A DNA stretch of 64,000 nucleotides, from the NCBI GenBank assembly GCA_965219345.1, contig OZ244732.1, positions 1,728,001 through 1,792,000 of the forward strand, written 5' to 3'. The DNA comes from Nitrosopumilus sp. GTDB lineage: Archaea; Thermoproteota; Nitrososphaeria; Nitrososphaerales; Nitrosopumilaceae. Positions 1 through 64,000 of this stretch are shown in pieces. Numbering within the stretch: the first letter of the stretch is position 1; every line of letters begins with the position of its first letter. Below the pieces are notes generated by a model. That model was not told the DNA's origin, did not search any database, and saw only the letters and a program-made list of their open reading frames with translations. Made by a program: the position numbers and the translations under genes.

Positions 1-678
1 TACCAGATAATGAAGTCCAACGGCCTAGTCATCGACTCCCCGGCAAAGTCGAGGAAGCGCAAGTGGGTCAGGTACGAGCGCCTGTACTCGAATGCCATGT
101 GGCATACTGACTGGCATGTGATGAAGGATCCGCGCATGAAGGATCTGAACCTGATCACGTATCTTGATGATGCCTCCAGGTGCGTTACGGGCGCGGCATT
201 GTTCAAGGAGGCCACCTCAGAGAACGCGGTGGCGGTGCTCCGGCAGGCAGTCGGCAGGTTCGACGTGCCGGCGACCATCCTGTCCGACAACGGCTCGTGC
301 TTCGTCGGCAGGGGCGGCCGCAAGAGGCAGACAGGCACCTGGACTCCGACCCTCTTTGAGAACGAGCTGCTGGACCACAACATAGGGCTGATCAATTCAA
401 GACCGTATCACCCGCAGACCAACGGAAAACTGGAGAGGTTCCACAGGAGCATCGAGGAGGAAATATGGCACTATGACGGGCTGGACGACTATGTCGAGTA
501 CTACAACACGGACAGGCTGCACTTTTCACTGGACATCGACAACTACGAGACGCCGCTGATGGCGTTCCGCAACAAGAGGGCTACCGACGAGATAAGACAG
601 CAGAATTCCAGATGGATGGAGGCAGATATCAATGACTGACGACCCAGACAGGGGGCGACATGATTTTCATATATTACA
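1..678 (+). mobile_element. IS481-family insertion sequence, right part (left end outside the window)
   Basis: GC-rich segment encoding an integrase-core transposase; it ends in ...GATTTTCATATATTACA (TGT/ACA terminus typical of IS481), followed by an abrupt shift to AT-rich DNA. Confidence 0.75.
10..639 (+). CDS. IS481-family DDE transposase (5'-truncated by window edge)
   Basis: WHTDW ... DDASR ... SDNGSCF ... PYHPQTNGKLERFH ... YNTDRLHFSL rve motifs. Confidence 0.85.
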   Translation: MKSNGLVIDSPAKSRKRKWVRYERLYSNAMWHTDWHVMKDPRMKDLNLITYLDDASRCVTGAALFKEATSENAVAVLRQAVGRFDVPATILSDNGSCFVGRGGRKRQTGTWTPTLFENELLDHNIGLINSRPYHPQTNGKLERFHRSIEEEIWHYDGLDDYVEYYNTDRLHFSLDIDNYETPLMAFRNKRATDEIRQQNSRWMEADIND

Positions 679-886
679 ATCCGTTAATTGCCTGAAAATA
701 TGTGCAGTTTGGATTAGGACATATTCTTGCCGGTCATGATTTCTATATGAAAGAATACAACAGGTACACTGTTAGCGAATTACTTTGCATGTACAAACAA
801 TTTGAAAACGATGTAACATTTCAAGGATTCAAACGATAACACTTTCATGTCTTTAAAGCACATTTAGCAGGGAGTAAACTGTCGAG

Positions 887-1069
887 TCACAGAGTGTTTT
901 CCAAATCTTCTTTTGTTGTCTTTTTATCCTTGTCTGTGATTTTAATTGAGCCCTTTGGCTCAATCATGTAGGCCAGTGGATTTTCGTCACAATCATACAA
1001 TTCCAAAACATCTGAATCTTTGGACTCCATGTATTTTATATGGTTATTCTCCGTTAAATTGGTTTTCAT
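887..1069 (-). CDS. small acidic hypothetical protein
   Basis: 60-aa ORF; removing the 1074-4317 insertion makes its ATG overlap (ATGA) the stop of the 4318-5235 gene. Confidence 0.5.
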   Translation of the reverse strand: MKTNLTENNHIKYMESKDSDVLELYDCDENPLAYMIEPKGSIKITDKDKKTTKEDLENTL

Positions 1070-1154
1070 ATCAGGTTCTGCTAACTTGTCGAGACCCGGA
1101 ATGTGGATCTTCTCTGAAATGTTATGAGAATCAATGCCTAATGAGAGATATGAT

Positions 1155-1370
1155 TCAGACAGGCCAATTCAAGACATATTCGCTTATGTCTATGTCATTT
1201 TGCCTGCCGCATTTCAGGCGGTCTTTTTGGTCGTCAACATAGAGATCAACAGTGTTTTTTCCCTTGTTTTCTAGTATGAACTTGCGTAGAAAAGACGAGG
1301 GGATAATGTATGGCTTGGTTCTTTGTAGCAGGAGATACAGTTCATCATTTCCAGATTCGAACATTCTCAT
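1155..1370 (-). pseudogene. 3' remnant of a gene downstream of the methyltransferase (possibly the cognate restriction endonuclease)
   Basis: 71-aa ORF just past an 80-bp mini-element with no target duplication; identity inferred from position only. Confidence 0.3.
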
Positions 1371-1399
1371 AAGATCGTCACGTGCCGTTATCTACCATC

Positions 1400-1479
1400 G
1401 GTACTGTTAACTTTTGAGGATCCGAGATGCCAAATTGAGCGTGTCATCTGGCAAAAGACTCTCTATTGTTAACAGTACC
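1400..1479. mobile_element. 80-bp MITE-like element with IS6-type ends
   Basis: Perfect 12-bp inverted repeat GGTACTGTTAAC (1400-1411) / GTTAACAGTACC (1468-1479). Confidence 0.65.
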
Positions 1480-2269
1480 GCACCTGCTGCACAGAACTGA
1501 CTCTTTTTCTAGCTATCTTGGCATACTGGGATGACACATCGCATCCGATAAATTCTCTGCCGTGTATAGCAGCCATCTTGCATGTGGTTCCGGAACCACA
1601 CATGGGATCAAACACAAAATCTCCTTTATTACTCCATGACAAAATATGATCCTCTGCAAGTTTTTCTGGAAAAATGGCTGGATGCTCAAATGCATACCTG
1701 TCGTTTGTCGTTCCACTAACCCTACAGCATACTCCCAGATGTTGGTCTTTGTCTTGTATTCATTGAGCTTGGCCTTGACCTTGCGGTTTACTGCATCTGG
1801 CCCCTTGTTGTATACCACGCCTTCCACGCCATTCCTAACAGTTTTTTCCGTTAACGGGTTGAATGTCACCGGCTTTCCCTTTGCCAGAATAAACATGAAC
1901 TCGTAGCAGTTTGTGTATGCGTTGCTCCGCATGAACGGCGTGTTCTTCTTGCGGTAGATCATCACGTCGTGTATGGTGAACCCTATCTGTTTGAAATAAA
2001 GTGCCTGATCAAAGCTGGTGAGGCTACGACCGCCGTTAATCCTGTCGCCTACAACCCATATTACGATCCCCCCGAGTCACTTCATAGAGTGACTTGGCGG
2101 TATTCTCAAAATCAAAAACATAGCCTTCATAGTTTCTGAGATTGTCATACGGTGGAGATGTTACAGTAAGGTCAACAGAACCGGGCTTGATTCTGTCTCG
2201 CATGAACTTTACGCAGTCGGCAGTGTATATTTTGTTTTTTTCTGCATACTTAGTTTTTATGCGATTCAT
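1469..2269 (-). pseudogene. beta-class N4-cytosine/N6-adenine DNA methyltransferase, frameshifted
   Basis: VDLTVTSPPY (motif IV), then HPAIFPEKL and FDPMCGSGTT (motif I) in a different frame; frameshifts near 2070 and 1716; stop supplied by the MITE end. Confidence 0.85.
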
Positions 2270-2439
2270 TCCTTCTCGCCTGCGGTTACGAGTATCTTGT
2301 TCTTGGTTATAGTAAATTTCAGAGCAGAGGGCATCCCAAGTTTTTCTACTACTGGTTTTGGGATCTTGCAGCCATGCGTTCCGGCGGTGGGATTCAGCGA
2401 AACCACAAATTCTGTTGCGTCCTGTTTCCATTTTGGCAT
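2266..2439 (-). CDS. AbrB/SpoVT-like swapped-hairpin DNA-binding protein (57 aa, not in the ORF track)
   Basis: MPKWKQDATEFVVSLNPTAGTHGCKIPKPVVEKLGMPSALKFTITKNKILVTAGEKE; IPKxVxExLG pattern; stop overlaps the methyltransferase ATG (ATGA). Confidence 0.65.
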   Translation of the reverse strand: MPKWKQDATEFVVSLNPTAGTHGCKIPKPVVEKLGMPSALKFTITKNKILVTAGEKE

Positions 2440-2478
2440 TAGTGGGGATAGTAAACAGCCGTTAAATAAGTATTACTG

Positions 2479-2520
2479 TATCAGTCTGATAATAGAAAGC
2501 ATTATATTATCAGACTGATA
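2479..2520. promoter_or_regulatory. twin palindromic operator flanking a BRE/TATA-like promoter
   Basis: TATCAGTCTGATAATA-N10-TATTATCAGACTGATA is a perfect 16-bp inverted repeat; each arm contains the palindrome TATCAGWCTGATA; GAAAGC+ATTATAT lies about 28 bp upstream of the tRNA. Confidence 0.7.
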
Positions 2521-2532
2521 TAGTATATGTAT

Positions 2533-2618
2533 GGCAGGATTGCTTAGCAAGGTTAAAGCGACAGATTCAGAATCTGTGTCTCTCGCCGAGATCGTGGGTT
2601 CAAGTCCCACTCCTGCCG
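2533..2618 (+). tRNA. type II tRNA with anticodon CAG (nominally Leu), atypical identity elements
   Basis: Acceptor GGCAGGA/TCCTGCC; D-arm GCT..GG..AGC; anticodon stem ACAGA/TCTGT with loop TTCAGAA (CAG at 2568-2570); long variable arm; T-arm GTGGG-TTCAAGT-CCCAC; discriminator G. Confidence 0.85.
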
Positions 2619-2667
2619 CACATGTCATTTCTTTTCATTCTATATTAATTTTCGAGGGGAATTACGC

Positions 2668-3789
2668 ATGAATCCCAGACAACAGCGTGCAAAGACCATG
2701 ATGGAAACACAAGGCTACTGCTCCCAAATCAACCACGATTCCTTCAAGGTACGTTCCCAGACAAACCCAGAGAATCACTATATCGTATCAAAAACAGACA
2801 ACGGCCTTGTCTGTGAGTGTCCAGACCACGAGACACGAAACGCAGACTGCAAGCACATCAAGATTGTGCTGGATGTTATCAGGCGTAATGGCTGTTATCG
2901 TAACAACACTTTCCGCATCATGGAACGTGCCAAGCTGAGACTCTGCAAGTATTGCGATTCAGGCAACATCACCAAAAAGGGAACCAGAAAGACCAAGAAA
3001 GGTGATGTCCAGATATTCAAGTGCAAGGACTGCACGAGAAGATTTACAGCAAACTTTGGATTCAAGAAGATACGGTTTGATGAGAATGTGATTACCGGAG
3101 CCATGCAAATGTATTATTCGGGAATGTCTACCCGTGACATCGCAAACCACTACGAAATGATGGGAATTGACGTGTCCGATGTTGCAGTTTTCAAGTGGAT
3201 TGACAAGTATTCCAAAATGACAGCAAAGTACCTTAATGGAATCGTACCCAGAGTCGGCGGCTGGTTCCGTGCAGATGAGGTATGGGTGAAGATCAACGGG
3301 AAGCAATGCTATCTTTTTGCAAACATGGACGATGATACGAGATATTGGTTGGCTTCCGACCTAGCAGACAACAAGTTCCAGCACAATGCCAACAATCTAT
3401 TGAGAATGACAAAACAGCAGTCCGGCAAGTCACCACGAAACTTCATCACTGACGGGCTTCCGGCCTATGCCAAATCATCAAAGAGGGTGTTTGGCAAGAA
3501 AACCAACCACGTAAAGCACATCCACCTGGCAGGCAAAAGAGACAAGGACAACAATAACAAAATGGAGAGGTTGAACGGTGAGATTAGAGACCGTGAGAAG
3601 GTGTTTCGTGGTCTAAAGAAGATGGACACCGGAATACTTGACGGAATGCGAGTCTATTACAACTACACGAAAAAACACGGTGCATTGAAGGGTCAGACTC
3701 CGGCAGAGGCTTCAATGATTGAGGTTGATGGCATAAACAAATGGAAAACCATCATTCAGAATGCAAGTCTGAGTAAGGACTCTGAATAG
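2668..3789 (+). CDS. IS6-like DDE transposase with N-terminal SWIM finger and zinc ribbon
   Basis: CECPDH..CKH (SWIM), CKYC..CKDC ribbon, HTH GMSTRDIA, catalytic ADE / TDGLPAY / NNKMERLNG, YNY..KHGAL..TPAE. Confidence 0.9.
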   Translation: MNPRQQRAKTMMETQGYCSQINHDSFKVRSQTNPENHYIVSKTDNGLVCECPDHETRNADCKHIKIVLDVIRRNGCYRNNTFRIMERAKLRLCKYCDSGNITKKGTRKTKKGDVQIFKCKDCTRRFTANFGFKKIRFDENVITGAMQMYYSGMSTRDIANHYEMMGIDVSDVAVFKWIDKYSKMTAKYLNGIVPRVGGWFRADEVWVKINGKQCYLFANMDDDTRYWLASDLADNKFQHNANNLLRMTKQQSGKSPRNFITDGLPAYAKSSKRVFGKKTNHVKHIHLAGKRDKDNNNKMERLNGEIRDREKVFRGLKKMDTGILDGMRVYYNYTKKHGALKGQTPAEASMIEVDGINKWKTIIQNASLSKDSE

Positions 3790-3861
3790 GCATAGTGTAA
3801 TATACAGTACCATACAGTATCATATTTTTCTTTTGCAATGGTTTTTTAACAGGTTGATGCA

Positions 3862-4257
3862 GTGTTATGTCATGAAAATACAGACGGTAAAAAAAGGATT
3901 TGGGAGACGCCAAGAAGGCGAAGATGTGATTGTATGCACGTATCCAAATGCCGACATTGCCGTGAAGGCGCTTTTGAAATCACTGGAAGATTGACATACA
4001 AGATATCACTCTCCCGCCTTTACAAAGAACAGATAGCACATATCAAAGAATTTGATACCATATTGAACTCAAGAAAAGTAGCACAAAATATCAAGAAAAC
4101 CGTCAAGGATTTGGAAAAAATGCAAAGATCAAGAATTGATATTGAGACTACTAGGATCAGGTCTCAGGTTGAAGGCACTTCCTATGTCGTTGTCTACAAA
4201 GTACAAAACAGCCCCAATCAAAAGCTAATTGCAAAAAGAATCATCAAGTGTAAATAA
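3862..4257 (+). CDS. transposon passenger, possible RelE/ParE-fold protein
   Basis: YKISLS-helix-helix-..RSQVEGTSYVVVYKV..IAKRII matches the RelE/ParE layout by eye; start uncertain. Confidence 0.4.
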   Translation: MLCHENTDGKKRIWETPRRRRCDCMHVSKCRHCREGAFEITGRLTYKISLSRLYKEQIAHIKEFDTILNSRKVAQNIKKTVKDLEKMQRSRIDIETTRIRSQVEGTSYVVVYKVQNSPNQKLIAKRIIKCK

Positions 4258-4317
4258 AACTAATGCCTCTATTCCAGAGAAGATTCACATTCCTGGTCTC
4301 GACAAGTTAGCAGAACC

Positions 4318-5235
4318 TCATATCAGAATCAAGATTCCCATTACAACTGGTATCAGATATCTTATTACATAACGAGCGCGTATGGATTGGTTGCTGGTCA
4401 GCTGGGGTAGCAACAATGATCCGCCTATGATAAACAATCCCATCTCTATCTGTTTGGCAAATATGCCTGTATCAGGAGGATTGCCCAGGTATATTCCATA
4501 TTTGAATATTAGAATAAGCGATGATATTACAATGAGTGTGTAAAGACCAAACTTTGTAGGGGCGGCAGAGGTGGAAGCAGGCTTGAACGAATATGAAATT
4601 TCAAAACTATTTTCGTGGCCGGATGTTATTCTAAACAAAGTAGAGTTGTATGTTTTGAATTTCTGTACATAACTTGGCTGTTGATGACTCTGCTCTACTT
4701 CATTGCCTTCAATTGTGCCATATTTTGTTTGTGCAAAATCAAATTCATTGGGTGTAAATAAAGTGCAATACAAAGGATAGGGCTGCTTTTTTATTGTCAT
4801 TTTCAAAACAGATTTTGAGTGTTTTGTGTGATGTGGGGAATAATTCAAGGTAAATGTTCGAATCTCGTTTTTATTCAATGCTTTGTTTTTTGGGATTTTA
4901 ATCCATATCATGTGTAATTTCTCCAAATCTATCTTCGAATGTAGTGTTTCCAGCTTTTCTCGTATCTCTCCAGAATCTGTGTTAATGAAATGTAAAATTA
5001 ATTTTTTAGCATCTTTTGTTGCCATTACTGGCAAAATAGAACCTTCCTCATCTTGAACTAGTAGGTTTGGCAAGAAATCATCTGATAAAATGATGATGTT
5101 TGTCAGTTTCGCTCTCTTTGATCTTATCGTGTATTCGTTTGTTACACTTCTCTGTTCTTTATGTTAGTGTGAAATAAACAGCCTCTGCCGCAAGATTTCT
5201 ATCATGGAATCTACTTGCATCTCAAAGTAATCCAT
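4318..5235 (-). pseudogene. membrane-anchored hypothetical protein with an in-frame stop
   Basis: ATG at 5235 is in frame with ORF 4318-5073, with a single TAA at 5164-5166; three C-terminal hydrophobic helices. Confidence 0.55.
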
Positions 5236-5406
5236 ATGCAGATCATTTTATTCCCACGGTTTAGAGAAAATATGATTCTCGCTCAAAAATGTTGAGCTAT
5301 GGAAAGGCGATCATTGGGGTCAATAGATCGCTCAAATTTTGAAGAACATTTTGAATGAAATGACGAAATGTTGAAAATCTTAAGGCATTGCTTGTAAATT
5401 CAAATC

Positions 5407-6894
5407 TTGAATCTGTACAAATCAGCAGATTATGTCACAAAAATCGGCGAGAATAGCCTTGATTTTTATGCAGACGAGAGGTGGCAGAAGGTCAAGAAAG
5501 CTGTAGCAGGGCACTCGTTTTTCCACTGGGACCTGGAGTTTCCTGACATATTTTACGATGAAGATGGGAAGCGAAAGAAGAATCCTGGGTTTGACGGGGT
5601 TGTTGGGAATCCTCCTTATGTTAGACAAGAAACATTGAAAGCTAAAGCACAGATGTAATTGCCACAAAATTCTAATTTGAGAATATCTAAAAATTTTATA
5701 ATTAATAGTAAATCAGATTTGAGTTGTTATTTCCATGGTCATAGATTACATCTATTAAAAAATAAAAAAATCCTTGGATTTATTTCTAATGATTCTTGGT
5801 TACATATGAGATATGGCAAAAATATTCGTCTGTTGTTTTTAGATAATACTAGCGTATTAGAAATAATTAAACCAACTTATAATATTTTTAAAGATGCAGA
5901 TACACCAACTGCAATATTATTACTTCAAAAACAACAAACAGAAGATCATACTGTATTATTTAAAACTGTGAATAAGGAGGGCTTTGAGAGTGGTAAATTT
6001 ACTATTATTGCAAAACCACAAAAGGAGATACTAACTGATAATTGGAATAATTATTTTTCAAATACAGAATTTATACCAAAAATTAAGATGGTAAACATGT
6101 TTGATGTTGGAATTATCAAGGGAGGTCAGAAAACAGGATGTAATGATTTTTTTGTCTTAACTAAAGATATGATTAAAAAATATGAAATTGCCGAAGAGTA
6201 TAGAAAATCCATAATATCAAATGATATTCATGAAGGATTATTGACAGACTATGTTGTTTCTGAATATCTACTTGATGTTAATGATTCAAAAGGAGAATTA
6301 GTAAGAAGTAAAAATGGGAAAAAAGTCTTAAAATATATAGAATATGGTGAGGAAACAGAAATTATTCCTCAAAAAGGTAAAAATGTCAAACCTTGTTTAA
6401 TTTCAGAATTATCAAGTGTTACGAATCGCAATATGTGGTATTCTCTTGGATTGCAAAATCCCCCATCTATATTTCTTAGTCAAATTATAGATAAACGATT
6501 GAAAGTGTATGAGAATAATGATGAATTTTACTCATTAGATGTTTTCGCTTATTTTACACCAAATAATAAAAATCACATACATGCATTCTTAGCTTATCTT
6601 GCATCATCCTGGTTTTTACTATACATGGAACAAAACGGTCACTCTATGGGAGGAGGTGCCTTGAAATTTCAAATTTATGACTACAAAAATTCTCCTGTTC
6701 CAGATTTTAATGAAATGGGGGAGAAAAATATTCATCGAATGGAGATGGCATGGTTATTTTATAGAGAAAATTTTAATAGAAAAAAACTGGATAATATTGT
6801 ATTTCCGATATTAGGATTTAATGAAAATGAAAAAAATATTATTTTGGATAAATTAGAATCTAAAACTAATTCTAGAAAGAACAGGAAAAATTAA
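5407..6894 (+). pseudogene. type IIG/Eco57I-like adenine methyltransferase, C-terminal part (motif IV + TRD), 5'-truncated with an internal stop
   Basis: FFHWDLEFP..GFDGVVGNPPYVRQE, in-frame TAA at 5656-5658, then DL..YF, GFISNDSWL, IFKDA, GQKTGCNDFF, MGGGALK. Confidence 0.8.
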
Positions 6895-6929
6895 TACACA
6901 TAAAAAAATACTATATTGCTGAAGAATTA

Positions 6930-8453
6930 ATGATTAAATGGGAATCCATGCCTACAAATTCGAAACAAGCTTTAGAGATGGAAGCCAAAACATACAAGTA
7001 TCCTACTCACATAACACTGATTCAAGAAATTATTGCAAATGCACAAGATGCGTTTAGAGAATACAATACACAAGATCCTACAATAAATATCTCTTTTCAG
7101 AAGCATAAAAACAAGAAATTTATTATATTTCACAATAACTCAAAACCTATTCCGGAAAGTTTTTTTAAAAAGAAATATTCAACTCTTTATCAATCTTCCA
7201 AGAATATTGGCGAAGCAATAGGATTTGTTGGTATTGGTGCCAAAATCTTTCTTCCATCACATAAAGATGCAGAAATAATTACAATAACAGGGAATATAAA
7301 GAAAATTGCATCCAAGTGGATATGTACTAACAAGGGACCACAATACATCACAAGCCTACAAAATTCTCTTTCGGATGTAGTAGACATGAATGAATTTTAT
7401 CATAAAAATGGAACTACGTTTATTTGTAGATTATCAGATGAACAGTATTTAGAATTAACATCAAAGATAAGCAAGATCATACATTTTTGGTGGAATCCTG
7501 CATTGATTGCAAACTTGTTTACTATTAAAATACATAGAAAGATAATAACATCTGAATTTCCAAGTAAAATAAAACAATCCATCAAATCATTTTCTATACG
7601 TGGAGAGAAACTAAACTGTAATTTTTTCATATCTGATGATGAATTAGATGATGATTATCAAAATATTATATACACAGTACATGGAAAAAGAATTGAAAAT
7701 GACAAATTAGAAACTGCATTGACAGTAAAAGAAAATTATGGAAAAAGAATTTTTTGTTATGTTGATGTATCAATGTTGGCAAAATATGTTCTTAAAAGCA
7801 AAGAAGGATTTGAAAAACACAAATATGTCACAAATATAAAAAATAAAATTCATCAAAGATTTTGGGATTTTGTTAAAGAAAAAGAACTATACAAAGATCG
7901 AACAAAAACTATTACTAAAAATGTGGAATTAGAAACTCTTGTGGATAAACTAAACCTGATGTTACAAAACCAAAAATTCAAAGATCTAAACCCATTTCTT
8001 ACAAAAAAACTACGTAAGACAATCATTCCTACAAATGGCGGAGATGAACCAATTACGGAGGTCGAAGGCACTCAACAAACAGATGAATCAGGAAATGGGG
8101 ACGATCCTAGTACCGCATATGGGGATAATGCTGGAATTGGTTTCGTATCAGATGATAAAGGAAAAAAATTAGGAGAAAGAAAAATGAAGCAGACTCGTGG
8201 GCTCAGTATAAGTGAGATTGAGCATGATGAAACAGAAAAAATGGAGGCGTATGTAAGTGAAAGCGATAATGCAGTAATAATAAACACAGGTCATCCATTT
8301 TATAAAAAGATCGAAGGTAGACTTATGAGTGAATATCACAAATACAAAATTGTGATAGAGGCATTAGTTCGATATAAGGCCGAATCCGAAGGATGGAATA
8401 CAGATATGTCTCTAGATAAAGCCCGAGATCTCTTACATTCAACATATGATTGA
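6930..8453 (+). CDS. GHKL (MORC/Hsp90-like) ATPase
   Basis: N-box LIQEIIANAQDA, G2 IGFVGIGAK, G3 NGTT; G1 box degenerate (HNNSKPI); C-terminal INTGHPFY. Confidence 0.75.
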   Translation: MIKWESMPTNSKQALEMEAKTYKYPTHITLIQEIIANAQDAFREYNTQDPTINISFQKHKNKKFIIFHNNSKPIPESFFKKKYSTLYQSSKNIGEAIGFVGIGAKIFLPSHKDAEIITITGNIKKIASKWICTNKGPQYITSLQNSLSDVVDMNEFYHKNGTTFICRLSDEQYLELTSKISKIIHFWWNPALIANLFTIKIHRKIITSEFPSKIKQSIKSFSIRGEKLNCNFFISDDELDDDYQNIIYTVHGKRIENDKLETALTVKENYGKRIFCYVDVSMLAKYVLKSKEGFEKHKYVTNIKNKIHQRFWDFVKEKELYKDRTKTITKNVELETLVDKLNLMLQNQKFKDLNPFLTKKLRKTIIPTNGGDEPITEVEGTQQTDESGNGDDPSTAYGDNAGIGFVSDDKGKKLGERKMKQTRGLSISEIEHDETEKMEAYVSESDNAVIINTGHPFYKKIEGRLMSEYHKYKIVIEALVRYKAESEGWNTDMSLDKARDLLHSTYD

Positions 8454-9039
8454 CATGAAAAAGATACCTGTTAGAATAATTAAGGTAACTTCGCCTAGTG
8501 GCGATACAAAGATTGGCATAATGTTAGATTCTAATCATTATTTTACAATGAAAGAAGATACGAGAACTACTATTAAAAATCTTGAAAAGGAATACTTTGA
8601 AGTAGTAAGAAAAGCAGAGAAATTATTTTACAAAGATGGCAACAAAAGTAAGCGTCAGAATTTACCAAGTACAATATTCTGGCAATTAGGCAATATGTTA
8701 CGTAGATTTTATAATAAAGCATCTCACAAATTTTTTATTACTAATTACGCTAGTGCGTTACAACGTGATTTTGGACTTACAGAACCTTATCTAAGAGAGA
8801 TAATCATATTTTCAAAAGAATTCAGTCTAAAAGATATTTCAGACGATATTTCAATGGCAGTATACCGAGCTCTTGTATGGAAAAGAAACCAGCTTGATAA
8901 TTTGGGGTTACTTGAGCAAGAAAAGCAGAAATTAATCAAACGTGGCACGACAAAGGAGTTCATTGGACGTGAGAATTACAAAAGAGAGTTAAAGGAATTA
9001 ATCGCACAGCGTTTACAAAGTAAAAATCCATCAAAGTAA
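8446..9039 (+). CDS. hypothetical protein resembling the DUF1016/YhcG N-terminal domain
   Basis: FWQLGNML..LQRDFGLT..YLREIIIFSKEF..ISMAVYRALV pattern; overlaps the ATPase stop. Confidence 0.45.
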   Translation: MIDMKKIPVRIIKVTSPSGDTKIGIMLDSNHYFTMKEDTRTTIKNLEKEYFEVVRKAEKLFYKDGNKSKRQNLPSTIFWQLGNMLRRFYNKASHKFFITNYASALQRDFGLTEPYLREIIIFSKEFSLKDISDDISMAVYRALVWKRNQLDNLGLLEQEKQKLIKRGTTKEFIGRENYKRELKELIAQRLQSKNPSK

Positions 9040-9048
9040 TATCTAATC

Positions 9049-9798
9049 TTAACTCTCTACTCTTGGTGCAAGATAATATTCGGCTTTGGCCTTTGATTCC
9101 ATCTCAAACAAAAGATGAATTGGTGTCTGTGTTCCATATTCCATGCTAACATTCTTGCTTGCCCGTCCTATATTGCGAATAATTCTTGCCATATACTCTA
9201 GACTGTACACAGAGGAGCTGTCCTCTTGCACATCAAAGCAAGATAGTTCAGAATCAGTATTCTTTATGTCCATCTGAACACTTCCGATAATTCCATCTCC
9301 TTCAAACTGGATCATCTCAGGTTTGGAAGATATTGTGATGTATTCAGATACCTTCTCAACATTGGATATTATCTTTGAGAGCATGCTGGGAGATAATGCA
9401 ATCTTGCTTTTAGAATGCACCTTTGGGACAGGTGAGTTGACCTCTGATCTCTCTATTAGATTCAGAGTATATCTCATTTCAAATGAGCCTGTAATGAATA
9501 TCTTCATCATATGGGGATCATCAATTTTGAGCTCTATTGTATCTGCACTTGATGCTACACTGAGAATGTTTCGCAGATCACTTACGTGTATTCCAAAGAA
9601 TGTCGCATTGCACTCAAATGATTCAAAGGAAGATTTTGGAAATGTGATATCCAACAGTGCAACATGTGAAGGATCCATTCCTCTAAATGTAATTCCATCC
9701 TGACTGCAAATGAACATTGCCTCTTCTGTGATATCTGATATTGCCTGCAGAATTGCCTTCCATTCATCTATGTTCGTAAATTTAGTTTCTAGCAACAT
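9049..9798 (-). CDS. pcn: proliferating cell nuclear antigen (sliding clamp), island-located
   Basis: GITFRGMDPSHVALLDI, YSLEYM, C-terminal YYLAPRVES; 249 aa. Confidence 0.93.
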   Translation of the reverse strand: MLLETKFTNIDEWKAILQAISDITEEAMFICSQDGITFRGMDPSHVALLDITFPKSSFESFECNATFFGIHVSDLRNILSVASSADTIELKIDDPHMMKIFITGSFEMRYTLNLIERSEVNSPVPKVHSKSKIALSPSMLSKIISNVEKVSEYITISSKPEMIQFEGDGIIGSVQMDIKNTDSELSCFDVQEDSSSVYSLEYMARIIRNIGRASKNVSMEYGTQTPIHLLFEMESKAKAEYYLAPRVES

Positions 9799-9995
9799 TA
9801 TATCATAACCATAATTGGGTGTTAAATGCTTTTTCGCCTATTAAAAATAATTCTGATCCAAGTTAGATTTGTCGATCTAGATACATTGATTAAATTTTAA
9901 TTAACAATGAATCATTGATAGTAAAATGACGAATTTACTTATATTGAATAAAATAAACAGCCAAATGATAATAGAATCAAGGAATTAGACAAGAT

Positions 9996-10737
9996 ATGGA
10001 AAGCGTTGAAGGCGCAACACGATCCAAAAAAACTAGATCGCTTGATGATTTTTTAGATACATCATATACTTCAACCAATCCCCGCAAATCATTACAAATA
10101 ATACCAATACTTCGGATCTTCCTAGCAAATGCACAAGGTGTGGGGCAAAGACAAAACGTGCAGGCCACAGAAAGCGCAAAAAGACTGCGGAGATCATATA
10201 TCGAGTGATATGTACAAACAAACAATGCAATGCCAGTTATTCCAATATACAAGACAAAACGAAGACAATTGGCACAGCATTTGATGAATTAGTAATAGGG
10301 TGTAGTTTAAGAGAGATTGCATCTATTTTGGATAAAAAATATTTCAGCAAATATTCTCATGTTGGAATCATAGGATGGTCGAAAAAATATCAAAAACTAG
10401 TCAAAATCCTGACTGATGATATTGCGTGTTCGCTCAAATTCGGGAACTCCTAGTGTGGAAATGCAAAACCACTTGGCTTCATACAGTTGCTCAAAGTAGA
10501 AACTCTACTGTAGGATTGCCTGCAAGATCCTTTGAGATATGCAAGAAATGTAATAAAATGGCAATATCCCTACAGGAAATACATAAACAGAACGGATTCA
10601 GGAAAATGGAAAACAGCACCATCAGAACTCAACCTCGATGCAGGACTTGCAGACATGGCAAGAAATCCAAAGATGATACAAAAAACATAATATTACATTC
10701 AATAATGCCAATTGACACAATTGCTAGTAAGGGCTAA
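9996..10737 (+). pseudogene. internally deleted, frameshifted paralog of the 12862-14472 transposase
   Basis: Zinc ribbon, HTH and LTDDIACSLKFG (cf. FTDDILCCLEYG) joined almost directly to the C-terminal CxxC..GFR..QPRCRTC finger; DDE core absent. Confidence 0.75.
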
Positions 10738-10897
10738 TCAATTCTAACATATTTTCCAAAGCATCCTACTCCTGACACTACGTAGTTTAGGGCATGTATA
10801 ACCATAGACACATACAAAAAGAAATCATCTCTCCAACTTACAGTTCATAGAAGGATTCCTAGACAGGTACTTTTGACCAATTATTGTTAACAACTTG

Positions 10898-10977
10898 CCT
10901 CAAACCTCAAACCTCAAACCTCAAACCTCAAACCTCAAACCTCAAACCTCAAACCTCAAACCTCAAACCTCAAACCT
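10898..10977 (+). repeat. heptanucleotide tandem repeat (CCTCAAA)x11 + CCT
   Basis: Counted directly; all copies perfect. Confidence 0.97.
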
Positions 10978-11748
10978 AGCAATAATAGTTCCCTACAAGA
11001 TACAGGGCGAGTTCTCGGTGTTCATAACGGATATGATACCCGACCTAGAGGTGGTTCATCACGGTCAGGTGTTCCCGATGAGAGTGATGGAGAAATGATT
11101 GATAATATCACCGACTATGCCCTAAAGGAATACCGGGAGTATTACACTGATGACGAGATAACCAAGTAGGACATATTCTATTACGTCTACGACATCCTCC
11201 ACCACGACGGGTACAGAAAGAAATATGCAAACAACCTGACACGTGAGTTGCCACACATTCCCATGGCGCCTGATTTTTGGGCATTTTCAAAGATTGGAAA
11301 GGATCTGGCAGACCTGCATCTATCATGGGAGACATGTGAGAGATATGACCTTGGAAAGCCGAAAAATGAGTTTGGCAAGTACACAAAGATGACGTTTGCA
11401 AAAAAGAAGAAAAATGGCAAGCAGGTGACTGATACAACAACGCTGAAGATAAACGGAATCGAGGTGTTTGACAACATCCCGGACATCAAGTACAGAGTCA
11501 ACGGCAGGACGCCGCTGAAGTGGGCAATAGACCGCTACAAGATTCATACGGACAAGGAAAGTGGAATAGTAAACGACGCTACAGATGTGGACATAATACC
11601 GCTCATTGAGAGGCTAGTGTATGTGGGAGTAAAATCAGACGAGCTTGTATCCGGGCTCCCAGAAGCGTTTGAGCCTGATAACTGGGAACCCAAAAAGGCA
11701 GGCCTTGACACGTTCGTTGAAGGCCCGGCCCAAAGCAAGCTGGCATAA
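10972..11748 (+). pseudogene. type ISP restriction-modification enzyme, C-terminal specificity domain remnant
   Basis: DNITD..ITK*DIFYYVY.ILHH..YRKKYANNLTRELPHIP..GKDLADLHL..YRVNGRTPLKWAIDRY; contains a frameshift and a stop. Confidence 0.85.
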
Positions 11749-11764
11749 TGTGCCCGTAATGGCC

Positions 11765-12757
11765 TCAATTCTCTGTTTTGTAGTCATATACTGTCCTGAT
11801 GTGGGGCAGGGCCTGTTTCATGTCCTCCATACTGCTGATCACAGACATGTAGTGACCCACCCCATGCCCGCCAATATTTGATACATCCTGGACGAATTCT
11901 GATGCGGATAAGATATTCTTGGAAACTGTTGTGGAGTATTTCAATTGTATTTTTGATTTTGTGATAACAAGGGTGCATACGCATGCGTCGTTTTGCTTAA
12001 GGTAAAACCCGACGTACAACTTTCTCTGGCGTGCCTCCAAGCCCTCAAAATTGCCCAAAATCATGCCTTTGATTTTAAAGTACAGTTCCCTTGTCTCTTT
12101 GCTTGGAGTTGCTGTGTACTTTCCATTCAGATAGTCTTCTTCACTGTATTCGTCCAGCCTGACATAATTCTTGGGGATTGTTTTCACATACGGTTCATCA
12201 CCTGTGCGTTTTTGAGCATCCCCAATCTGTTCCATGGTTATTATCCCGTCATCATGTTGAACGACCTGATGCAGCTGGATTGGCAACCCGATGCCACTTG
12301 CACCGATTTGGTATTTTGTAAACTCTGGCGAGAGAAAGATGACATGTGACTCGTCCCAGTTGAAGTAATCTGTTTTATGCTGCTGGTTTTTTAGGCGGTT
12401 GTATAGAAGCACAAAATCACCCATATGCTCTTTTAACAACCTGTAGTATGTGGCACCTTGGTCTAAAACCTGCTTGTTTTTGATGTTCTTGTATTCGATT
12501 ATTACAAAGCAGTTCTTTTCGCTGTCGTAAGCTACACTGTCTGGCCTCAAATCCCTGATTTGAAATTCCGATGTCAGGAATTCCAGTCCGTCAAAAACGA
12601 TGTCTAGGTTCTTCTCAATGAGTGTCTGTAGTGTCTTTTCATTCTCAAACTTTCGTTCTTTGATATGCTTGAATACGCCTGAACTGCTTCTGAAAACCCT
12701 CATGTGTGACATGGCATCGTAAACCAGTTTAATAAGTTCTAGCCAAAATGAGTACAA
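11765..12757 (-). CDS. PD-(D/E)xK (NucS/DUF91-like) nuclease fused to a DUF5655-like domain
   Basis: EKTLQTLIEKNL..EF..RPDSVAYD..IIEYK..DQGATY; C-terminal RKLYVGF..DVSNIGGHGVG; true start probably about 12703. Confidence 0.7.
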   Translation of the reverse strand: MYSFWLELIKLVYDAMSHMRVFRSSSGVFKHIKERKFENEKTLQTLIEKNLDIVFDGLEFLTSEFQIRDLRPDSVAYDSEKNCFVIIEYKNIKNKQVLDQGATYYRLLKEHMGDFVLLYNRLKNQQHKTDYFNWDESHVIFLSPEFTKYQIGASGIGLPIQLHQVVQHDDGIITMEQIGDAQKRTGDEPYVKTIPKNYVRLDEYSEEDYLNGKYTATPSKETRELYFKIKGMILGNFEGLEARQRKLYVGFYLKQNDACVCTLVITKSKIQLKYSTTVSKNILSASEFVQDVSNIGGHGVGHYMSVISSMEDMKQALPHIRTVYDYKTEN

Positions 12758-12861
12758 GGTTACCCCCTACCCAACGTGTAAACTAAATGACATCAACCTT
12801 GATTTTCACTCCACCCTCGGCGGCAAAAAGGTCTTAAACTTTCTGTGAACTGATCCAGTAA

Positions 12862-14472
12862 TTGAGCAAGACTATAACAAGGTACTATCCACAAAGCGCG
12901 GGCATAGAGTCCTCAAAGCCAAAGTCATGCTACTGCGGGCACGGTGACGACTTTAGGACGATATCCAAGACAGACAAGAACGACACGCGCTACATGTGCA
13001 ACAAGTGCAAGAAGAGTTACTTTGTCAGGAACCCCAAAGTGGACAGGCAGCATCTCAAAAAAATGGGTAGCATTCTAGACAACGTCATACTCGGGATGAG
13101 CTCAAGGCAGATATGCCTCAAGATGTTCGTAGACTGGGGCCACGTCATAAAGCATCCCACCATACTCAGATGGTCAAAGAACCATGTCCAGTACACAAAG
13201 ATGTTCACAGACGACATACTGTGCTGCCTGGAGTACGGGAGCGTGTGGGGAATAGACGAGACGGCAATGGACATACGAGGATGGTGGCACGAGGCAGACC
13301 CCAAGCTCCTCTCCCAGATGAGGACAATCGAGAATAAAGCTAGGGAGTACGGACTTCTCAAGGACCCCGAGTTTAAGAAGGAGTGGGAGGATCTGCGCGC
13401 AGGATCAGAAAGGTCAAAGAGGAGTGCAAAAAAGAAATGGCTTACGGCAGTAGTCGATCTGAAGACAAGGCGGGTCATACACTACATCATCACCGACAAG
13501 CGTCCAAACAACAAGGGCATCTACCGCCTCGTCAAGATGGCCACCGTCGTGGCAGGCATGCCGACAGACATCATAACTGATTGCTATCCGGCATACAAGC
13601 CAGCAATTCGAAGGCTTATCGGGGACATTGAAAAGCAGGGCGGGAAGCTAAACCACATCTTGGTGCGCGCAAAGAACCAGTCCGAGCTTCACTTTACGCC
13701 AAAAAAGCCAAAAAATGGCGCGTCATACCACAACAACAGCATCGAGAGCGCATGGTCAAAGATAAAGAGGAACATGAACATAATGTCCGGGTACGGGGAG
13801 TATCATTCTGACCATGTTATCAGCTACAATATCATAAACCACAATTTCATCAAGCCGCATTCCTCCCTGAGAAAGTTCAGGGCAGTCAGGCAGATGCAGG
13901 CAGACATGATAAACATGACTCCTGCCATGGAGGGCGGGTACCCAAAATGGTTTGCCAACTTTAACGAGCTGCTCACAGAATCGTGGGGGTATGACAAGTC
14001 GTTCATCTTCAAGCTGGGCCCGAAGATGCTGGACAGGCTCCGTGTTGGCATACAGGGCAAGAAGACGGTAGCCATAACCGTCAAGGAGCGGACTGCAAAA
14101 AGCGTGGTTGCAAAGATAGACAGGAAGCTTCAGACAGAGTGCAGCTTTGAATACGTACCGGAGAGAAGGGGGTGGAGGCGCGAGATACCGTCGATTATGA
14201 ACATGAACAGGAGGCGCGAGGACAATATGGGTGCGGTAATGCCGATGCAGACATTTGAGGTGTGCAACAGATGCGGATTGGCAGCACTCACTACGCAGAC
14301 CGTAGTTGAGCTCATCGGATACAGAAAATCCAACGGCAAGATGATCACGCAGCCAAACTGCCACAGGTGCAGAAGCAAACTCTCAAGGAATCCCAAATGC
14401 CGTACGGGGCAAAACCGCAAAAAAATGACTGAAAAGTCAGTCCTTTTGGTCATCCAGAAGAGGCTTGACTGA
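12862..14472 (+). CDS. large IS6/IS1595-like DDE transposase with C-terminal zinc finger
   Basis: CYC..CNKC ribbon, HTH, WGIDET, ITDCYPAY, NNSIESAWSKIKR, HNFIKPHSSL..TPA; C-terminal CNRC..GYR..QPNCHRC. Confidence 0.8.
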   Translation: MSKTITRYYPQSAGIESSKPKSCYCGHGDDFRTISKTDKNDTRYMCNKCKKSYFVRNPKVDRQHLKKMGSILDNVILGMSSRQICLKMFVDWGHVIKHPTILRWSKNHVQYTKMFTDDILCCLEYGSVWGIDETAMDIRGWWHEADPKLLSQMRTIENKAREYGLLKDPEFKKEWEDLRAGSERSKRSAKKKWLTAVVDLKTRRVIHYIITDKRPNNKGIYRLVKMATVVAGMPTDIITDCYPAYKPAIRRLIGDIEKQGGKLNHILVRAKNQSELHFTPKKPKNGASYHNNSIESAWSKIKRNMNIMSGYGEYHSDHVISYNIINHNFIKPHSSLRKFRAVRQMQADMINMTPAMEGGYPKWFANFNELLTESWGYDKSFIFKLGPKMLDRLRVGIQGKKTVAITVKERTAKSVVAKIDRKLQTECSFEYVPERRGWRREIPSIMNMNRRREDNMGAVMPMQTFEVCNRCGLAALTTQTVVELIGYRKSNGKMITQPNCHRCRSKLSRNPKCRTGQNRKKMTEKSVLLVIQKRLD

Positions 14473-14683
14473 TGAACGGAATTTTGAAGCAAGAGTGTTT
14501 TGAAAATAATTCACATAAACTTTACAGAAGTACGCCTGTTGCTACAAAACCTTTTTTTATTCCCAGAATTCTTATTATAATGATTTGTGTCTATTTGTTT
14601 CTTTGAATTTGTCAAGTATTTTTTCGCGATCTACAGTCTATTTTGACTCTGCAAACATATCTTTAAAAACCCAGTCCTGAGAT

Positions 14684-14962
14684 GTGATTAGCGTGACTGA
14701 ATCCGCCCAAGTTGTTCTTACCGGTTATGACAAACCAAAGATTAACGAATCGGTCAAAACATTAAGAGAGTATTCTAAAAAAATTAATGTAGAGATCGTT
14801 GAAGAACATGCAAAAATTAAAGCTAAATCAAAATTGTGGGGTTGTGAAAAAAACAATCTAAAACAAGAAATCTTGTTTCTGAGTGGAACGATGGATGATC
14901 TCCGTAAGATCCTCCATGTCAAAACCGAGGATGGGATATATTTGCAATTACTTTTAAAATAG
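14684..14962 (+). CDS. small protein resembling the ribosomal protein uS10 fold
   Basis: VVLTGYDKPKINESVKTLREYSKKINVEI...ILFLSGTMDDLRKILHVKTEDGIYLQL parallels the uS10 pattern (IxLxSxDxxxLxxxxxxI...RxIxI..xxLMxxxxPxGVxIEI). Confidence 0.45.
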   Translation: MISVTESAQVVLTGYDKPKINESVKTLREYSKKINVEIVEEHAKIKAKSKLWGCEKNNLKQEILFLSGTMDDLRKILHVKTEDGIYLQLLLK

Positions 14963-14980
14963 ATTACATACACCTGAGCC

Positions 14981-15577
14981 ATGGCAAGCACTGTAAATTC
15001 TTTTGATAAAAATTATCATAAGGAAGTAACCAATGCCAGAACGTTTGTCAAAAAATTAAACAGAGTTAGCGGCATTTACGCTGTTGCACATTTTGATTTA
15101 ACAGGATCGACAAAAAACATACAAAAAAATCAAGAAGCTACAATAACTCAAATGCTGACCCATAACAAAATTTGCAGTAACATAATTAAAAGAAATAGAG
15201 GCACTGTCATTAAAGAACTCGGAGATGCTGTGTTAGCTACATATCCCAATGCTCCAATGGCCTGTCAATGCGCATTAAATGTGATTTACAATTTTAAAAA
15301 ATATGGAAAAAGCATAGTTACAAAAGTAACAATTACTGCCGGTACTCTTGAAAAAGTAAAAACTTCGCAGGTACCTGATGTTTATGGAGTTCCTGTAAAT
15401 TTATGTGACAGAATGTCAAAACATACTTCGGAAAATTCCATAGTTATAGAAGAAAAAAGATATGAAGATATCAAATCATGGCTGCCTCACGATAAACGCA
15501 TCAAGTTTTGTCAACCAAGAAAAGTAAAACTAAATGATTTTAAACCCATAACCATACGTAAAATCACACTGAACTGA
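14981..15577 (+). CDS. stand-alone class III nucleotidyl (probably adenylate) cyclase
   Basis: FDLTGST (metal Asp 1), IKELGDAV (Lys + metal Asp 2), DVYG.PVNLCDRM (Asp, Asn, Arg). Confidence 0.85.
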   Translation: MASTVNSFDKNYHKEVTNARTFVKKLNRVSGIYAVAHFDLTGSTKNIQKNQEATITQMLTHNKICSNIIKRNRGTVIKELGDAVLATYPNAPMACQCALNVIYNFKKYGKSIVTKVTITAGTLEKVKTSQVPDVYGVPVNLCDRMSKHTSENSIVIEEKRYEDIKSWLPHDKRIKFCQPRKVKLNDFKPITIRKITLN

Positions 15578-15826
15578 TGGTCTATTTTTAAAATTGAATG
15601 GAATTGATTAATGATTCATAAAATAAACAATAAAAATCTTAAAACTTGTTAATTTTCACAGGTATGATTTTTTTAACGTTAGTGTTTTGGCGCGGACCCA
15701 TCTAGAATGAGACCAGTTAAAATCGTATACTTTTTGGCACGGGGGCTAGGACAGGCATGAGCAAGAGACACACCCCCGGGAAAAGGCAGACACCACCAGC
15801 ATGTCTGCAATGCTACTAAAAACCAA

Positions 15827-16053
15827 TGATCACCCAAATTTAACAGCAGGGTATGAGTAGCGTTAAGATCACTTTTGAACGGAAGGTGAAAAGGCAGATC
15901 ACTTTTGAACGGCCAGCCTGCATTGGCCGGAATTGTGAAAGTCTGAATCAGAAGAAGATCTGAAAAGCTCACTTTTGACCAACAATAACCGTAGATCACC
16001 TAGATTTACCAGAGCCTAACATTTTGAGCAGATCACATAAATTTACCAGTGCT
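15827..16053. repeat. cluster of IS6-type right-end motifs and iterated GATCAC repeats at the island border
   Basis: GATCACnnAnATTTAnCAG at 15827-15850, 15993-16016 and 16030-16053; AGATCACTTTTGAACGG at 15866-15882 and 15896-15912; variant at 15966-15980. Confidence 0.7.
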
Positions 16054-16104
16054 AATTGAACAAGTATCTATGATTATTTAAATCTGGAGAATTTTAGGTA
16101 TATC

Positions 16105-16785
16105 TCACCAAGTTACATGAACTAGATCTTTGAGGTTTCGCCTTGGTTTTGGGAATTTTGTTTGTTCAGGATATCCAATACATAACACAGAAGATGGAAC
16201 AAGATCTGTTTCAATAATATCCATTACCTTTTGTTCATCAAACATGCCAATCCAAATTGAGCTTAATCCTAATGCTTGAGCTGCAAGCTGAGAATATCCA
16301 GCAGCCAAAGTTGCGTCTTGTATAGCAAATTTTTTAAGAATGTAATCAGGAAAATCGAATTTTACTCTAGAGGGGTTTTTGCAGAAAATTAATACAACTG
16401 GGGCATTAACATAAGGTTGTTTATTACATGCTTCAGCCAGAAGTTTTTTCTTTTCTGGATTTCTAACATAAAAGATTTCAAATCCTTGATAGTTTCCAGC
16501 GGTAGGTGCAGTATCAGCCGCCGCAATAATCTTGTCTACCTTTGTAGTTTCTACTGGCTTGTCTGAAAATTTTCTTGTTGAACGTCTCTTGGCCATCACA
16601 GCAAACAAGTCAGTATCTATTTCTTCAGAAGGTTCTAAAGGTACAGAAGGCCCAGAAGGTCCAGAATGTAAGATGAAATCAAGTAATTGATTTCTCACAT
16701 TGCTGTCAGTGGATTCTGGAGTTTTTTGGGGTTCATAGCCTTTAGGATAGATTTCATCTCCAATCTTTTTTGAATCCACAAACAA
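16105..16785 (-). CDS. nitroreductase family protein
   Basis: KRRSTRKFSDKPV, APTAGNYQ, QLAAQALGLSSIWIG, LCIGYP. Confidence 0.9.
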   Translation of the reverse strand: MFVDSKKIGDEIYPKGYEPQKTPESTDSNVRNQLLDFILHSGPSGPSVPLEPSEEIDTDLFAVMAKRRSTRKFSDKPVETTKVDKIIAAADTAPTAGNYQGFEIFYVRNPEKKKLLAEACNKQPYVNAPVVLIFCKNPSRVKFDFPDYILKKFAIQDATLAAGYSQLAAQALGLSSIWIGMFDEQKVMDIIETDLVPSSVLCIGYPEQTKFPKPRRNLKDLVHVTW

Positions 16786-16823
16786 TTTACTAGATTTATC
16801 GTATTAAAGAATTGTAAACTAAA

Positions 16824-17009
16824 TTATTCAGCTTCAAAACCATCACAACCAGAATTGCATGGCTTATTCATTACGCCCTCACATTTTCCTAATTCGTTGT
16901 GCATTATTCGGTGATGTCCACAAATTCTGCATTTTTCCCTAAAATGTGAAATCAATTCAGCAGTTGAAATTCTTGATTCTTGTATCTTTGATTCGGTTTC
17001 GTGAGTCAT
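16824..17009 (-). CDS. small Cys/His-rich hypothetical protein
   Basis: CRICGHH..H..C..C..C pattern; lies between core genes. Confidence 0.6.
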   Translation of the reverse strand: MTHETESKIQESRISTAELISHFREKCRICGHHRIMHNELGKCEGVMNKPCNSGCDGFEAE

Positions 17010-17048
17010 AGTCTCATATTATAGATTATTCTGATTTTTTTCTTTTTA

Positions 17049-17741
17049 TTATCTTAATGGTTTTATTTTTCCATGAGAGAAAATAGATTTTTCAGGTACA
17101 TTTGCTTTAACGACTTCGTTTGCTGCGATAACTGAATCTTTACCTATTTCTATGCCTCCAATTATGATTGCATTTGCACCAATTAACGCACCATCACGTA
17201 TCACAGGAGAAGGTTCTTCAGTTGAATCCCATCCACCTGAACGATCCCTTTGAGCATGAACCATTCTTCCAAAGCGTCTTACCCCGTTTCCTATGATAGA
17301 TCTATCTGGTGCATTTCCGCCAATTACTAGAATCAGCACAACTAACCATATCATCATCCATAAAAAAGTTAAATCAGATTTAAAAATAAAATTTAGAAAT
17401 AAACCAAGATTTCTGAGTCCAGATATGTCACGATGGCAAGATTTTTCAAAAATTATTTCATAATCTTGGTTTAATGTGTATTTAGAAATAATTTGAAAAA
17501 TTTCTAATTGTTTTGAATTAGTAATGTGAATTACATCCAATCCTGAACTTGCAAATTCTTTTAAGATATCTAAATTTTCTAATGCATTTTCTGTAACAGA
17601 ATCATCCATTACTATCCAACATGCATTAGATGCAGTTTTGCTGTGTTTTGTTGCAGTAGAGATACAACGCTTCAAAATTTTTGGGCGATTATGTGCCAAT
17701 AATACAATGAGGGAACTACTAGATATCATGCGATACCACAA
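17049..17741 (-). pseudogene. chimera of a GT-A glycosyltransferase-like N-terminus and a hexapeptide acyltransferase C-terminus
   Basis: LAHNRP..IVMDDS..GLRNLG (GT2-like), then PVIRDGALIGANAIIIGGIEIGKDSVIAANEVVKANVP (left-handed beta-helix); both halves incomplete. Confidence 0.6.
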
Positions 17742-17779
17742 TCCTATTCACATGTAGTGATTCTAAATTAAAAAGTCAA

Positions 17780-17861
17780 CGCCGGGAAAGGGATTCGAGC
17801 CCCTGCACGCTTGCGCGTAGCCGTTTTCGAGACGGCCGCCTTACCACTTGGCTACCCCGGC
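17780..17861 (-). tRNA. tRNA-Ser(CGA)
   Basis: GCCGGGG acceptor, stem GCCGT/ACGGC with loop CTCGAAA, variable arm ACGC-GCAA-GCGT, G73. Confidence 0.93.
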
Positions 17862-17944
17862 ATCTAATCTGAGATTTTCCCCATAATAAAACAAATCAAA
17901 TGAAAAGGGCAAACACAAAATAGCACAAAACTACAACAGATTCC

Positions 17945-18967
17945 ATGGGACTAAACCTAAAGGATTTGGTAGTAAGAGAGAAAACAAACCTAGAGGCGTT
18001 TTCGACTAAGATTATAGCAATTGATGCCTACAATGCGATCTACCAATTCCTAGCAAGCATTAGAGGTTCAGATGGATTACAGTTATCAGACTCTGAAGGA
18101 AGAATCACAAGTCATCTTAGCGGTCTACTTTACAGAAATGTCAACTTTCTGTCTTTAGGAATAAAGCCAGTTTATGTCTTCGATGGCAGGCCACCATCAC
18201 TAAAGACAGCAGAAATTGAACGGAGAAAACAGACCAAAAAAGATGCAACTGTCAAATATGAAAAAGCAATCACTGAAGGTAACATGGAGGATGCAAGAAA
18301 ATATGCACAACAAACAACCAGTATGAAAGATGGGATGGTAAAAGAATCAAAACAACTTTTAACATATTTTGGTATTCCATACATAGATGCGCTATCAGAA
18401 GGAGAAGCAACAGCTGCGCATCTAACAAACACTGGACAAGCATACGCATCTGCAAGTCAAGACTTTGATTCTATTTTATGTGGCGCAAAAAGATTGGTAA
18501 GAAATTTTACCAATAGTGGAAGAAGAAAATTACCAAGTAGAAATACTTACATCGATATTGTTCCAGAGATAATTGAAATACAGAAAACACTTGATGAATT
18601 AGGATTAACAAGGGAAGAACTTATTGACGTTGGAATTTTAATTGGAACTGATTTTAATCCAAATGGTTTTGATAGAATTGGTCCAAAAACCGCACTAAAA
18701 ATGATAAAACAACATTCAAGATTAGAGGATATTCCTCAAATTCAAGAACAGTTACAAGAGATAGATTTTCAACAGATCCGAAAAATCTTTTTGAAACCAG
18801 AAGTAACTGACGTGGATGAGATTGTTTTTGATAAAGTAGATTATGAGTCAATTACAAATTATCTAGTAAAAGAGAGAAGCTTCTCAGAAGACAGAATTCA
18901 AGCAACCTTAAACAGACTGAAAAAAGCACTAGAGAGAAAGAGTCAGAATCTAGACCAGTGGTTTTGA
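17945..18967 (+). CDS. fen: flap endonuclease 1
   Basis: [34 protein letters not shown]; C-terminal PIP box QNLDQWF. Confidence 0.97.
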
Positions 18968-19008
18968 TAATATTTCAATTTAATAACTAGTCAATCTAAT
19001 TTTAAAAA

Positions 19009-19536
19009 ATGTATCAAACCGAAGCAAGAAAAACTCTCAAGGATGCACCTGTAATGTGGAGAAGAATAAATTCAATTGGCATAATTCTTGACTGCAATTC
19101 CACATATGCTGCAAACCTTGGATATGCAAAGTCAGAGATTTTAGGCAGGCCAATCTTTGAACATGTGCCTAAGGAGTCATGGGAAGCCATGAATGACTCT
19201 CTAAAAACATGGTTTGAGACAGGAAAGGTAACGGATAGAAAGATCACATTCAAAAGACAGGATGGAAGTACTTTCCCAGGATTATTGCAGGCAACAAGTC
19301 TTTATGATGAAAATAAAAATATGCTTGGAAGTAATACAGTGATTTTTGATTTAACACATATGACTAATGAAAAAATTATAGAGTATGAGGAATTTTTTAC
19401 AGAAGCAAACAATAGACTAGACGAAATCAAAGAAAAGGAATACGGTCAACTAGATAAGAATTCAAAATCAGAGTATGATGGACTCAAAAAGATGTTCGAT
19501 ATGCTTTCCACTGTTGGTCTAAGGGAATTAAAATGA
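19009..19536 (+). CDS. PAS domain protein
   Basis: GIILDCN..LGYAKSEILGRPI..KRQDGSTF. Confidence 0.8.
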   Translation: MYQTEARKTLKDAPVMWRRINSIGIILDCNSTYAANLGYAKSEILGRPIFEHVPKESWEAMNDSLKTWFETGKVTDRKITFKRQDGSTFPGLLQATSLYDENKNMLGSNTVIFDLTHMTNEKIIEYEEFFTEANNRLDEIKEKEYGQLDKNSKSEYDGLKKMFDMLSTVGLRELK

Positions 19537-19546
19537 ATGTAGTAAA

Positions 19547-21469
19547 TTATTTAGATTTTTCTTTAATTGATTTTTGAATCTGGTCAAATACACTTTGAAC
19601 TTCAGTTACTGCTGTACTATCTTCTAGTGTACTAACATCACCAATTTTTTCATTGTTTGCAATTGCTTTTAGTAATCTTCGCATAATTTTTCCACTACGA
19701 GTTTTTGGAAGTTTTGAAACGAAATAGATTTGTTTGGGGGTTGCAATTGCACCAATATCATTTCGTATTTTATTTGAAAGTTCTTTTTCTAAATCGCCAT
19801 GATTTTTTTCTACTCCTTGTTTTAGAACAACAAACGCAATTATCACTTCTCCTTTAACATCATCTGGAATTCCACATACTGCAGATTCTGCAACATGATT
19901 ATGAGATACAATACTACTTTCAAGTTCTGCGGTTCCAATTCTGTGTCCTGCTACTTTTAGAATATCATCTGCGCGTCCAAGTAACCAAAGATATCCATCT
20001 TCATCTTTTAGTGCATAGTCCCCTGGATAGTAATAGTTTTCATATTTTGACCAGTAAACAGTCTTGTATTTTTCATCATCACCCCACAACGTCAAAAGCA
20101 TTCCAGGCCAAGGATTCTTAATCACAAGGTATCCCTTTGTGTTTGGAGAAACATCAGCCCCATTTTCGTCAACCACTGCGATATTCACGCCTGGGATTGG
20201 GAGTGTTCCAGAACCGGGTTTTAGAGGAATTGTATCTAATCCAGGTAATGGGGAAATTAGCATCCCTCCAGTTTCAGTTTGCCACCAAGTATCAATGATT
20301 GGACACTTTTCTCTTCCAATAGTTTTGAAATACCATCTCCAGACTTTTGGATTTATTGGTTCTCCCACTGTTCCAAGCAATCGTAATGAAGAAAGATCAA
20401 AAGAGTTTGGAATGTCATCTCCAAATTTCATAAACATTCTAAGTGCAGTAGGCGTTGTATAGAAGGTTGTAACTTTGTATTTTTGTAAAATATCCCACAT
20501 TCTTGATGCATCAGGGTAATCAGGTGCACCTTCATACATTATTTCAGTGGCACCATGAAGTAATGGTGCATAGACAACGTAGCTATGGCCCGTTACCCAA
20601 CCAATATCAGCAGTGCAAAAAAACACATCAGAATCTTTAATGTCAAATGCCCATTTGAAAGTAGAATACAAATGTGTTAGATAGCCGCCAGTTCCATGCA
20701 AAACTCCTTTTGGTTTTCCAGTGGTTCCAGACGTGTATAATATGTAAAGAGGATGATTGCTATCTAATTTTTCTGCATCACAATCACCAGACACATCTTT
20801 CATTAAATCATTCCAAAGCTTATCTTTTAATGTCATCGAGATTTCATTTTTTGTTCTTTCAAGAACTATAACATGTTCTACAAAATCAAAATCTTTGACT
20901 GCTTCATCAACTACTTCTTTGAGTTTGACAATTTTCCCTCTCCTATATCCACCATCTGCAGTAATGACAACTTTAGATTTAGAATCATCAATTCTATCTC
21001 TAATTGATGTTGCACTAAAACCTGAAAAGACTACGGTGTGTGTAGCACCAATTCTTGCACATGCTAACATTGCCATTGGTAGTTCTGGCACCATTGGAAG
21101 ATAGATAGTAACTCTATCTCCTTTTTTGACACCCAATGACTTTAGAACATTTGAGAGTTTTTGGACTTGAACAAACATATCATGATATGTTATTTTTCTA
21201 GATTCACCATTTTCTCCTTCCCATAATATAGCAGGTTTGTCAGCCTTAGTATCTTGATGCACGTCAAGCGCATTATATGAGGCGTTAATTGTGCCTCCGA
21301 CAAACCATCTAGCAAAAGGAGGATGCCAATCAAGTGTCTTTTCCCAAGGTGAAAACCAGGAGAGGTTCTTGGCCTGATCATCCCAAAAAGATACAAAATC
21401 AGAGTTTGCATTTTTTCTTATTTTAGAGTCATCGTTTCCAAGGCCAATATTGTAAGTCTCAGACATCAA
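19547..21469 (-). CDS. acs: acetyl-CoA synthetase (AMP-forming)
   Basis: YTSGTTGKPKG, DTWWQTETG, GRADD, LPKTRSGKIMRR. Confidence 0.95.
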   Translation of the reverse strand: MMSETYNIGLGNDDSKIRKNANSDFVSFWDDQAKNLSWFSPWEKTLDWHPPFARWFVGGTINASYNALDVHQDTKADKPAILWEGENGESRKITYHDMFVQVQKLSNVLKSLGVKKGDRVTIYLPMVPELPMAMLACARIGATHTVVFSGFSATSIRDRIDDSKSKVVITADGGYRRGKIVKLKEVVDEAVKDFDFVEHVIVLERTKNEISMTLKDKLWNDLMKDVSGDCDAEKLDSNHPLYILYTSGTTGKPKGVLHGTGGYLTHLYSTFKWAFDIKDSDVFFCTADIGWVTGHSYVVYAPLLHGATEIMYEGAPDYPDASRMWDILQKYKVTTFYTTPTALRMFMKFGDDIPNSFDLSSLRLLGTVGEPINPKVWRWYFKTIGREKCPIIDTWWQTETGGMLISPLPGLDTIPLKPGSGTLPIPGVNIAVVDENGADVSPNTKGYLVIKNPWPGMLLTLWGDDEKYKTVYWSKYENYYYPGDYALKDEDGYLWLLGRADDILKVAGHRIGTAELESSIVSHNHVAESAVCGIPDDVKGEVIIAFVVLKQGVEKNHGDLEKELSNKIRNDIGAIATPKQIYFVSKLPKTRSGKIMRRLLKAIANNEKIGDVSTLEDSTAVTEVQSVFDQIQKSIKEKSK

Positions 21470-21520
21470 AAAGTGTATGAACGTAGATCTTTCTAAATGT
21501 TAAAAAAATAAATTAAAAAA

Positions 21521-22399
21521 TTATTGTACTTCCATTCTAGCGAGCCAATCATTATCGTTGTCTTCTTTTGGAGTTTCCGGGGTCACCTGTTTGGGTGGTT
21601 CTGGAAATTCAGCTGAAACTTCAGATTCAGTTGGAGATTCAGGTATTGGAAGAGTCTCTGTTCTGATTGGTTCTGAAGGTTGGGTTGTTGATACTGTTGG
21701 GACTTCTGGAAGTATTGTCTGAACTACTTGTTGTGGTTCAGGAGTCTCCAGATATGAAACGGCGGATTCTTGGATATTTACTTGTGGAGGAGCACTTACT
21801 GCTTGAACTTCCAATTCAAGATCTGCAATTCTACTCTTTACATTTGAGATTTCTGCTTTTTCGTGAGAAACACGCTCAATTACTTCAGTTGTGCATGATT
21901 TCACAGAATCAAATGTTATTTCAGAGATTTCATTGCTCTTGCATTGTACATTTGCATCAAACAATAGCATCCTTGCAGACTTCATCTCTTCGTCTAACTC
22001 AGTTATTCTTTCCTCTAGTTTGGCTTGGATTTCACTTTCTGTTTCATCCAATGCTACAAGTTTTGACTTGTATTTTTCATGAATCATTTCTGCATCTTCT
22101 TTCATGTGATCATTTTCAGAAGCAATGTCCATCAGTGCCTTTAGACGACGTAGAGTTAGTTGTTTTTCACGAATGAGTCTTTGAGAGTCAAGTCTCCATT
22201 TTGGAATGAAAATAACAGCTTCATTTTGGACTACTATTTGTTCAAACTGGATTTGCTGTAATCCTTGAGAACCGCAGTCAATACCAATGGATTGGATACT
22301 ACCATCAATGTCAGTTATTGTTCCTATGACTTTACCCATGAATGTTCCGTACATGTCTTTGACATTCTTGCCGATAATTTCGATATCATCGTTTGTCAT
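21521..22399 (-). CDS. cdvA: cell division protein CdvA-like
   Basis: N-terminal PRC barrel IIGKNVKDMYG, IPKWR, coiled coil, Pro/Glu-rich linker. Confidence 0.85.
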   Translation of the reverse strand: MTNDDIEIIGKNVKDMYGTFMGKVIGTITDIDGSIQSIGIDCGSQGLQQIQFEQIVVQNEAVIFIPKWRLDSQRLIREKQLTLRRLKALMDIASENDHMKEDAEMIHEKYKSKLVALDETESEIQAKLEERITELDEEMKSARMLLFDANVQCKSNEISEITFDSVKSCTTEVIERVSHEKAEISNVKSRIADLELEVQAVSAPPQVNIQESAVSYLETPEPQQVVQTILPEVPTVSTTQPSEPIRTETLPIPESPTESEVSAEFPEPPKQVTPETPKEDNDNDWLARMEVQ

Positions 22400-22532
22400 G
22401 TGAGATAATTATGAGGTTTGTATAACCGACAAAGTGTAAGTAATGTTTTTAGTTTTAGTAAGATTATTTTCACTAACTCAAAATATCTCAATTTTCAGTA
22501 ATTTTAAAATTTAGAGGCATACTAGTAGGCAC

Positions 22533-22826
22533 ATGATTCAAAGAGAAGAATTAGAGCAAATTTTGAGTTTTGTCGCAAGTAGATGGGTAGAACTTACAAA
22601 AGATCCAGATAGTAAAAATCTCGATAATTTACCAAGTGATTTTTGGATGAATTCTGTAGGTGGAAAAACTGCAAAAAATGGATACTGGGTTACAACATTA
22701 ATGTATACAGAAAACGAAGCAGATGCAGCAGGCTTCAAAGAAGTACTGTTAAGATGGCAAGCAAAAGGAAATGACAAAAACAGAGACAAAGGTCCCGATC
22801 TAATTCAAATTGGAAAAAAGAAATAG
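22533..22826 (+). CDS. hypothetical protein
   Basis: 97-aa ORF, host-like composition, upstream of thyX. Confidence 0.65.
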   Translation: MIQREELEQILSFVASRWVELTKDPDSKNLDNLPSDFWMNSVGGKTAKNGYWVTTLMYTENEADAAGFKEVLLRWQAKGNDKNRDKGPDLIQIGKKK

Positions 22827-22837
22827 ACTATTAATAA

Positions 22838-24478
22838 TTGAAAAACTGGACATTGGTATTGTCAGAGTTTTCAATTAAAGAAAAGAAGATCCTGTCAGAT
22901 CATTTTTCAAATACTGATAGAAGTGTCTTTGCAATAATTACTCCTAGACAAGTTGATCGTGGTGCACTGATGTCAAGATATAGTAGAACCAACAAAAGTA
23001 TGAGACGAATTTTTCTAGATGAGTTTTTAAAAAATAAAAACAGGGGTGAAGAATTTTACAATAGAGTTCTTTTAGAATATGGTGATGACTCTGTTGCAGA
23101 ATTAGGTGAAGCACAAATTGCAATTGAGGGTTTGTCAAACATTGCAGTAAAAAAAATTGAAGACAGAAGGATTGGACTGTCCTACTTGGAAAAATCGTCA
23201 AGATATGTTGCGTGGGATAAAAAAGAAAAAGGAAAATACCGATTTTACAGAGATCCTGAAATTATTAAATCAAGATTTGCAGATATGTATGAAGATACTT
23301 GTAATTTTTCATTTGATGTTTATTCAAAAAACATTGAACCGATGATAAACTATATCAGGAAAAAATATCCTATGGAAAAATATAGTTTTAAAGATTCAAC
23401 AGATGGAAAAGAAAAATCATTTTTCAAATTAAAAAATGAAGGAGACATAAAATCTGCCAATATGATTTACAGAGGTTCTACTAAAGCTAAAGCACTAGAT
23501 ATTCTTAGAGGATTATTACCGGCATCAACTTTGACAAATGTTGGAATTACGGGTAACGGCCGTGCGTTTGAATATCTTCTGACAGTTCTAGGCTCATCTG
23601 AACTAAGAGAAGAGAGGGATTTAGCCTCAAAAATCAAAAAAGAACTCGATACAACAATCAAATCATTTGTTGGGAGGGCAGATGACAAATACGGAAAAGC
23701 ATTTCAAAAATATCTCAAAGATATTAAAAATAAAACAAAATCAATTACTGCAAGACAGGTCAAACCAAAATCCACCATGGGAATGATAACAAAGCTTGTT
23801 GATTTTGAATCAGAGAAAATTGCGATGGATAAAATTATTACAAGTATAATTTATGAACAGTCACCAAGTACATCATATCAAAATATTTTACAGCAAGTAA
23901 AAAAATTTTCAAAGGAAAATAAAATTAAAATAATTAATGAATTTGCTAAACTTCGAACAAACAGACGCCATAGACCATCTAGGGCATTTGAAAGTGTCTA
24001 CTATACTTTTGATTTATGTAATAATTTTGGAATGTTCAGGGATTTTCATAGACATAGAGCTTTAACTCTAGAACGGCAATTGTTAACAACTGATCATGGA
24101 TTTAATATTCCAAATGAAATTAAGATTCTTGGAATTGAAAGAGACTTTAAGGATTGCATGAACAAAACCAAAGAAACATTTGAAAAAATTAGAAAAAAAT
24201 ATCCCGAACAGGGGCAATATGTAGTAAACTTTGCATACAACTATCCGTATTTCATGAAATTCAATCTAAGAGAAGCCTGTCACCTAATTGAATTAAGAAC
24301 AGTTCCACAAGGACATGTAGATTATAGACTAGTGGCACAACAAATGTTCAGACAGATTAACAAAATACATCCCAATTTGAGTAAAATTATGAAATTTGTG
24401 GATTTAAAGAGATATGATTTAGAAAGATTTGAATCAGAAAAGAGAACAGAAGAGAAGAGGAAGAAGTTAAAAAAATAG
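22838..24478 (+). CDS. thyX: FAD-dependent thymidylate synthase (tandem ThyX domains)
   Basis: [34 protein letters not shown]. Confidence 0.9.
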
Positions 24479-24514
24479 AAAAATATTCTAATATCAAAGG
24501 AAATTGAATAGATT

Positions 24515-24919
24515 ATGACGGAGAAAATTGTAAAAACACCCGAAGAATGGAGAGAGAAGCTAAACCCTGATCAATATGAAATTTGCATCAATCATGGAAC
24601 TGAACCGCCATTTTCCGGAAAATACAACAATAGTAAATTTGATGGAGCATACAAATGCGTATGCTGTGGAGAAGAACTTTTTTCATCTGATACAAAGTTT
24701 GATTCGGGTTCAGGTTGGCCAAGTTTTTGGAAACCAATCTCAGAAGACAGAATAGAATACATTTCAGATACAGCACACGGAATGGTTCGTACAGAAGTTA
24801 ATTGTAACAAATGTGGAGCACATCTAGGTCACGTATTTGATGATGGGCCAAAGCCCACAAATTCTAGATATTGCATAAATTCGATCTCATTGCAACATGA
24901 AAATGATAATGATGAGTGA
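24515..24919 (+). CDS. msrB: methionine-R-sulfoxide reductase
   Basis: [31 protein letters not shown]. Confidence 0.97.
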
Positions 24920-24994
24920 TTTTGTATTCATTGTTGAGAGAAATTATTTTACAATAGTTTAATTACAACACGATTTCACCAGTTTTAGAAAGAT

Positions 24995-25369
24995 ATGTCA
25001 TTTGATAGGGAAAGAGAAATGTTTACAGCAACTTGTGGTGACTGTGGAAATGAATGCCAAATACCATTCAAACCAAAAGAGGACAGACCTGTTTATTGTA
25101 ATGAATGTTTCCGAAATCATAAGCCAGAACCAAGAGGTGGTGGCGGTAGATTTGGAGGCAGATCCGGAGGTTATGGCGGAAACAGAGGTGGAAGATCCGG
25201 AGGTTATGGTGGAAACAGAGATTCCAGATTTGGTAGAAGAGATGACAGACCACGGGAAATGTTTGATGCAAAATGCGGAGATTGTGGAAATGATTGCCAA
25301 ATACCATTCAAACCAAAAGAGGACAGGCCTGTTTATTGTAATGAATGCTTCCGAAATCACAGACGTTAG
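24995..25369 (+). CDS. tandem CxxC-x17-CxxC zinc-ribbon protein with RGG-rich linker
   Basis: Two near-identical CGDCG..PFKPKEDRPVYCNECF domains (also a DNA direct repeat) flank a GGRSGGYGGNR repeat. Confidence 0.85.
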   Translation: MSFDREREMFTATCGDCGNECQIPFKPKEDRPVYCNECFRNHKPEPRGGGGRFGGRSGGYGGNRGGRSGGYGGNRDSRFGRRDDRPREMFDAKCGDCGNDCQIPFKPKEDRPVYCNECFRNHRR

Positions 25370-25468
25370 TAAATTGTTTTGAATAAGCATTATACATAAT
25401 TAGTTATATGAAAATCAAAAGGGAGATAAAATGAACTATATTTGTATACCAAAAAGGAATGAGGAATT

Positions 25469-26479
25469 TTGAGAATAATACTATGTGGTTTCGGGGTTGT
25501 TGGTCAAAGTTTAGTTAAATTATTTGATTCAAGATCAGAGGATCTTTATGCAAAATATGGACTCAAGCCAAGAGTAGTAGGAGTAGTTGATAGTAAAGGA
25601 AGTGCGGTAGACCCATCAGGATTAGAGTTTAACAAACTTATCGAAATAAAGAAAAAATTTGGAACTGTAAAAAATTATGCAAACACAAGAAATGCTATGT
25701 CTGGAATTGATGTGTTGAAAAATATCGAGGCAGACGTGTTGATTGAGACTACTGCAAGTAACTACAAGGATGCAGAACCTGGAATGACTCACATTACAAC
25801 TGCCATGAAAAAAGGCTTGCATGTAATTTCTGTAAACAAAGGCCCACTGGCTTTAGCATTTCCATCACTCATGGAACTTGCCACATACAATCAAGTCATT
25901 TTAAAATTTAGTGGCACAGTAGGAGGAGGAACCCCAATTCTAGACTATGCTAAAAACAGCTTAAGTGGTGAAAGAATAACGGCATTTTCAGGAATCCTAA
26001 ATGGAACCACAAATTACATTTTATCAAATATGAGTACAGGATTATCTTTTAGTGAAGCACTCAAAGATGCCAAAGGCAAGGGATATGTTGAAGCTGATGA
26101 ATCCTTGGATTTGGATGGTTTGGATGCAGCTGCCAAACTAGTAATTCTTGCAAACTGGATAATGGGAATGAAAGTTACAATGCCAGATATTAATTGTACA
26201 GGAATACGAAAAGTTTCAACAGAAGATATCAAAAAAGCGGCCAAGAATAATTGTGTTATAAAATTAATTGCAACATGTAACAAAGAACTTGTTGTAGGGC
26301 CAAAAGAGGTGCCAAAAGATGACCCGCTTTGTGTTAATGGAACACTAAATGCAATTGCTTTTACTTCAGAGCACTCAGGTACACAAACAATAATTGGTAA
26401 AGGAGCTGGAGGAATGGAAACTGCCAGTTCTGTTCTAAGGGATTTGTTAGATATTAGACAAGAGATTGCAAAAACTTGA
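25469..26479 (+). CDS. hom: homoserine dehydrogenase
   Basis: GFGVVG, NKGPL, VGGGTP, GILNGTTNYIL, GKGAGG.ETAS. Confidence 0.95.
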   Translation: MRIILCGFGVVGQSLVKLFDSRSEDLYAKYGLKPRVVGVVDSKGSAVDPSGLEFNKLIEIKKKFGTVKNYANTRNAMSGIDVLKNIEADVLIETTASNYKDAEPGMTHITTAMKKGLHVISVNKGPLALAFPSLMELATYNQVILKFSGTVGGGTPILDYAKNSLSGERITAFSGILNGTTNYILSNMSTGLSFSEALKDAKGKGYVEADESLDLDGLDAAAKLVILANWIMGMKVTMPDINCTGIRKVSTEDIKKAAKNNCVIKLIATCNKELVVGPKEVPKDDPLCVNGTLNAIAFTSEHSGTQTIIGKGAGGMETASSVLRDLLDIRQEIAKT

Positions 26480-26952
26480 AATCCAATCTAATTTCAAAAA
26501 GTGAGACATCTGCACTACTAAAAACAGTTTCAGAGATATGGAGGATAGAGTGTCCGAAAATAAAAAATCTCAAAGTTTATCAAATTTCTAGCGAGGCACG
26601 AATCATCACAGGAAATGGAATAAAGATATTGAAAATTAATAATGATTATTTGCCATTTTTATCAGAAACTAAAACTCTGGAAAAATTCCCAAATGTCATG
26701 GTGGATATGGGTGCTGTTAAATTTATGTGCAAAGGAGCAAATGTTATGAGACCAGGAATTAAAAATTTTACGGAATTTGAGAAAGACAAGATTGTATGCA
26801 TCATAGAAGAATCTCAACACAAGTTTTTAGCAGTTGGAAAGGCAATGGTTTCTAGTTCAGAGTTAGAAAATATGGAAAAAGGAGAGGTTGTAAAAAATTT
26901 ACATTATATTTCTGATAAATTTTGGGAAACTGGGAAAACAATTTATGATTAA
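26476..26952 (+). CDS. PUA-domain RNA-binding protein
   Basis: VDMGAVKFMCKGANVMRPGI..KGEVVKNLHYISD. Confidence 0.85.
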   Translation: MKSNLISKSETSALLKTVSEIWRIECPKIKNLKVYQISSEARIITGNGIKILKINNDYLPFLSETKTLEKFPNVMVDMGAVKFMCKGANVMRPGIKNFTEFEKDKIVCIIEESQHKFLAVGKAMVSSSELENMEKGEVVKNLHYISDKFWETGKTIYD

Positions 26953-26981
26953 AGCAGTTTTTTCAAGATTAAGATTTGTGT

Positions 26982-27578
26982 TTATTTGATTTCTTCTGTA
27001 AATTCTTCAGTGCCTTGGTTAGTGATTACAAGAATGTCTAAACCATCACCACTTGCAGAATCTCTCAGAATTGCTGAATGAACTGCACGTTTAGCCAAAT
27101 CAATTGCGTCGTCTTTAGTCATGTTAGGTTTGAATTGAGGATCTAATACGCCTAATGCCATTTCAGCGCCAGTTCCAACTGCTGCATATTCATCGGGAAG
27201 AACTGAACCTAAGGGGTCAAGAGTATACATTACTGGTTTGTCAACAACACCTCCAACAATCACTTGAGTCAATAATGGGAAATATCTTCGCTCATACATC
27301 ATATTTGACATCATTTTTGCAACTGTGTTTGGAGGAACATCTCGTTTGATTTCCATTTTTCTAATTTTTGCAAGAGCCGCAATTTGCAAGGACAAAATTT
27401 GCATATCTGCCACAAGGCCAGCACAAGTTGCACCAACTTTGGAAGTTATGGGAAATGTTTTCTTGGTTGATTTACTCACAAGGAAATTTCCAAATGCGAT
27501 CCTTTTTTCACTAGCAAAAACGACACCGCCATCAAAAGTAATTCCAACAGCAGTTGCTCCTGGCATATACATGGACAT
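26982..27578 (-). CDS. psmB: proteasome beta subunit
   Basis: GATAVGI, AGLVADMQ, LDPLGS, RDSASGDG. Confidence 0.93.
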   Translation of the reverse strand: MSMYMPGATAVGITFDGGVVFASEKRIAFGNFLVSKSTKKTFPITSKVGATCAGLVADMQILSLQIAALAKIRKMEIKRDVPPNTVAKMMSNMMYERRYFPLLTQVIVGGVVDKPVMYTLDPLGSVLPDEYAAVGTGAEMALGVLDPQFKPNMTKDDAIDLAKRAVHSAILRDSASGDGLDILVITNQGTEEFTEEIK

Positions 27579-27670
27579 AATTCAAATAATTTTGCAGCAT
27601 AATAAAGGGCTTTCTACATAGCAAGCATGATTCCGAGTAAAATAGCCACACTAAATTTCAGATGTCTTTA

Positions 27671-29032
27671 CTAGTTTTTTCCAAAGTTTTCCATAATCAA
27701 ACAAATACACTTGGTTGTTTTCTTTAACAAATCAACCCGGGCAAATTCGTTTGGAGAATGAATTCTAGAAAACATGTAGGTACTTCCTATCGATATGCAT
27801 GGAGCTTTCAAAATATCAACAAAGGGATACATTGGACCTGTTCCAGCATTTGAGACATTTAGGATAGATTTCCCATATGATTTATCAGCTGCCTCTTTAA
27901 CTTGGGTTACAAATGGTTCTGAAGAGCTAGTTCTGGCAGCTGCCTCGCCATGAAATACCTTGATTTTGATATCAGCAAATCCTTTGGATTTCAGATGTTT
28001 TTTTAATCTCATAACTTGTTTTTTTGGATTCATTTTAGGTACCAATCTAAAATCAATTTTGACTAGAGCTTCACCCGGAAGAACTGTTTTTGCGCCGTCA
28101 CCGGTATATCCAGAGACAAATCCAGCAATATTACAAGTAGTGCCTCCCGCCAAAGCCTTTTTTGCACTCATTCCTTTTTTGTCACCTACAAAAGATTTGA
28201 TTCCAAATTCTTTTTTGAAAACATTTTCATCAAAAGGTTCTTTCCGGATTAGTTCCAAGTCATTTTTTGAGAATGGTGTGACTTCTTTGTACCAATCTTT
28301 AATGAGGATTTTTCCGTTTGAATCCCTAAGGGTCTTAACAGCATCAATTAATCGCCATGCAGGATTTTTTATCAAAACTGCCAAACTGGAATGAGCATCA
28401 ATAATTGACTCCTTTATTGATAATTCAACAAACAATAATCCTTTCATTCCTAGGCCAACTATCGGCCTATTTTTTGCATCAACATATCCAAATTCCCAGA
28501 TAACCCCATCACAGGAAAATTTGTTTTTATATTTTTTTAGATATTTTTCAATATGAGCACTTCCAGTTTCTTCTTCGCCTTCAATTACAAATTTTATGTT
28601 GCAAGGAACATCGCTTGATGTTTTTAGACAGGCTTCAACTGCTTTGATTCTAGTAATTAATTCACCTTTGTCATCAGTTGCCCCCCTCCCAAAGATTTTA
28701 TTTCCTTTTCTTGTTCCGCTAAATGGAGGATCATCCCATAAATCAAATGGTTCAGCCGGTTGCACATCATAATGATTGTAAAACATCAAAGTCTTTGCTG
28801 AGTTTTGTTTTGATTTTATTTCTCCATAAACAATAGGTGCAACCCCTTTTTTCAATCGTAAGATTTCAGATTTTAGTCCAGATTTCTTCAATAATTTTTT
28901 TACAAGTTTTGCACATTCCTCAATTCCTTCGTTTTTTGCCGAGACGCTTGGCTGCCTAATCAAAGTTTGTAGGTCTGAAATTAGATTATTCATGTTAGAA
29001 TCTATGTGTTTTAATGCATTCATGTTATTCAC
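27671..29032 (-). CDS. M20 family metallopeptidase (dipeptidase-like)
   Basis: NHYDVQP, GRGATDDKG, EGEEETGS, HSPNE. Confidence 0.92.
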   Translation of the reverse strand: MNNMNALKHIDSNMNNLISDLQTLIRQPSVSAKNEGIEECAKLVKKLLKKSGLKSEILRLKKGVAPIVYGEIKSKQNSAKTLMFYNHYDVQPAEPFDLWDDPPFSGTRKGNKIFGRGATDDKGELITRIKAVEACLKTSSDVPCNIKFVIEGEEETGSAHIEKYLKKYKNKFSCDGVIWEFGYVDAKNRPIVGLGMKGLLFVELSIKESIIDAHSSLAVLIKNPAWRLIDAVKTLRDSNGKILIKDWYKEVTPFSKNDLELIRKEPFDENVFKKEFGIKSFVGDKKGMSAKKALAGGTTCNIAGFVSGYTGDGAKTVLPGEALVKIDFRLVPKMNPKKQVMRLKKHLKSKGFADIKIKVFHGEAAARTSSSEPFVTQVKEAADKSYGKSILNVSNAGTGPMYPFVDILKAPCISIGSTYMFSRIHSPNEFARVDLLKKTTKCICLIMENFGKN

Positions 29033-29892
29033 ACAATTTTATCAAAAGGCTTCATTACAGTTGGAATTTCATCTAAAAGATCCATAGAGGTCATATGTAA
29101 CCCCAATTTCTTTTGAACAGCCTTTCCTAGCAATCCGTTGATGAAGGTAGCTGCTGCTGCAGATTCTAAAGGATTTCGATTTTTAGAAAGCATTCCGGCT
29201 ACTAATCCTGAAAGAACATCACCAGTTCCACCAACTGTCATGGCAGGAATTTTTTTCTCGTAAAGATAAGTGGTTAAACCATTTGATATCACGTCTGTTG
29301 ATCCTTTTAGTAGAACTGTGATTCCATATTTCTTGGCATTTTTTTCTACCAATTTGATTCGTTCGTTTTTTGAGTTAGAAGGAGATTCTCCAAATAATCG
29401 CTTGAATTCTCCAGCATGAGGAGTTACTACAACATTTTTGTTTGCTAAAAGAGGTAAGACTTCAGGAATTAATGCGCTTGCATCTAATGATAATCTAACA
29501 TCTCTATCTAAAAGTGATTTAACCAGAATCAACAATGCATTTTTTTCTTGTATTGCAAGACCCATACCAATTGTTGCGGAATGTAAGTTTCTAGGTAATG
29601 CACCCACAAGTTTGTTTACAGCACCACGAGTTAATTTTTGATCAACTAAAGGAATCACAATAAGATTTGGGGAAATTGCACGTGTTGGTGTTACGTTGAT
29701 TTTCGGTACAGAGGTATAAACTAGATCAGTTCCACATCTAAGAGCCGCAATCGAGGATAAAATTGGAGCGCCGTGATAGATGTAGCTTCCACCAACCACA
29801 AGAACAATTCCATTATCACCTTTTCTAGATTTAGATTTTCGTGCAGGAATGAATTTCTTAACAATGGATGTTGAAAGATTCTTTCGTACCAT
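29029..29892 (-). CDS. nnrD: ADP-dependent NAD(P)H-hydrate dehydratase
   Basis: RKGDNG.VLVVGGS, TPHAGEF, GGTGDVLSG. Confidence 0.92.
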   Translation of the reverse strand: MVRKNLSTSIVKKFIPARKSKSRKGDNGIVLVVGGSYIYHGAPILSSIAALRCGTDLVYTSVPKINVTPTRAISPNLIVIPLVDQKLTRGAVNKLVGALPRNLHSATIGMGLAIQEKNALLILVKSLLDRDVRLSLDASALIPEVLPLLANKNVVVTPHAGEFKRLFGESPSNSKNERIKLVEKNAKKYGITVLLKGSTDVISNGLTTYLYEKKIPAMTVGGTGDVLSGLVAGMLSKNRNPLESAAAATFINGLLGKAVQKKLGLHMTSMDLLDEIPTVMKPFDKIV

Positions 29893-29946
29893 TACAATAT
29901 ACTCTAAAAAATAGAGGAATAAATCTTGTTTTGATATAAATTGAGA

Positions 29947-30789
29947 CTAGTTTTTTGTGGTTTTTTTGGAAGTCTTTGTAGTCTTTGATTTAGAGACTTT
30001 TTTTGTATCTCTGCCAAAAAATGCCTTTCTAGCAAAGCAAAGATAGGCAGTATGACCTATTCCTTGAAAAGAGTGTCTGGTTTTTCCTTCTCTAGCTTCA
30101 ATAGTTCGGAGAATATGCTCAGTGGATTCTATATCAGTAAATTCATTTTCAACTAGAGACATAGTTAATTTTTCTAACTGATTCACAGTAGGACAAATAG
30201 CAAAAACTGAACCACTTCCTTTTAGCATCTTTCTCACTTGCGGAATTACTGTCCAAGGATCACCCAAGTCAACTAGAGCTACATCCATGTCTTTCAGTGG
30301 TAACTTTTTTGCAGTTTTTAGATCCAAATTATGGGGTGTTACATATTTAGAAACTCCAGCTTTTTTGATATTTTTTTCAGCTATTTTCATGAAATCTTCA
30401 TTAACATCAAAAGTGTATACATGACCACGTGGTTTTACGATATTAGCAATAAAAGAAGTGAGTGAACCGCTGCCAGTTCCAATTTCTAAAATTTTTTGTC
30501 CGCTTCCAATTCCAGCTCTTGCAACAATGTAACCAAGATCTTTTGGATAAACAATCTGCGTACCATGTTGAATTTTCATCACATAATCATACATTGTGGG
30601 TCTTAGAAGATAAACATACTTGTCCTTGTTTGTGATTACTTTAGAACCATACTCCTTTCCAATCGCATCAGAATGTTTGATTACTCCAATATGTGTATGA
30701 AGAGATTCTTTTTTTGAAATTTTCATTAACCATTTTTTGGAATGATTAAAGTAGAATAGTACTGGAGAGTTTTGTTTTATTTTATCCAT
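29947..30789 (-). CDS. trmI: tRNA (adenine-57/58-N1)-methyltransferase
   Basis: TQIVYPKD, LEIGTGSGSLT, DLGDPW, GHTAYL. Confidence 0.93.
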   Translation of the reverse strand: MDKIKQNSPVLFYFNHSKKWLMKISKKESLHTHIGVIKHSDAIGKEYGSKVITNKDKYVYLLRPTMYDYVMKIQHGTQIVYPKDLGYIVARAGIGSGQKILEIGTGSGSLTSFIANIVKPRGHVYTFDVNEDFMKIAEKNIKKAGVSKYVTPHNLDLKTAKKLPLKDMDVALVDLGDPWTVIPQVRKMLKGSGSVFAICPTVNQLEKLTMSLVENEFTDIESTEHILRTIEAREGKTRHSFQGIGHTAYLCFARKAFFGRDTKKVSKSKTTKTSKKTTKN

Positions 30790-30909
30790 GGATTTTCCCT
30801 AAAAATTTTAGATAAGAATCTACTGATTCAGATTTAGACAATAAAGTCTGTAGAGGCACAGGTTCTAGTACAAATAGTATTTTAATGATAATAAAAATAT
30901 CAATGTGAA

Positions 30910-31260
30910 TTGGCAGAATTAAAAGTTGAAGGCTCTGGCGGATATGTCATAGCTGAATTAACCGAAGAACAGGCAAAAAAGGCAGATTTAGGAGTAGGAA
31001 AATTGTTTTTGGCTCCAATTGGGAAACTTGAAACCGAGAAAATGTTCAAACATTATTGTAAAAACTGTGAAACAGAATTTGACAATCCACCAAAAATTCA
31101 ATTGGAGGAAAGTACCAATGAAGAAGTGACAGACAATTTGATATTGATAGAAAGAGGACAATACACTTGTGAAAAATGTAGTTCAATAATTGGAGAATAT
31201 AGAGTATTCAAAAAGAAGGATGAATCAAATGAAGTTGGAAATGCAAACCAGTCTGGATAA
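30910..31260 (+). CDS. zinc-ribbon hypothetical protein
   Basis: CKNC..CEKC pair. Confidence 0.7.
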   Translation: MAELKVEGSGGYVIAELTEEQAKKADLGVGKLFLAPIGKLETEKMFKHYCKNCETEFDNPPKIQLEESTNEEVTDNLILIERGQYTCEKCSSIIGEYRVFKKKDESNEVGNANQSG

Positions 31261-31756
31261 AATAGTAGAAACAACATCTGATGATTTTCTAAAAGAGATT
31301 AGAGATACCTTTTCTAACATTGATTTTGAGATCATTAGAGAAAGACTAGAAGCAAAATACATGCAAGGTGATCATTCAGCAATGATTCTAGATGGGCGAA
31401 AAAGAATTCACATAATTGTTGATCATGGAATGAATAAACAACAATCAGGGATAAACTGCAAAACTGAAATCAAAATATTTGAAAAATATGGCATGACAGT
31501 TACTGATCATATAATTGGGGAAAAAGTATACAATTATGTTGTACAACCAGAAAAAGAATTCTATCAAGAGTTGGAGAAAATTCCTGAGAATGAATGGTCA
31601 GGCATGAGTGTAACTAGGACAATTTCACAAGACATACTAGGAGAAATTGAAAAAACTGCTTCAAGTATTGGATTTACACTCGATGAGATATCACAATTGA
31701 TGGCTGAAAATGCATACATAACAGAACTTCGATCAAAAACAAAAAAGAAGCTATAA
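31190..31756 (+). CDS. hypothetical protein
   Basis: Long ORF co-oriented with the upstream gene; true start probably internal (about 31241). Confidence 0.6.
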   Translation: MENIEYSKRRMNQMKLEMQTSLDKIVETTSDDFLKEIRDTFSNIDFEIIRERLEAKYMQGDHSAMILDGRKRIHIIVDHGMNKQQSGINCKTEIKIFEKYGMTVTDHIIGEKVYNYVVQPEKEFYQELEKIPENEWSGMSVTRTISQDILGEIEKTASSIGFTLDEISQLMAENAYITELRSKTKKKL

Positions 31757-31781
31757 TACTAACCTAAAATCAAATTTTTGT

Positions 31782-31919
31782 ATGGCAAATCAAAAATGCG
31801 TATCTTGTGGGATAGGATTTTTCTCACCAACAGGTTCAGACAAGTGTTCTAAATGTGCAGGTCAAGAATCTAAAGGACATGAAGGTCATGATTCCTGTGG
31901 TTGTGGACACAGCCACTAA
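31782..31919 (+). CDS. 45-aa Cys/His-rich metal-binding protein (not in the ORF track)
   Basis: MANQKCVSCGIGFFSPTGSDKCSKCAGQESKGHEGHDSCGCGHSH. Confidence 0.7.
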   Translation: MANQKCVSCGIGFFSPTGSDKCSKCAGQESKGHEGHDSCGCGHSH

Positions 31920-32029
31920 CTCTATTTTTCTAATTTATTAGAATATTTTTTAGATTAATTTTCGACACATCCTTCCATACACGAAAAAAGAAAGTGCAGT
32001 TAATTAACCCCATTTAACAATTAGACATA

Positions 32030-32165
32030 ATGGGTACAAAATATGCTCTGATTGACATGTTTTCTGGTGCCGGATGTGCATCTTTAGGATTTCAAAAGGC
32101 AGGATTTGAAATTGCCGCTACCTTAGAAATCAATCCAAAACGCTGTAATGTATATGAAAAAAATT
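32030..32165 (+). pseudogene. DNA (cytosine-5)-methyltransferase N-terminal fragment
   Basis: MGTKYALIDMFSGAGCASLGFQKAGFEIAATLEIN..CNVYEKN (motifs I-II); homology ends abruptly. Confidence 0.8.
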
Positions 32166-32541
32166 GTCAAAGAATCAATAAGATGTATTTTTGAATCACA
32201 ACAAAAAAATGGTTTATGGGCAAAATCAAACCCGATCTTTGTTAGTCCAAAAAGGGGAAATGTGTATTCACTTGCATTTGAAATGCTTGATGTGCTTTTT
32301 TTACCACCAAAATATGCCAAAACATTCACTGGGTATCTTGATAATCTTCAATCTATCATTGATTGGATATCAGACAAAACTATAAACTACAAAAAAGAGA
32401 AGAATGACATTTGTGGCTGGAGATCAAATCATATTGCCAATCCAAAAGGATCCCCTATTTCATGGAGTACTGCGATCGTTTTCAACACGATGTTTAAGAT
32501 ACAAAGCTTTGTAGCACTATTGCTTAACGAAGCAATTGTTA
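32148..32541 (+). pseudogene. N-terminal fragment (alpha/alpha-barrel-like) of the AAA ATPase that resumes at 42741
   Basis: SQQKNGLW (QW-like), GWRSNH..PISWSTA; joins in frame to 42751 across the direct repeat. Confidence 0.65.
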
Positions 32542-32608
32542 GTACGCTGGTACCTTGGCGGGTGTTTTGCATGAAATCTCAATTAGTGTTACTTTAGTCG
32601 GGTGCCAG

Positions 32609-32809
32609 CTAAATCATGTTTAATTCCTTGAGAATTTCTTCAAGTTTCGACCAGATTTCTTTAGGGCATTCTTTTTCATATTTTCCACTATGCCAAGATT
32701 TACGTGTTGTAGTTCCATGAAATCGTTTAATCTCTGCAATCCAACAATCCTGAATCATAGGTTTTTTGTATCGTTTTTCATAAATTTTTCTAGCTTCATC
32801 ATAAGTCAC
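32609..32809 (-). CDS. small basic hypothetical protein
   Basis: TYDE..WIAEIKR.HG..CP.E...LEEILKELNMI; 66 aa. Confidence 0.55.
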   Translation of the reverse strand: MTYDEARKIYEKRYKKPMIQDCWIAEIKRFHGTTTRKSWHSGKYEKECPKEIWSKLEEILKELNMI

Positions 32810-33038
32810 AAATACTTCTAAAAATCAACTAAATAAAAGAATTTAGGAAATTATCTTGAACCAACAACGATCCTTGCCATTAGACAACCACGCAAATTTG
32901 TACAGTCTTAGAATGTTATTTATCTTACGCCATACTTTTTTATCAGTCCATATCTCGGGCATAATCTTGATGAATCTCCTTCATTAACTATAGTTACTCC
33001 CATACGAAACCATCTCTTATCAGGTTTTATTCTTCCCC

Positions 33039-34337
33039 CTACATTTCTGAGATTTTAGTAACTTTCCAGTCTGCTCGTCTTTCCCAATTTGAAGGCAATT
33101 TTGCTACCATGAACTGAATTTTGGTTTTCTTAAGGAATTTCCTTGCATCAGGTTCTATGTTTTTGGTTGTTGTGACAAACCAAAAATTAAATGATGTCAC
33201 CCCTGTTTTTGATTCATTTTTTTTAATTTCTGTTGATTTTGTCAGAAAATAATCCAATTCATCTTTAGTAATCTTTGTGTTATTGCGTTTAAGCTTGCAT
33301 TCACAGATCACAACTTCTCTATTTTTTCTTGAACCCCTTTCTCCAAAAATGTCAATCTCTTTTTCTAAGTAATTTGGAACAAGTCTCGTAGTTGTGTTAT
33401 AATGTTCATAACTGCGTAAATATTCTGAAATGGCATCTTCAAAAATTCGTGCCAGCACATTTTCATATGAATATAGCCCTTTTCCAAAGGATGATTCCTG
33501 GGAAACTTCTTTAGATGTTTCTGGTTTTTTTATACTTGTTTGTTTTTGGATATCCCAGATTCTTTTATCAAATCCTTCTATGTATCCAATAAACTCCTTC
33601 TTCCAAGATAAATTTTTTACATCTTTTAGTAGCTCTTTACTTCCTTTTAGGAATCTACGTTCACTAAATTTTTTTTGCAACATCTTCCAATTTTTTCTCT
33701 CTTTTCTGCTATTCCGTGATTCAATGAACGGTTCCATAAATCTGCCAGTCAATTTTCCGCTTTTTGTAACACTTAACTCTATGGCATCAAAAAAATCATC
33801 AACTACTTCAAAAATTTCTGTTTTATAACTAAAATTTGTTCCAAAATTAATTACGGTGATGTGACTATGTACTCCTGATTGTATTTCATTTTTAAATTCT
33901 TGGGCTGTTTTATAAAATAATTTGTATTTTTTCTCTTCAAAATCAAAGAGTTTATGACTCACTTGTATATGTTCGTTAATCCTTAGATATCCATCAGGAA
34001 ACACAAGTGGTAAATATGGTTTAGCATTGTAGTTAAGATAAACTCGGTAGATTTTCCCGTTGGTTTTTTTAACATAACCTAGATCGGTTAGATTATTTAA
34101 TGCCGTTATCTCTTTATCAGGTATTTTGGTTTTGTTACGATACTTTCCATCTTTTTTTATCTGTTCAGCAACTTTTGGATCTTTTAACTGAGTATCCGAA
34201 AGCATCTCCCTTGGAATCTCATCGTGTACTATTTCTACCTGAATTGTTTTTCTTTTCATTAGTCTGCGCCATACATCTGAAATTGTTTTCTTCTGCTCTT
34301 TTGAGAGTTTCATATCAAGGTGTTTTTTTCCAGCCAC
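33039..34337 (-). CDS. protein with a C-terminal Mrr-like PD-(D/E)xK nuclease domain
   Basis: FEDAISEYL..EIDIFG..VICECK..FWFVTT..ARKFL. Confidence 0.7.
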   Translation of the reverse strand: MAGKKHLDMKLSKEQKKTISDVWRRLMKRKTIQVEIVHDEIPREMLSDTQLKDPKVAEQIKKDGKYRNKTKIPDKEITALNNLTDLGYVKKTNGKIYRVYLNYNAKPYLPLVFPDGYLRINEHIQVSHKLFDFEEKKYKLFYKTAQEFKNEIQSGVHSHITVINFGTNFSYKTEIFEVVDDFFDAIELSVTKSGKLTGRFMEPFIESRNSRKERKNWKMLQKKFSERRFLKGSKELLKDVKNLSWKKEFIGYIEGFDKRIWDIQKQTSIKKPETSKEVSQESSFGKGLYSYENVLARIFEDAISEYLRSYEHYNTTTRLVPNYLEKEIDIFGERGSRKNREVVICECKLKRNNTKITKDELDYFLTKSTEIKKNESKTGVTSFNFWFVTTTKNIEPDARKFLKKTKIQFMVAKLPSNWERRADWKVTKISEM

Positions 34338-34759
34338 TTAACTTTTCAGGAAAATCATTTGAGATTTCTTGAGCAAGGTGCATGACATTAAGGAATACAC
34401 AAGCAGTAGAATAAGAATTATTTTTGCCAATCCAAACATGGATCCGATAAAATTTGACAGTAGAAAAAACCAGCTCAGATTTGACAGACGTTATACGAAA
34501 CCTTTTCCATCCTGTAATGTGTCATTATTGCTGGGACTGAGAGTCGAAGTATTATTGCCATGTACAAGTACCTTGTAGACTGACTCAAAAGACCAATTGC
34601 GTAATTATTAACAAAAACACATAATTTTCAATTGCACTGATCTCCCATCTCATGGAATCACAATAGAATGTGGTAAATTTTGGTGATAAACACTCAGACA
34701 CAGTTTTAGGATCTTTTCTGAGTTAAGATTTTGTAACTTTGCAAGTATTTTGTATGCAA

Positions 34760-34900
34760 ATAAAATCAAAAAATAGAGGATTCAGTCAAGATTACACCAA
34801 AAGGTTGAATTGACAAGCAGATTTGGAGAGAAATAAATGATATTTTAAAACTTTACAAATTTAGCTGATTATCAAATGGAAAAGATAGTTGCTGGCTTAA
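34760..34900 (+). pseudogene. remnant of a transposase C-terminal domain (inverted paralog of 35440-35575)
   Basis: DSVKITPKG*IDKQIWREINDILKLYKFS*LSNGKDSCWLK vs DSIKITPKTWIDKQIWREINDILRLHEFSWLSNGKDSCWLK. Confidence 0.75.
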
Positions 34901-35136
34901 ACTAGTTATTTAAGTAACAATTAAACCAGAACCATTTGAATCATTAATACTTTTTCCTTCGTATTTGTTTACTTGGATTATTGATTTGATTTTACCGTCA
35001 CCTTTTCTTAGGTTAGGATGAATGACACGACTTGTATCTACTATTTGTTTAGAGCCGTCAGTATTTTCCATAATCTGGTTAATTACTAGTTACATATAAT
35101 TCTAAAAATCTCAATACACTGTTCAATCACCCTAAA

Positions 35137-35235
35137 TAGACCTTATGCATAATTGATTAATTTTCAGCTAAAAAATTTGGATCACCCTAAAAATCACGCA
35201 TTTCTAATTTAAAATTAGATTACGCATAAGGTCTA
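35137..35235. mobile_element. 99-bp MITE-like element
   Basis: Inverted repeat TAGACCTTATGCATAAT / ATTACGCATAAGGTCTA (16/17). Confidence 0.55.
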
Positions 35236-35429
35236 ATGAACACCTTGTTGAAAATTGGGAAAACCACATGCTAGAGTATGTAATTAAGGTGTTGAGAAAT
35301 TATGGAAGTGGTTCGTGCCCTCTTTTATATCCTGAGAATTTATGATACTCATAATCCGTTAAAGGGGTTTAACGTCCACATTTACAAAATGTTTTCATGT
35401 TTTCAATTAATAACACATGTACAAAAAGA

Positions 35430-36449
35430 TTAAGAGTTCATCTTAAGCCAACAACTATCCTTTCCATTGGATAACCAGCTAAACTCATGTAGTCTTAGAA
35501 TGTCATTAATTTCTCTCCAAATTTGCTTGTCAATCCATGTTTTAGGAGTTATTTTGATAGAATCACTTTCATTGATTATGGTTACTTTGCCGATTCTCTT
35601 TCCCAAGTTGTTTGCAAAGTTTGACTTTGTTCCAGTTGCTTTATCAAATCTATATACTTGTCATCGCCTAGTTCCAAATCAATTCCAGCCACTTCAGCTG
35701 AGGTTTTGCCATCCAATCCATGATGTGGTTTGACAAAGTTATGGTTTATCTTCAACAACTCTGAGAATGTCTGAGCTAATTCATCATTACCCAATTCACG
35801 TCTGGTCTTTAGTCTTTCCCTTATCTCATTATGGTATCTCTTTATGGGCCTGTTGACAAACCCATCCTTTATCGACTTGGTTTTAACATGTGCAACCCTG
35901 CTTTCAAATTCCTTTCTGATTGCCTCTTAATAGGAGTTTAAGGAATCAGTCAAGACGTAATTGGGATTTTTTAATATTCGTTTTTTGCCACTTGATATTA
36001 TTTTTCTTGCATCTGCAATCTCTCTTTTCTTTGAGACTTCTATTGCTATGAGAAATCGGGTCTTTGGATCAATGATGTTCTACAGCCATACATGAAATCC
36101 TTTTGCCATCTTTTCTGTATCCTTGACGTTTAGAACCATTTCATCAATAGGCCTTGGTAAATGTAGTAGAACTGTACTTTGGGCAAAAGTATGTCAGATT
36201 GTCAAATCTCTCTATGTTTTTCTTGGCAAATTCTTCTTCTCTATACCTCACACATGTTTTGATATGATAGCAGTATCTTTTTTTCCCATTGCTTCTGGCA
36301 ATGTGATGGTGAAAATATTTGCAGCCACAATACCAGATGTTACTTTGTGGCACTCTCTGAACCATATGATGTCTTGTAGGATCAGACTTTGAATCTACTC
36401 CGAATCTGTGTTTTGTTATCTTTGTTACCATGTCTGCATATTCCATCAC
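35430..36449 (-). pseudogene. degraded SWIM-DDE (IS6-like) transposase
   Basis: CGCKYF..CYHIK (SWIM), IDEMV, NIIDPKTRF, LTDSLNSY, RYHNEIRE, HNFVKPHHGLDGKTSAEVAGI; several stops, frameshifts and an internal deletion. Confidence 0.85.
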
Positions 36450-36496
36450 GGTCTCGCTTACAACGCTTTATTTTCTATTCATTATACTTTATTGGC

Positions 36497-36540
36497 AGTA
36501 TAACTATAACATGAAGTTAGTTTCTCTAAAAAGTATAACT
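36497..36540. promoter_or_regulatory. two AGTATAACT near-palindromes in the divergent promoter region
   Basis: Exact copies at 36497-36505 and 36532-36540, between the divergent transposase and the small ORF. Confidence 0.4.
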
Positions 36541-36547
36541 TTATTGT

Positions 36548-36790
36548 ATGTGTTGGATATGTCTAGATATGGGATCCCGCAATTTGAAAAATACCAAGGA
36601 CAGGGATTATCTATATTATGTAATCGCAGAAAATGGAAAAAAAGGCACACACTATTGTGGTTTGGCATCCAAGCCAGAATCAGAAAAAAAGGCATTGGAA
36701 CTAGAACTGTTGGAGCTCAGGGAACAAGGTAGACAAATAACAAAAAAAATGGAGGTCATAAAGAGCAAGATATCCAAAATCAAATCTTAA
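36548..36790 (+). CDS. small basic putative DNA-binding protein with C-terminal coiled coil
   Basis: RDYLYYVIAENGKKGTHYCG three-strand motif plus Leu/Glu helix; start probably 36569. Confidence 0.5.
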   Translation: MCWICLDMGSRNLKNTKDRDYLYYVIAENGKKGTHYCGLASKPESEKKALELELLELREQGRQITKKMEVIKSKISKIKS

Positions 36791-36819
36791 TACCGTAATT
36801 TGATCCGTCAGACATGATC

Positions 36820-37086
36820 TTATTTGGATTTTAGCATGCAGCCAATTTTTTTTCCACTGCGGGTGAGTGCATATAATCTACCTTTTCTTGATTTTGGATT
36901 TATGCATGTGACTAGATCTCGTTTTGCTAGTTCTGATAAAGTGTGACTTACATGACTTGAATAGTATTTTGTCTGTTCTGCTATTTCTTTAGGGCACAAA
37001 TACTCATCTTTTAGCGCAAGGATCACATTTTTCCTATATCTGCTGGCTTTGACAAAACCTAGGATCTCTGGTATGGTCTTTTCCAT
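36820..37086 (-). CDS. winged helix-turn-helix regulator (ArsR/MarR-like)
   Basis: SRYRKNVI..PKEIAE..SHVSHTLSEL..LV.C..KGRLYALT..G; divergent from the RM operon. Confidence 0.85.
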   Translation of the reverse strand: MEKTIPEILGFVKASRYRKNVILALKDEYLCPKEIAEQTKYYSSHVSHTLSELAKRDLVTCINPKSRKGRLYALTRSGKKIGCMLKSK

Positions 37087-37226
37087 GTATCTATCTTGTA
37101 GTTATCTCATGACTGCCTTTTTCGATTATTACAGGTTAGCTACAAAATATATACAATTTACATACAAGATTTTTAATTGATCATAATATCTTCAAAATTC
37201 ATCGCAGTATTTTCTCAAGTGGGGGG

Positions 37227-39725
37227 TTGCTTTTGAAAAAGAAGGCAAAATCAGAATCAGTCGATCAGTATACTCACAGTAATGAAAAAAGGCCGAATAA
37301 TCCTCCAGTTGGTCTTGTAACGCCTGGAACTGATCCTGATCAACCAAGCAAAAAATATTCATATGATCCAAGATTGGATCCACAGCTACAGTGGTCTGGA
37401 AAACAAGAAAATTCAGAGTTTGAAGTAGATACCGTATCTTTACACGTACATGAAAGAATAGATCCTCTTACAATTCTTGAAAAAGCAATGAAACCAAAAC
37501 AGTCAACACAGCAAACCATGTTTAATTATTTTGAAACTCCAGGAAATAATCCTCCATTGCGTGAAGCAATTGATTTTTACAAACATGATCAAAATTGGTC
37601 GAATCGATTGATTGCAGGAGATTCCTTACTGGTAATGAATTCGCTTTTAGAAAAAGAAGGAATGGAAGGAAAAGTACAGATGATCTATATGGATCCCCCC
37701 TATGGCATCAAGTACGGTTCGAATTTTCAACCATTTGTAAACAAGCGAGATGTCAAAGATGGCAAAGATGAAGATCTTACGCAAGAGCCAGAAATGATTA
37801 AGGCATTTAGAGACACTTGGCAGCTTGGAATTCATTCATATTTATCATATTTACGTAATCGTTTATTTTTATCACATAGATTGCTTACTGATTCAGGAAG
37901 TATTTTTATACAAATTTCAAACAAGAATATGCATCTAATAAGAATTATTTTAGATGAAATATTTAACCCACAAAATTTTTGTGGGATAATTTATTATAAA
38001 ACTAAAGCAAGTCCACAACAAGTTCAAACTATTCCTCAAATGGGAGATTTTATTTTATGGTATGCAAAAAATAAACAAAATATCAAAGTTAAAAATCTCT
38101 ACATACCAAAACAAATGGATGAAGAAATAAAAAAAGAATTTGGATTGATTGAGCTTGAAAATGGAGAAATAAAGCACGCCAAAGAATTAAATTGGAAAAT
38201 TCCAAACAATTCTAAAATTTTCCGAACTCAATCGATTTTAACAGCTAGACAATCAGAAGATAGAAATTTTAGTTTCGAAATTGCTGGCAGAGTAATAAAG
38301 CCTCCTATAAATTATTCTTGGGCAATTGATAAAAAAGGCATGAATAATCTTTTAATGCAAAACAGACTTTTAGATAGAGATGCAACATTTAGGCTTTATA
38401 AACAATATTTTGATGATTTTCCATATGTTTTAAGATCAAATTTATGGTTAGATGCAATGGGTGCAATTGATAAAATATATGCAGTCCAAACGTCTGATAA
38501 AATTATTCAAAATTGTGTGTTGATGACTACTGATCCTGGAGACTTAATTTTGGATCCTACATGTGGTTCAGGCACAACAGCATTTGTTGCTGAACAAACT
38601 GGAAGACGATGGCTTACTTGTGATTCATCACGTGTTTCTATCACAATTACTAAAAAAAGATTAATGACTTCGATATACCCGTATTACAAATTAAAATCTA
38701 CATCTCTAAAGGATGGATTTATTTACAAAGAAATTTTACGCAAATCATTAAAAACTATCGCATCAAAAGAATCACCTGAAATCATTATTTTGTATGATGA
38801 ACCTAAAGCTGATCTTTCTAAAAAAAGAATTTCTGGGCCATTTACCGTAGAAGCAGTACCTTCCCCAATTGCTAAATCACTTGATGTTTTATCAGAAGAT
38901 GACTCAAAATCAAATTCTAGCATCTCTACAAATAATAAAAATTCACAGCAAGAACAATGGCGAGATGAATTACTAAAGACAGGAATCAGAGCCAAAGCTG
39001 GTCAGAAGATAGAATTTAGCAGAGTTGAAACGCATCCAGCAACTAAATGGCTTCATGCAGATGCAGAAACAAAGGAAGACAAACCAAAACGAGTAATGAT
39101 ATCTTTTGGTCCTGAACATGCACCACTAGAACAACGTCAAGTCGCACTGGCAATAGAGGAAGCTCAAACTCTAGTTCCAAAGCCAAAGATGATAATCTTT
39201 GCTGCAATGCAGTTTGATCCCGAAGCTGCAAAAGACATTGATGAGCTAAGCTGGCCTGATGTTACCATGCTAAAAGTAGAGATGAACAAGGATCTACTCA
39301 CAGCGGATCTGAAAAAGAAACGCGTAAGCAATGAATCATTTTGGCTTATGGGACAGCCAGATGTGGAACTGCGAAAAACCAAAGATGTAAAATACATCAT
39401 AACAGTAAATGGCTTTGATTATTACAATACGAGAACTGGCGAGGTTGAATCCGGTAGTTCATCTAAAATTGCAATGTGGATGCTAGACACTGATTATGAT
39501 GGAAGAAGTGTCTATCCACAACAGGTATTTTTTCCAATGGAAGAAAAGACTGGAGGATGGAGCAAGCTTGCCAAAACCTTACAGGCTCAAATTGATGAGG
39601 AGTTAATTACAAAATATCAGGGAACTGAATCCATACCATTTGAAGCAGGATCAAACAAGAGGGCAGCTGTAAAGATTATTGACGACAGAGGAATCGAATC
39701 ACTAAAGATCATCAGGCTGGAATAA
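37227..39725 (+). CDS. mod: type III restriction-modification methyltransferase (Mod)
   Basis: NRLIAGDSL, VQMIYMDPPYG, DPGDLILDPTCGSGTTA, AAVKIIDDRGIESL. Confidence 0.92.
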   Translation: MLLKKKAKSESVDQYTHSNEKRPNNPPVGLVTPGTDPDQPSKKYSYDPRLDPQLQWSGKQENSEFEVDTVSLHVHERIDPLTILEKAMKPKQSTQQTMFNYFETPGNNPPLREAIDFYKHDQNWSNRLIAGDSLLVMNSLLEKEGMEGKVQMIYMDPPYGIKYGSNFQPFVNKRDVKDGKDEDLTQEPEMIKAFRDTWQLGIHSYLSYLRNRLFLSHRLLTDSGSIFIQISNKNMHLIRIILDEIFNPQNFCGIIYYKTKASPQQVQTIPQMGDFILWYAKNKQNIKVKNLYIPKQMDEEIKKEFGLIELENGEIKHAKELNWKIPNNSKIFRTQSILTARQSEDRNFSFEIAGRVIKPPINYSWAIDKKGMNNLLMQNRLLDRDATFRLYKQYFDDFPYVLRSNLWLDAMGAIDKIYAVQTSDKIIQNCVLMTTDPGDLILDPTCGSGTTAFVAEQTGRRWLTCDSSRVSITITKKRLMTSIYPYYKLKSTSLKDGFIYKEILRKSLKTIASKESPEIIILYDEPKADLSKKRISGPFTVEAVPSPIAKSLDVLSEDDSKSNSSISTNNKNSQQEQWRDELLKTGIRAKAGQKIEFSRVETHPATKWLHADAETKEDKPKRVMISFGPEHAPLEQRQVALAIEEAQTLVPKPKMIIFAAMQFDPEAAKDIDELSWPDVTMLKVEMNKDLLTADLKKKRVSNESFWLMGQPDVELRKTKDVKYIITVNGFDYYNTRTGEVESGSSSKIAMWMLDTDYDGRSVYPQQVFFPMEEKTGGWSKLAKTLQAQIDEELITKYQGTESIPFEAGSNKRAAVKIIDDRGIESLKIIRLE

Positions 39726-42583
39726 TGTCTGGCATTGAAAACCTCATAATTTGTAACCCGTATAAAATGCCCTCATATCACTGGAAGTATGATCGTACGA
39801 ATAGAAAGTTTGATCTAGTATCAGACAGAAGGCCAGCAGGATTTCTTATTGCATCAGAAGACAGCAAGACATTTGATGATCCTGGGGAATTCAGAGAGTT
39901 AGAACTAGTAAACAGGATACGAGAGAAAGTCGATAGTTGGAGAGCAAAAGACTATCCAAATGTTACGGGAATTACAAAGCAGCTGCTCCGATTTTGGCAC
40001 GATGGAACAAAACGAGAAAACAAGTTCTTTTTTTGTCAGCTAGAGGCAATTGAGACTTTAATCTGGCTGGCAGAAGCATCTGATGCAGAAAAACAGGGAA
40101 TACAAATTCCATCTGATGGCGGTTTGTTTCAAAGGCTGTGTTGCAAGATGGCAACAGGAACAGGCAAGACAATTGTAATGGCAATGCTGATTGCATGGCA
40201 GGTAATCAACAAAGTAACCTATCCACAAGACACACGGTTTTCAAAAAACATTTTGGTCATGGCGCCAGGACTCACTGTAAAATCAAGATTACAGGTTTTG
40301 TTTCCCACAAATGCGGATAATTCTTATGACATGTTTTGTATAATTCCAGAGTCATTTTATGAGAAATTATTTCAAGGCAAATTCACCTTACATAACTGGC
40401 ACACATTAATGCCCGAAGATGACGCGCCAAGAAGCGTTGTAAAACTAGGCAAAGAAAGCAATGGTATCTTTTCAAGAAGAATTCTAGGACATGATTCCAA
40501 AAACATCATTGTCATAAATGACGAGGCACATCATGCGTATCGCGCAAATGTTGATCAGGCATCCAAGATATCAAAAACAGAGCTAGAACGTGACAAGCGA
40601 TGGATTGAAGGATTAGACAAGATACACGATGCACGAAACATTGTAAAATGCTTTGATTTTTCTGCAACCCCATTCATACCATCAGGAAAAAATGTAACTG
40701 AGGATACGTTGTTTGAATGGATTGTATCAGATTTTTCATTAAATGACGCAATTGAATCCGGACTGACCAAAACGCCTAGAATTGCAATCAGGGACGATGG
40801 TGGCAAATTCTCCAAGGAATATCGCTCCAGATTTTATCACCTGTACAGAGACGATGAGGTAAAGCCAGATCTTAACAGAAATGCAAAACCGCATGAAAAG
40901 TTGCCTGACTTGATATCTAATGCATATTTTCTTTTGGGTCAGGACTGGATTGAGACAAAAAAACTATGGGATAAACAAGGATCAAAGATTCCACCTGTAA
41001 TGATTACCGTATGCAACAAGACGCAGACTGCAGCTAGAGTCATGTATTCATTTGAGAAAAACAAATTTGGATTAGAAGAGCTCTCAAATCCTGAGCACCT
41101 GCTGCACATTGATTCAACTACAATAAACAAAGCAGAAGAGCAAGAATCTGCCGGATCCGAATCAGACGAGGCAGAAGGCCTCAGAGAAAAGGTAGATACT
41201 GTAGGCAAGATAGGCAGGCCAGGCGAGCAGATCAGAAACATCATTGCAGTACAGATGTTATCAGAAGGATGGGATGCAAGAAATGTCACCCACATTATGG
41301 GTCTGAGGGCGTTTTCTAGTCAATTGTTGTGTGAGCAGGTAGTGGGCAGGGGATTGCGAAGAACATCATATGAAATCGACTCTGATAAGGGATTATTCTC
41401 ACCAGAATATGTCAATGTGTTTGGTGTGCCATTTACCTTCTTGCCTCACGAGGGTGGAGAGGGAACACCACCGCCCCCAACTCCACATACTATGATAGCG
41501 CCAGATCCTGACAAGGCAGAACACAAGATCTCTTGGCCAAACATTGACAGAATCGATGTGGATTTTTTACCAAAGCTTACAGTTGACTGGAAGAAAATAA
41601 AACCACTAGAGCTGCGAAGCGACGGTATTGCTACAAGTGTAGGAATGGCTCAGGTTTTGGATGGAAAGCCACATGTAGATAAAATGTCAGAAATTGATCT
41701 GTACGAGTTAAACAAAGAGATAAGACTGCAACGGATAATCTTTCTTGCCGCAAAAGATGTCTATGACAGCATGTCTCCTAACTGGAAAGGAAACAAGGAA
41801 TTTCTTCTAATACAAGTTGTAAAGCTAGTTGAGGAGTTTATCTGTTCATTTCAGATCAACGTAGTTGATGTCTCTGATGATGACCTGCGAACAAAGATGA
41901 CCATTATGTTTAACATGCAAAAGGTCGTAGCTCATGTCTGTAAAAGCATTACAGATTCTAATGTGGAGAAAAGACAGATTCATCTCAATTCAAACAAGCC
42001 AATAAAGTCTACATCCGATATGCGTCCATGGAATACAAAAAAGCCTGCTGAATACACTGTAAAATCCCACATCAACATGGCAGTGTACGATTCAAAATGG
42101 GAGATTGGCACAGGGCAAGAATTAGAGAGAAACAAAAATGTGGTATCTTGGGTAAGAAATGATCATATCGGCTTTGTGATAAGGTATCTGTATAACGGAA
42201 TCATACATGACTATTATCCAGATTTTTTAATTCATTTAGAGAATAATGTTACCTTGGTTTTGGAGATAAAGGGAGTGGATGATAACCAGAACAAGGAAAA
42301 ACGCAGATATCTAGCAGAATGGATAGATGTGGTAAACGAGAATGGAAGTTACGGAACATGGACATGGGATGTTGCGTTTCATCCAAGCGAGGTACGGGGA
42401 ATAATTGCAGATCATGGCAAGACGAGGGTCTCTGCCAATGAATATGCAAGATGTCCCAAATGTGGTAAGGATGCCAAATCAAGGCAGGAGATTGACAAAG
42501 AGTTTGGGTTTAGGAATATGGATGGGATGAGTAGACCTCAATCATGGTGCAGGAATTGCAGAAAAGGCATAACTGTTGCATAA
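39725..42583 (+). CDS. res: type III restriction endonuclease/helicase (Res) with C-terminal zinc finger
   Basis: KMATGTGKT, NDEAHHAYR, SATPF, MLSEGWDA, EQVVGRGLRR, YYPDFL..LEIKG; tail CPKC..FGFR..QSWCRNC. Confidence 0.92.
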   Translation: MSGIENLIICNPYKMPSYHWKYDRTNRKFDLVSDRRPAGFLIASEDSKTFDDPGEFRELELVNRIREKVDSWRAKDYPNVTGITKQLLRFWHDGTKRENKFFFCQLEAIETLIWLAEASDAEKQGIQIPSDGGLFQRLCCKMATGTGKTIVMAMLIAWQVINKVTYPQDTRFSKNILVMAPGLTVKSRLQVLFPTNADNSYDMFCIIPESFYEKLFQGKFTLHNWHTLMPEDDAPRSVVKLGKESNGIFSRRILGHDSKNIIVINDEAHHAYRANVDQASKISKTELERDKRWIEGLDKIHDARNIVKCFDFSATPFIPSGKNVTEDTLFEWIVSDFSLNDAIESGLTKTPRIAIRDDGGKFSKEYRSRFYHLYRDDEVKPDLNRNAKPHEKLPDLISNAYFLLGQDWIETKKLWDKQGSKIPPVMITVCNKTQTAARVMYSFEKNKFGLEELSNPEHLLHIDSTTINKAEEQESAGSESDEAEGLREKVDTVGKIGRPGEQIRNIIAVQMLSEGWDARNVTHIMGLRAFSSQLLCEQVVGRGLRRTSYEIDSDKGLFSPEYVNVFGVPFTFLPHEGGEGTPPPPTPHTMIAPDPDKAEHKISWPNIDRIDVDFLPKLTVDWKKIKPLELRSDGIATSVGMAQVLDGKPHVDKMSEIDLYELNKEIRLQRIIFLAAKDVYDSMSPNWKGNKEFLLIQVVKLVEEFICSFQINVVDVSDDDLRTKMTIMFNMQKVVAHVCKSITDSNVEKRQIHLNSNKPIKSTSDMRPWNTKKPAEYTVKSHINMAVYDSKWEIGTGQELERNKNVVSWVRNDHIGFVIRYLYNGIIHDYYPDFLIHLENNVTLVLEIKGVDDNQNKEKRRYLAEWIDVVNENGSYGTWTWDVAFHPSEVRGIIADHGKTRVSANEYARCPKCGKDAKSRQEIDKEFGFRNMDGMSRPQSWCRNCRKGITVA

Positions 42584-42740
42584 AACATGATGCAAAAAAA
42601 TCAACAGTGGTTCAAGATAGTCCAATCTTTCGAAACCCTATAGAACCGTATTTGTTATTCAAAGATGTTAAAGAATCTCACTTGATCCCTGAAAACACCC
42701 TAACTTGACAAAGCAGTAAAAACTCCCACTAAGTTAACAG

Positions 42741-43649
42741 AGCAATTGTTAAAGAATTCAATGGAAGATTTGCATCCAGTCTAACAACTAACGGCATAGA
42801 CAAAATCAAAGATTCTAATGTCATGATCAAAGACAAGGAAACGGGATTAAAGAATATCATAATGGAGAACATGATCAATCCCAGATCAGATGGATACAAG
42901 GGAGTCAAGGAACCATTGTACTCAGCGATTTTTTTGGCCCTCCTAATACTAGCAAAACTAGCTTGGCAGAAGCTATATCTTCTGTTCTTGGATAGAATTT
43001 CATCAAGTTTCAATCAGGAGGTTTCCTTACGGACGGCATCCAGAAAGCAACGGGTAGAGCCAGATACGTCTTTGACAGACTACTGCATTTGGAAGACACA
43101 GTTGTGTTGTTTGACGAGATTGAAGGGTTTGTAAGATCAAGAGAACCAGGTAAAGAAGGAGAAAAACCAGAATTAGACAACAGGATGCTGACAACATCCA
43201 TGTTGATTCTTATCAATGATCTAAGACGTAAAGAAAAAATAATTTTCATCGTAGCAACAAATTATTTTGAAGGTTTTGATTCGGCTGTAAAAAGACCAGG
43301 CAGGTTTGACATGATATTACATGTAGGCCCGCCCCACAAGGCATCAATGAAGGAAGTTGCAGAAGAGTTCCAAGGTAAGAAAAAACTTGGTGAAAATGTG
43401 GATCTGGAAATCGTCAACAAAATCATAGATGAGGAATACGATAACAACCTAGAATATTTTACATACGGCGAATGGACGTTTTTATTGAAAGAGTTGAACG
43501 AGGAGATGGAGAATGGATTAGACATACAAGACGTTGAAAAAAGGTGCAGGGAGATGGTCAAGGATAAATTCAGGTCAACAATTTTGTCTGACGAAAAATT
43601 AAAAGAAAGATATGATGAAAACAAGGGTAAGTCGAGGGCAAGAGGATAA
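42741..43649 (+). pseudogene. AAA+ ATPase, C-terminal part, with a frameshift and a stop
   Basis: Frameshift in T7 run (42929-42935) before FGPPNTSKT; TAG at 42993-42995; Walker B VVLFDEIE; ATN; RPGRFD. Confidence 0.85.
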
Positions 43650-43653
43650 GCAA

Positions 43654-44184
43654 ATGACAATCAATTGTACAGTGTCAGGAAGTTTCAACAAACATTTGAA
43701 CTTAGTATTTGACAAGATAAAGGAACTTGAAAAAAACGGCATTGCAGTACTGTCTCCCAAAATAAATCCAACTGTACGAAAAACAGATGATTTTGTCTAT
43801 CTAGAAGGAGATGTAGGATCACCAAGAGAAATTGAGCTCATGCACCTAGATGCAATCTCGAGAAGTGATTTTCTATACGTGGTAAATCCAAAAGGATATG
43901 TTGGAAAGAGCACCTTACTTGAAATAGGATTTGAGTTGTCAAAAGGAATCAGAATATTTTCTAGTGACAAAGTGACGGATACGCCATTTAACGAGATTGT
44001 GATGCATGCACCAAATATTTCAGACATCAGAAATGAGATTGCGGATTGCCTCACATACCTGATTGATTTGGCCAATCTTGCAAACGTAAACCTGCAGGAT
44101 GCTTTCATGGAAAAAGAAAACATCAACAAAGACAGAACATGGGGAACTAAGAAAGATATCCAACGACTAACGACAGAGGAATAA
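43654..44184 (+). CDS. nucleoside 2-deoxyribosyltransferase-like domain fused to a partial MazG-like domain
   Basis: VSGSF..VLSP..HLDAI..SDFLYV.NP.GYVG.S..LEIG, then NEIADCLTYLIDLAN..NLQDAF.EKE.IN..RTW; first MazG EExxE helix not seen. Confidence 0.6.
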   Translation: MTINCTVSGSFNKHLNLVFDKIKELEKNGIAVLSPKINPTVRKTDDFVYLEGDVGSPREIELMHLDAISRSDFLYVVNPKGYVGKSTLLEIGFELSKGIRIFSSDKVTDTPFNEIVMHAPNISDIRNEIADCLTYLIDLANLANVNLQDAFMEKENINKDRTWGTKKDIQRLTTEE

Positions 44185-44441
44185 AATGGAAACAAAAAGA
44201 TTTGCAAAAAAGGAATCAGGGAACATATAAAAAAAAATTGAGATAAAAATCCCTTGGAGAGATTTATGAAATTAGTTTAACACTCTAAGATCTTAGAGAC
44301 TTGAACCAATCATACAATTCCCCTAATGCGAACCGAGTCTTCACAAATCCAAACATTTATGGCACATTTTAACTCACTAAATACCGATTGGTTTGCACGC
44401 CAACAAACCTAGAGGGATAGCAATGTTATTCCTCTAGGACA

Positions 44442-46328
44442 TTACATTCTATCAGGTGCAACTATACCTAAAAGATCTAATGCTTTTTCAATAGTAATTT
44501 TAAAAGAATCCACAATGCAGAGACGAGAATTCTCTAATGATTCATCTCCTAATTCTAAAACCTTGACATGCTCATAAAATGAATTGAATGATACAGCCAA
44601 ATCATGACAATATCTTGCAATGACTTTGGGAGATAAATTGTTTGTAGCATCACGAACATGTATATCAAATAGGCCAATTGTTTTAATCAAATCTAATTCA
44701 GATTGTTCTTTGAGTAAAGAAAAATCAACGTCAATAGATACAGTACGTTCAGATTTTTCTAAAATTCTAACAGCTCTTGCATGTGTATATTGTATGTATG
44801 GTGCAGTGTCACCGTCCAAGCTAAGTGACTTTGTTAAATCAAATGCAATAATTTTATCCAAATCTTGTTTTATCATCTCATAACGCAAAGTGCCAACTGA
44901 GACATTATGAGCAATTTTTTCAATCTCAGATGAATCCATTTTAGGATGTCTTTTAGTAGTTTCCTCAATTGTTTTCTTTTTTAACAAATCATACACAGAA
45001 TCAGCATTGACATAAAGTCCCTTTCGTCCCGACATTTGAGCTTGCTTCCCATCAGTATTCAGTCCAAGAATTTTTGCAGTCTCAGAACTAAGAGTAACTG
45101 ATTCATACCCAAGATGAACATATGCATCTGGAATTGATTTGAATTTCCCCATCATAAAAGTAATGATTTTTTGTAATCTTGCCTGACGGGAATCAATTAC
45201 AGTGATGACTTTATCTCCAGTAAAGTTCTGAGATGACGAATCACTTTCATTTAGGCTAGTCTGCCACAATACTCGAGAATTAGGTTGTTTTTTTTCATAT
45301 TTTTCATAATGAAATGGATCATCTAGTAATCCCAGTTTCCACGCAGCATATGGAATGTCTTTGGCAATGTAGGTAGCAGTTCCATTACTTCGCACAATTA
45401 CCTTGTCTTCTTTTTTACCATCACCACGAATTACCCAGCATCTCGCATTCTTACCTTCATTTTCAAATTCTATTAGGCTCATTTCTTTTAATTTTTCAAA
45501 GATTTTACTCCATAATCCTGAACGAATAATCTGAGATTCAAAATTAAGACAATCATAAGAAACTGACAAATTCCAACATGTTTCTAGCTGATTTGCTAAA
45601 ACTTTGCGTGTAATGGTATCGGCAAATTTTGCAGTTTCAGAATTTCCATCCTCAAGTTCTTGTAAAACATTTTTTCTAATCTCTTCAAGACTAGAATCAG
45701 ATTCATATTTTTCTGTGGTTTTGACATATACGTCATCACCACAATAATGATCAAACTTCTTTCCATCAGGTGGTTCTGGATCAAATCCTAAATGTTTGAA
45801 TCCAACTATAATATCAGCTACTTGAAGACCAGAATCATCAACATAGTTTAGAACATTAACTTTGTAGTTTGCTTTTTGCAAAATTCGTGAAATGCAATCT
45901 CCAATGATAATATTTCTAACATGTCCTATGTGTAAAGCCTTGTTAGGATTTACACTTGTATGCTCTACTACAATTGTAGAATTTTTTCCAATATCAACAT
46001 CACCAAATTCCGGAAGATGAGCCTCAGCTAGAATTAAGTGGTTTAGTTTTTCCCAATTAGCAAAGAAATTCAAGTATCCTGATGGATGTGCTTCTGATTT
46101 TAAAACAAGTGTACTAGAACAAGAATCATATTTTTCAGATAACATTTCAGCAATATCTTTTGGGTTTTTTTTGAGTTGTTTTGAAAGTAAAAATGAAACA
46201 TTTGAGCTAACATCACCAAAACCAAGTTTTGCAGGTTCAACAGTGAATTTTACATCAGATATTGAAAGGTCTCCAAGTATCTTGTTAAGGTTATTTTCAA
46301 TTTCATCAATAATTGATTTGAATGTCAT
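44442..46328 (-). CDS. argS: arginine--tRNA ligase
   Basis: EHTSVNPNKALHIGHVRN, MSGRKG, PYIQYTHAR. Confidence 0.97.
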   Translation of the reverse strand: MTFKSIIDEIENNLNKILGDLSISDVKFTVEPAKLGFGDVSSNVSFLLSKQLKKNPKDIAEMLSEKYDSCSSTLVLKSEAHPSGYLNFFANWEKLNHLILAEAHLPEFGDVDIGKNSTIVVEHTSVNPNKALHIGHVRNIIIGDCISRILQKANYKVNVLNYVDDSGLQVADIIVGFKHLGFDPEPPDGKKFDHYCGDDVYVKTTEKYESDSSLEEIRKNVLQELEDGNSETAKFADTITRKVLANQLETCWNLSVSYDCLNFESQIIRSGLWSKIFEKLKEMSLIEFENEGKNARCWVIRGDGKKEDKVIVRSNGTATYIAKDIPYAAWKLGLLDDPFHYEKYEKKQPNSRVLWQTSLNESDSSSQNFTGDKVITVIDSRQARLQKIITFMMGKFKSIPDAYVHLGYESVTLSSETAKILGLNTDGKQAQMSGRKGLYVNADSVYDLLKKKTIEETTKRHPKMDSSEIEKIAHNVSVGTLRYEMIKQDLDKIIAFDLTKSLSLDGDTAPYIQYTHARAVRILEKSERTVSIDVDFSLLKEQSELDLIKTIGLFDIHVRDATNNLSPKVIARYCHDLAVSFNSFYEHVKVLELGDESLENSRLCIVDSFKITIEKALDLLGIVAPDRM

Positions 46329-46437
46329 CTTATATCTCAGATAATTTAGGTGCTAATTTATCTAATGGCGTAATGATTCGTAATTGTTTTACAATCACTG
46401 TGCCTAGATTAGATTGATAATTATGATAAATGCGTGG

Positions 46438-46545
46438 ATTGATGCTAAAATGCTATTTCCAATTCATACAGAACATCCTACTGAATATATGCGAGTAACA
46501 AACAAGATCAATATTGTTAAATTGAACAAAAAATATGAGATTTAG
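46438..46545 (+). pseudogene. C-terminal remnant of a metallo-beta-lactamase/RNase J-like hydrolase
   Basis: IDAKMLFPIHTEHP...KKYEI* motif. Confidence 0.5.
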
Positions 46546-46546
46546 A

Positions 46547-47041
46547 ATGGTTAAACAAGAAAATTACAATATTGTTTCAGAAGCAATTGTAGAAGAACTT
46601 CTAAAAAAAGAGTACGGGGACAAAGTAAAAAAAATTAGTGGAACTGGTGCTGGAAAAGTAGGCGATTTTAAAGTTGGACAAAAAATAATTGAAGTTAAAG
46701 GGTCGTGGTCTGATGAGTCTGGGAAAAAAGATGATGAATTTGATTTTGTTTCAAGTGGTTTTGACGTTTCTGATAAAGAATGGGAAATCATTGAAAATAA
46801 TTCAAAAAATTTTGAATTATGGGTTGTTTATAGATTAAATAGAACGCATAAAGATGTAAAAGGTTGGCCTGTAAGATATGCTATTCTAAGTGGAACAATA
46901 TTAAAAAAATGTAAACATACTTTTCCCAAAGTAAGATTACACATTCTAAAAGAGTTATGGAAAGAATCTGATCAAGAAGATGTACCAAAAAAAATTTTAA
47001 CTAAACATATAAACAAAAAGAAAAAAAAGACAATCAGATAA
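46547..47041 (+). CDS. PD-(D/E)xK nuclease-like protein (DUF3883-like)
   Basis: SEAIV..GDFKVGQKIIEVKG..DVSDKEW..FELWVV. Confidence 0.55.
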   Translation: MVKQENYNIVSEAIVEELLKKEYGDKVKKISGTGAGKVGDFKVGQKIIEVKGSWSDESGKKDDEFDFVSSGFDVSDKEWEIIENNSKNFELWVVYRLNRTHKDVKGWPVRYAILSGTILKKCKHTFPKVRLHILKELWKESDQEDVPKKILTKHINKKKKKTIR

Positions 47042-47042
47042 C

Positions 47043-47291
47043 TCAGTCATTTATTTTTCTGCAAATTTTTTTGATTCCCTTTATTCCTATTCCAATAAAA
47101 TTATCATCAATTCCAAATCTCTCAAAAATTCTTCTCAAGAAATAACTTCTAGCAAATGAAACTGTAGCATAAACAAAGGTGATTGCTAAATTTGCAACAA
47201 GTGGATCTTCTTTAATCCAGCCCATTGATATAGACCTATTGAGGTTATACGTGAGTATCGTACCTATAAATTTGAAAATTTTTGTGTTCAA
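47043..47291 (-). pseudogene. small membrane protein fragment
   Basis: Hydrophobic helix followed by SFARSYFLRRIFERFG; no clear start. Confidence 0.35.
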
Positions 47292-47336
47292 GAAACAGAA
47301 ATCATTCTGACTGTCTTTATTCCCAAGGAAGTCTCC

Positions 47337-48140
47337 ATGTATATCATGCCCTTCAAAAATTATTCTCCAAATTTAAAAATTGAATTACAAGATGGAAAAC
47401 CATCTCCTATTTTTTCCTATAAAGAACTACATAGAATACTAGGAAGAGAATTCACTTTGGATGAAATTAGAGGATTATGTGCTGAAAGTTATGGTTTAGA
47501 TAAAAAAGAATTTGAAATATACACTAATTTTGGAATAATTTTATTTCCTGATCATGAAGATCATATTAATGAAATAAAAATTACGTATCTTGAACCTGGA
47601 GAATTAGAAAAAGATACTTCTTTCTTTCTCACAAAAAATGTAAAATTTTCACATAGATTTTTGCCTGCTGATAAATCTAGTCTTTATGTTTCGGTAAATG
47701 TGAATGACAAATATGAAATCGAAAAAGAACCCACAATCTCAAAAATTAAAGAAGAACATTATGGATTCGATAATACTTCAGTTGCTGAAAATTATGAACC
47801 TATTGATTCCAAACCTCACGTTATTTTAGACGATAAGAAACATAACGTTTTGAATTTTCCAAGAAAATTTTCTGATGAAATAAAAATTGATTACAGAATT
47901 AAAATTCCTCAGATGGTTATAGTTTGGCTTTGGTTTGGTTTTTTTATTGGTGTAGGAACCATATTTTTCACTATTTTTGCTTCTATTCAAAATTACCCTG
48001 TAGCTTTGGGAGGTATTGGTGTGTTGATTGGTCTCAGAATTATGTTATTTCATGATGTAGAATTACTTGATAGATGGAATTGGGCTTACTTGATTTTAAT
48101 TGCTTTGAATATCATAGTTTTAGGATTAGTTTTGTTATGA
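47337..48140 (+). CDS. hypothetical protein with three C-terminal transmembrane helices
   Basis: AT-rich ORF; architecture similar to the 4318-5235 product. Confidence 0.6.
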   Translation: MYIMPFKNYSPNLKIELQDGKPSPIFSYKELHRILGREFTLDEIRGLCAESYGLDKKEFEIYTNFGIILFPDHEDHINEIKITYLEPGELEKDTSFFLTKNVKFSHRFLPADKSSLYVSVNVNDKYEIEKEPTISKIKEEHYGFDNTSVAENYEPIDSKPHVILDDKKHNVLNFPRKFSDEIKIDYRIKIPQMVIVWLWFGFFIGVGTIFFTIFASIQNYPVALGGIGVLIGLRIMLFHDVELLDRWNWAYLILIALNIIVLGLVLL

Positions 48141-48469
48141 AAATAAAATGGAGATTCTATAACTCTGCGGTTAATTTGTTTCCTAATGATGCCTTAACAA
48201 TTTTAGAACAGTCATCATCTTGCAAGTCTAAACAACGTATTGGAATTCCCATTACAGCCACTCATTTTTTATAAATAATATTCTGTATATAAATCCCCCA
48301 TATCTGCTTGAGTTGAAACTTTTGTTGGATTTTGTCATGTTTGCTTACATTTTGATTATTAGGTAGATCTAATTCATTACTTTTCTATGCGTGGTAAATA
48401 TGAGGTCAACATATGACATAATTTCTGTAAGGGGAATGTTATCAAGTAATTTGTAGGAATAAAAACAAT

Positions 48470-49165
48470 CTATTTGTTCAAATCGGTAAAGGCGAGTTTA
48501 TCTAGTGCCTCTAAAACACCATCACCTGCTTTGGCAGAAACTACCATTGCAGCCTCAGATTGTACCGATTCAGAAGCATTTCCTAGTGCAATACTTGTTT
48601 TTGCCACCTTAAACAATGGAATATCTGTGGCACTGTCTCCAATGGCTATAACATCATCTCTCAAAATAGAAAATTTTTTCATGATTTCACTAAATCCTGC
48701 ACCCTTATCAATTCCAGAAGAATTGATATGGTAAGCATATTGACTGTCAGATAGTTCTACATCAAGATTATTTTCAGCTATCACCTTTCTTGCAAGATCT
48801 AGATCAAATGTTCTTTGTAAAACAACTTCAGTCATTCTTGGGAAAACAGGTTTTTCTTTGACGTTTTCAACATTACTTTTGATAACTCGAAATGCATTTT
48901 TACATTCTTCAATATTCCCTAACAGAATATGTTCATTAGAACCAAGAGTAATGCAACCACCATTTTCACCAACAGAGATTTTTGTAGTTCCCCCAAATAT
49001 TGATAGCAAGAATCCTTCAACGGAAGAACGTCCAGTTACAAAGATCACATTATGTCCCATGTTAGTTAATCGCCTTAATGCCTCAAGTGCATCCAAATGT
49101 ATTCTGCCTCCACCATTTTCAGTAATTGTTCCATCAATATCTACTGCAAATGTTCTCTTTTTCAT
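48470..49165 (-). CDS. HAD hydrolase, phosphoglycolate phosphatase (SPP-like)
   Basis: DIDGTIT, TGR, DKG, GDSATD. Confidence 0.88.
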   Translation of the reverse strand: MKKRTFAVDIDGTITENGGGRIHLDALEALRRLTNMGHNVIFVTGRSSVEGFLLSIFGGTTKISVGENGGCITLGSNEHILLGNIEECKNAFRVIKSNVENVKEKPVFPRMTEVVLQRTFDLDLARKVIAENNLDVELSDSQYAYHINSSGIDKGAGFSEIMKKFSILRDDVIAIGDSATDIPLFKVAKTSIALGNASESVQSEAAMVVSAKAGDGVLEALDKLAFTDLNK

Positions 49166-49254
49166 ACAAAGTATCTTACAAACCGAATAATATTTGCTAC
49201 GTACACAAGTAATACGGTTTTATTTGAAGGGAATGTTGCAAGAGATGAATAGTA

Positions 49255-50364
49255 TTGGGAATTCCTGAAAAAATTAAAGCCATTCAAGACGAGATGTCAA
49301 AAACTCAGATCAACAAAGCAACAGAGCACCACATAGGTTTACTCAAAGCAAAAATTGCAAAACTGAAAAGAGAGCAAGAAGAGAGTATCATTAAAAAATC
49401 AGGCATGAAATCTGATGGATTTGATGTCAGGAGATCAGGTGATGCAACAGTTGTATTTATTGGATTACCAAGTGTTGGAAAATCCACATTATTGAATAAA
49501 ATGACAAAAGCAAAATCCACGGTAGGTGCTTTTACATTTACAACACTTACCGTAGTTCCAGGTATGATGGAATATAGGGGTGCAAAAATTCAAGTCTTAG
49601 ACCTTCCAGGAATTATTAAAGGAGCATCTACAGGTAAAGGGTTAGGAAAGAGAATTTTATCGGTTGCAAGAACAGCAGATCTTGTATTACTAATGTTAGA
49701 TGTATTTCAGCCATATCACGAAAATGTTTTAGTAAATGAATTAGGCAATATCGGAATCAGACTTAATCAACTACCACCAAACATCACTATTGAAAAAGCA
49801 GCAATGGGTGGAATTGCAGTTGCCCAACAGGTTAAACTTAAAAAAATTTCAGAAAAACATCTAAAAGATATATTGCATCTTTATGGAATTGTTAGTGCTC
49901 GTGTTGTTATCAGAGAAGATATCACATCAGAACAACTAGCAGATTTTATTGCAGGAAATATTAGTTATTCAAAATCAATTACAATTTTAAACAAAATTGA
50001 TTTAGTTGATAAAAAGTTTCTAAAAGAGTTGAAGAAGAAAATAAAATCAGAGGTAATAGAAGTATCAGCAGAATCAGACATCAACATTGAATCACTCAAA
50101 GAGGAGATCTATCAGAAATTAAAATTTATTAGAATTTACATGAGACCGAAAGGGGAAGAAACAGATTTCAAAGAACCATTGATTGCAAGAGAGGGAGACA
50201 CGGTTGAAGATATTTGCAACAAACTCCATCGTAGGATGAAAAGAGCATTCAGATATGGTTTAGTTTGGGGTAAAAGTGTAAAGTTTGGCGGACAAAGAGT
50301 AGGTTTGACTCATATTTTGCTAGATGAGGACGTATTAACAATTATCAAGAAACGTGGAACATAA
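49255..50364 (+). CDS. DRG/Rbg-type OBG-family GTPase with TGS domain
   Basis: NKATEHHIG, GLPSVGKST, FTTL, DLPG, NKID, GQRVGL.H.L.DEDV. Confidence 0.93.
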   Translation: MGIPEKIKAIQDEMSKTQINKATEHHIGLLKAKIAKLKREQEESIIKKSGMKSDGFDVRRSGDATVVFIGLPSVGKSTLLNKMTKAKSTVGAFTFTTLTVVPGMMEYRGAKIQVLDLPGIIKGASTGKGLGKRILSVARTADLVLLMLDVFQPYHENVLVNELGNIGIRLNQLPPNITIEKAAMGGIAVAQQVKLKKISEKHLKDILHLYGIVSARVVIREDITSEQLADFIAGNISYSKSITILNKIDLVDKKFLKELKKKIKSEVIEVSAESDINIESLKEEIYQKLKFIRIYMRPKGEETDFKEPLIAREGDTVEDICNKLHRRMKRAFRYGLVWGKSVKFGGQRVGLTHILLDEDVLTIIKKRGT

Positions 50365-50379
50365 TTCAAAAAACGTAAC

Positions 50380-50556
50380 ATGGAATATGAAGTTGAGCAC
50401 AGATGGTGCAAATATTGTATGACAAAAACAAAACAAGAGCTAATTTTTCTTCCAGATATGGCAACTTACAAGCGTAGAAGAAAATACAAATGCACAGTTT
50501 GTAGTAAAACTAGTTGGTTGCAAGGTAGAAGACCATCTGCAGAAAGTGTTTATTAA
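50380..50556 (+). CDS. 58-aa zinc-ribbon protein (not in the ORF track)
   Basis: MEYEVEHRWCKYC..YKCTVCSKT..SVY. Confidence 0.65.
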   Translation: MEYEVEHRWCKYCMTKTKQELIFLPDMATYKRRRKYKCTVCSKTSWLQGRRPSAESVY

Positions 50557-50669
50557 AAAATATTATCAAAAGAAATTTTTTGGTAAAAAATTACGTGGTA
50601 AATTGTTATCAATTTGTGTAATTTTCTTTAGTTTAACCACTGAAAAACAATGAAAATGTCGACTGAACA

Positions 50670-51035
50670 ATGGCTACAAAAAGAAAAGCTGCAACTAAAC
50701 GTAGATCAACTAAACGTAAAGCAGCTCCAAAAAGAAAAGCAGCAACTAAACGTAAAGCAGCTCCAAAACGTAAAGCAGCTCCAAAACGTAAAGCAGCTCC
50801 AAAACGTAAAGCAGCTCCAAAACGTAAAGCAGCTCCAAAACGTAAAGCAGCTCCAAAACGTAAAGCAGCTCCAAAAAGAAAAGCAGCTCCAAAAAGAAAA
50901 GCAGCTCCAAAAAGAAAAGCAGCTCCAAAACGTAAAGCAGCTCCAAAACGTAAAGCAGCTCCAAAACGTAAAGCAGCTCCAAAACGTAAAGCAGCTCCAA
51001 AACGTAAAGCAGCTCCAAAACGTAAAAGACGATAA
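50670..51035 (+). CDS. histone H1-like Lys/Arg/Ala/Pro repeat protein
   Basis: 16 KRKAAP + 2 KRKAAT units; the variation AAACGT/AAAAGA is synonymous only in this frame. Confidence 0.85.
   Translation: MATKRKAATKRRSTKRKAAPKRKAATKRKAAPKRKAAPKRKAAPKRKAAPKRKAAPKRKAAPKRKAAPKRKAAPKRKAAPKRKAAPKRKAAPKRKAAPKRKAAPKRKAAPKRKAAPKRKRR
50711..51026 (+). repeat. 18-bp coding tandem repeat AAA(CGT/AGA)AAAGCAGCTCCA
   Basis: Seen directly. Confidence 0.95.
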
Positions 51036-51107
51036 TCTCGTCAACAAACTAACATTCGTCATCTAGACGACGAATTGTTTTCTCTTTTTCTAAATTCTAA
51101 AGCAGTG

Positions 51108-51392
51108 TTAACTAAACATTTGTCCTGGAGGTTGAGTATTGGTTCCTTTAACAGATTTTTTTTCTACTGAGAACTTTTTATCAGGGGGTATTATTGATAA
51201 TTTAACAGCAGTGCTAATCGCATAATGAGGAGTGCCATCCGGATTTTTATAATTTACAGCTTTTCCAACTCTGTCTAAATCAACTTTAACTTTTACTACA
51301 GTTCCATCTTCTAATTCGAAAGATACAAAGTCATTTTCTAATCGTTTGTAATCTAACATCTTAAATTCAATTTTATTTGGTTTTTCACTCAT
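51108..51392 (-). CDS. hypothetical protein
   Basis: FELEDGTVVKVK..NPDGTPHY; 94 aa. Confidence 0.7.
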   Translation of the reverse strand: MSEKPNKIEFKMLDYKRLENDFVSFELEDGTVVKVKVDLDRVGKAVNYKNPDGTPHYAISTAVKLSIIPPDKKFSVEKKSVKGTNTQPPGQMFS

Positions 51393-51414
51393 TGTAATTA
51401 CCTATTCAAACTGG

Positions 51415-52914
51415 TTAGTAAAGATAACTCATTAGTTTAATTTCTTCTTCAGTTGTAATGATATTTTTACTAGTCAAAATTTCTAATAGTTCTTTGAAAA
51501 TTGTTTTTTGTTCAGATGACATTCCTCCCGCAGCGCCTTTTTCACCTGGGGGGCCTGGTGGACCTCGTGGACCGGGTTGTCCTATTGGGCCTTGTTCTCC
51601 GGAAGTACCTTGTTCGCCTGCTGAACCAAGTGGACCTGTTGGACCACGTTCACCTTGTGGACCTTGAATTCCTTGTGGACCTTGTGGACCTTTTTCTCCT
51701 GGCGGTCCTGTTACACCACGCTCACCTTGAGAACCTTGTGGACCTTGTGGACCTTTTTCTCCAGATGTGCCAATGGGGCCAGTCTGACCTTTTTCTCCAA
51801 TAATTCCAACTGGTCCTTTTTCACCTTTTTCTCCTTGTGGACCCGCAACTCCTGTAAGCCCTTTTGCTCCTGCAGGACCTTGTGGACCTTGTGGACCTTT
51901 TTCTCCGGATGGACCTTCTGAACCTTTGTTGCCTTTTTCTCCAATTGGACCTGACAAACCTGCCGGACCTTTCTCTCCAATTGGACCTGTAACACCTTTT
52001 TCTCCTTTTATTCCAATTGAGCCAGTGGCTCCTTGAATTCCTTTTTCACCTTGAACACCTGCTTGTCCTGTCGGACCTTTATTGCCGGAGGTACCAATAG
52101 GACCAGTCAATCCTTTATCGCCAGGTGGACCTTGTGGACCTTTTTCTCCTTTTTCTCCCGGAGAACCTCTTAATCCGGATGGACCTTTATCACCGGGTTG
52201 ACCTGTTGGACCTTTTTCTCCGGATGGACCGGTTGGACCTTTTAATCCGGATGGACCTTTATCACCGGATGGACCGGTTGGACCTTTGTCCCCTTTGTCA
52301 CCAAGTGGACCAGTAACTCCTTTATCTCCCCTATCTCCTTTATCACCGACAATTCCTTTGTCACCAGTAATTCCCTTCTCACCAGGAGCACCTTTCGGAC
52401 CTGGTGTACCTTTGTCGCCCGGTGTGCCGGGTACACCATCCAAACCTTTGTTACCTTTTTCACCCTGTGGACCAGATGATCCCTTGTCACCAGGCGGACC
52501 TTGTGACCCAACGCTAGTTGATTTTGTAGAACGTTTTGTTTTTCCCCCTTCAGAAATTGTTTTAGTTTCAGATTGTAATTTTCGTTTTGATTTTGCCAAA
52601 GGAACATCAAATACAGAGTATAATGAAGAAAATAGATCAGTAACAATAATCCAAATTTTATCAAGATCATCAAGAGATGAAGGAAGAGGATTTTCTGGAG
52701 AACCAATTATTTCAGAAAATATACCATTTTTGACTTGAAGATGAAAATTGCCTTTCCATAAAGATGAGAATTGTTTAGTTTTAATTGAATCATCTGAAGG
52801 CTTACTATCAGTTATTGCAATTTGGGCTTCATATACACCTGATTGCTTAAAAGGTGCCTGTCCTTGAATTTCTACTCGTGACTGAGATGACACATTCGTT
52901 TGTGCAATTTTCAA
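51415..52914 (-). CDS. collagen-like triple-helix repeat protein
   Basis: Gly-X-Y run of roughly 110 triplets (about 51523-52509). Confidence 0.92.
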
Positions 52915-53002
52915 GTATTTCTGTATTTAGATCGCATAAGACTATTACAAATTCAATCAAACTATGTCAAGCCCATTAAGGATAGTATTTATCTAGAGAA
53001 AA

Positions 53003-54139
53003 ATGCATTTTGGGCTAGTGAAGAAACTATTCGGAAAAAAATCAAAGGGAATTGATGAGCCAAAATCAGAAAATAAAGTTGAAAAAAAGATGAGTCTGGT
53101 TAATCCTGATTATAATCGAATGAAGTTATTTAAAAAAGGAATCAATTTGATGGCTGATGAAAAACTAGAAGATGCTGTTGAGATGTTTCAACAAGCACTA
53201 AGAATTGATCCTAATAGTGTTGATACTTTGATGAAGTTGGGTTATGCGAGATTCCATTTAGATGATCACAATGAAGCACTAGCAATATATGATAAAATTT
53301 TGGATATTGATGTTACAAATCCAGAAGCTTGGAATCTTAAAGGACTTGTATATTATGAACAAAAAAAATATGCAAAAGCATTAGATGCAGTTGAAAAAGC
53401 AATTGAGTCGGACCCCACATACGGAATGGCTTGGTACAACAAAGCTTGTTTCTTATCATTACTCAATCAAGTGCCAGATTCATTAGAAGCATTGAAACGC
53501 TCGATTGAGATTGATGTTAAAAATGCTAGAAGATCAATTCGAGACTTTGACTTTGCAAATGTAAGAATTGAGGAGGGATTTAAGAGAATTCAAGAAGTCG
53601 TAGTTTTGGAATCAGTCAGACAAGGATATCACACAATAGGGGCAATAGTTTGGACAACATATCTTGATAAAGTTGATGCTGAAGAGGGATTAAGAAAATT
53701 AAAAGAAAAAGGGCTCATAGTACAAAATGAAAAACGTGATGGTTTAAGCAAAATTCCAATTTATGATCTTGCACCTAATGTTGCAGAAAAAATGGGAAAG
53801 GCAAAGAAGGGATTATTTGGAATCACAAGAAAAACATTACCAAAACCTGTTAAGAATTTAAAAGAACTAAGTCAAGCCATTCAATCTGCAAAAGAAGCAA
53901 TTGAGGAAGGGGATGCGGAGAAAACTATTGATGTTTTTGAGGAATTCATAGATACCACAAAATCTGGAGAACAGATGATTGAGATGTTCTTAGATGAACA
54001 TAGAGAAATTAGATTATGGCAAATTAGATTGAAAGACAGGGGAGGAGATTATATTGTGGACAACAAAGATAAGATGCTAACATTGTTTGATAACATCGAA
54101 GTAACAATTACTAAAAAACTCAGAAATGAGATTTCTTAA
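53003..54139 (+). CDS. tetratricopeptide repeat protein
   Basis: Repeated AW.(L/N)K(G/A)..A...DP TPR units. Confidence 0.88.
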   Translation: MHFGLVKKLFGKKSKGIDEPKSENKVEKKMSLVNPDYNRMKLFKKGINLMADEKLEDAVEMFQQALRIDPNSVDTLMKLGYARFHLDDHNEALAIYDKILDIDVTNPEAWNLKGLVYYEQKKYAKALDAVEKAIESDPTYGMAWYNKACFLSLLNQVPDSLEALKRSIEIDVKNARRSIRDFDFANVRIEEGFKRIQEVVVLESVRQGYHTIGAIVWTTYLDKVDAEEGLRKLKEKGLIVQNEKRDGLSKIPIYDLAPNVAEKMGKAKKGLFGITRKTLPKPVKNLKELSQAIQSAKEAIEEGDAEKTIDVFEEFIDTTKSGEQMIEMFLDEHREIRLWQIRLKDRGGDYIVDNKDKMLTLFDNIEVTITKKLRNEIS

Positions 54140-54946
54140 TTATTCTGCAGATAAATCCCAGTAGGTTGCATCTTCTTGTTTTTCTGTAGGCTTTTGAAGA
54201 TTTTTCCATTCCTTGAAAGAGCGAACATATAATTTTGCATTAGACAAACCTGCAGATTTTAATGCATAATATGCCAAACCAGAAAGAGTGCCAACGCTAC
54301 CACAATAGGTGATTATTTCTGAATTTCCAGTAATACCACGATTTTCAAGTAATCGCTTCATGTCATCTTTTGGACGTAAAATTTTATCTTTACTAGCAAG
54401 TGTTCGATATGGCAGACTAATTGCACCTGGAATATGTTGTTCAAGAAAATTCAGGCGTTCTCTATTGTCAATCAAGATTACGTCATTTCGTTCTTTGACA
54501 CTTTGCAAATAATCAGCTGTTGCCAGAATATTTGGTTGTAAATTCAAAGTGTGTTCTTTATGTTGTATTTCAGGAATCTTAGAATCGCTTTCCAACTCAA
54601 GAGATTTCCAATTACTATAAGTGGTTTCAAGTAAAGTTACATCTGAATGTCCAAGATATTCAAAGGTCCAAGATACTCTTGATGCGAGAGCACCAAAAGT
54701 ATCATCATAAACAACAACTGGTGTTTCATTATCAATTCCCATATTATTCATGAGTTTCAAAACACGTTCTGGGCTATCATCAGACAGAAGATTTGCCAAA
54801 GGTAAATTGACAGCAGTAGGAATATGATCTTGTTTGTAATCGTCTTCCTTTCTTACATCAATTACTCGAACACTTTTGTCCCTTATTTCTGAACGTAAAG
54901 AATCAATATCTTTTGTAATTTTGCCAGAATCTGTCAAGCAGCACAT
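54140..54946 (-). CDS. tandem-rhodanese sulfurtransferase
   Basis: IDVR..YKQDHIPTAVNL; IDNR..HIPGA; YCGS; start uncertain. Confidence 0.88.
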   Translation of the reverse strand: MCCLTDSGKITKDIDSLRSEIRDKSVRVIDVRKEDDYKQDHIPTAVNLPLANLLSDDSPERVLKLMNNMGIDNETPVVVYDDTFGALASRVSWTFEYLGHSDVTLLETTYSNWKSLELESDSKIPEIQHKEHTLNLQPNILATADYLQSVKERNDVILIDNRERLNFLEQHIPGAISLPYRTLASKDKILRPKDDMKRLLENRGITGNSEIITYCGSVGTLSGLAYYALKSAGLSNAKLYVRSFKEWKNLQKPTEKQEDATYWDLSAE

Positions 54947-56742
54947 TCACCTTTTCCAGTTTTTGTGTGATAACTAGTTTCATCACCATAATCTAGGTAA
55001 AAATCAGGATCCTCTTCTTTTGTAGGAGGAATTGTCAGTGGCTCTAAAACTTTTTTGATATCATTAATGGACTTTATTTCAGAGTCTTCATTGCTATTTA
55101 CAACTCTATGAATCCAAGATTCAAGGGTATCATCAGATTTCTTATTTTGTTTGAATAGTTCAATGATTTTTAGAATTACAGGAATTACTCTCTTTGCAGG
55201 AACTCTGAGACATGTTAGACCTAACATTGTATCACCATCAGAACGCCCACCTAAAGACATCTGATAATTTGCGTACATATCTTTTCCAACACGTCCTCCA
55301 CCCCCAAAGAAACCAATAGTTGCAATTCCATGTTGGCCACAAGAGTTTGGACAGCCACTTATCTTAATAGAAGAATCACTCAAATCGTCATCTTCATCAA
55401 ATTTCAATTCAAGTAATTTTCTTTGAATTTCTTTTGCTAGTCTGTGCGAGTTTGTCAAAGCAAGATTACAGGAAGTTGTTCCTGAACAGCCAATTGGGGC
55501 AGTCATTGTTAATGCGCCGGATTTTGCTAGTCCAGATTCTAGAAGATTTGAATACAAACGTGGTAAATCATCTTCATGAACATAACGTAATGCAACATTT
55601 TGTACAAATCCAAATCTTGCTTTACCCTCAGAAGAGAAATCACGAATGAGATCTGCTAATGCGTCAAGTTGGCTGGTAGTGATATCGCCTGCTTCAAGAG
55701 TGATAAAGATAGAATGATAATCAGATTGTTTTTGTTTAATGGTATTTGTTTTGAGCCATCTTGCATAACCATCAGGAGTAGATACACCACTTTCATCAGA
55801 GATTCTAATTGGTCGTTTGATTTCGTTTGGAGTATGATCAACTTCTAACTGAGTAATTACTGATTGAGTAGCTCTTACAATCGCTCTTTCTTTTAGAACT
55901 AGATTTTGGAATTTTTCCCATCCCATATCATTTACAAGATAACGCATTCTGTTTCTTGCCATATTTTTTCTATCACCAAGTCTATCAAAGATTCTCAATA
56001 CTGCCATTGAAGTATAAACTAAATCTTCCTCAGGGGTAAACTCTTCTAATTGATGTCCAACAAAGGATTTATTTCCCAATCCACCTCCAAGGAAGACTTT
56101 GAAACCTCTTTGTGTAGTTCCATCAACTTCTTTGGTTTGTGGAATTAATCCAACATCAACCATTCTTACCATTCCATGTTTTTCACAACAAGTGAAATTG
56201 AATTTGAATTTACGTGGAAGATTTTGAACCATAGGATTTCTCAGAAAGAATCTTGCTGTTGCAAGTGCATATGGAGTTGAATCAAATTCTTCATCAGGAC
56301 AAACACCTGACAAAGGGCTGCACATTACATTTCTTATTGTATTTCCACATGCTTCTCTTGATGTTAGTCCAACTTCAGTAAGTCCTCTAAATATCTCGGA
56401 AACATCTTCAAGTACTACCCAGTGCAGTTGAATGTTTTCTCTTGTTGAAAAGTGTGCACTGCCTATTGAAAACTGCTCACTTAATTGGGATATTTTTTCA
56501 AGTTGATGTGGATAAATTTCACCTGCAGGAATCTTGATTCGGACCATAGCATAATCTCCTGTCATTCTGGTACCATATGCACCATGTTGAAGTCTAAATC
56601 GTCTAAAACTATCCTCGTCATATTTTCCTTGGCGGAATAGTTTTACTGTCTTTGCAAAATTATCCGCCTCCTCTACATTAGCCCAATTAATTTTGGGTTT
56701 TGTGGAGTCAAGTTTTGATTGTTTTGAATCAGATACTGTCAT
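54934..56742 (-). CDS. ferredoxin-dependent sulfite/nitrite reductase (siroheme)
   Basis: STRENIQLH, LPRKFK, CSGTTSC, ISGCPNSCGQH. Confidence 0.93.
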   Translation of the reverse strand: MTVSDSKQSKLDSTKPKINWANVEEADNFAKTVKLFRQGKYDEDSFRRFRLQHGAYGTRMTGDYAMVRIKIPAGEIYPHQLEKISQLSEQFSIGSAHFSTRENIQLHWVVLEDVSEIFRGLTEVGLTSREACGNTIRNVMCSPLSGVCPDEEFDSTPYALATARFFLRNPMVQNLPRKFKFNFTCCEKHGMVRMVDVGLIPQTKEVDGTTQRGFKVFLGGGLGNKSFVGHQLEEFTPEEDLVYTSMAVLRIFDRLGDRKNMARNRMRYLVNDMGWEKFQNLVLKERAIVRATQSVITQLEVDHTPNEIKRPIRISDESGVSTPDGYARWLKTNTIKQKQSDYHSIFITLEAGDITTSQLDALADLIRDFSSEGKARFGFVQNVALRYVHEDDLPRLYSNLLESGLAKSGALTMTAPIGCSGTTSCNLALTNSHRLAKEIQRKLLELKFDEDDDLSDSSIKISGCPNSCGQHGIATIGFFGGGGRVGKDMYANYQMSLGGRSDGDTMLGLTCLRVPAKRVIPVILKIIELFKQNKKSDDTLESWIHRVVNSNEDSEIKSINDIKKVLEPLTIPPTKEEDPDFYLDYGDETSYHTKTGKGECAA

Positions 56743-56921
56743 TACAGGGAAATTCCTTTGAATTTAGTTATAAATTTATGATATATGGGGGTTTTAGGAG
56801 AAAAATTTTCAGCAAAGTACATAATTTTCCTGCTTTTCAGTAATTTACTAGCAGAGAAAAATCATTAGCATTACCTAATTTTTTAAAAAAAATTGTGAGA
56901 AAGTATTAATGGGTTTGGAGA

Positions 56922-57752
56922 ATGAGCATCGATATGCAAGAAACAACAATTGCAGAAGAATCATCCAAAATATTTGTAGATGTACGTGAAGTTGAAATTA
57001 CACGTGCAATAGCAAATGAATTTCATGAAGTTTTAATCGATAGAGCAGATTCAGATGTTATCATCATTGGTGCTGGACCTGCAGGATTAACAGCAAGCAG
57101 AGAGCTTTCAAATATGGGTTACAAAGTTCTTGTCATTGAACAAAACAACTACCTTGGTGGAGGTTATTGGTTAGGAGGATACATGATGAATCCTGTCACT
57201 GTCAGAGAACCCGCACAGAAAATTTGGGATGAATTAGGAGTGCCATACAAAAAAGTTGCAGAAGGATTGTACATAACACCAGGACCACATGCTGTATCAA
57301 AGTTAATTGCAGCTGCATGTGATGCAGGAGTGAAATTCCTTAATCTTACAAAGTTTGATGATTTAGTTATGAAAAATGGCAGAGTGGTAGGAATTGTTGT
57401 CAATTGGATGCCAGTTTCAGCATTGCCACGTAACATAACATGTGTTGATCCAATTGCTTTGGAAGCCAAAGTGATCATTGATGCATCAGGTCACGATTCT
57501 GTAGCAGTGAAAAGGCTTGTCGACAGAGGATTAGTTGAATGGAAAGGAATGAACCCTATGCATGTTAATGAAGGTGAAGAACATGTTGTTCACAAAACAG
57601 GTGAAGTATTTCCAGGACTTGTTGCAGCAGGCATGTCAGTTACTGAAACACATGGTTTAGCAAGAATGGGCCCTACATTTGGTTCAATGTTATTCTCAGG
57701 AAAAAGAGCAGCAGAAATTGTAGCAGCAAAAATCAAAGAGTTAGAAAGATAA
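56922..57752 (+). CDS. thi4: thiazole synthase Thi4
   Basis: IIGAGPAGL, GGG.W.GG, TCVDP, RMGPTFGSMLFSG. Confidence 0.93.
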   Translation: MSIDMQETTIAEESSKIFVDVREVEITRAIANEFHEVLIDRADSDVIIIGAGPAGLTASRELSNMGYKVLVIEQNNYLGGGYWLGGYMMNPVTVREPAQKIWDELGVPYKKVAEGLYITPGPHAVSKLIAAACDAGVKFLNLTKFDDLVMKNGRVVGIVVNWMPVSALPRNITCVDPIALEAKVIIDASGHDSVAVKRLVDRGLVEWKGMNPMHVNEGEEHVVHKTGEVFPGLVAAGMSVTETHGLARMGPTFGSMLFSGKRAAEIVAAKIKELER

Positions 57753-57775
57753 GCCATTATATCGAAAATATCTTA

Positions 57776-58558
57776 TTGAAAACTTGTAAAATTATTTTAT
57801 ATAACGAGCCCACAGTTCCTGAAATTCAATTAGAACGATTAGAAAAATTTCTCAAAGAAACATTTCCAGTAGAAATTGAGACAAGAGAAAATATCATTCA
57901 AGGTTCAAATGAAGATATGTTTGAAAAAATCGCAGGTTGTAGAATTTTTGATTTAAAAAAACCATTTGAAAAACATAATCCTTCAGATGAAGACATGCGG
58001 TTAGAAAAAGAAAACAAAGACATGTCAGAGAGAGAAGAAATGACACTATATGATGGATTTGAATTTCATAAAGTAATTACTGAATTAATTCCGATTAATG
58101 AAAACAATATAGACACTTTACATATTATTTTTACAAATAAGCTCACATGTACATTTGATGAAAATGACTTTAGATATCATGCAAGAGCCTTAATTGGATC
58201 CAATCCTACAATTATCTCAACAACAGGAATTATAGAAGCCCCAGCAAAACCAAAACAATACTATCTAGATCTAATGACAAATTTTTCCGATAAAAGAGTA
58301 GAAGAAATCAAGAAAAAGTACAGAGGGGAATTTTTAGAATATCACGATTCACGAATATCAGAAATTACAGAGGGTTATCTATTACAAGCCATAATTTATT
58401 ATGAAACAGGAGAAGCATTTTGTGAGCATAAAGATTGCAGAATGTTTAACGCTCACTGGCAGAAAGATCTTTTTTTCTCACAATTAGAAAATAAAAGATT
58501 TTGCAAAAAACATCAAAAAATTTTAAACGAATTAAAAAATCAAATTCAAAGGCAATAG
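57776..58558 (+). CDS. archaemetzincin-like putative metallopeptidase
   Basis: RYHAR, IISTTGIIEAPAKP, FC...CRMFNAHWQ..FC..H. Confidence 0.6.
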   Translation: MKTCKIILYNEPTVPEIQLERLEKFLKETFPVEIETRENIIQGSNEDMFEKIAGCRIFDLKKPFEKHNPSDEDMRLEKENKDMSEREEMTLYDGFEFHKVITELIPINENNIDTLHIIFTNKLTCTFDENDFRYHARALIGSNPTIISTTGIIEAPAKPKQYYLDLMTNFSDKRVEEIKKKYRGEFLEYHDSRISEITEGYLLQAIIYYETGEAFCEHKDCRMFNAHWQKDLFFSQLENKRFCKKHQKILNELKNQIQRQ

Positions 58559-58628
58559 ATGCAGATTTTATTTGTAATACAAAGAGGATATTCACTTAAA
58601 TTATTGAAGCATGCGAAGGTGAATTATC

Positions 58629-59633
58629 ATGATGGCAGCAGATGAGGGATCAACAGTGCTCGAAACAAAAGATGAGGGTCCAAAAATACCAGACAAAAAG
58701 AAAACAAAGTTTGATGTAGTGATCATCGGCGCAGGTCCATCAGGATATACTGCAGGAATTTATTGTTCCAGAGCAGGTTATGATACTTTGATTTTATCAG
58801 GAATACTGCCAGGAGGTCAATTAGTCAACACTACTGAAGTTGAAAATTATCCTGGATTTGAAAATGCGATAATGGGTCCAGATTTGATGATTGATATGAG
58901 AAAACAATGCCAAAAAATGGGAACAGCAATTATTGATGATGCAGCAGTTGATGTAGATTTTAGACGCAAACCTTTCAAAGTTCTCACAGCAACCGAAGAA
59001 TATGAAGGACGTGCAGTCATTATTGCAACAGGTGCTAATCCAAGAAAACTGGGGTTAGAGGGAGAACAGACATTTGCTGGAAAAGGTGTTTCATATTGTG
59101 CCACATGTGATGGGCCTTTCTTTAGAAATCTAGAATTAGTAGTTGCTGGAGGAGGAGATTCAGCGATGGAGGAAGCAACATTTCTAACAAAATTTGCAAC
59201 AAAAATTCATCTAGTTCATAGACGAAGTAAATTACGTGCAAGTAAAGTGATGCAAGAAAGAGCATTTAACAATGAAAAAATAAAATTTCATTGGGATTCA
59301 GCGGTAATTGATATTAAAGGAGACCAAAAAATGCAACAAGCAGTTCTAAAAAATCTAAAAACAAATGAAGAAACAACACTTGATGTAGGTGGTCTTTTTG
59401 TCGCAATTGGACATGAACCTAACACAGAACTATTCAAAAATCAGATTGAATTAGATGATAAAGGATACGTGGTTTTAAAAAACAAGACCAACACAAGTGT
59501 CGAAGGAGTTTTTGCCGCAGGAGATGTGCACGACAGAACTTATAGGCAAGCAGTTACTGCTGCAGGATTTGGCTGTATGGCGGCAATTGATCTCGACAAA
59601 TATCTCACAGAAAGTTCAGACAAGCAAGAATGA
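58629..59633 (+). CDS. trxB: thioredoxin-disulfide reductase
   Basis: GAGPSG, CATCDG, GGGDSAMEEA, FAAGD. Confidence 0.96.
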   Translation: MMAADEGSTVLETKDEGPKIPDKKKTKFDVVIIGAGPSGYTAGIYCSRAGYDTLILSGILPGGQLVNTTEVENYPGFENAIMGPDLMIDMRKQCQKMGTAIIDDAAVDVDFRRKPFKVLTATEEYEGRAVIIATGANPRKLGLEGEQTFAGKGVSYCATCDGPFFRNLELVVAGGGDSAMEEATFLTKFATKIHLVHRRSKLRASKVMQERAFNNEKIKFHWDSAVIDIKGDQKMQQAVLKNLKTNEETTLDVGGLFVAIGHEPNTELFKNQIELDDKGYVVLKNKTNTSVEGVFAAGDVHDRTYRQAVTAAGFGCMAAIDLDKYLTESSDKQE

Positions 59634-59688
59634 AGAATTCACAATGCAAAAAATTAAAGGTCTAAAATCTTTATTGTAAGAAAAAATA

Positions 59689-60171
59689 GTGAACTTTATG
59701 AGCCCAGATCAAGAGAATCTAAAAAAATCAGCTAAAGAACATAGTGAAAAACTGGCAGAATTAGGAATGGAACTAGGTAAAATTCAATTCAGTTACAAGG
59801 TTAAGGAGAATTCATCCAAAGAATATTGGCAAAAAAGAATTGATGATTTTAAAAAATACAATGAAAAAGGCATGAAATATTACAATCAGGCATATTCCTT
59901 GATGAATTTAGTTAACAAGGAAGAATCACAAACGTTCCTATTACGAATCAGTAAATTTCGCCAGCTTGGATTAACATTAATAGAAATTATAGAGAAGATA
60001 AAAGAAAATCCATCGATCATTGATTCTAAAGATAGACAACAGAGTCAATGGAGTAAAGAAATCAGAGGCCAAATTACTGAACATAGTAACAAATGTCTCC
60101 ATCATGAAAAGGATATGAATACATCATTCAGAGAATTTTATGAAAAACATATGAAAAAAATTCTAGAGTAG
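59689..60171 (+). CDS. helical hypothetical protein
   Basis: 160-aa ORF, host-like composition. Confidence 0.65.
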   Translation: MNFMSPDQENLKKSAKEHSEKLAELGMELGKIQFSYKVKENSSKEYWQKRIDDFKKYNEKGMKYYNQAYSLMNLVNKEESQTFLLRISKFRQLGLTLIEIIEKIKENPSIIDSKDRQQSQWSKEIRGQITEHSNKCLHHEKDMNTSFREFYEKHMKKILE

Positions 60172-60177
60172 TTACAA

Positions 60178-60260
60178 TCAGTATGCTAATTCAGACATGT
60201 GTTTTGCTTCTTTGAGTGTGTTATCAAATTCTTCTTCGGTCATAACATTTTGTGTAGAAT
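60178..60260 (-). pseudogene. detached 3' end of cysteine synthase
   Basis: Reads (YS)TQNVMTEEEFDNTLKEAKHMSELAY* in frame once the IS is removed. Confidence 0.8.
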
Positions 60261-61560
60261 CAGTAGTCGGAAATGTCCCCATAAAACCAGCCAACAGATG
60301 CTCTCTGATGCGTTAACATTTTTCGATCATACAGATCTATTATCTACAGTGCCCTTACCCACCTTAGTGTTAGTGCAAAAAGGTGGGCAGGTACACCGTA
60401 ACAAGATTGGAGAAAGGATACTTAATACCTTGTCAGCAATACTAGAGTCTTCATCCATAGGATTCTCTACTAGGAAGAATGCTCAATATGGGGTAAGCGA
60501 GTTTGTAGCCATACTGATGAAGATGTCTGAATCCAACATAGCTTCCGAGGAAGCAATCAGGCTTCTCAAGCACGCAGAAAAGAAGATGCCATCACCCAAG
60601 TGGTTTCGCAACAGGATAAACTCGTTGGGATCAGGCAGTGCAGACAAACTCTGCAGGGACATGCTCACACGCACCGCAAGACTTGCCAAGAATACATGCC
60701 GATACAAGGGAGGCGTACTAGTAGCAATAGACAAGCACCTGATACCAAGGCATGACAAGGACAACATGTCACATTTGACAAGATCCAAACCAAAGGGCGG
60801 TACAAGCAAGTTCGAGTGTTACGCAACAATGCATGTGGTAGCAGAACGGGTTCCTGCCATTTTGGAGTGCATGCAGGTAACGCGCAGCGTGGATGATGCC
60901 GATTTTGTGCGTAAATTCGTACAAAAACTCAAGGGTTACAGGATACGGGCCCGGCTGCTGCTGATGGACCGCGAGTTCTACTCTACTGAAATAATCAATC
61001 TTGTATCAGAACATAGATGCAAGTTCCTGATGCCTGCAGTCAAGAACGCGGGGATAAAGAGGATGATACGGGAGCACCACGATAAATCACGCAAGGCAGT
61101 CTCACAGTACGCCATCAGAAACGCAGCAGGTCAGTCTGCCACATTCACATTGATAATCACGCCATCAAAAAAGATAGACGATCCTGATGCTGACATCACG
61201 GAAAGATACAATGTCTTTGCCACCAACCTTTCCCCAGCCAAGGCATTAGAAGAGATTGAGACGCTTCCAGATGAGTACAAGAGTAGGTGGGGAATAGAGA
61301 CAGGATACAAGCAGGTCGAGCAGGTGCGTCCGAGGACAACAAGCCGCAATGCGTCATTTAGGGGAATCATGTTTCACGTCTCGATGTTCATGTACAATGC
61401 ATGGGCAGTGGAGCAGTACCGAACAGATTCAAATTATGATCGGGTAACCCTGGCACTTGTCGCATATGCTACGGCAATGGCTGCGTTGGAATTATGCAGG
61501 ATGGCGGGTCAACCGTATGATGTCGGAGGATCTGCCTAAGAGGCATATTTCCGACTACTG
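60261..61560 (+). mobile_element. ISH3-family insertion sequence (1,300 bp)
   Basis: Perfect 14-bp inverted repeat CAGTAGTCGGAAAT; 5-bp target duplication AGAAT at 60256-60260 and 61561-61565. Confidence 0.92.
60298..61539 (+). CDS. ISH3/IS4-superfamily transposase
   Basis: VAIDKH, LLMDREFYS, FATN, YKSRWGIETGYK; start must lie inside the IS (ATG 60298 or later). Confidence 0.9.
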   Translation: MLSDALTFFDHTDLLSTVPLPTLVLVQKGGQVHRNKIGERILNTLSAILESSSIGFSTRKNAQYGVSEFVAILMKMSESNIASEEAIRLLKHAEKKMPSPKWFRNRINSLGSGSADKLCRDMLTRTARLAKNTCRYKGGVLVAIDKHLIPRHDKDNMSHLTRSKPKGGTSKFECYATMHVVAERVPAILECMQVTRSVDDADFVRKFVQKLKGYRIRARLLLMDREFYSTEIINLVSEHRCKFLMPAVKNAGIKRMIREHHDKSRKAVSQYAIRNAAGQSATFTLIITPSKKIDDPDADITERYNVFATNLSPAKALEEIETLPDEYKSRWGIETGYKQVEQVRPRTTSRNASFRGIMFHVSMFMYNAWAVEQYRTDSNYDRVTLALVAYATAMAALELCRMAGQPYDVGGSA

Positions 61561-62475
61561 AGAATAAACACTTCTGAATTTTCTTCCATCATCAGCAAAA
61601 ATTCCTACTACACACGCGCCATCTTCAACAGAATATTTCTTCATACATGCATAAACAGCAGCAGATGAAGGACTGATGAGAAGCTTATCTTTTTCAAATA
61701 CTTCTTTTATCACAGAAAATGCTTCATCATTATCTACAGAAATCCAATCATCCACAATATTTTCTCTTTTCAAAAACAAGTCTGGTTTTGCAGATTCTTC
61801 AAAATTCCTCCATCCTTGAATCAGGTGATTTTGTTGTGGCTGACATCCAATGATCTTGACATTAGGATTTTTTTCTTTAAGAAAAGTGCCAATTCCAGTA
61901 ATTGTGCCTCCGGTACCCACACCTGTAAAGAAATGAGTTACTTTTCCTTCAGTTTGTTTCCAAATCTCAGGACCCGTTCCAACATAATGTCCCTTGAAAT
62001 TTGCTTCATTGGCATATTGATTTGGAGAATAATAGGTATCAGGTCTTGATGATGCAATAGATGTTGCAAGCGCAATACTTTGGTCAGTTCCTGCACCAAC
62101 CTTTGGACATAAATCATCACTTGTCTCAAATACTTTGGCACCGAGATTTCTAATGATTTCTTTGGTTTCGTTACTAGCTTTTTCTGGAATAACTATCTCA
62201 GCTTTGTAACCTAACACATTAGCAATTCCTGTTAATGCGATTCCGGTATTTCCAGAAGTGGGTTCAATGATAATGCTCTTTCCTTTTGTTAAAATTCCTC
62301 GTTCTTCGCCATCTTTAATCATCCAATATGCAGCTCTATCTTTAACAGAACCAAACGGGTTATGACCTTCTAATTTTGCAAAGTACTCCGTATTATTTTG
62401 AGAAAGAGAATCTAATTTTACAAGAGGGGTATTGCCCACTCGACTTAACACATCAATATCAGTAACAGTAGTCAT
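61555..62475 (-). CDS. PLP-dependent cysteine synthase family protein, C-terminally truncated by the IS
   Basis: VGNTPLV, AKLEGHNPFGSVKDR, EPTSGNTG, GVGTGGT. Confidence 0.9.
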   Translation of the reverse strand: MTTVTDIDVLSRVGNTPLVKLDSLSQNNTEYFAKLEGHNPFGSVKDRAAYWMIKDGEERGILTKGKSIIIEPTSGNTGIALTGIANVLGYKAEIVIPEKASNETKEIIRNLGAKVFETSDDLCPKVGAGTDQSIALATSIASSRPDTYYSPNQYANEANFKGHYVGTGPEIWKQTEGKVTHFFTGVGTGGTITGIGTFLKEKNPNVKIIGCQPQQNHLIQGWRNFEESAKPDLFLKRENIVDDWISVDNDEAFSVIKEVFEKDKLLISPSSAAVYACMKKYSVEDGACVVGIFADDGRKFRSVYSQ

Positions 62476-62482
62476 GAGTTAA

Positions 62483-62737
62483 TTATTTCACCTTTTTAAT
62501 TTTGAATGTAATTACATCTCCATCTTTAGACATGTCTAATAATTCATGTCCTGTTCTCGTAACCCATCTTGAAATATCATCTTCAGCAGCAGGATCATCT
62601 GCAGAAACAGTTAGAGTTTCACCAACTTGCATTCTTTCGATTTCAATTTTTGTTCTAAACACAGGTTCAGGACAATACAAGCCAGTTGCATCTAATTTTT
62701 TTTCAGTTGATTCAGACATATGGAACCATTTCATCAA
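62483..62737 (-). CDS. TusA/SirA-family sulfur carrier protein
   Basis: LDATGLYCPEP..ADDPAAEDDI.RW. Confidence 0.9.
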   Translation of the reverse strand: MMKWFHMSESTEKKLDATGLYCPEPVFRTKIEIERMQVGETLTVSADDPAAEDDISRWVTRTGHELLDMSKDGDVITFKIKKVK

Positions 62738-62804
62738 GAGCGTTTTGTCATATTAAAATCTATTTCAATGTAACAAAAGAACAGCTAAAGCTAACAGGCT
62801 TATA

Positions 62805-63530
62805 TTATTTGAAAAGATCTTCATTTTCTGGACGAATTAATTCATCAATCACATGGTCTTCAATCTTAAATGAATAATCGCGAATAATTGCCACAGGGCA
62901 GTTCAAGGCTTTTTTCATAACCAGTTCTGCAGCAGAAGAGAGTTCATCGGCAACAGCAATTTCAGTTATGCGTAAAATTCTTTTAAAAGAGTCTAATGTT
63001 CCAGCATAGTTTAGAATAGGATTCAGTCCTGAAATTCCAATTGCACAGTTAGTTTGACCCATTCTAAAAGGACGACCAAATGTGTCTGAAATTATTATTG
63101 CTACATTTTTGTTTGTTTGTTCTCTAATTTTTTTGCGGATCGTTTGTGCAGAGATATCAGAATTAACTGGAAGTAAAGTCGCATATCCTTCTTGTACATT
63201 GCTTTCATCAACACCAGCATTTGCACAGATAGTTCCATTATTGGTCTCAACAATGATGATTCCATTCTTCATTCTAACGATTCTTTTTGTTTCGGATAAA
63301 ATTAATTCAATTATTCTAGAATCTTTTTGATACTGAGAACCGATACCTTCTGACAGCAATGAAGGCTTTACAGCTGATAAATCAACAATCCTTCCTTCTT
63401 GCTTTGAGACAATTTTTTGTGCAACAACAAGAATATCCCCATCACGTAGATCAGAAGACATTAAAATTAATTCAGAAATGTCATCTGAGGGTTCAATCTC
63501 TTTTTCAATGTGAAGTGGAATGATTTCCAA
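62805..63530 (-). CDS. cofE: coenzyme F420-0:L-glutamate ligase
   Basis: QKIVSKQEGR, ANAGVDESN, DTFGRPFRMG, AVADEL. Confidence 0.93.
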   Translation of the reverse strand: MEIIPLHIEKEIEPSDDISELILMSSDLRDGDILVVAQKIVSKQEGRIVDLSAVKPSLLSEGIGSQYQKDSRIIELILSETKRIVRMKNGIIIVETNNGTICANAGVDESNVQEGYATLLPVNSDISAQTIRKKIREQTNKNVAIIISDTFGRPFRMGQTNCAIGISGLNPILNYAGTLDSFKRILRITEIAVADELSSAAELVMKKALNCPVAIIRDYSFKIEDHVIDELIRPENEDLFK

Positions 63531-63564
63531 TTATGGTATCTGAGATAAGGGACTAAAAAATTGT

Positions 63565-64000
63565 TTATGCGGTAGGTGTAGTTTCTAATTCTAACTTGAA
63601 GTGCTGGTTGATGATATCTAAAATTTTTGATAGATCTTTTTCTTCCAAAATAGTTGTAGCTAAATCCTTGACTATATCTTGAGCCCTATAAGCAATGTTT
63701 AATCCACAGATATCAAACAATTTCACATCATTTGCACCATCCACAACACAAACAATGTCTTCTTTCTTCTCACCCCATTCTGCGATTTTTATTTTTGCGG
63801 ATTTTGATTTATCAGAATCAACATTAATTTTTACACCATCAAGCTTTCCGTCTTTGAATACTAATTCATTAGAATAGACATAATCTAGTTGCAATTCTTT
63901 TTGTAATCTTTCCATCATCAATGTAAAACCTCCAGATACTGCCACGAGTTTCCATCCAGCAGCCTTTAGCACCCTACAAGCCTCCTTTGCACCAGTCATA
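63565..64000 (-). CDS. serB: phosphoserine phosphatase (start outside the window)
   Basis: VSGGF, YSNEL..DGKL.G, DGAND. Confidence 0.8.
   Translation of the reverse strand, partial: MTGAKEACRVLKAAGWKLVAVSGGFTLMMERLQKELQLDYVYSNELVFKDGKLDGVKINVDSDKSKSAKIKIAEWGEKKEDIVCVVDGANDVKLFDICGLNIAYRAQDIVKDLATTILEEKDLSKILDIINQHFKLELETTPTA

Follow-up and report, generated by a model that had tools for sequence, protein, structure and literature searches.

The segment 2533-2618 of the window (the whole stretch of 64,000 nucleotides of Nitrosopumilus DNA that was analysed) is a genuine class-II tRNA-like gene whose structure is under selection, and it is a built-in module of a 3,244-bp IS6-like transposon (1074-4317; Table 1). 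The gene combines the anticodon CAG with the identity marks of a serine tRNA. Since it is situated inside a reading frame that ends at the start codon of the transposase, it may serve to regulate transposase production instead of working as a normal tRNA.

The tRNA-like gene and its transposon

ARAGORN calls a tRNA-Leu(CAG) at 2533-2619, and the Rfam tRNA family RF00005 matches 2533-2618 with 57.5 bits (gathering cut-off 29, E 8.5e-10, model positions 1-71 of 71); homologs score 49-59 bits. The acceptor stem has 7 bp, with G1-C72 and G2-C71, the D stem 4 bp, the anticodon stem 5 bp including G30-C40, and the T stem 5 bp, while the variable arm comprises 16 nt with a 4-bp stem. The anticodon loop UUCAGAA provides U33, the anticodon CAG and A37; the discriminator is G73, and CCA is not encoded. 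All of the nucleotides of the tertiary fold are in place (U8, A14, G18G19, U33 and the T loop UUCAAGU), and the columns that are invariant over 23 aligned sequences include T8, A14, a D-loop G and bases of the T loop. The description given in the initial annotation is thus confirmed, namely a 7/5 cloverleaf with all stems paired, CAG, a long arm, G73, A37 and G1-C72/G2-C71. The same annotation had taken the intact pairing to argue against random decay, and this is strengthened by the comparison of the eight leader-type copies, in which standard pairs make up 98.2% of 168 pair cells, the 7-bp acceptor stem and the 5-bp T stem are 100% paired, and 14 of the 21 pairs carry changes on both sides, a value equalled in none of 500 shuffles. 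About four independent tRNA-type lineages are represented, and because the copies are related, such counts overstate independence. A further idea, that the 5' leader and 3' trailer extend the acceptor helix by about 8 bp, does not hold: the extension can be drawn for the window copy, using G-U pairs and counting one mismatch, but neither the second copy nor the homolog from another genome has flanks that could form it, and it was discarded.

The gene is transposon-borne, as had been proposed, being placed between terminal inverted repeats, with an 8-bp direct repeat adjoining them on either side. A DDE_Tnp_IS240 transposase gene follows 49 nt after its end. The inverted repeats (pair I1, 1059-1120 with 4271-4332) are 89% complementary, and further copies in the genome carry the same end motif at their paired ends. 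The short inverted words TACTGTAT near the transposase were rejected as termini, since they are the promoter-side repeats and the actual ends are found 1.4 kb farther outward. Perfect 8-bp duplications are also present at the sister elements c1009 and c1848, and one of 7 bp at c1035; no target duplication was seen at c1220 or at a 636-bp miniature copy. The transposase, which by eye carries a CxC...CxH zinc-finger-like motif at its N-terminus, has numerous paralogs in the genome, complete as well as partial, and 78 related loci were found in Nitrosopumilaceae genomes. As to the cargo, PF01555 (N6_N4_Mtase) matches the ORF 1469-1642 with an E-value of 2.4e-13, and the SPPYDN motif is in the ORF 2036-2431; other copies have intact methyltransferase-like ORFs in place of the broken one of the window. 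The N-terminal pattern of the small divergent ORF, M-x-[KR]-W-K-[KQ]-D..., can also be read in front of c1220, c1717, L240 and o951, on the opposite strand. The label "AbrB-like" for this ORF was an impression only and was dropped, Pfam giving no match.

Table 1. Positions of the transposon features in the window.
Feature	Positions	Strand	Basis or detail
Target-site duplication, left, 8 bp, TCATATCA	1066-1073	.	Identical 8-mer outside the other inverted repeat
Left terminal inverted repeat, begins GGTTCTGCTAAC...	1074-~1120	+	Inverted repeat pair I1
Cargo ORF, 71 aa	1155-1370	-	ORF list; no Pfam match at E<=1
N6/N4 DNA methyltransferase remnants, three ORFs	1469-2431	-	PF01555 N6_N4_Mtase and SPPYDN motif
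57-aa ORF oriented divergently to the tRNA-like gene; candidate regulator	2266-2439	-	ORF list
Putative promoter region P1	2479-2520	+	Layout: TATA-like ATTATATTA (2501-2509) between element-specific repeats TATCAGTCTGATA and TATCAGACTGATA
Upstream ORF, 46 codons	2531-2671	+	ATG 2531-2533, stop TGA 2669-2671
Class-II tRNA-like gene (the finding)	2533-2618	+	ARAGORN, Rfam, alignments
Spacer between tRNA-like gene and transposase, 49 nt	2619-2667	+	T-rich run 2626-2639; conserved box TTCTATATTAATTTTCGAGG 2638-2657
Transposase, 373 aa	2668-3789	+	PF13610 DDE_Tnp_IS240, E 1.6e-14, 54.6 bits (cut-off 27)
Cargo ORF, 131 aa, from GTG	3862-4257	+	ORF list; no Pfam match at E<=0.01
Right terminal inverted repeat, finishes ...GTTAGCAGAACC	~4271-4317	+	Inverted repeat pair I1
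Target-site duplication, right, 8 bp, TCATATCA	4318-4325	.	Adjoins the right inverted repeat

A leucine anticodon on a serine-type body

By its anticodon the tRNA-like gene would be assigned to leucine, but it has G73 in place of A73, the latter being present in all four host tRNA-Leu genes aligned or listed. One of these is the host's own tRNA-Leu(CAG) (contig C1, 491459-491543), which also has A37. The A37 of the window copy had been regarded as atypical of leucine; it loses its diagnostic value, since the host tRNA-Leu(CAG) shares it and one 98%-identical homolog has G37. With the host leucine tRNAs the identity is 50-57%, compared with 79-88% among these tRNAs themselves, and it is only 49-57% with any aligned host leucine or serine tRNA, values that serve as a rough substitute for tRNA isotype-model scoring. 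The length of the D loop and the sequence of the variable arm, two regions that are reportedly read by archaeal LeuRS, differ from those of the host leucine tRNAs as well. Of the serine set, by contrast, G73, the long variable arm and G30-C40 are present, the last being G-C in 17 of the 23 aligned sequences (alignment columns 33/43). In length and unpaired bases the variable arm is intermediate between the host leucine and serine arms, and its orientation is uncertain. The host tRNA-Ser at 17780-17861 (minus strand) has G73, as the initial annotation had stated, and the only SerRS encoded by the genome is of the standard type, N-terminal arm domain included. G73 and then G30-C40 are described as strong determinants for SerRS of the bacterial type and of archaea, while A73 is the key determinant of LeuRS; for the Haloferax LeuRS, G73 is an antideterminant, and changing A73 to G73 switches the identity from leucine to serine (PMC9976931). 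By these rules a released RNA would be a substrate of SerRS and not of LeuRS, although its recognition by the host enzymes is an assumption, because its identity to the host tRNAs is so low.

The discriminator was also followed across the homologs, where A73 would have spoken for a private mutation of the window copy. All four intact close copies, from three genomes, have both CAG and G73, one of them with a compensatory change of pair 2-71, and G73 is found in 16 of 17 aligned transposon-associated long-arm tRNA-likes. Hence the serine-type, non-leucine identity set is a trait of the family. An ordinary accessory tRNA-Leu(CAG), supplying a codon that the transposon uses more than its host, would agree with the anticodon and with the GC content of the transposon region (43-50%, against about 34-36% for the genome). 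It is nonetheless very improbable, given G73 in all close copies, the A73 tRNA-Leu(CAG) that the host already has, and the unrelated anticodons of relatives in the same slot. Codon supply was dismissed for the further reason that CUG is not enriched in the transposase (10.7 per 1000 codons, compared with 8.6 in the long ORFs of the genome).

Variable anticodons and possible roles in trans

Besides CAG, the family carries the anticodons UAU, GAA, GAU, UAA, CCU and others. Across lineages the anticodon alternates between CAG, UAU, GAA and GAU, while the fold, G73 and the loop frame stay constant, the latter reading Y32-U33-NNN-R37-A38 in all 17 members. A 23-nt pattern with masked anticodon matched 89 metagenome and 53 genome loci; most of the ranked matches are bacterial class-II tRNAs that share the anticodon stem, and only L240 has the transposon leader box. 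Among the close copies identity is concentrated in the tRNA body (95-99%) compared with the flanks (49-94%; upstream 56-67%, spacer 65-94%). Two intact tRNA-likes, the G158 copy and o951, are found without a transposase gene, while o903, o334, G145/L258 and the 5'-truncated L002 are decaying.

These features could be those of a missense tRNA acting in trans, which would be matured, furnished with CCA, serylated by the host SerRS and used to insert serine at CUG, while its relatives would insert serine at AUA, UUY, AUY, AGG and other codons, making the family an archaeal 7/5 counterpart of the bacterial allo-tRNAs. The serine marks and the single standard SerRS would suit such a role, as would an anticodon loop of the form expected for decoding, the restriction of identity to the mature tRNA body, the persistence of intact copies after transposase loss, and CAG in all four intact close copies. 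We nevertheless regard it as rather unlikely. The anticodons that vary between lineages read common sense codons, so that the tRNAs would be harmful if efficiently charged and used; the low identity to host leucine and serine tRNAs leaves recognition by the host enzymes assumed; and neither the frame that runs from ATG to ATGA nor the replacement by a C/D-box-like RNA in the same slot (see below) would be explained. Furthermore, the bacterial allo-tRNA-UAU group is, according to its authors, probably for the most part not used in translation (PMC5389517).

Some members of the family are located downstream of the transposase, in part on the opposite strand, and because of this position they cannot act through the upstream frame. 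In front of each relative that lies between the transposase stop codon and the right end there is a hairpin and a T-run, and in 6 of 11 the hairpin loop is complementary over 8-13 nt to the relative's own variable arm, which is matched by at most 6 of 1000 shuffles. This complementarity indicates that some members seem built for RNA-RNA or RNA-DNA pairing. It also gives some weight to the idea of a non-decoding binding RNA, acting either as a base-pairing regulator or as a decoy of tRNA-binding proteins such as tRNA-targeting nucleases, with which the retention of the tRNA shape under a variable anticodon, as in a decoy set, and the conflict-related cargo (DNA methyltransferases and larger restriction-like ORFs) would be compatible. 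This reading is improbable for the window copy: its variable arm has no complementary partner beyond 7 nt, the other leader-type copies have none either, and the phased upstream frame would be left unexplained.

The reading frame through the leader

The segment 2479-2520 is a putative promoter/operator, as judged from its spacing, the TATA-like word starting 30 nt before A2531. Its layout is common to other copies, but these carry different repeat words. The ATG of the upstream ORF shares its G with position 1 of the tRNA-like gene, the frame crosses the gene and the spacer, and its TGA overlaps the ATG of the transposase (ATGA). The same arrangement is seen in 18 of 22 leadered elements, where a promoter-adjacent ATG at -104 to -191 opens a frame of 40-50 codons through the RNA module to the TGA of ATGA, the ATGA-ending frame being open for 120-300 nt, whereas the two other frames mostly close within 9-21 nt. 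From -125 to -36, a stretch that leaves out the shared box, the ATGA frame is stop-free in 16 of 20 leaders and each of the other frames in 2 of 20 (shuffle expectation 0.15). The phase is retained across lineages with tRNA-plus-spacer lengths of 135, 126 and 135 nt, and in L027, which is one base longer, the frame is closed by a TGA that immediately precedes a GTG start codon. An ATG is found at positions -2 to +1 in seven of the eight leader-type tRNA-likes and a GTG in the eighth.

These observations also bear on whether the gene is a mere hitchhiker, i.e. a captured host class-II tRNA gene that drifts inside a multiplying transposon, its frame and ATG being accidents of a GC-rich and stop-poor sequence. 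Several members are indeed decaying, the chance of one stop-free frame in tRNA-type leaders is about 0.28, and an ATG at -2 precedes, by eye, about 8 of the 43 other tRNA genes that ARAGORN calls in the genome, roughly a fifth. A drifting relic is disfavoured all the same, and we give it little probability: the pairing and its compensatory changes extend over diverged lineages, the body is far better conserved than its flanks, G73 is nearly universal in the family, and the frame is phased to ATGA despite differences in length, the C/D-type leaders included, which are rich in stops (2-8 in the other frames).

The spacer holds a family-wide box, TTCTATATTAATTTTCGAGG, which contains a TATA-like word and the Shine-Dalgarno-like word GAGG and occurs in both the tRNA-type and the C/D-type leaders of many diverged copies. 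It may be a second promoter or a ribosome-binding region.

Exchange of the RNA module between sister elements

Among 39 full-length related loci, sorted by eye, there are 18 in which the transposase ATG comes immediately after the promoter, while 4 have a tRNA-like gene in between, 11 a C/D-like module and 6 something else. The promoter of L240, which is of the tRNA type, aligns with that of L051, which has no RNA, right up to the ATG. The leader types are interspersed on the transposase tree, and the RNA module is swapped as a unit, since near-identical transposases (L022/L023 and L035/L036) differ in leader type. The C/D-like modules show a terminal stem and C, D', C' and D boxes, with 12-nt spacers in the best cases and longer ones in other copies; the box pattern was seen in c1035, c212, c1717 (with a variant C box) and L029, and a strict regular expression for the boxes matched only one locus. 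Rfam aligned two of these loci over the full length of a model, below the gathering cut-offs (sR1, 26.2 bits, E 0.0057; sR14, 22.7 bits, E 0.034). Both guides of c212 have perfect 12-mer matches at unannotated sites of the genome, and four of six C/D-like guides have no perfect 12-mer match elsewhere in it; a search with a 16S motif did not locate the rRNA genes, which may still be among the targets. The spacing of the boxes keeps one frame open through the module.

A possible gate on transposase synthesis

For the window gene, three options had been offered: recoding of CUG to serine, an uncharged decoy for anticodon nucleases, and a structural leader processed off the transposase mRNA. Because the anticodon is not conserved between lineages, a C/D-box-like RNA takes the same slot and the embedding frame ends on the transposase start, the structural leader is favoured, albeit in a more specific form, and a dedicated CUG-to-serine role becomes less likely. 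We tentatively propose that folding and processing of the tRNA-like RNA competes with coupled translation and thereby gates transposase synthesis, a model to which we assign a little less than an even chance. The sequences show the folded gene, its position in the transposon, its family and the conserved, phased frame; from these we infer a transcription start, translation of the frame, processing and a regulatory outcome. Transcription from P1 would start at the A two bases before position 1 of the tRNA-like gene, so that the transcript would begin with AUG, the G of which would be G1. The 46-codon frame opened by this AUG would cross the tRNA-like RNA and the spacer, its UGA overlapping the AUG of the transposase (AUGA). 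A ribosome that loads on the 5'-terminal AUG would read through the unfolded tRNA-like RNA and re-initiate at the overlap, which would be the only route to transposase. Should the cloverleaf form before that, RNase P would take the AU off the start codon and RNase Z would cleave behind G73, releasing the tRNA-like RNA and abolishing coupled translation. The module would in this way keep transposase synthesis low and tie it to the state of tRNA processing and translation in the host. In sister elements the C/D-box-sRNA-like module, in the same place and frame, would form an equivalent gate by assembling with L7Ae-type proteins.

Several observations do not sit easily with this gate. The TATA-like word of the spacer box is at the same distance from the transposase ATG as that of P1 in the leaderless copies, and with an active second promoter in the box the transposase would not need the upstream frame. 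The T-rich run that follows the tRNA-like gene (2626-2639) could be a transcription terminator. The confinement of identity to the body and the copies without transposase are explained by selection on an RNA acting in trans no less well than by a role in cis alone, and the retention of G73, G30-C40 and a canonical anticodon loop is unexplained by a structural gate. The gate model can also be put in a more general form. According to it, the IS6-like transposons of Nitrosopumilaceae would employ complete stable-RNA genes of host type (class-II tRNA-like or C/D-box sRNA) as dual-coded translational gates in a leaderless upstream frame with a stop that overlaps the transposase start, where ribosomes and the machineries of tRNA processing or snoRNP assembly would compete for the nascent RNA and so determine whether transposase is produced; the released tRNA-likes, with their serine-type marks and freely varying anticodons, would form a by-product pool of potentially serine-chargeable missense tRNAs spread by transposition. 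This wider proposal is put forward with greater reserve, as one that may well prove wrong.

If the gate exists, a mobile element would here regulate its own activity in a novel manner, with RNase P and RNase Z, or else proteins of the L7Ae type, borrowed to form the switch. The sequence of the switch would be an RNA gene and a reading frame at once, and it would make use of the most abundant RNA-recognition systems of the cell. Ammonia-oxidising archaea harbour and disseminate genes of tRNA shape in which serine identity marks are joined to arbitrary anticodons, and this makes it testable whether tRNAs of archaeal mobile elements misread the code. Automatic annotation will label these genes tRNA-Leu, tRNA-Ile, tRNA-Arg and so on, so that the tRNA complement of Nitrosopumilaceae genomes is inflated and distorted; in this genome transposon tRNA-likes account for about 11 of the 52 ARAGORN calls.

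Comparison with known systems

A literature search returned no report of tRNA-like or C/D-box RNAs in the transposase leaders of thaumarchaeal or IS6 elements. The terms "tRNA-like" and "SWIM" occur 0 times in the accessible main text of Krupovic et al. 2019 (PMC6563490), whose supplementary tables list the insertion sequences and may already include this family. The closest analogues are the bacterial allo-tRNAs, whose defining trait is an 8/4 or 9/3 arrangement of acceptor and T stem (Mukai et al. 2017, Nucleic Acids Res 45:2776, PMC5389517). They likewise combine serine marks (long variable arm, G73) with a non-serine anticodon, are found near transposon-related genes and include decaying copies, and UAU is a recurrent anticodon in both groups. 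The window gene, by contrast, is archaeal and has the canonical 7/5 form, and the accessible text on allo-tRNAs makes no mention of a transposase-coupled frame or a replacement by C/D-box RNA (PMC5389517). The nev-tRNAs of nematodes resemble it in having a long variable arm and an anticodon mismatched to the identity class, but they are eukaryotic chromosomal genes, reported to be of leucine type, and in the available description are not placed in a transposase leader (PMC3333845).

The transposon shares with the IS6 family the IS240/IS6-type DDE transposase, the terminal inverted repeats, the 8-bp duplication and short ends beginning with GG (Varani et al. 2021, Mobile DNA 12:11, PMC7986276). 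An extra zinc finger occurs in some members of that family; its elements are described as 0.7-0.9 kb long with a single gene, and only one member is named as having a passenger gene in the accessible text (PMC7986276). The window element, at 3,244 bp and with cargo and an RNA module, departs from this simple type. The Nitrosopumilaceae elements as a group measure 2.8-4.6 kb. Their cargo is methyltransferase- or restriction-like, and they further contain a small divergent ORF, conserved ends of about 40-60 nt and an RNA module in the transposase leader.

Archaeal C/D-box sRNAs can be co-transcribed with other genes or embedded in them, and the modules of the sister elements resemble them in their terminal stem, their C, D', C' and D boxes and, in some copies, their 12-nt spacers. 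In the thrS operator of E. coli, in T-box leaders and in repression by L7Ae through K-turns, a tRNA-shaped or K-turn leader RNA that is recognised by a tRNA- or K-turn-binding protein of the host decides on downstream translation. These gates are untranslated leaders of host genes, whereas the module described here would be a complete tRNA-like or C/D-box-like RNA within a translated-looking upstream frame of a transposase.

The tRNA-like gene and its identity marks

An intact long-arm cloverleaf with anticodon CAG and G73 had been described in the initial annotation, and is borne out by ARAGORN, Rfam and the alignment (see table). The RNA spanning 2531-2700 has a centroid fold with acceptor, anticodon, variable and T arms and an open downstream spacer. 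Two lesser points fared worse: A37, taken as odd for a tRNA-Leu(CAG), is uninformative, since the host's tRNA-Leu(CAG) also has it, and the extension of the acceptor helix by leader and trailer is unconserved in the second copy and the homologs. The host tRNA-Leu(CAG) shares 79-88% identity with the host's other Leu isoacceptors; against each of the aligned Leu and Ser tRNAs of the host, the tRNA-like gene has only 49-57%. An ordinary tRNA-Leu contributing to codon supply is very improbable, given the conserved G73, the host's own gene and a CUG frequency per 1000 codons of 10.7 for the transposase vs 8.6 for long ORFs.

According to the available text of PMC9976931, bacterial-type and archaeal SerRS use G73 and G30-C40 as strong determinants, an archaeal LeuRS has G73 as an antideterminant, and exchange of A73 for G73 switches Leu to Ser identity. 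Since the tRNA-like gene fits these published SerRS rules with both G73 and G30-C40 (PMC9976931), and the genome encodes one standard SerRS, a Ser-charged reader of CUG is chemically plausible, judged from sequence. That the gene acts as such a missense tRNA is nevertheless rather unlikely, because the anticodons of the family match common codons, and because this leaves the reading frame and the replacement by C/D-like modules, both described below, unexplained.

The second copy in the host genome (contig C1) differs by one T-loop base, and the transposase behind it shares only 78% protein identity with that of the window. A close homolog is present in 3 of 150 other genomes of the genus, namely in G158 (98% identity, CAG, G73, G37; transposase lost), G149 (locus L240; 95% identity, CAG, G73; pair 2-71 changed from G-C to A-U) and, decayed, in G145 (82%). 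Homologs with A73 were looked for as a sign of a private mutation; both intact homologs, in G158 and G149, keep G73, so that it is not private and the earlier reading is not refuted on this count. Identity between copies is limited to the tRNA body, where it is 95-99%; the 60 nt before it share 56-67%, the spacer 65-94% and the 300 nt that follow 49-72%. At the G149 loci L240 and L257, about eight codons resembling the transposase start follow downstream of the tRNA-like gene before the ORF becomes a different protein, the N-terminus of which we take to resemble an IS1595-type transposase, and which may be an insertion or fusion.

Features of the tRNA-like gene, its element and related loci (C1, host-genome contig; L-numbers, related transposase loci)
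Feature	Position	Strand	Details
tRNA-like gene, Rfam tRNA model	window 2533-2618	+	full length; 57.5 bits, E 8.5e-10 (gathering score 29)
tRNA-Leu(CAG), ARAGORN	window 2533-2619	+	one of two tRNA genes called in window
Acceptor stem		+	7 bp, G1-C72 and G2-C71; alignment and sequence
D stem		+	4 bp; alignment and sequence
Anticodon stem		+	5 bp including G30-C40; alignment and sequence
Anticodon loop		+	UUCAGAA (U33, CAG, A37); alignment and sequence
Variable arm		+	16 nt with 4-bp stem; alignment and sequence
T stem		+	5 bp, loop UUCAAGU; alignment and sequence
Discriminator		+	G73, then CAC, not CCA; alignment and sequence
Transposase ORF	window 2668-3789		373 aa; starts 49 bases downstream of tRNA-like gene; DDE_Tnp_IS240, E 1.6e-14
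Inverted repeat	window 1059-1120 with 4271-4332		62 nt
Element	window 1074-4317		3,244 bp
Small ORF	window 2266-2439	divergent from tRNA-like gene	57 aa; start recurs upstream of other copies
Broken N6/N4 DNA methyltransferase gene		opposite tRNA-like gene	PF01555 on one fragment
Two further ORFs in element			no family assigned
Weaker inverted match	window 897-927 with 4088-4118		71%; regions 887-1069, 4088-4257
rve-type integrase/transposase ORF, 3' part	window 1-639		enters at left edge; PF00665, E 1.4e-14; GC 49.5% vs ~34% across most of window
Region immediately right of transposon	window 5400-9040		GC 27-34%; ORFs of 411, 507, 197 aa
Host tRNA-Leu(CAG)	C1 491459-491543		separate gene; A73
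Second copy of tRNA-like gene	C1 1220106-1191		
tRNA-like gene of decayed element	C1 951659-951747		upstream slot; anticodon GAU
Miniature element	C1 905045-905680		636 bp; same inverted repeats, no transposase or target duplication
C/D-like modules, among others	C1 about 1035430-1035490, 212640-212700, 1717020-1717085; L029 1393-1451; L038 1396-1451		
Hairpin and variable-arm loci	L038 2644-2800; L072 2642-2800; L075 2484-2640; C1 903870-904018, 334010-334162, 1235350-1235498, 1718320-1718455, 1038870-1039023		
Four-base 'anticodon' calls, ARAGORN	C1 787949-788026, 1438222-1438294		tcgt, tccg

The transposon carrying the gene

The element starts with GGTTCTGC... and ends with ...GCAGAACC, its end motif also bounds several other copies in the genome, and because the identical 8-mer TCATATCA lies immediately outside both ends, it is delimited with an 8-bp target duplication, the length made by IS6-family elements according to the available text of PMC7986276. 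By eye, the N-terminus of the transposase has a zinc-finger-like CxC...CxH motif. Other copies in the host genome (1.91 Mb, 36% GC) are 2.8-4.6 kb long with intact methyltransferase-like or larger ORFs as cargo, and three of them have target duplications of 7-8 bp. The related loci (n=78) come from Nitrosopumilaceae genomes; the sample as a whole comprised one genome per species plus the host genome. The weaker inverted match joins sequence just beyond the left end to an ORF within the right end, and may be what is left of an earlier insertion or duplication. A defence or restriction island may lie to the right of the transposon, where a fragment containing an NPPY-like methyltransferase motif precedes the 411-aa ORF.

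A family of long-arm tRNA-like genes

Both among the related loci and across the whole genome, ARAGORN detects more long-arm tRNA-likes, of 81-89 nt, that are associated with the transposon family. In the upstream slot, between promoter and transposase ATG, the anticodons are UAU (L022, L027), GAA (L045) and GAU (the decayed element), while L002/L087 hold a 5'-truncated relative of the window copy with a loop reading GAA; the others sit after the transposase stop and before the right end, in either orientation, with anticodons UAA, ACG, AUC, UUC, UAU, UCU and CCU. Among 17 aligned transposon-associated tRNA-likes, G73 is present in 16 and Y32-U33-NNN-R37-A38 in all. For 23 sequences, including six host tRNAs, 97.5% of 480 pair cells are standard and 19 of 21 pairs show changes on both sides. 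The eight upstream-slot copies alone give 98.2% of 168 cells, with the three unpaired cells all from one row misaligned by MAFFT, and both-side changes in 14 of 21 pairs; this pairing is matched in 0 of 500 shuffles, and no slid control comes near. The fold is under selection, and within the CAG lineage the anticodon is stable, which it is not in the family as a whole. A drifting relic is improbable, as the covariation and the conservation pattern contradict it.

Upstream of each downstream-type tRNA-like, at about -65 to -30, lies a hairpin with a T-run after it. In 6/11 the hairpin loop is complementary over 8-13 nt to the variable arm of its own tRNA-like, a match reached by at most 6 of 1000 shuffled flanks, and since the words differ from copy to copy, loop and arm co-vary; of the remaining five, two match over 7 nt, one over 8 nt at a site closer in, and two (L024, L067) have same-sense copies instead of the complement. 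This lends some support to a decoy or pairing RNA, an explanation that we consider improbable overall; the window copy lacks the complementarity.

About 11 of the genome's 52 ARAGORN tRNA calls, annotated as Ile, Arg or Leu, belong to the transposon-associated long-arm tRNA-likes, two of which are the sole tRNA-Arg(CCU) calls. ARAGORN reported no gene for Leu(UAA), Glu(UUC) or Trp in the whole genome, probably because it misses intron-containing genes. At a distance of 23-150 nt from the two calls with four-base 'anticodons' there are 3' fragments of transposases belonging to this family.

The corresponding slot in sister elements

Sorted by eye, 18 of 39 full-length related loci have a promoter with element-specific repeats and then directly the transposase ATG, ~30 nt after a TATA-like word, 4 have a tRNA-like leader, 11 a module with C/D-box features and 6 another leader state. 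The clearest C/D-like modules (L029 and genome copies near 1.035, 0.212 and 1.717 Mb) have a 6-bp terminal stem and boxes RTGATGA, CTGA, TGATGA and CTGA with spacers of 11-12 nt. A strict C/D regular expression is satisfied by L029 only among the 39 loci, Rfam matches at such modules are full-length but sub-threshold (sR1, 26.2 bits, E 0.0057; sR14, E 0.034), and for four of six guides examined no perfect target was found elsewhere in the genome. A 3' box, TTCTATATTAATTTTCGAGG, precedes the ATG in all tRNA-type and C/D-type leaders. On the transposase tree, which left out 16 rows with broken ORFs, leader types are interspersed, the tRNA label needing at least three changes, and near-identical transposases have unlike leaders (L022 tRNA-type vs L023 none; L035 none vs L036 C/D-type), indicating that the left part including the RNA module is exchanged as a unit. 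The promoters of L051 (no RNA) and L240 (tRNA-type) align up to the ATG, followed by transposase codons in the former and the tRNA-like gene in the latter.

An upstream reading frame and a possible translational gate

An ATG occupies positions -2 to +1 in seven of eight leader-type tRNA-likes, its G being tRNA position 1 (the eighth has GTG), and, by eye, in 8 of 43 other ARAGORN-called tRNA genes of the genome. The frame from this ATG is open across tRNA-like and spacer and ends at a TGA overlapping the transposase ATG (ATGA). It comprises 46 codons in the window copy, the second copy, the G149 copy and L045, 43 in L022, and 44 in the decayed 951-kb copy, which has the same stop site and a transposase ATG mutated to ATA; in L027, where the variable arm is one base longer, it ends at a TGA directly before the GTG start. 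The C/D-like modules of sister transposons are also read through by the same upstream frame: across both RNA types, 18 of 22 leadered elements have an ATGA-ending frame open for 120-300 nt with an ATG at -104 to -191, the exceptions being L027, the truncated L087 and two pseudogenised copies. Between -125 and -36, a stretch upstream of the shared box, the ATGA frame is stop-free in 16/20 leaders and the other frames in 2/20 each, against a shuffled chance of 0.15 on average and about 0.28 for tRNA types, although these frame counts overstate independence, since the copies are related and represent ~4 tRNA-type and several C/D-type lineages.

We tentatively favour a translational gate, in which folding and processing of the tRNA-like would compete with coupled translation of the transposase. 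Transcription would start at the A of the -2 ATG, from the repeat-flanked promoter, because the TATA spacing equals that in leaderless-looking sister elements. A ribosome on the 5'-terminal AUG would then read the unfolded tRNA-like, terminate at AUGA and re-initiate on the transposase. A transcript that folds first would instead be a substrate for RNase P, removing the AU of the AUG, and RNase Z, cutting after G73, so that the transposase ORF would be left without coupled entry; C/D-type modules may act likewise through assembly of K-turn-binding proteins. The slot, the ATG, the open frame with its phasing and the exchange between two unrelated kinds of stable RNA are all accounted for by the gate. 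Arguments against it are that the conserved box, which lies at leaderless distance from the ATG, could act as a second promoter, and that transcription could terminate at the T-run. Conservation only in the mature tRNA body and the persistence of intact tRNA-likes without transposase point to a selected RNA product, and G73, G30-C40 and the canonical anticodon loop are unexplained by a pure gate. The initial annotation, which had proposed a Ser-inserting tRNA, an uncharged decoy or a structural leader processed off the transposase mRNA, was right in its observation and partly right in its interpretation.

Comparison with known systems

In the literature searched, tRNA-like or C/D-box RNAs were not reported from transposase leaders of Thaumarchaeota or IS6 elements, and the available main text of a thaumarchaeal mobile-element survey contains neither 'tRNA-like' nor 'SWIM' (PMC6563490). 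The transposase, ends and target duplication resemble those of the IS6 family, but the element is far larger than the members described in the available text and carries cargo (PMC7986276). The closest known things are bacterial allo-tRNAs, which, according to the available text, likewise have Ser identity marks, odd anticodons (often UAU) and transposon genes nearby, and many of which their authors doubt to be translated; they are defined by 8/4 or 9/3 stems, however, which the window tRNA-like does not have (PMC5389517). The 'odd tRNA on a mobile element' theme gains a new archaeal variant here, in which the dual-coded arrangement of RNA gene and reading frame was unexpected.
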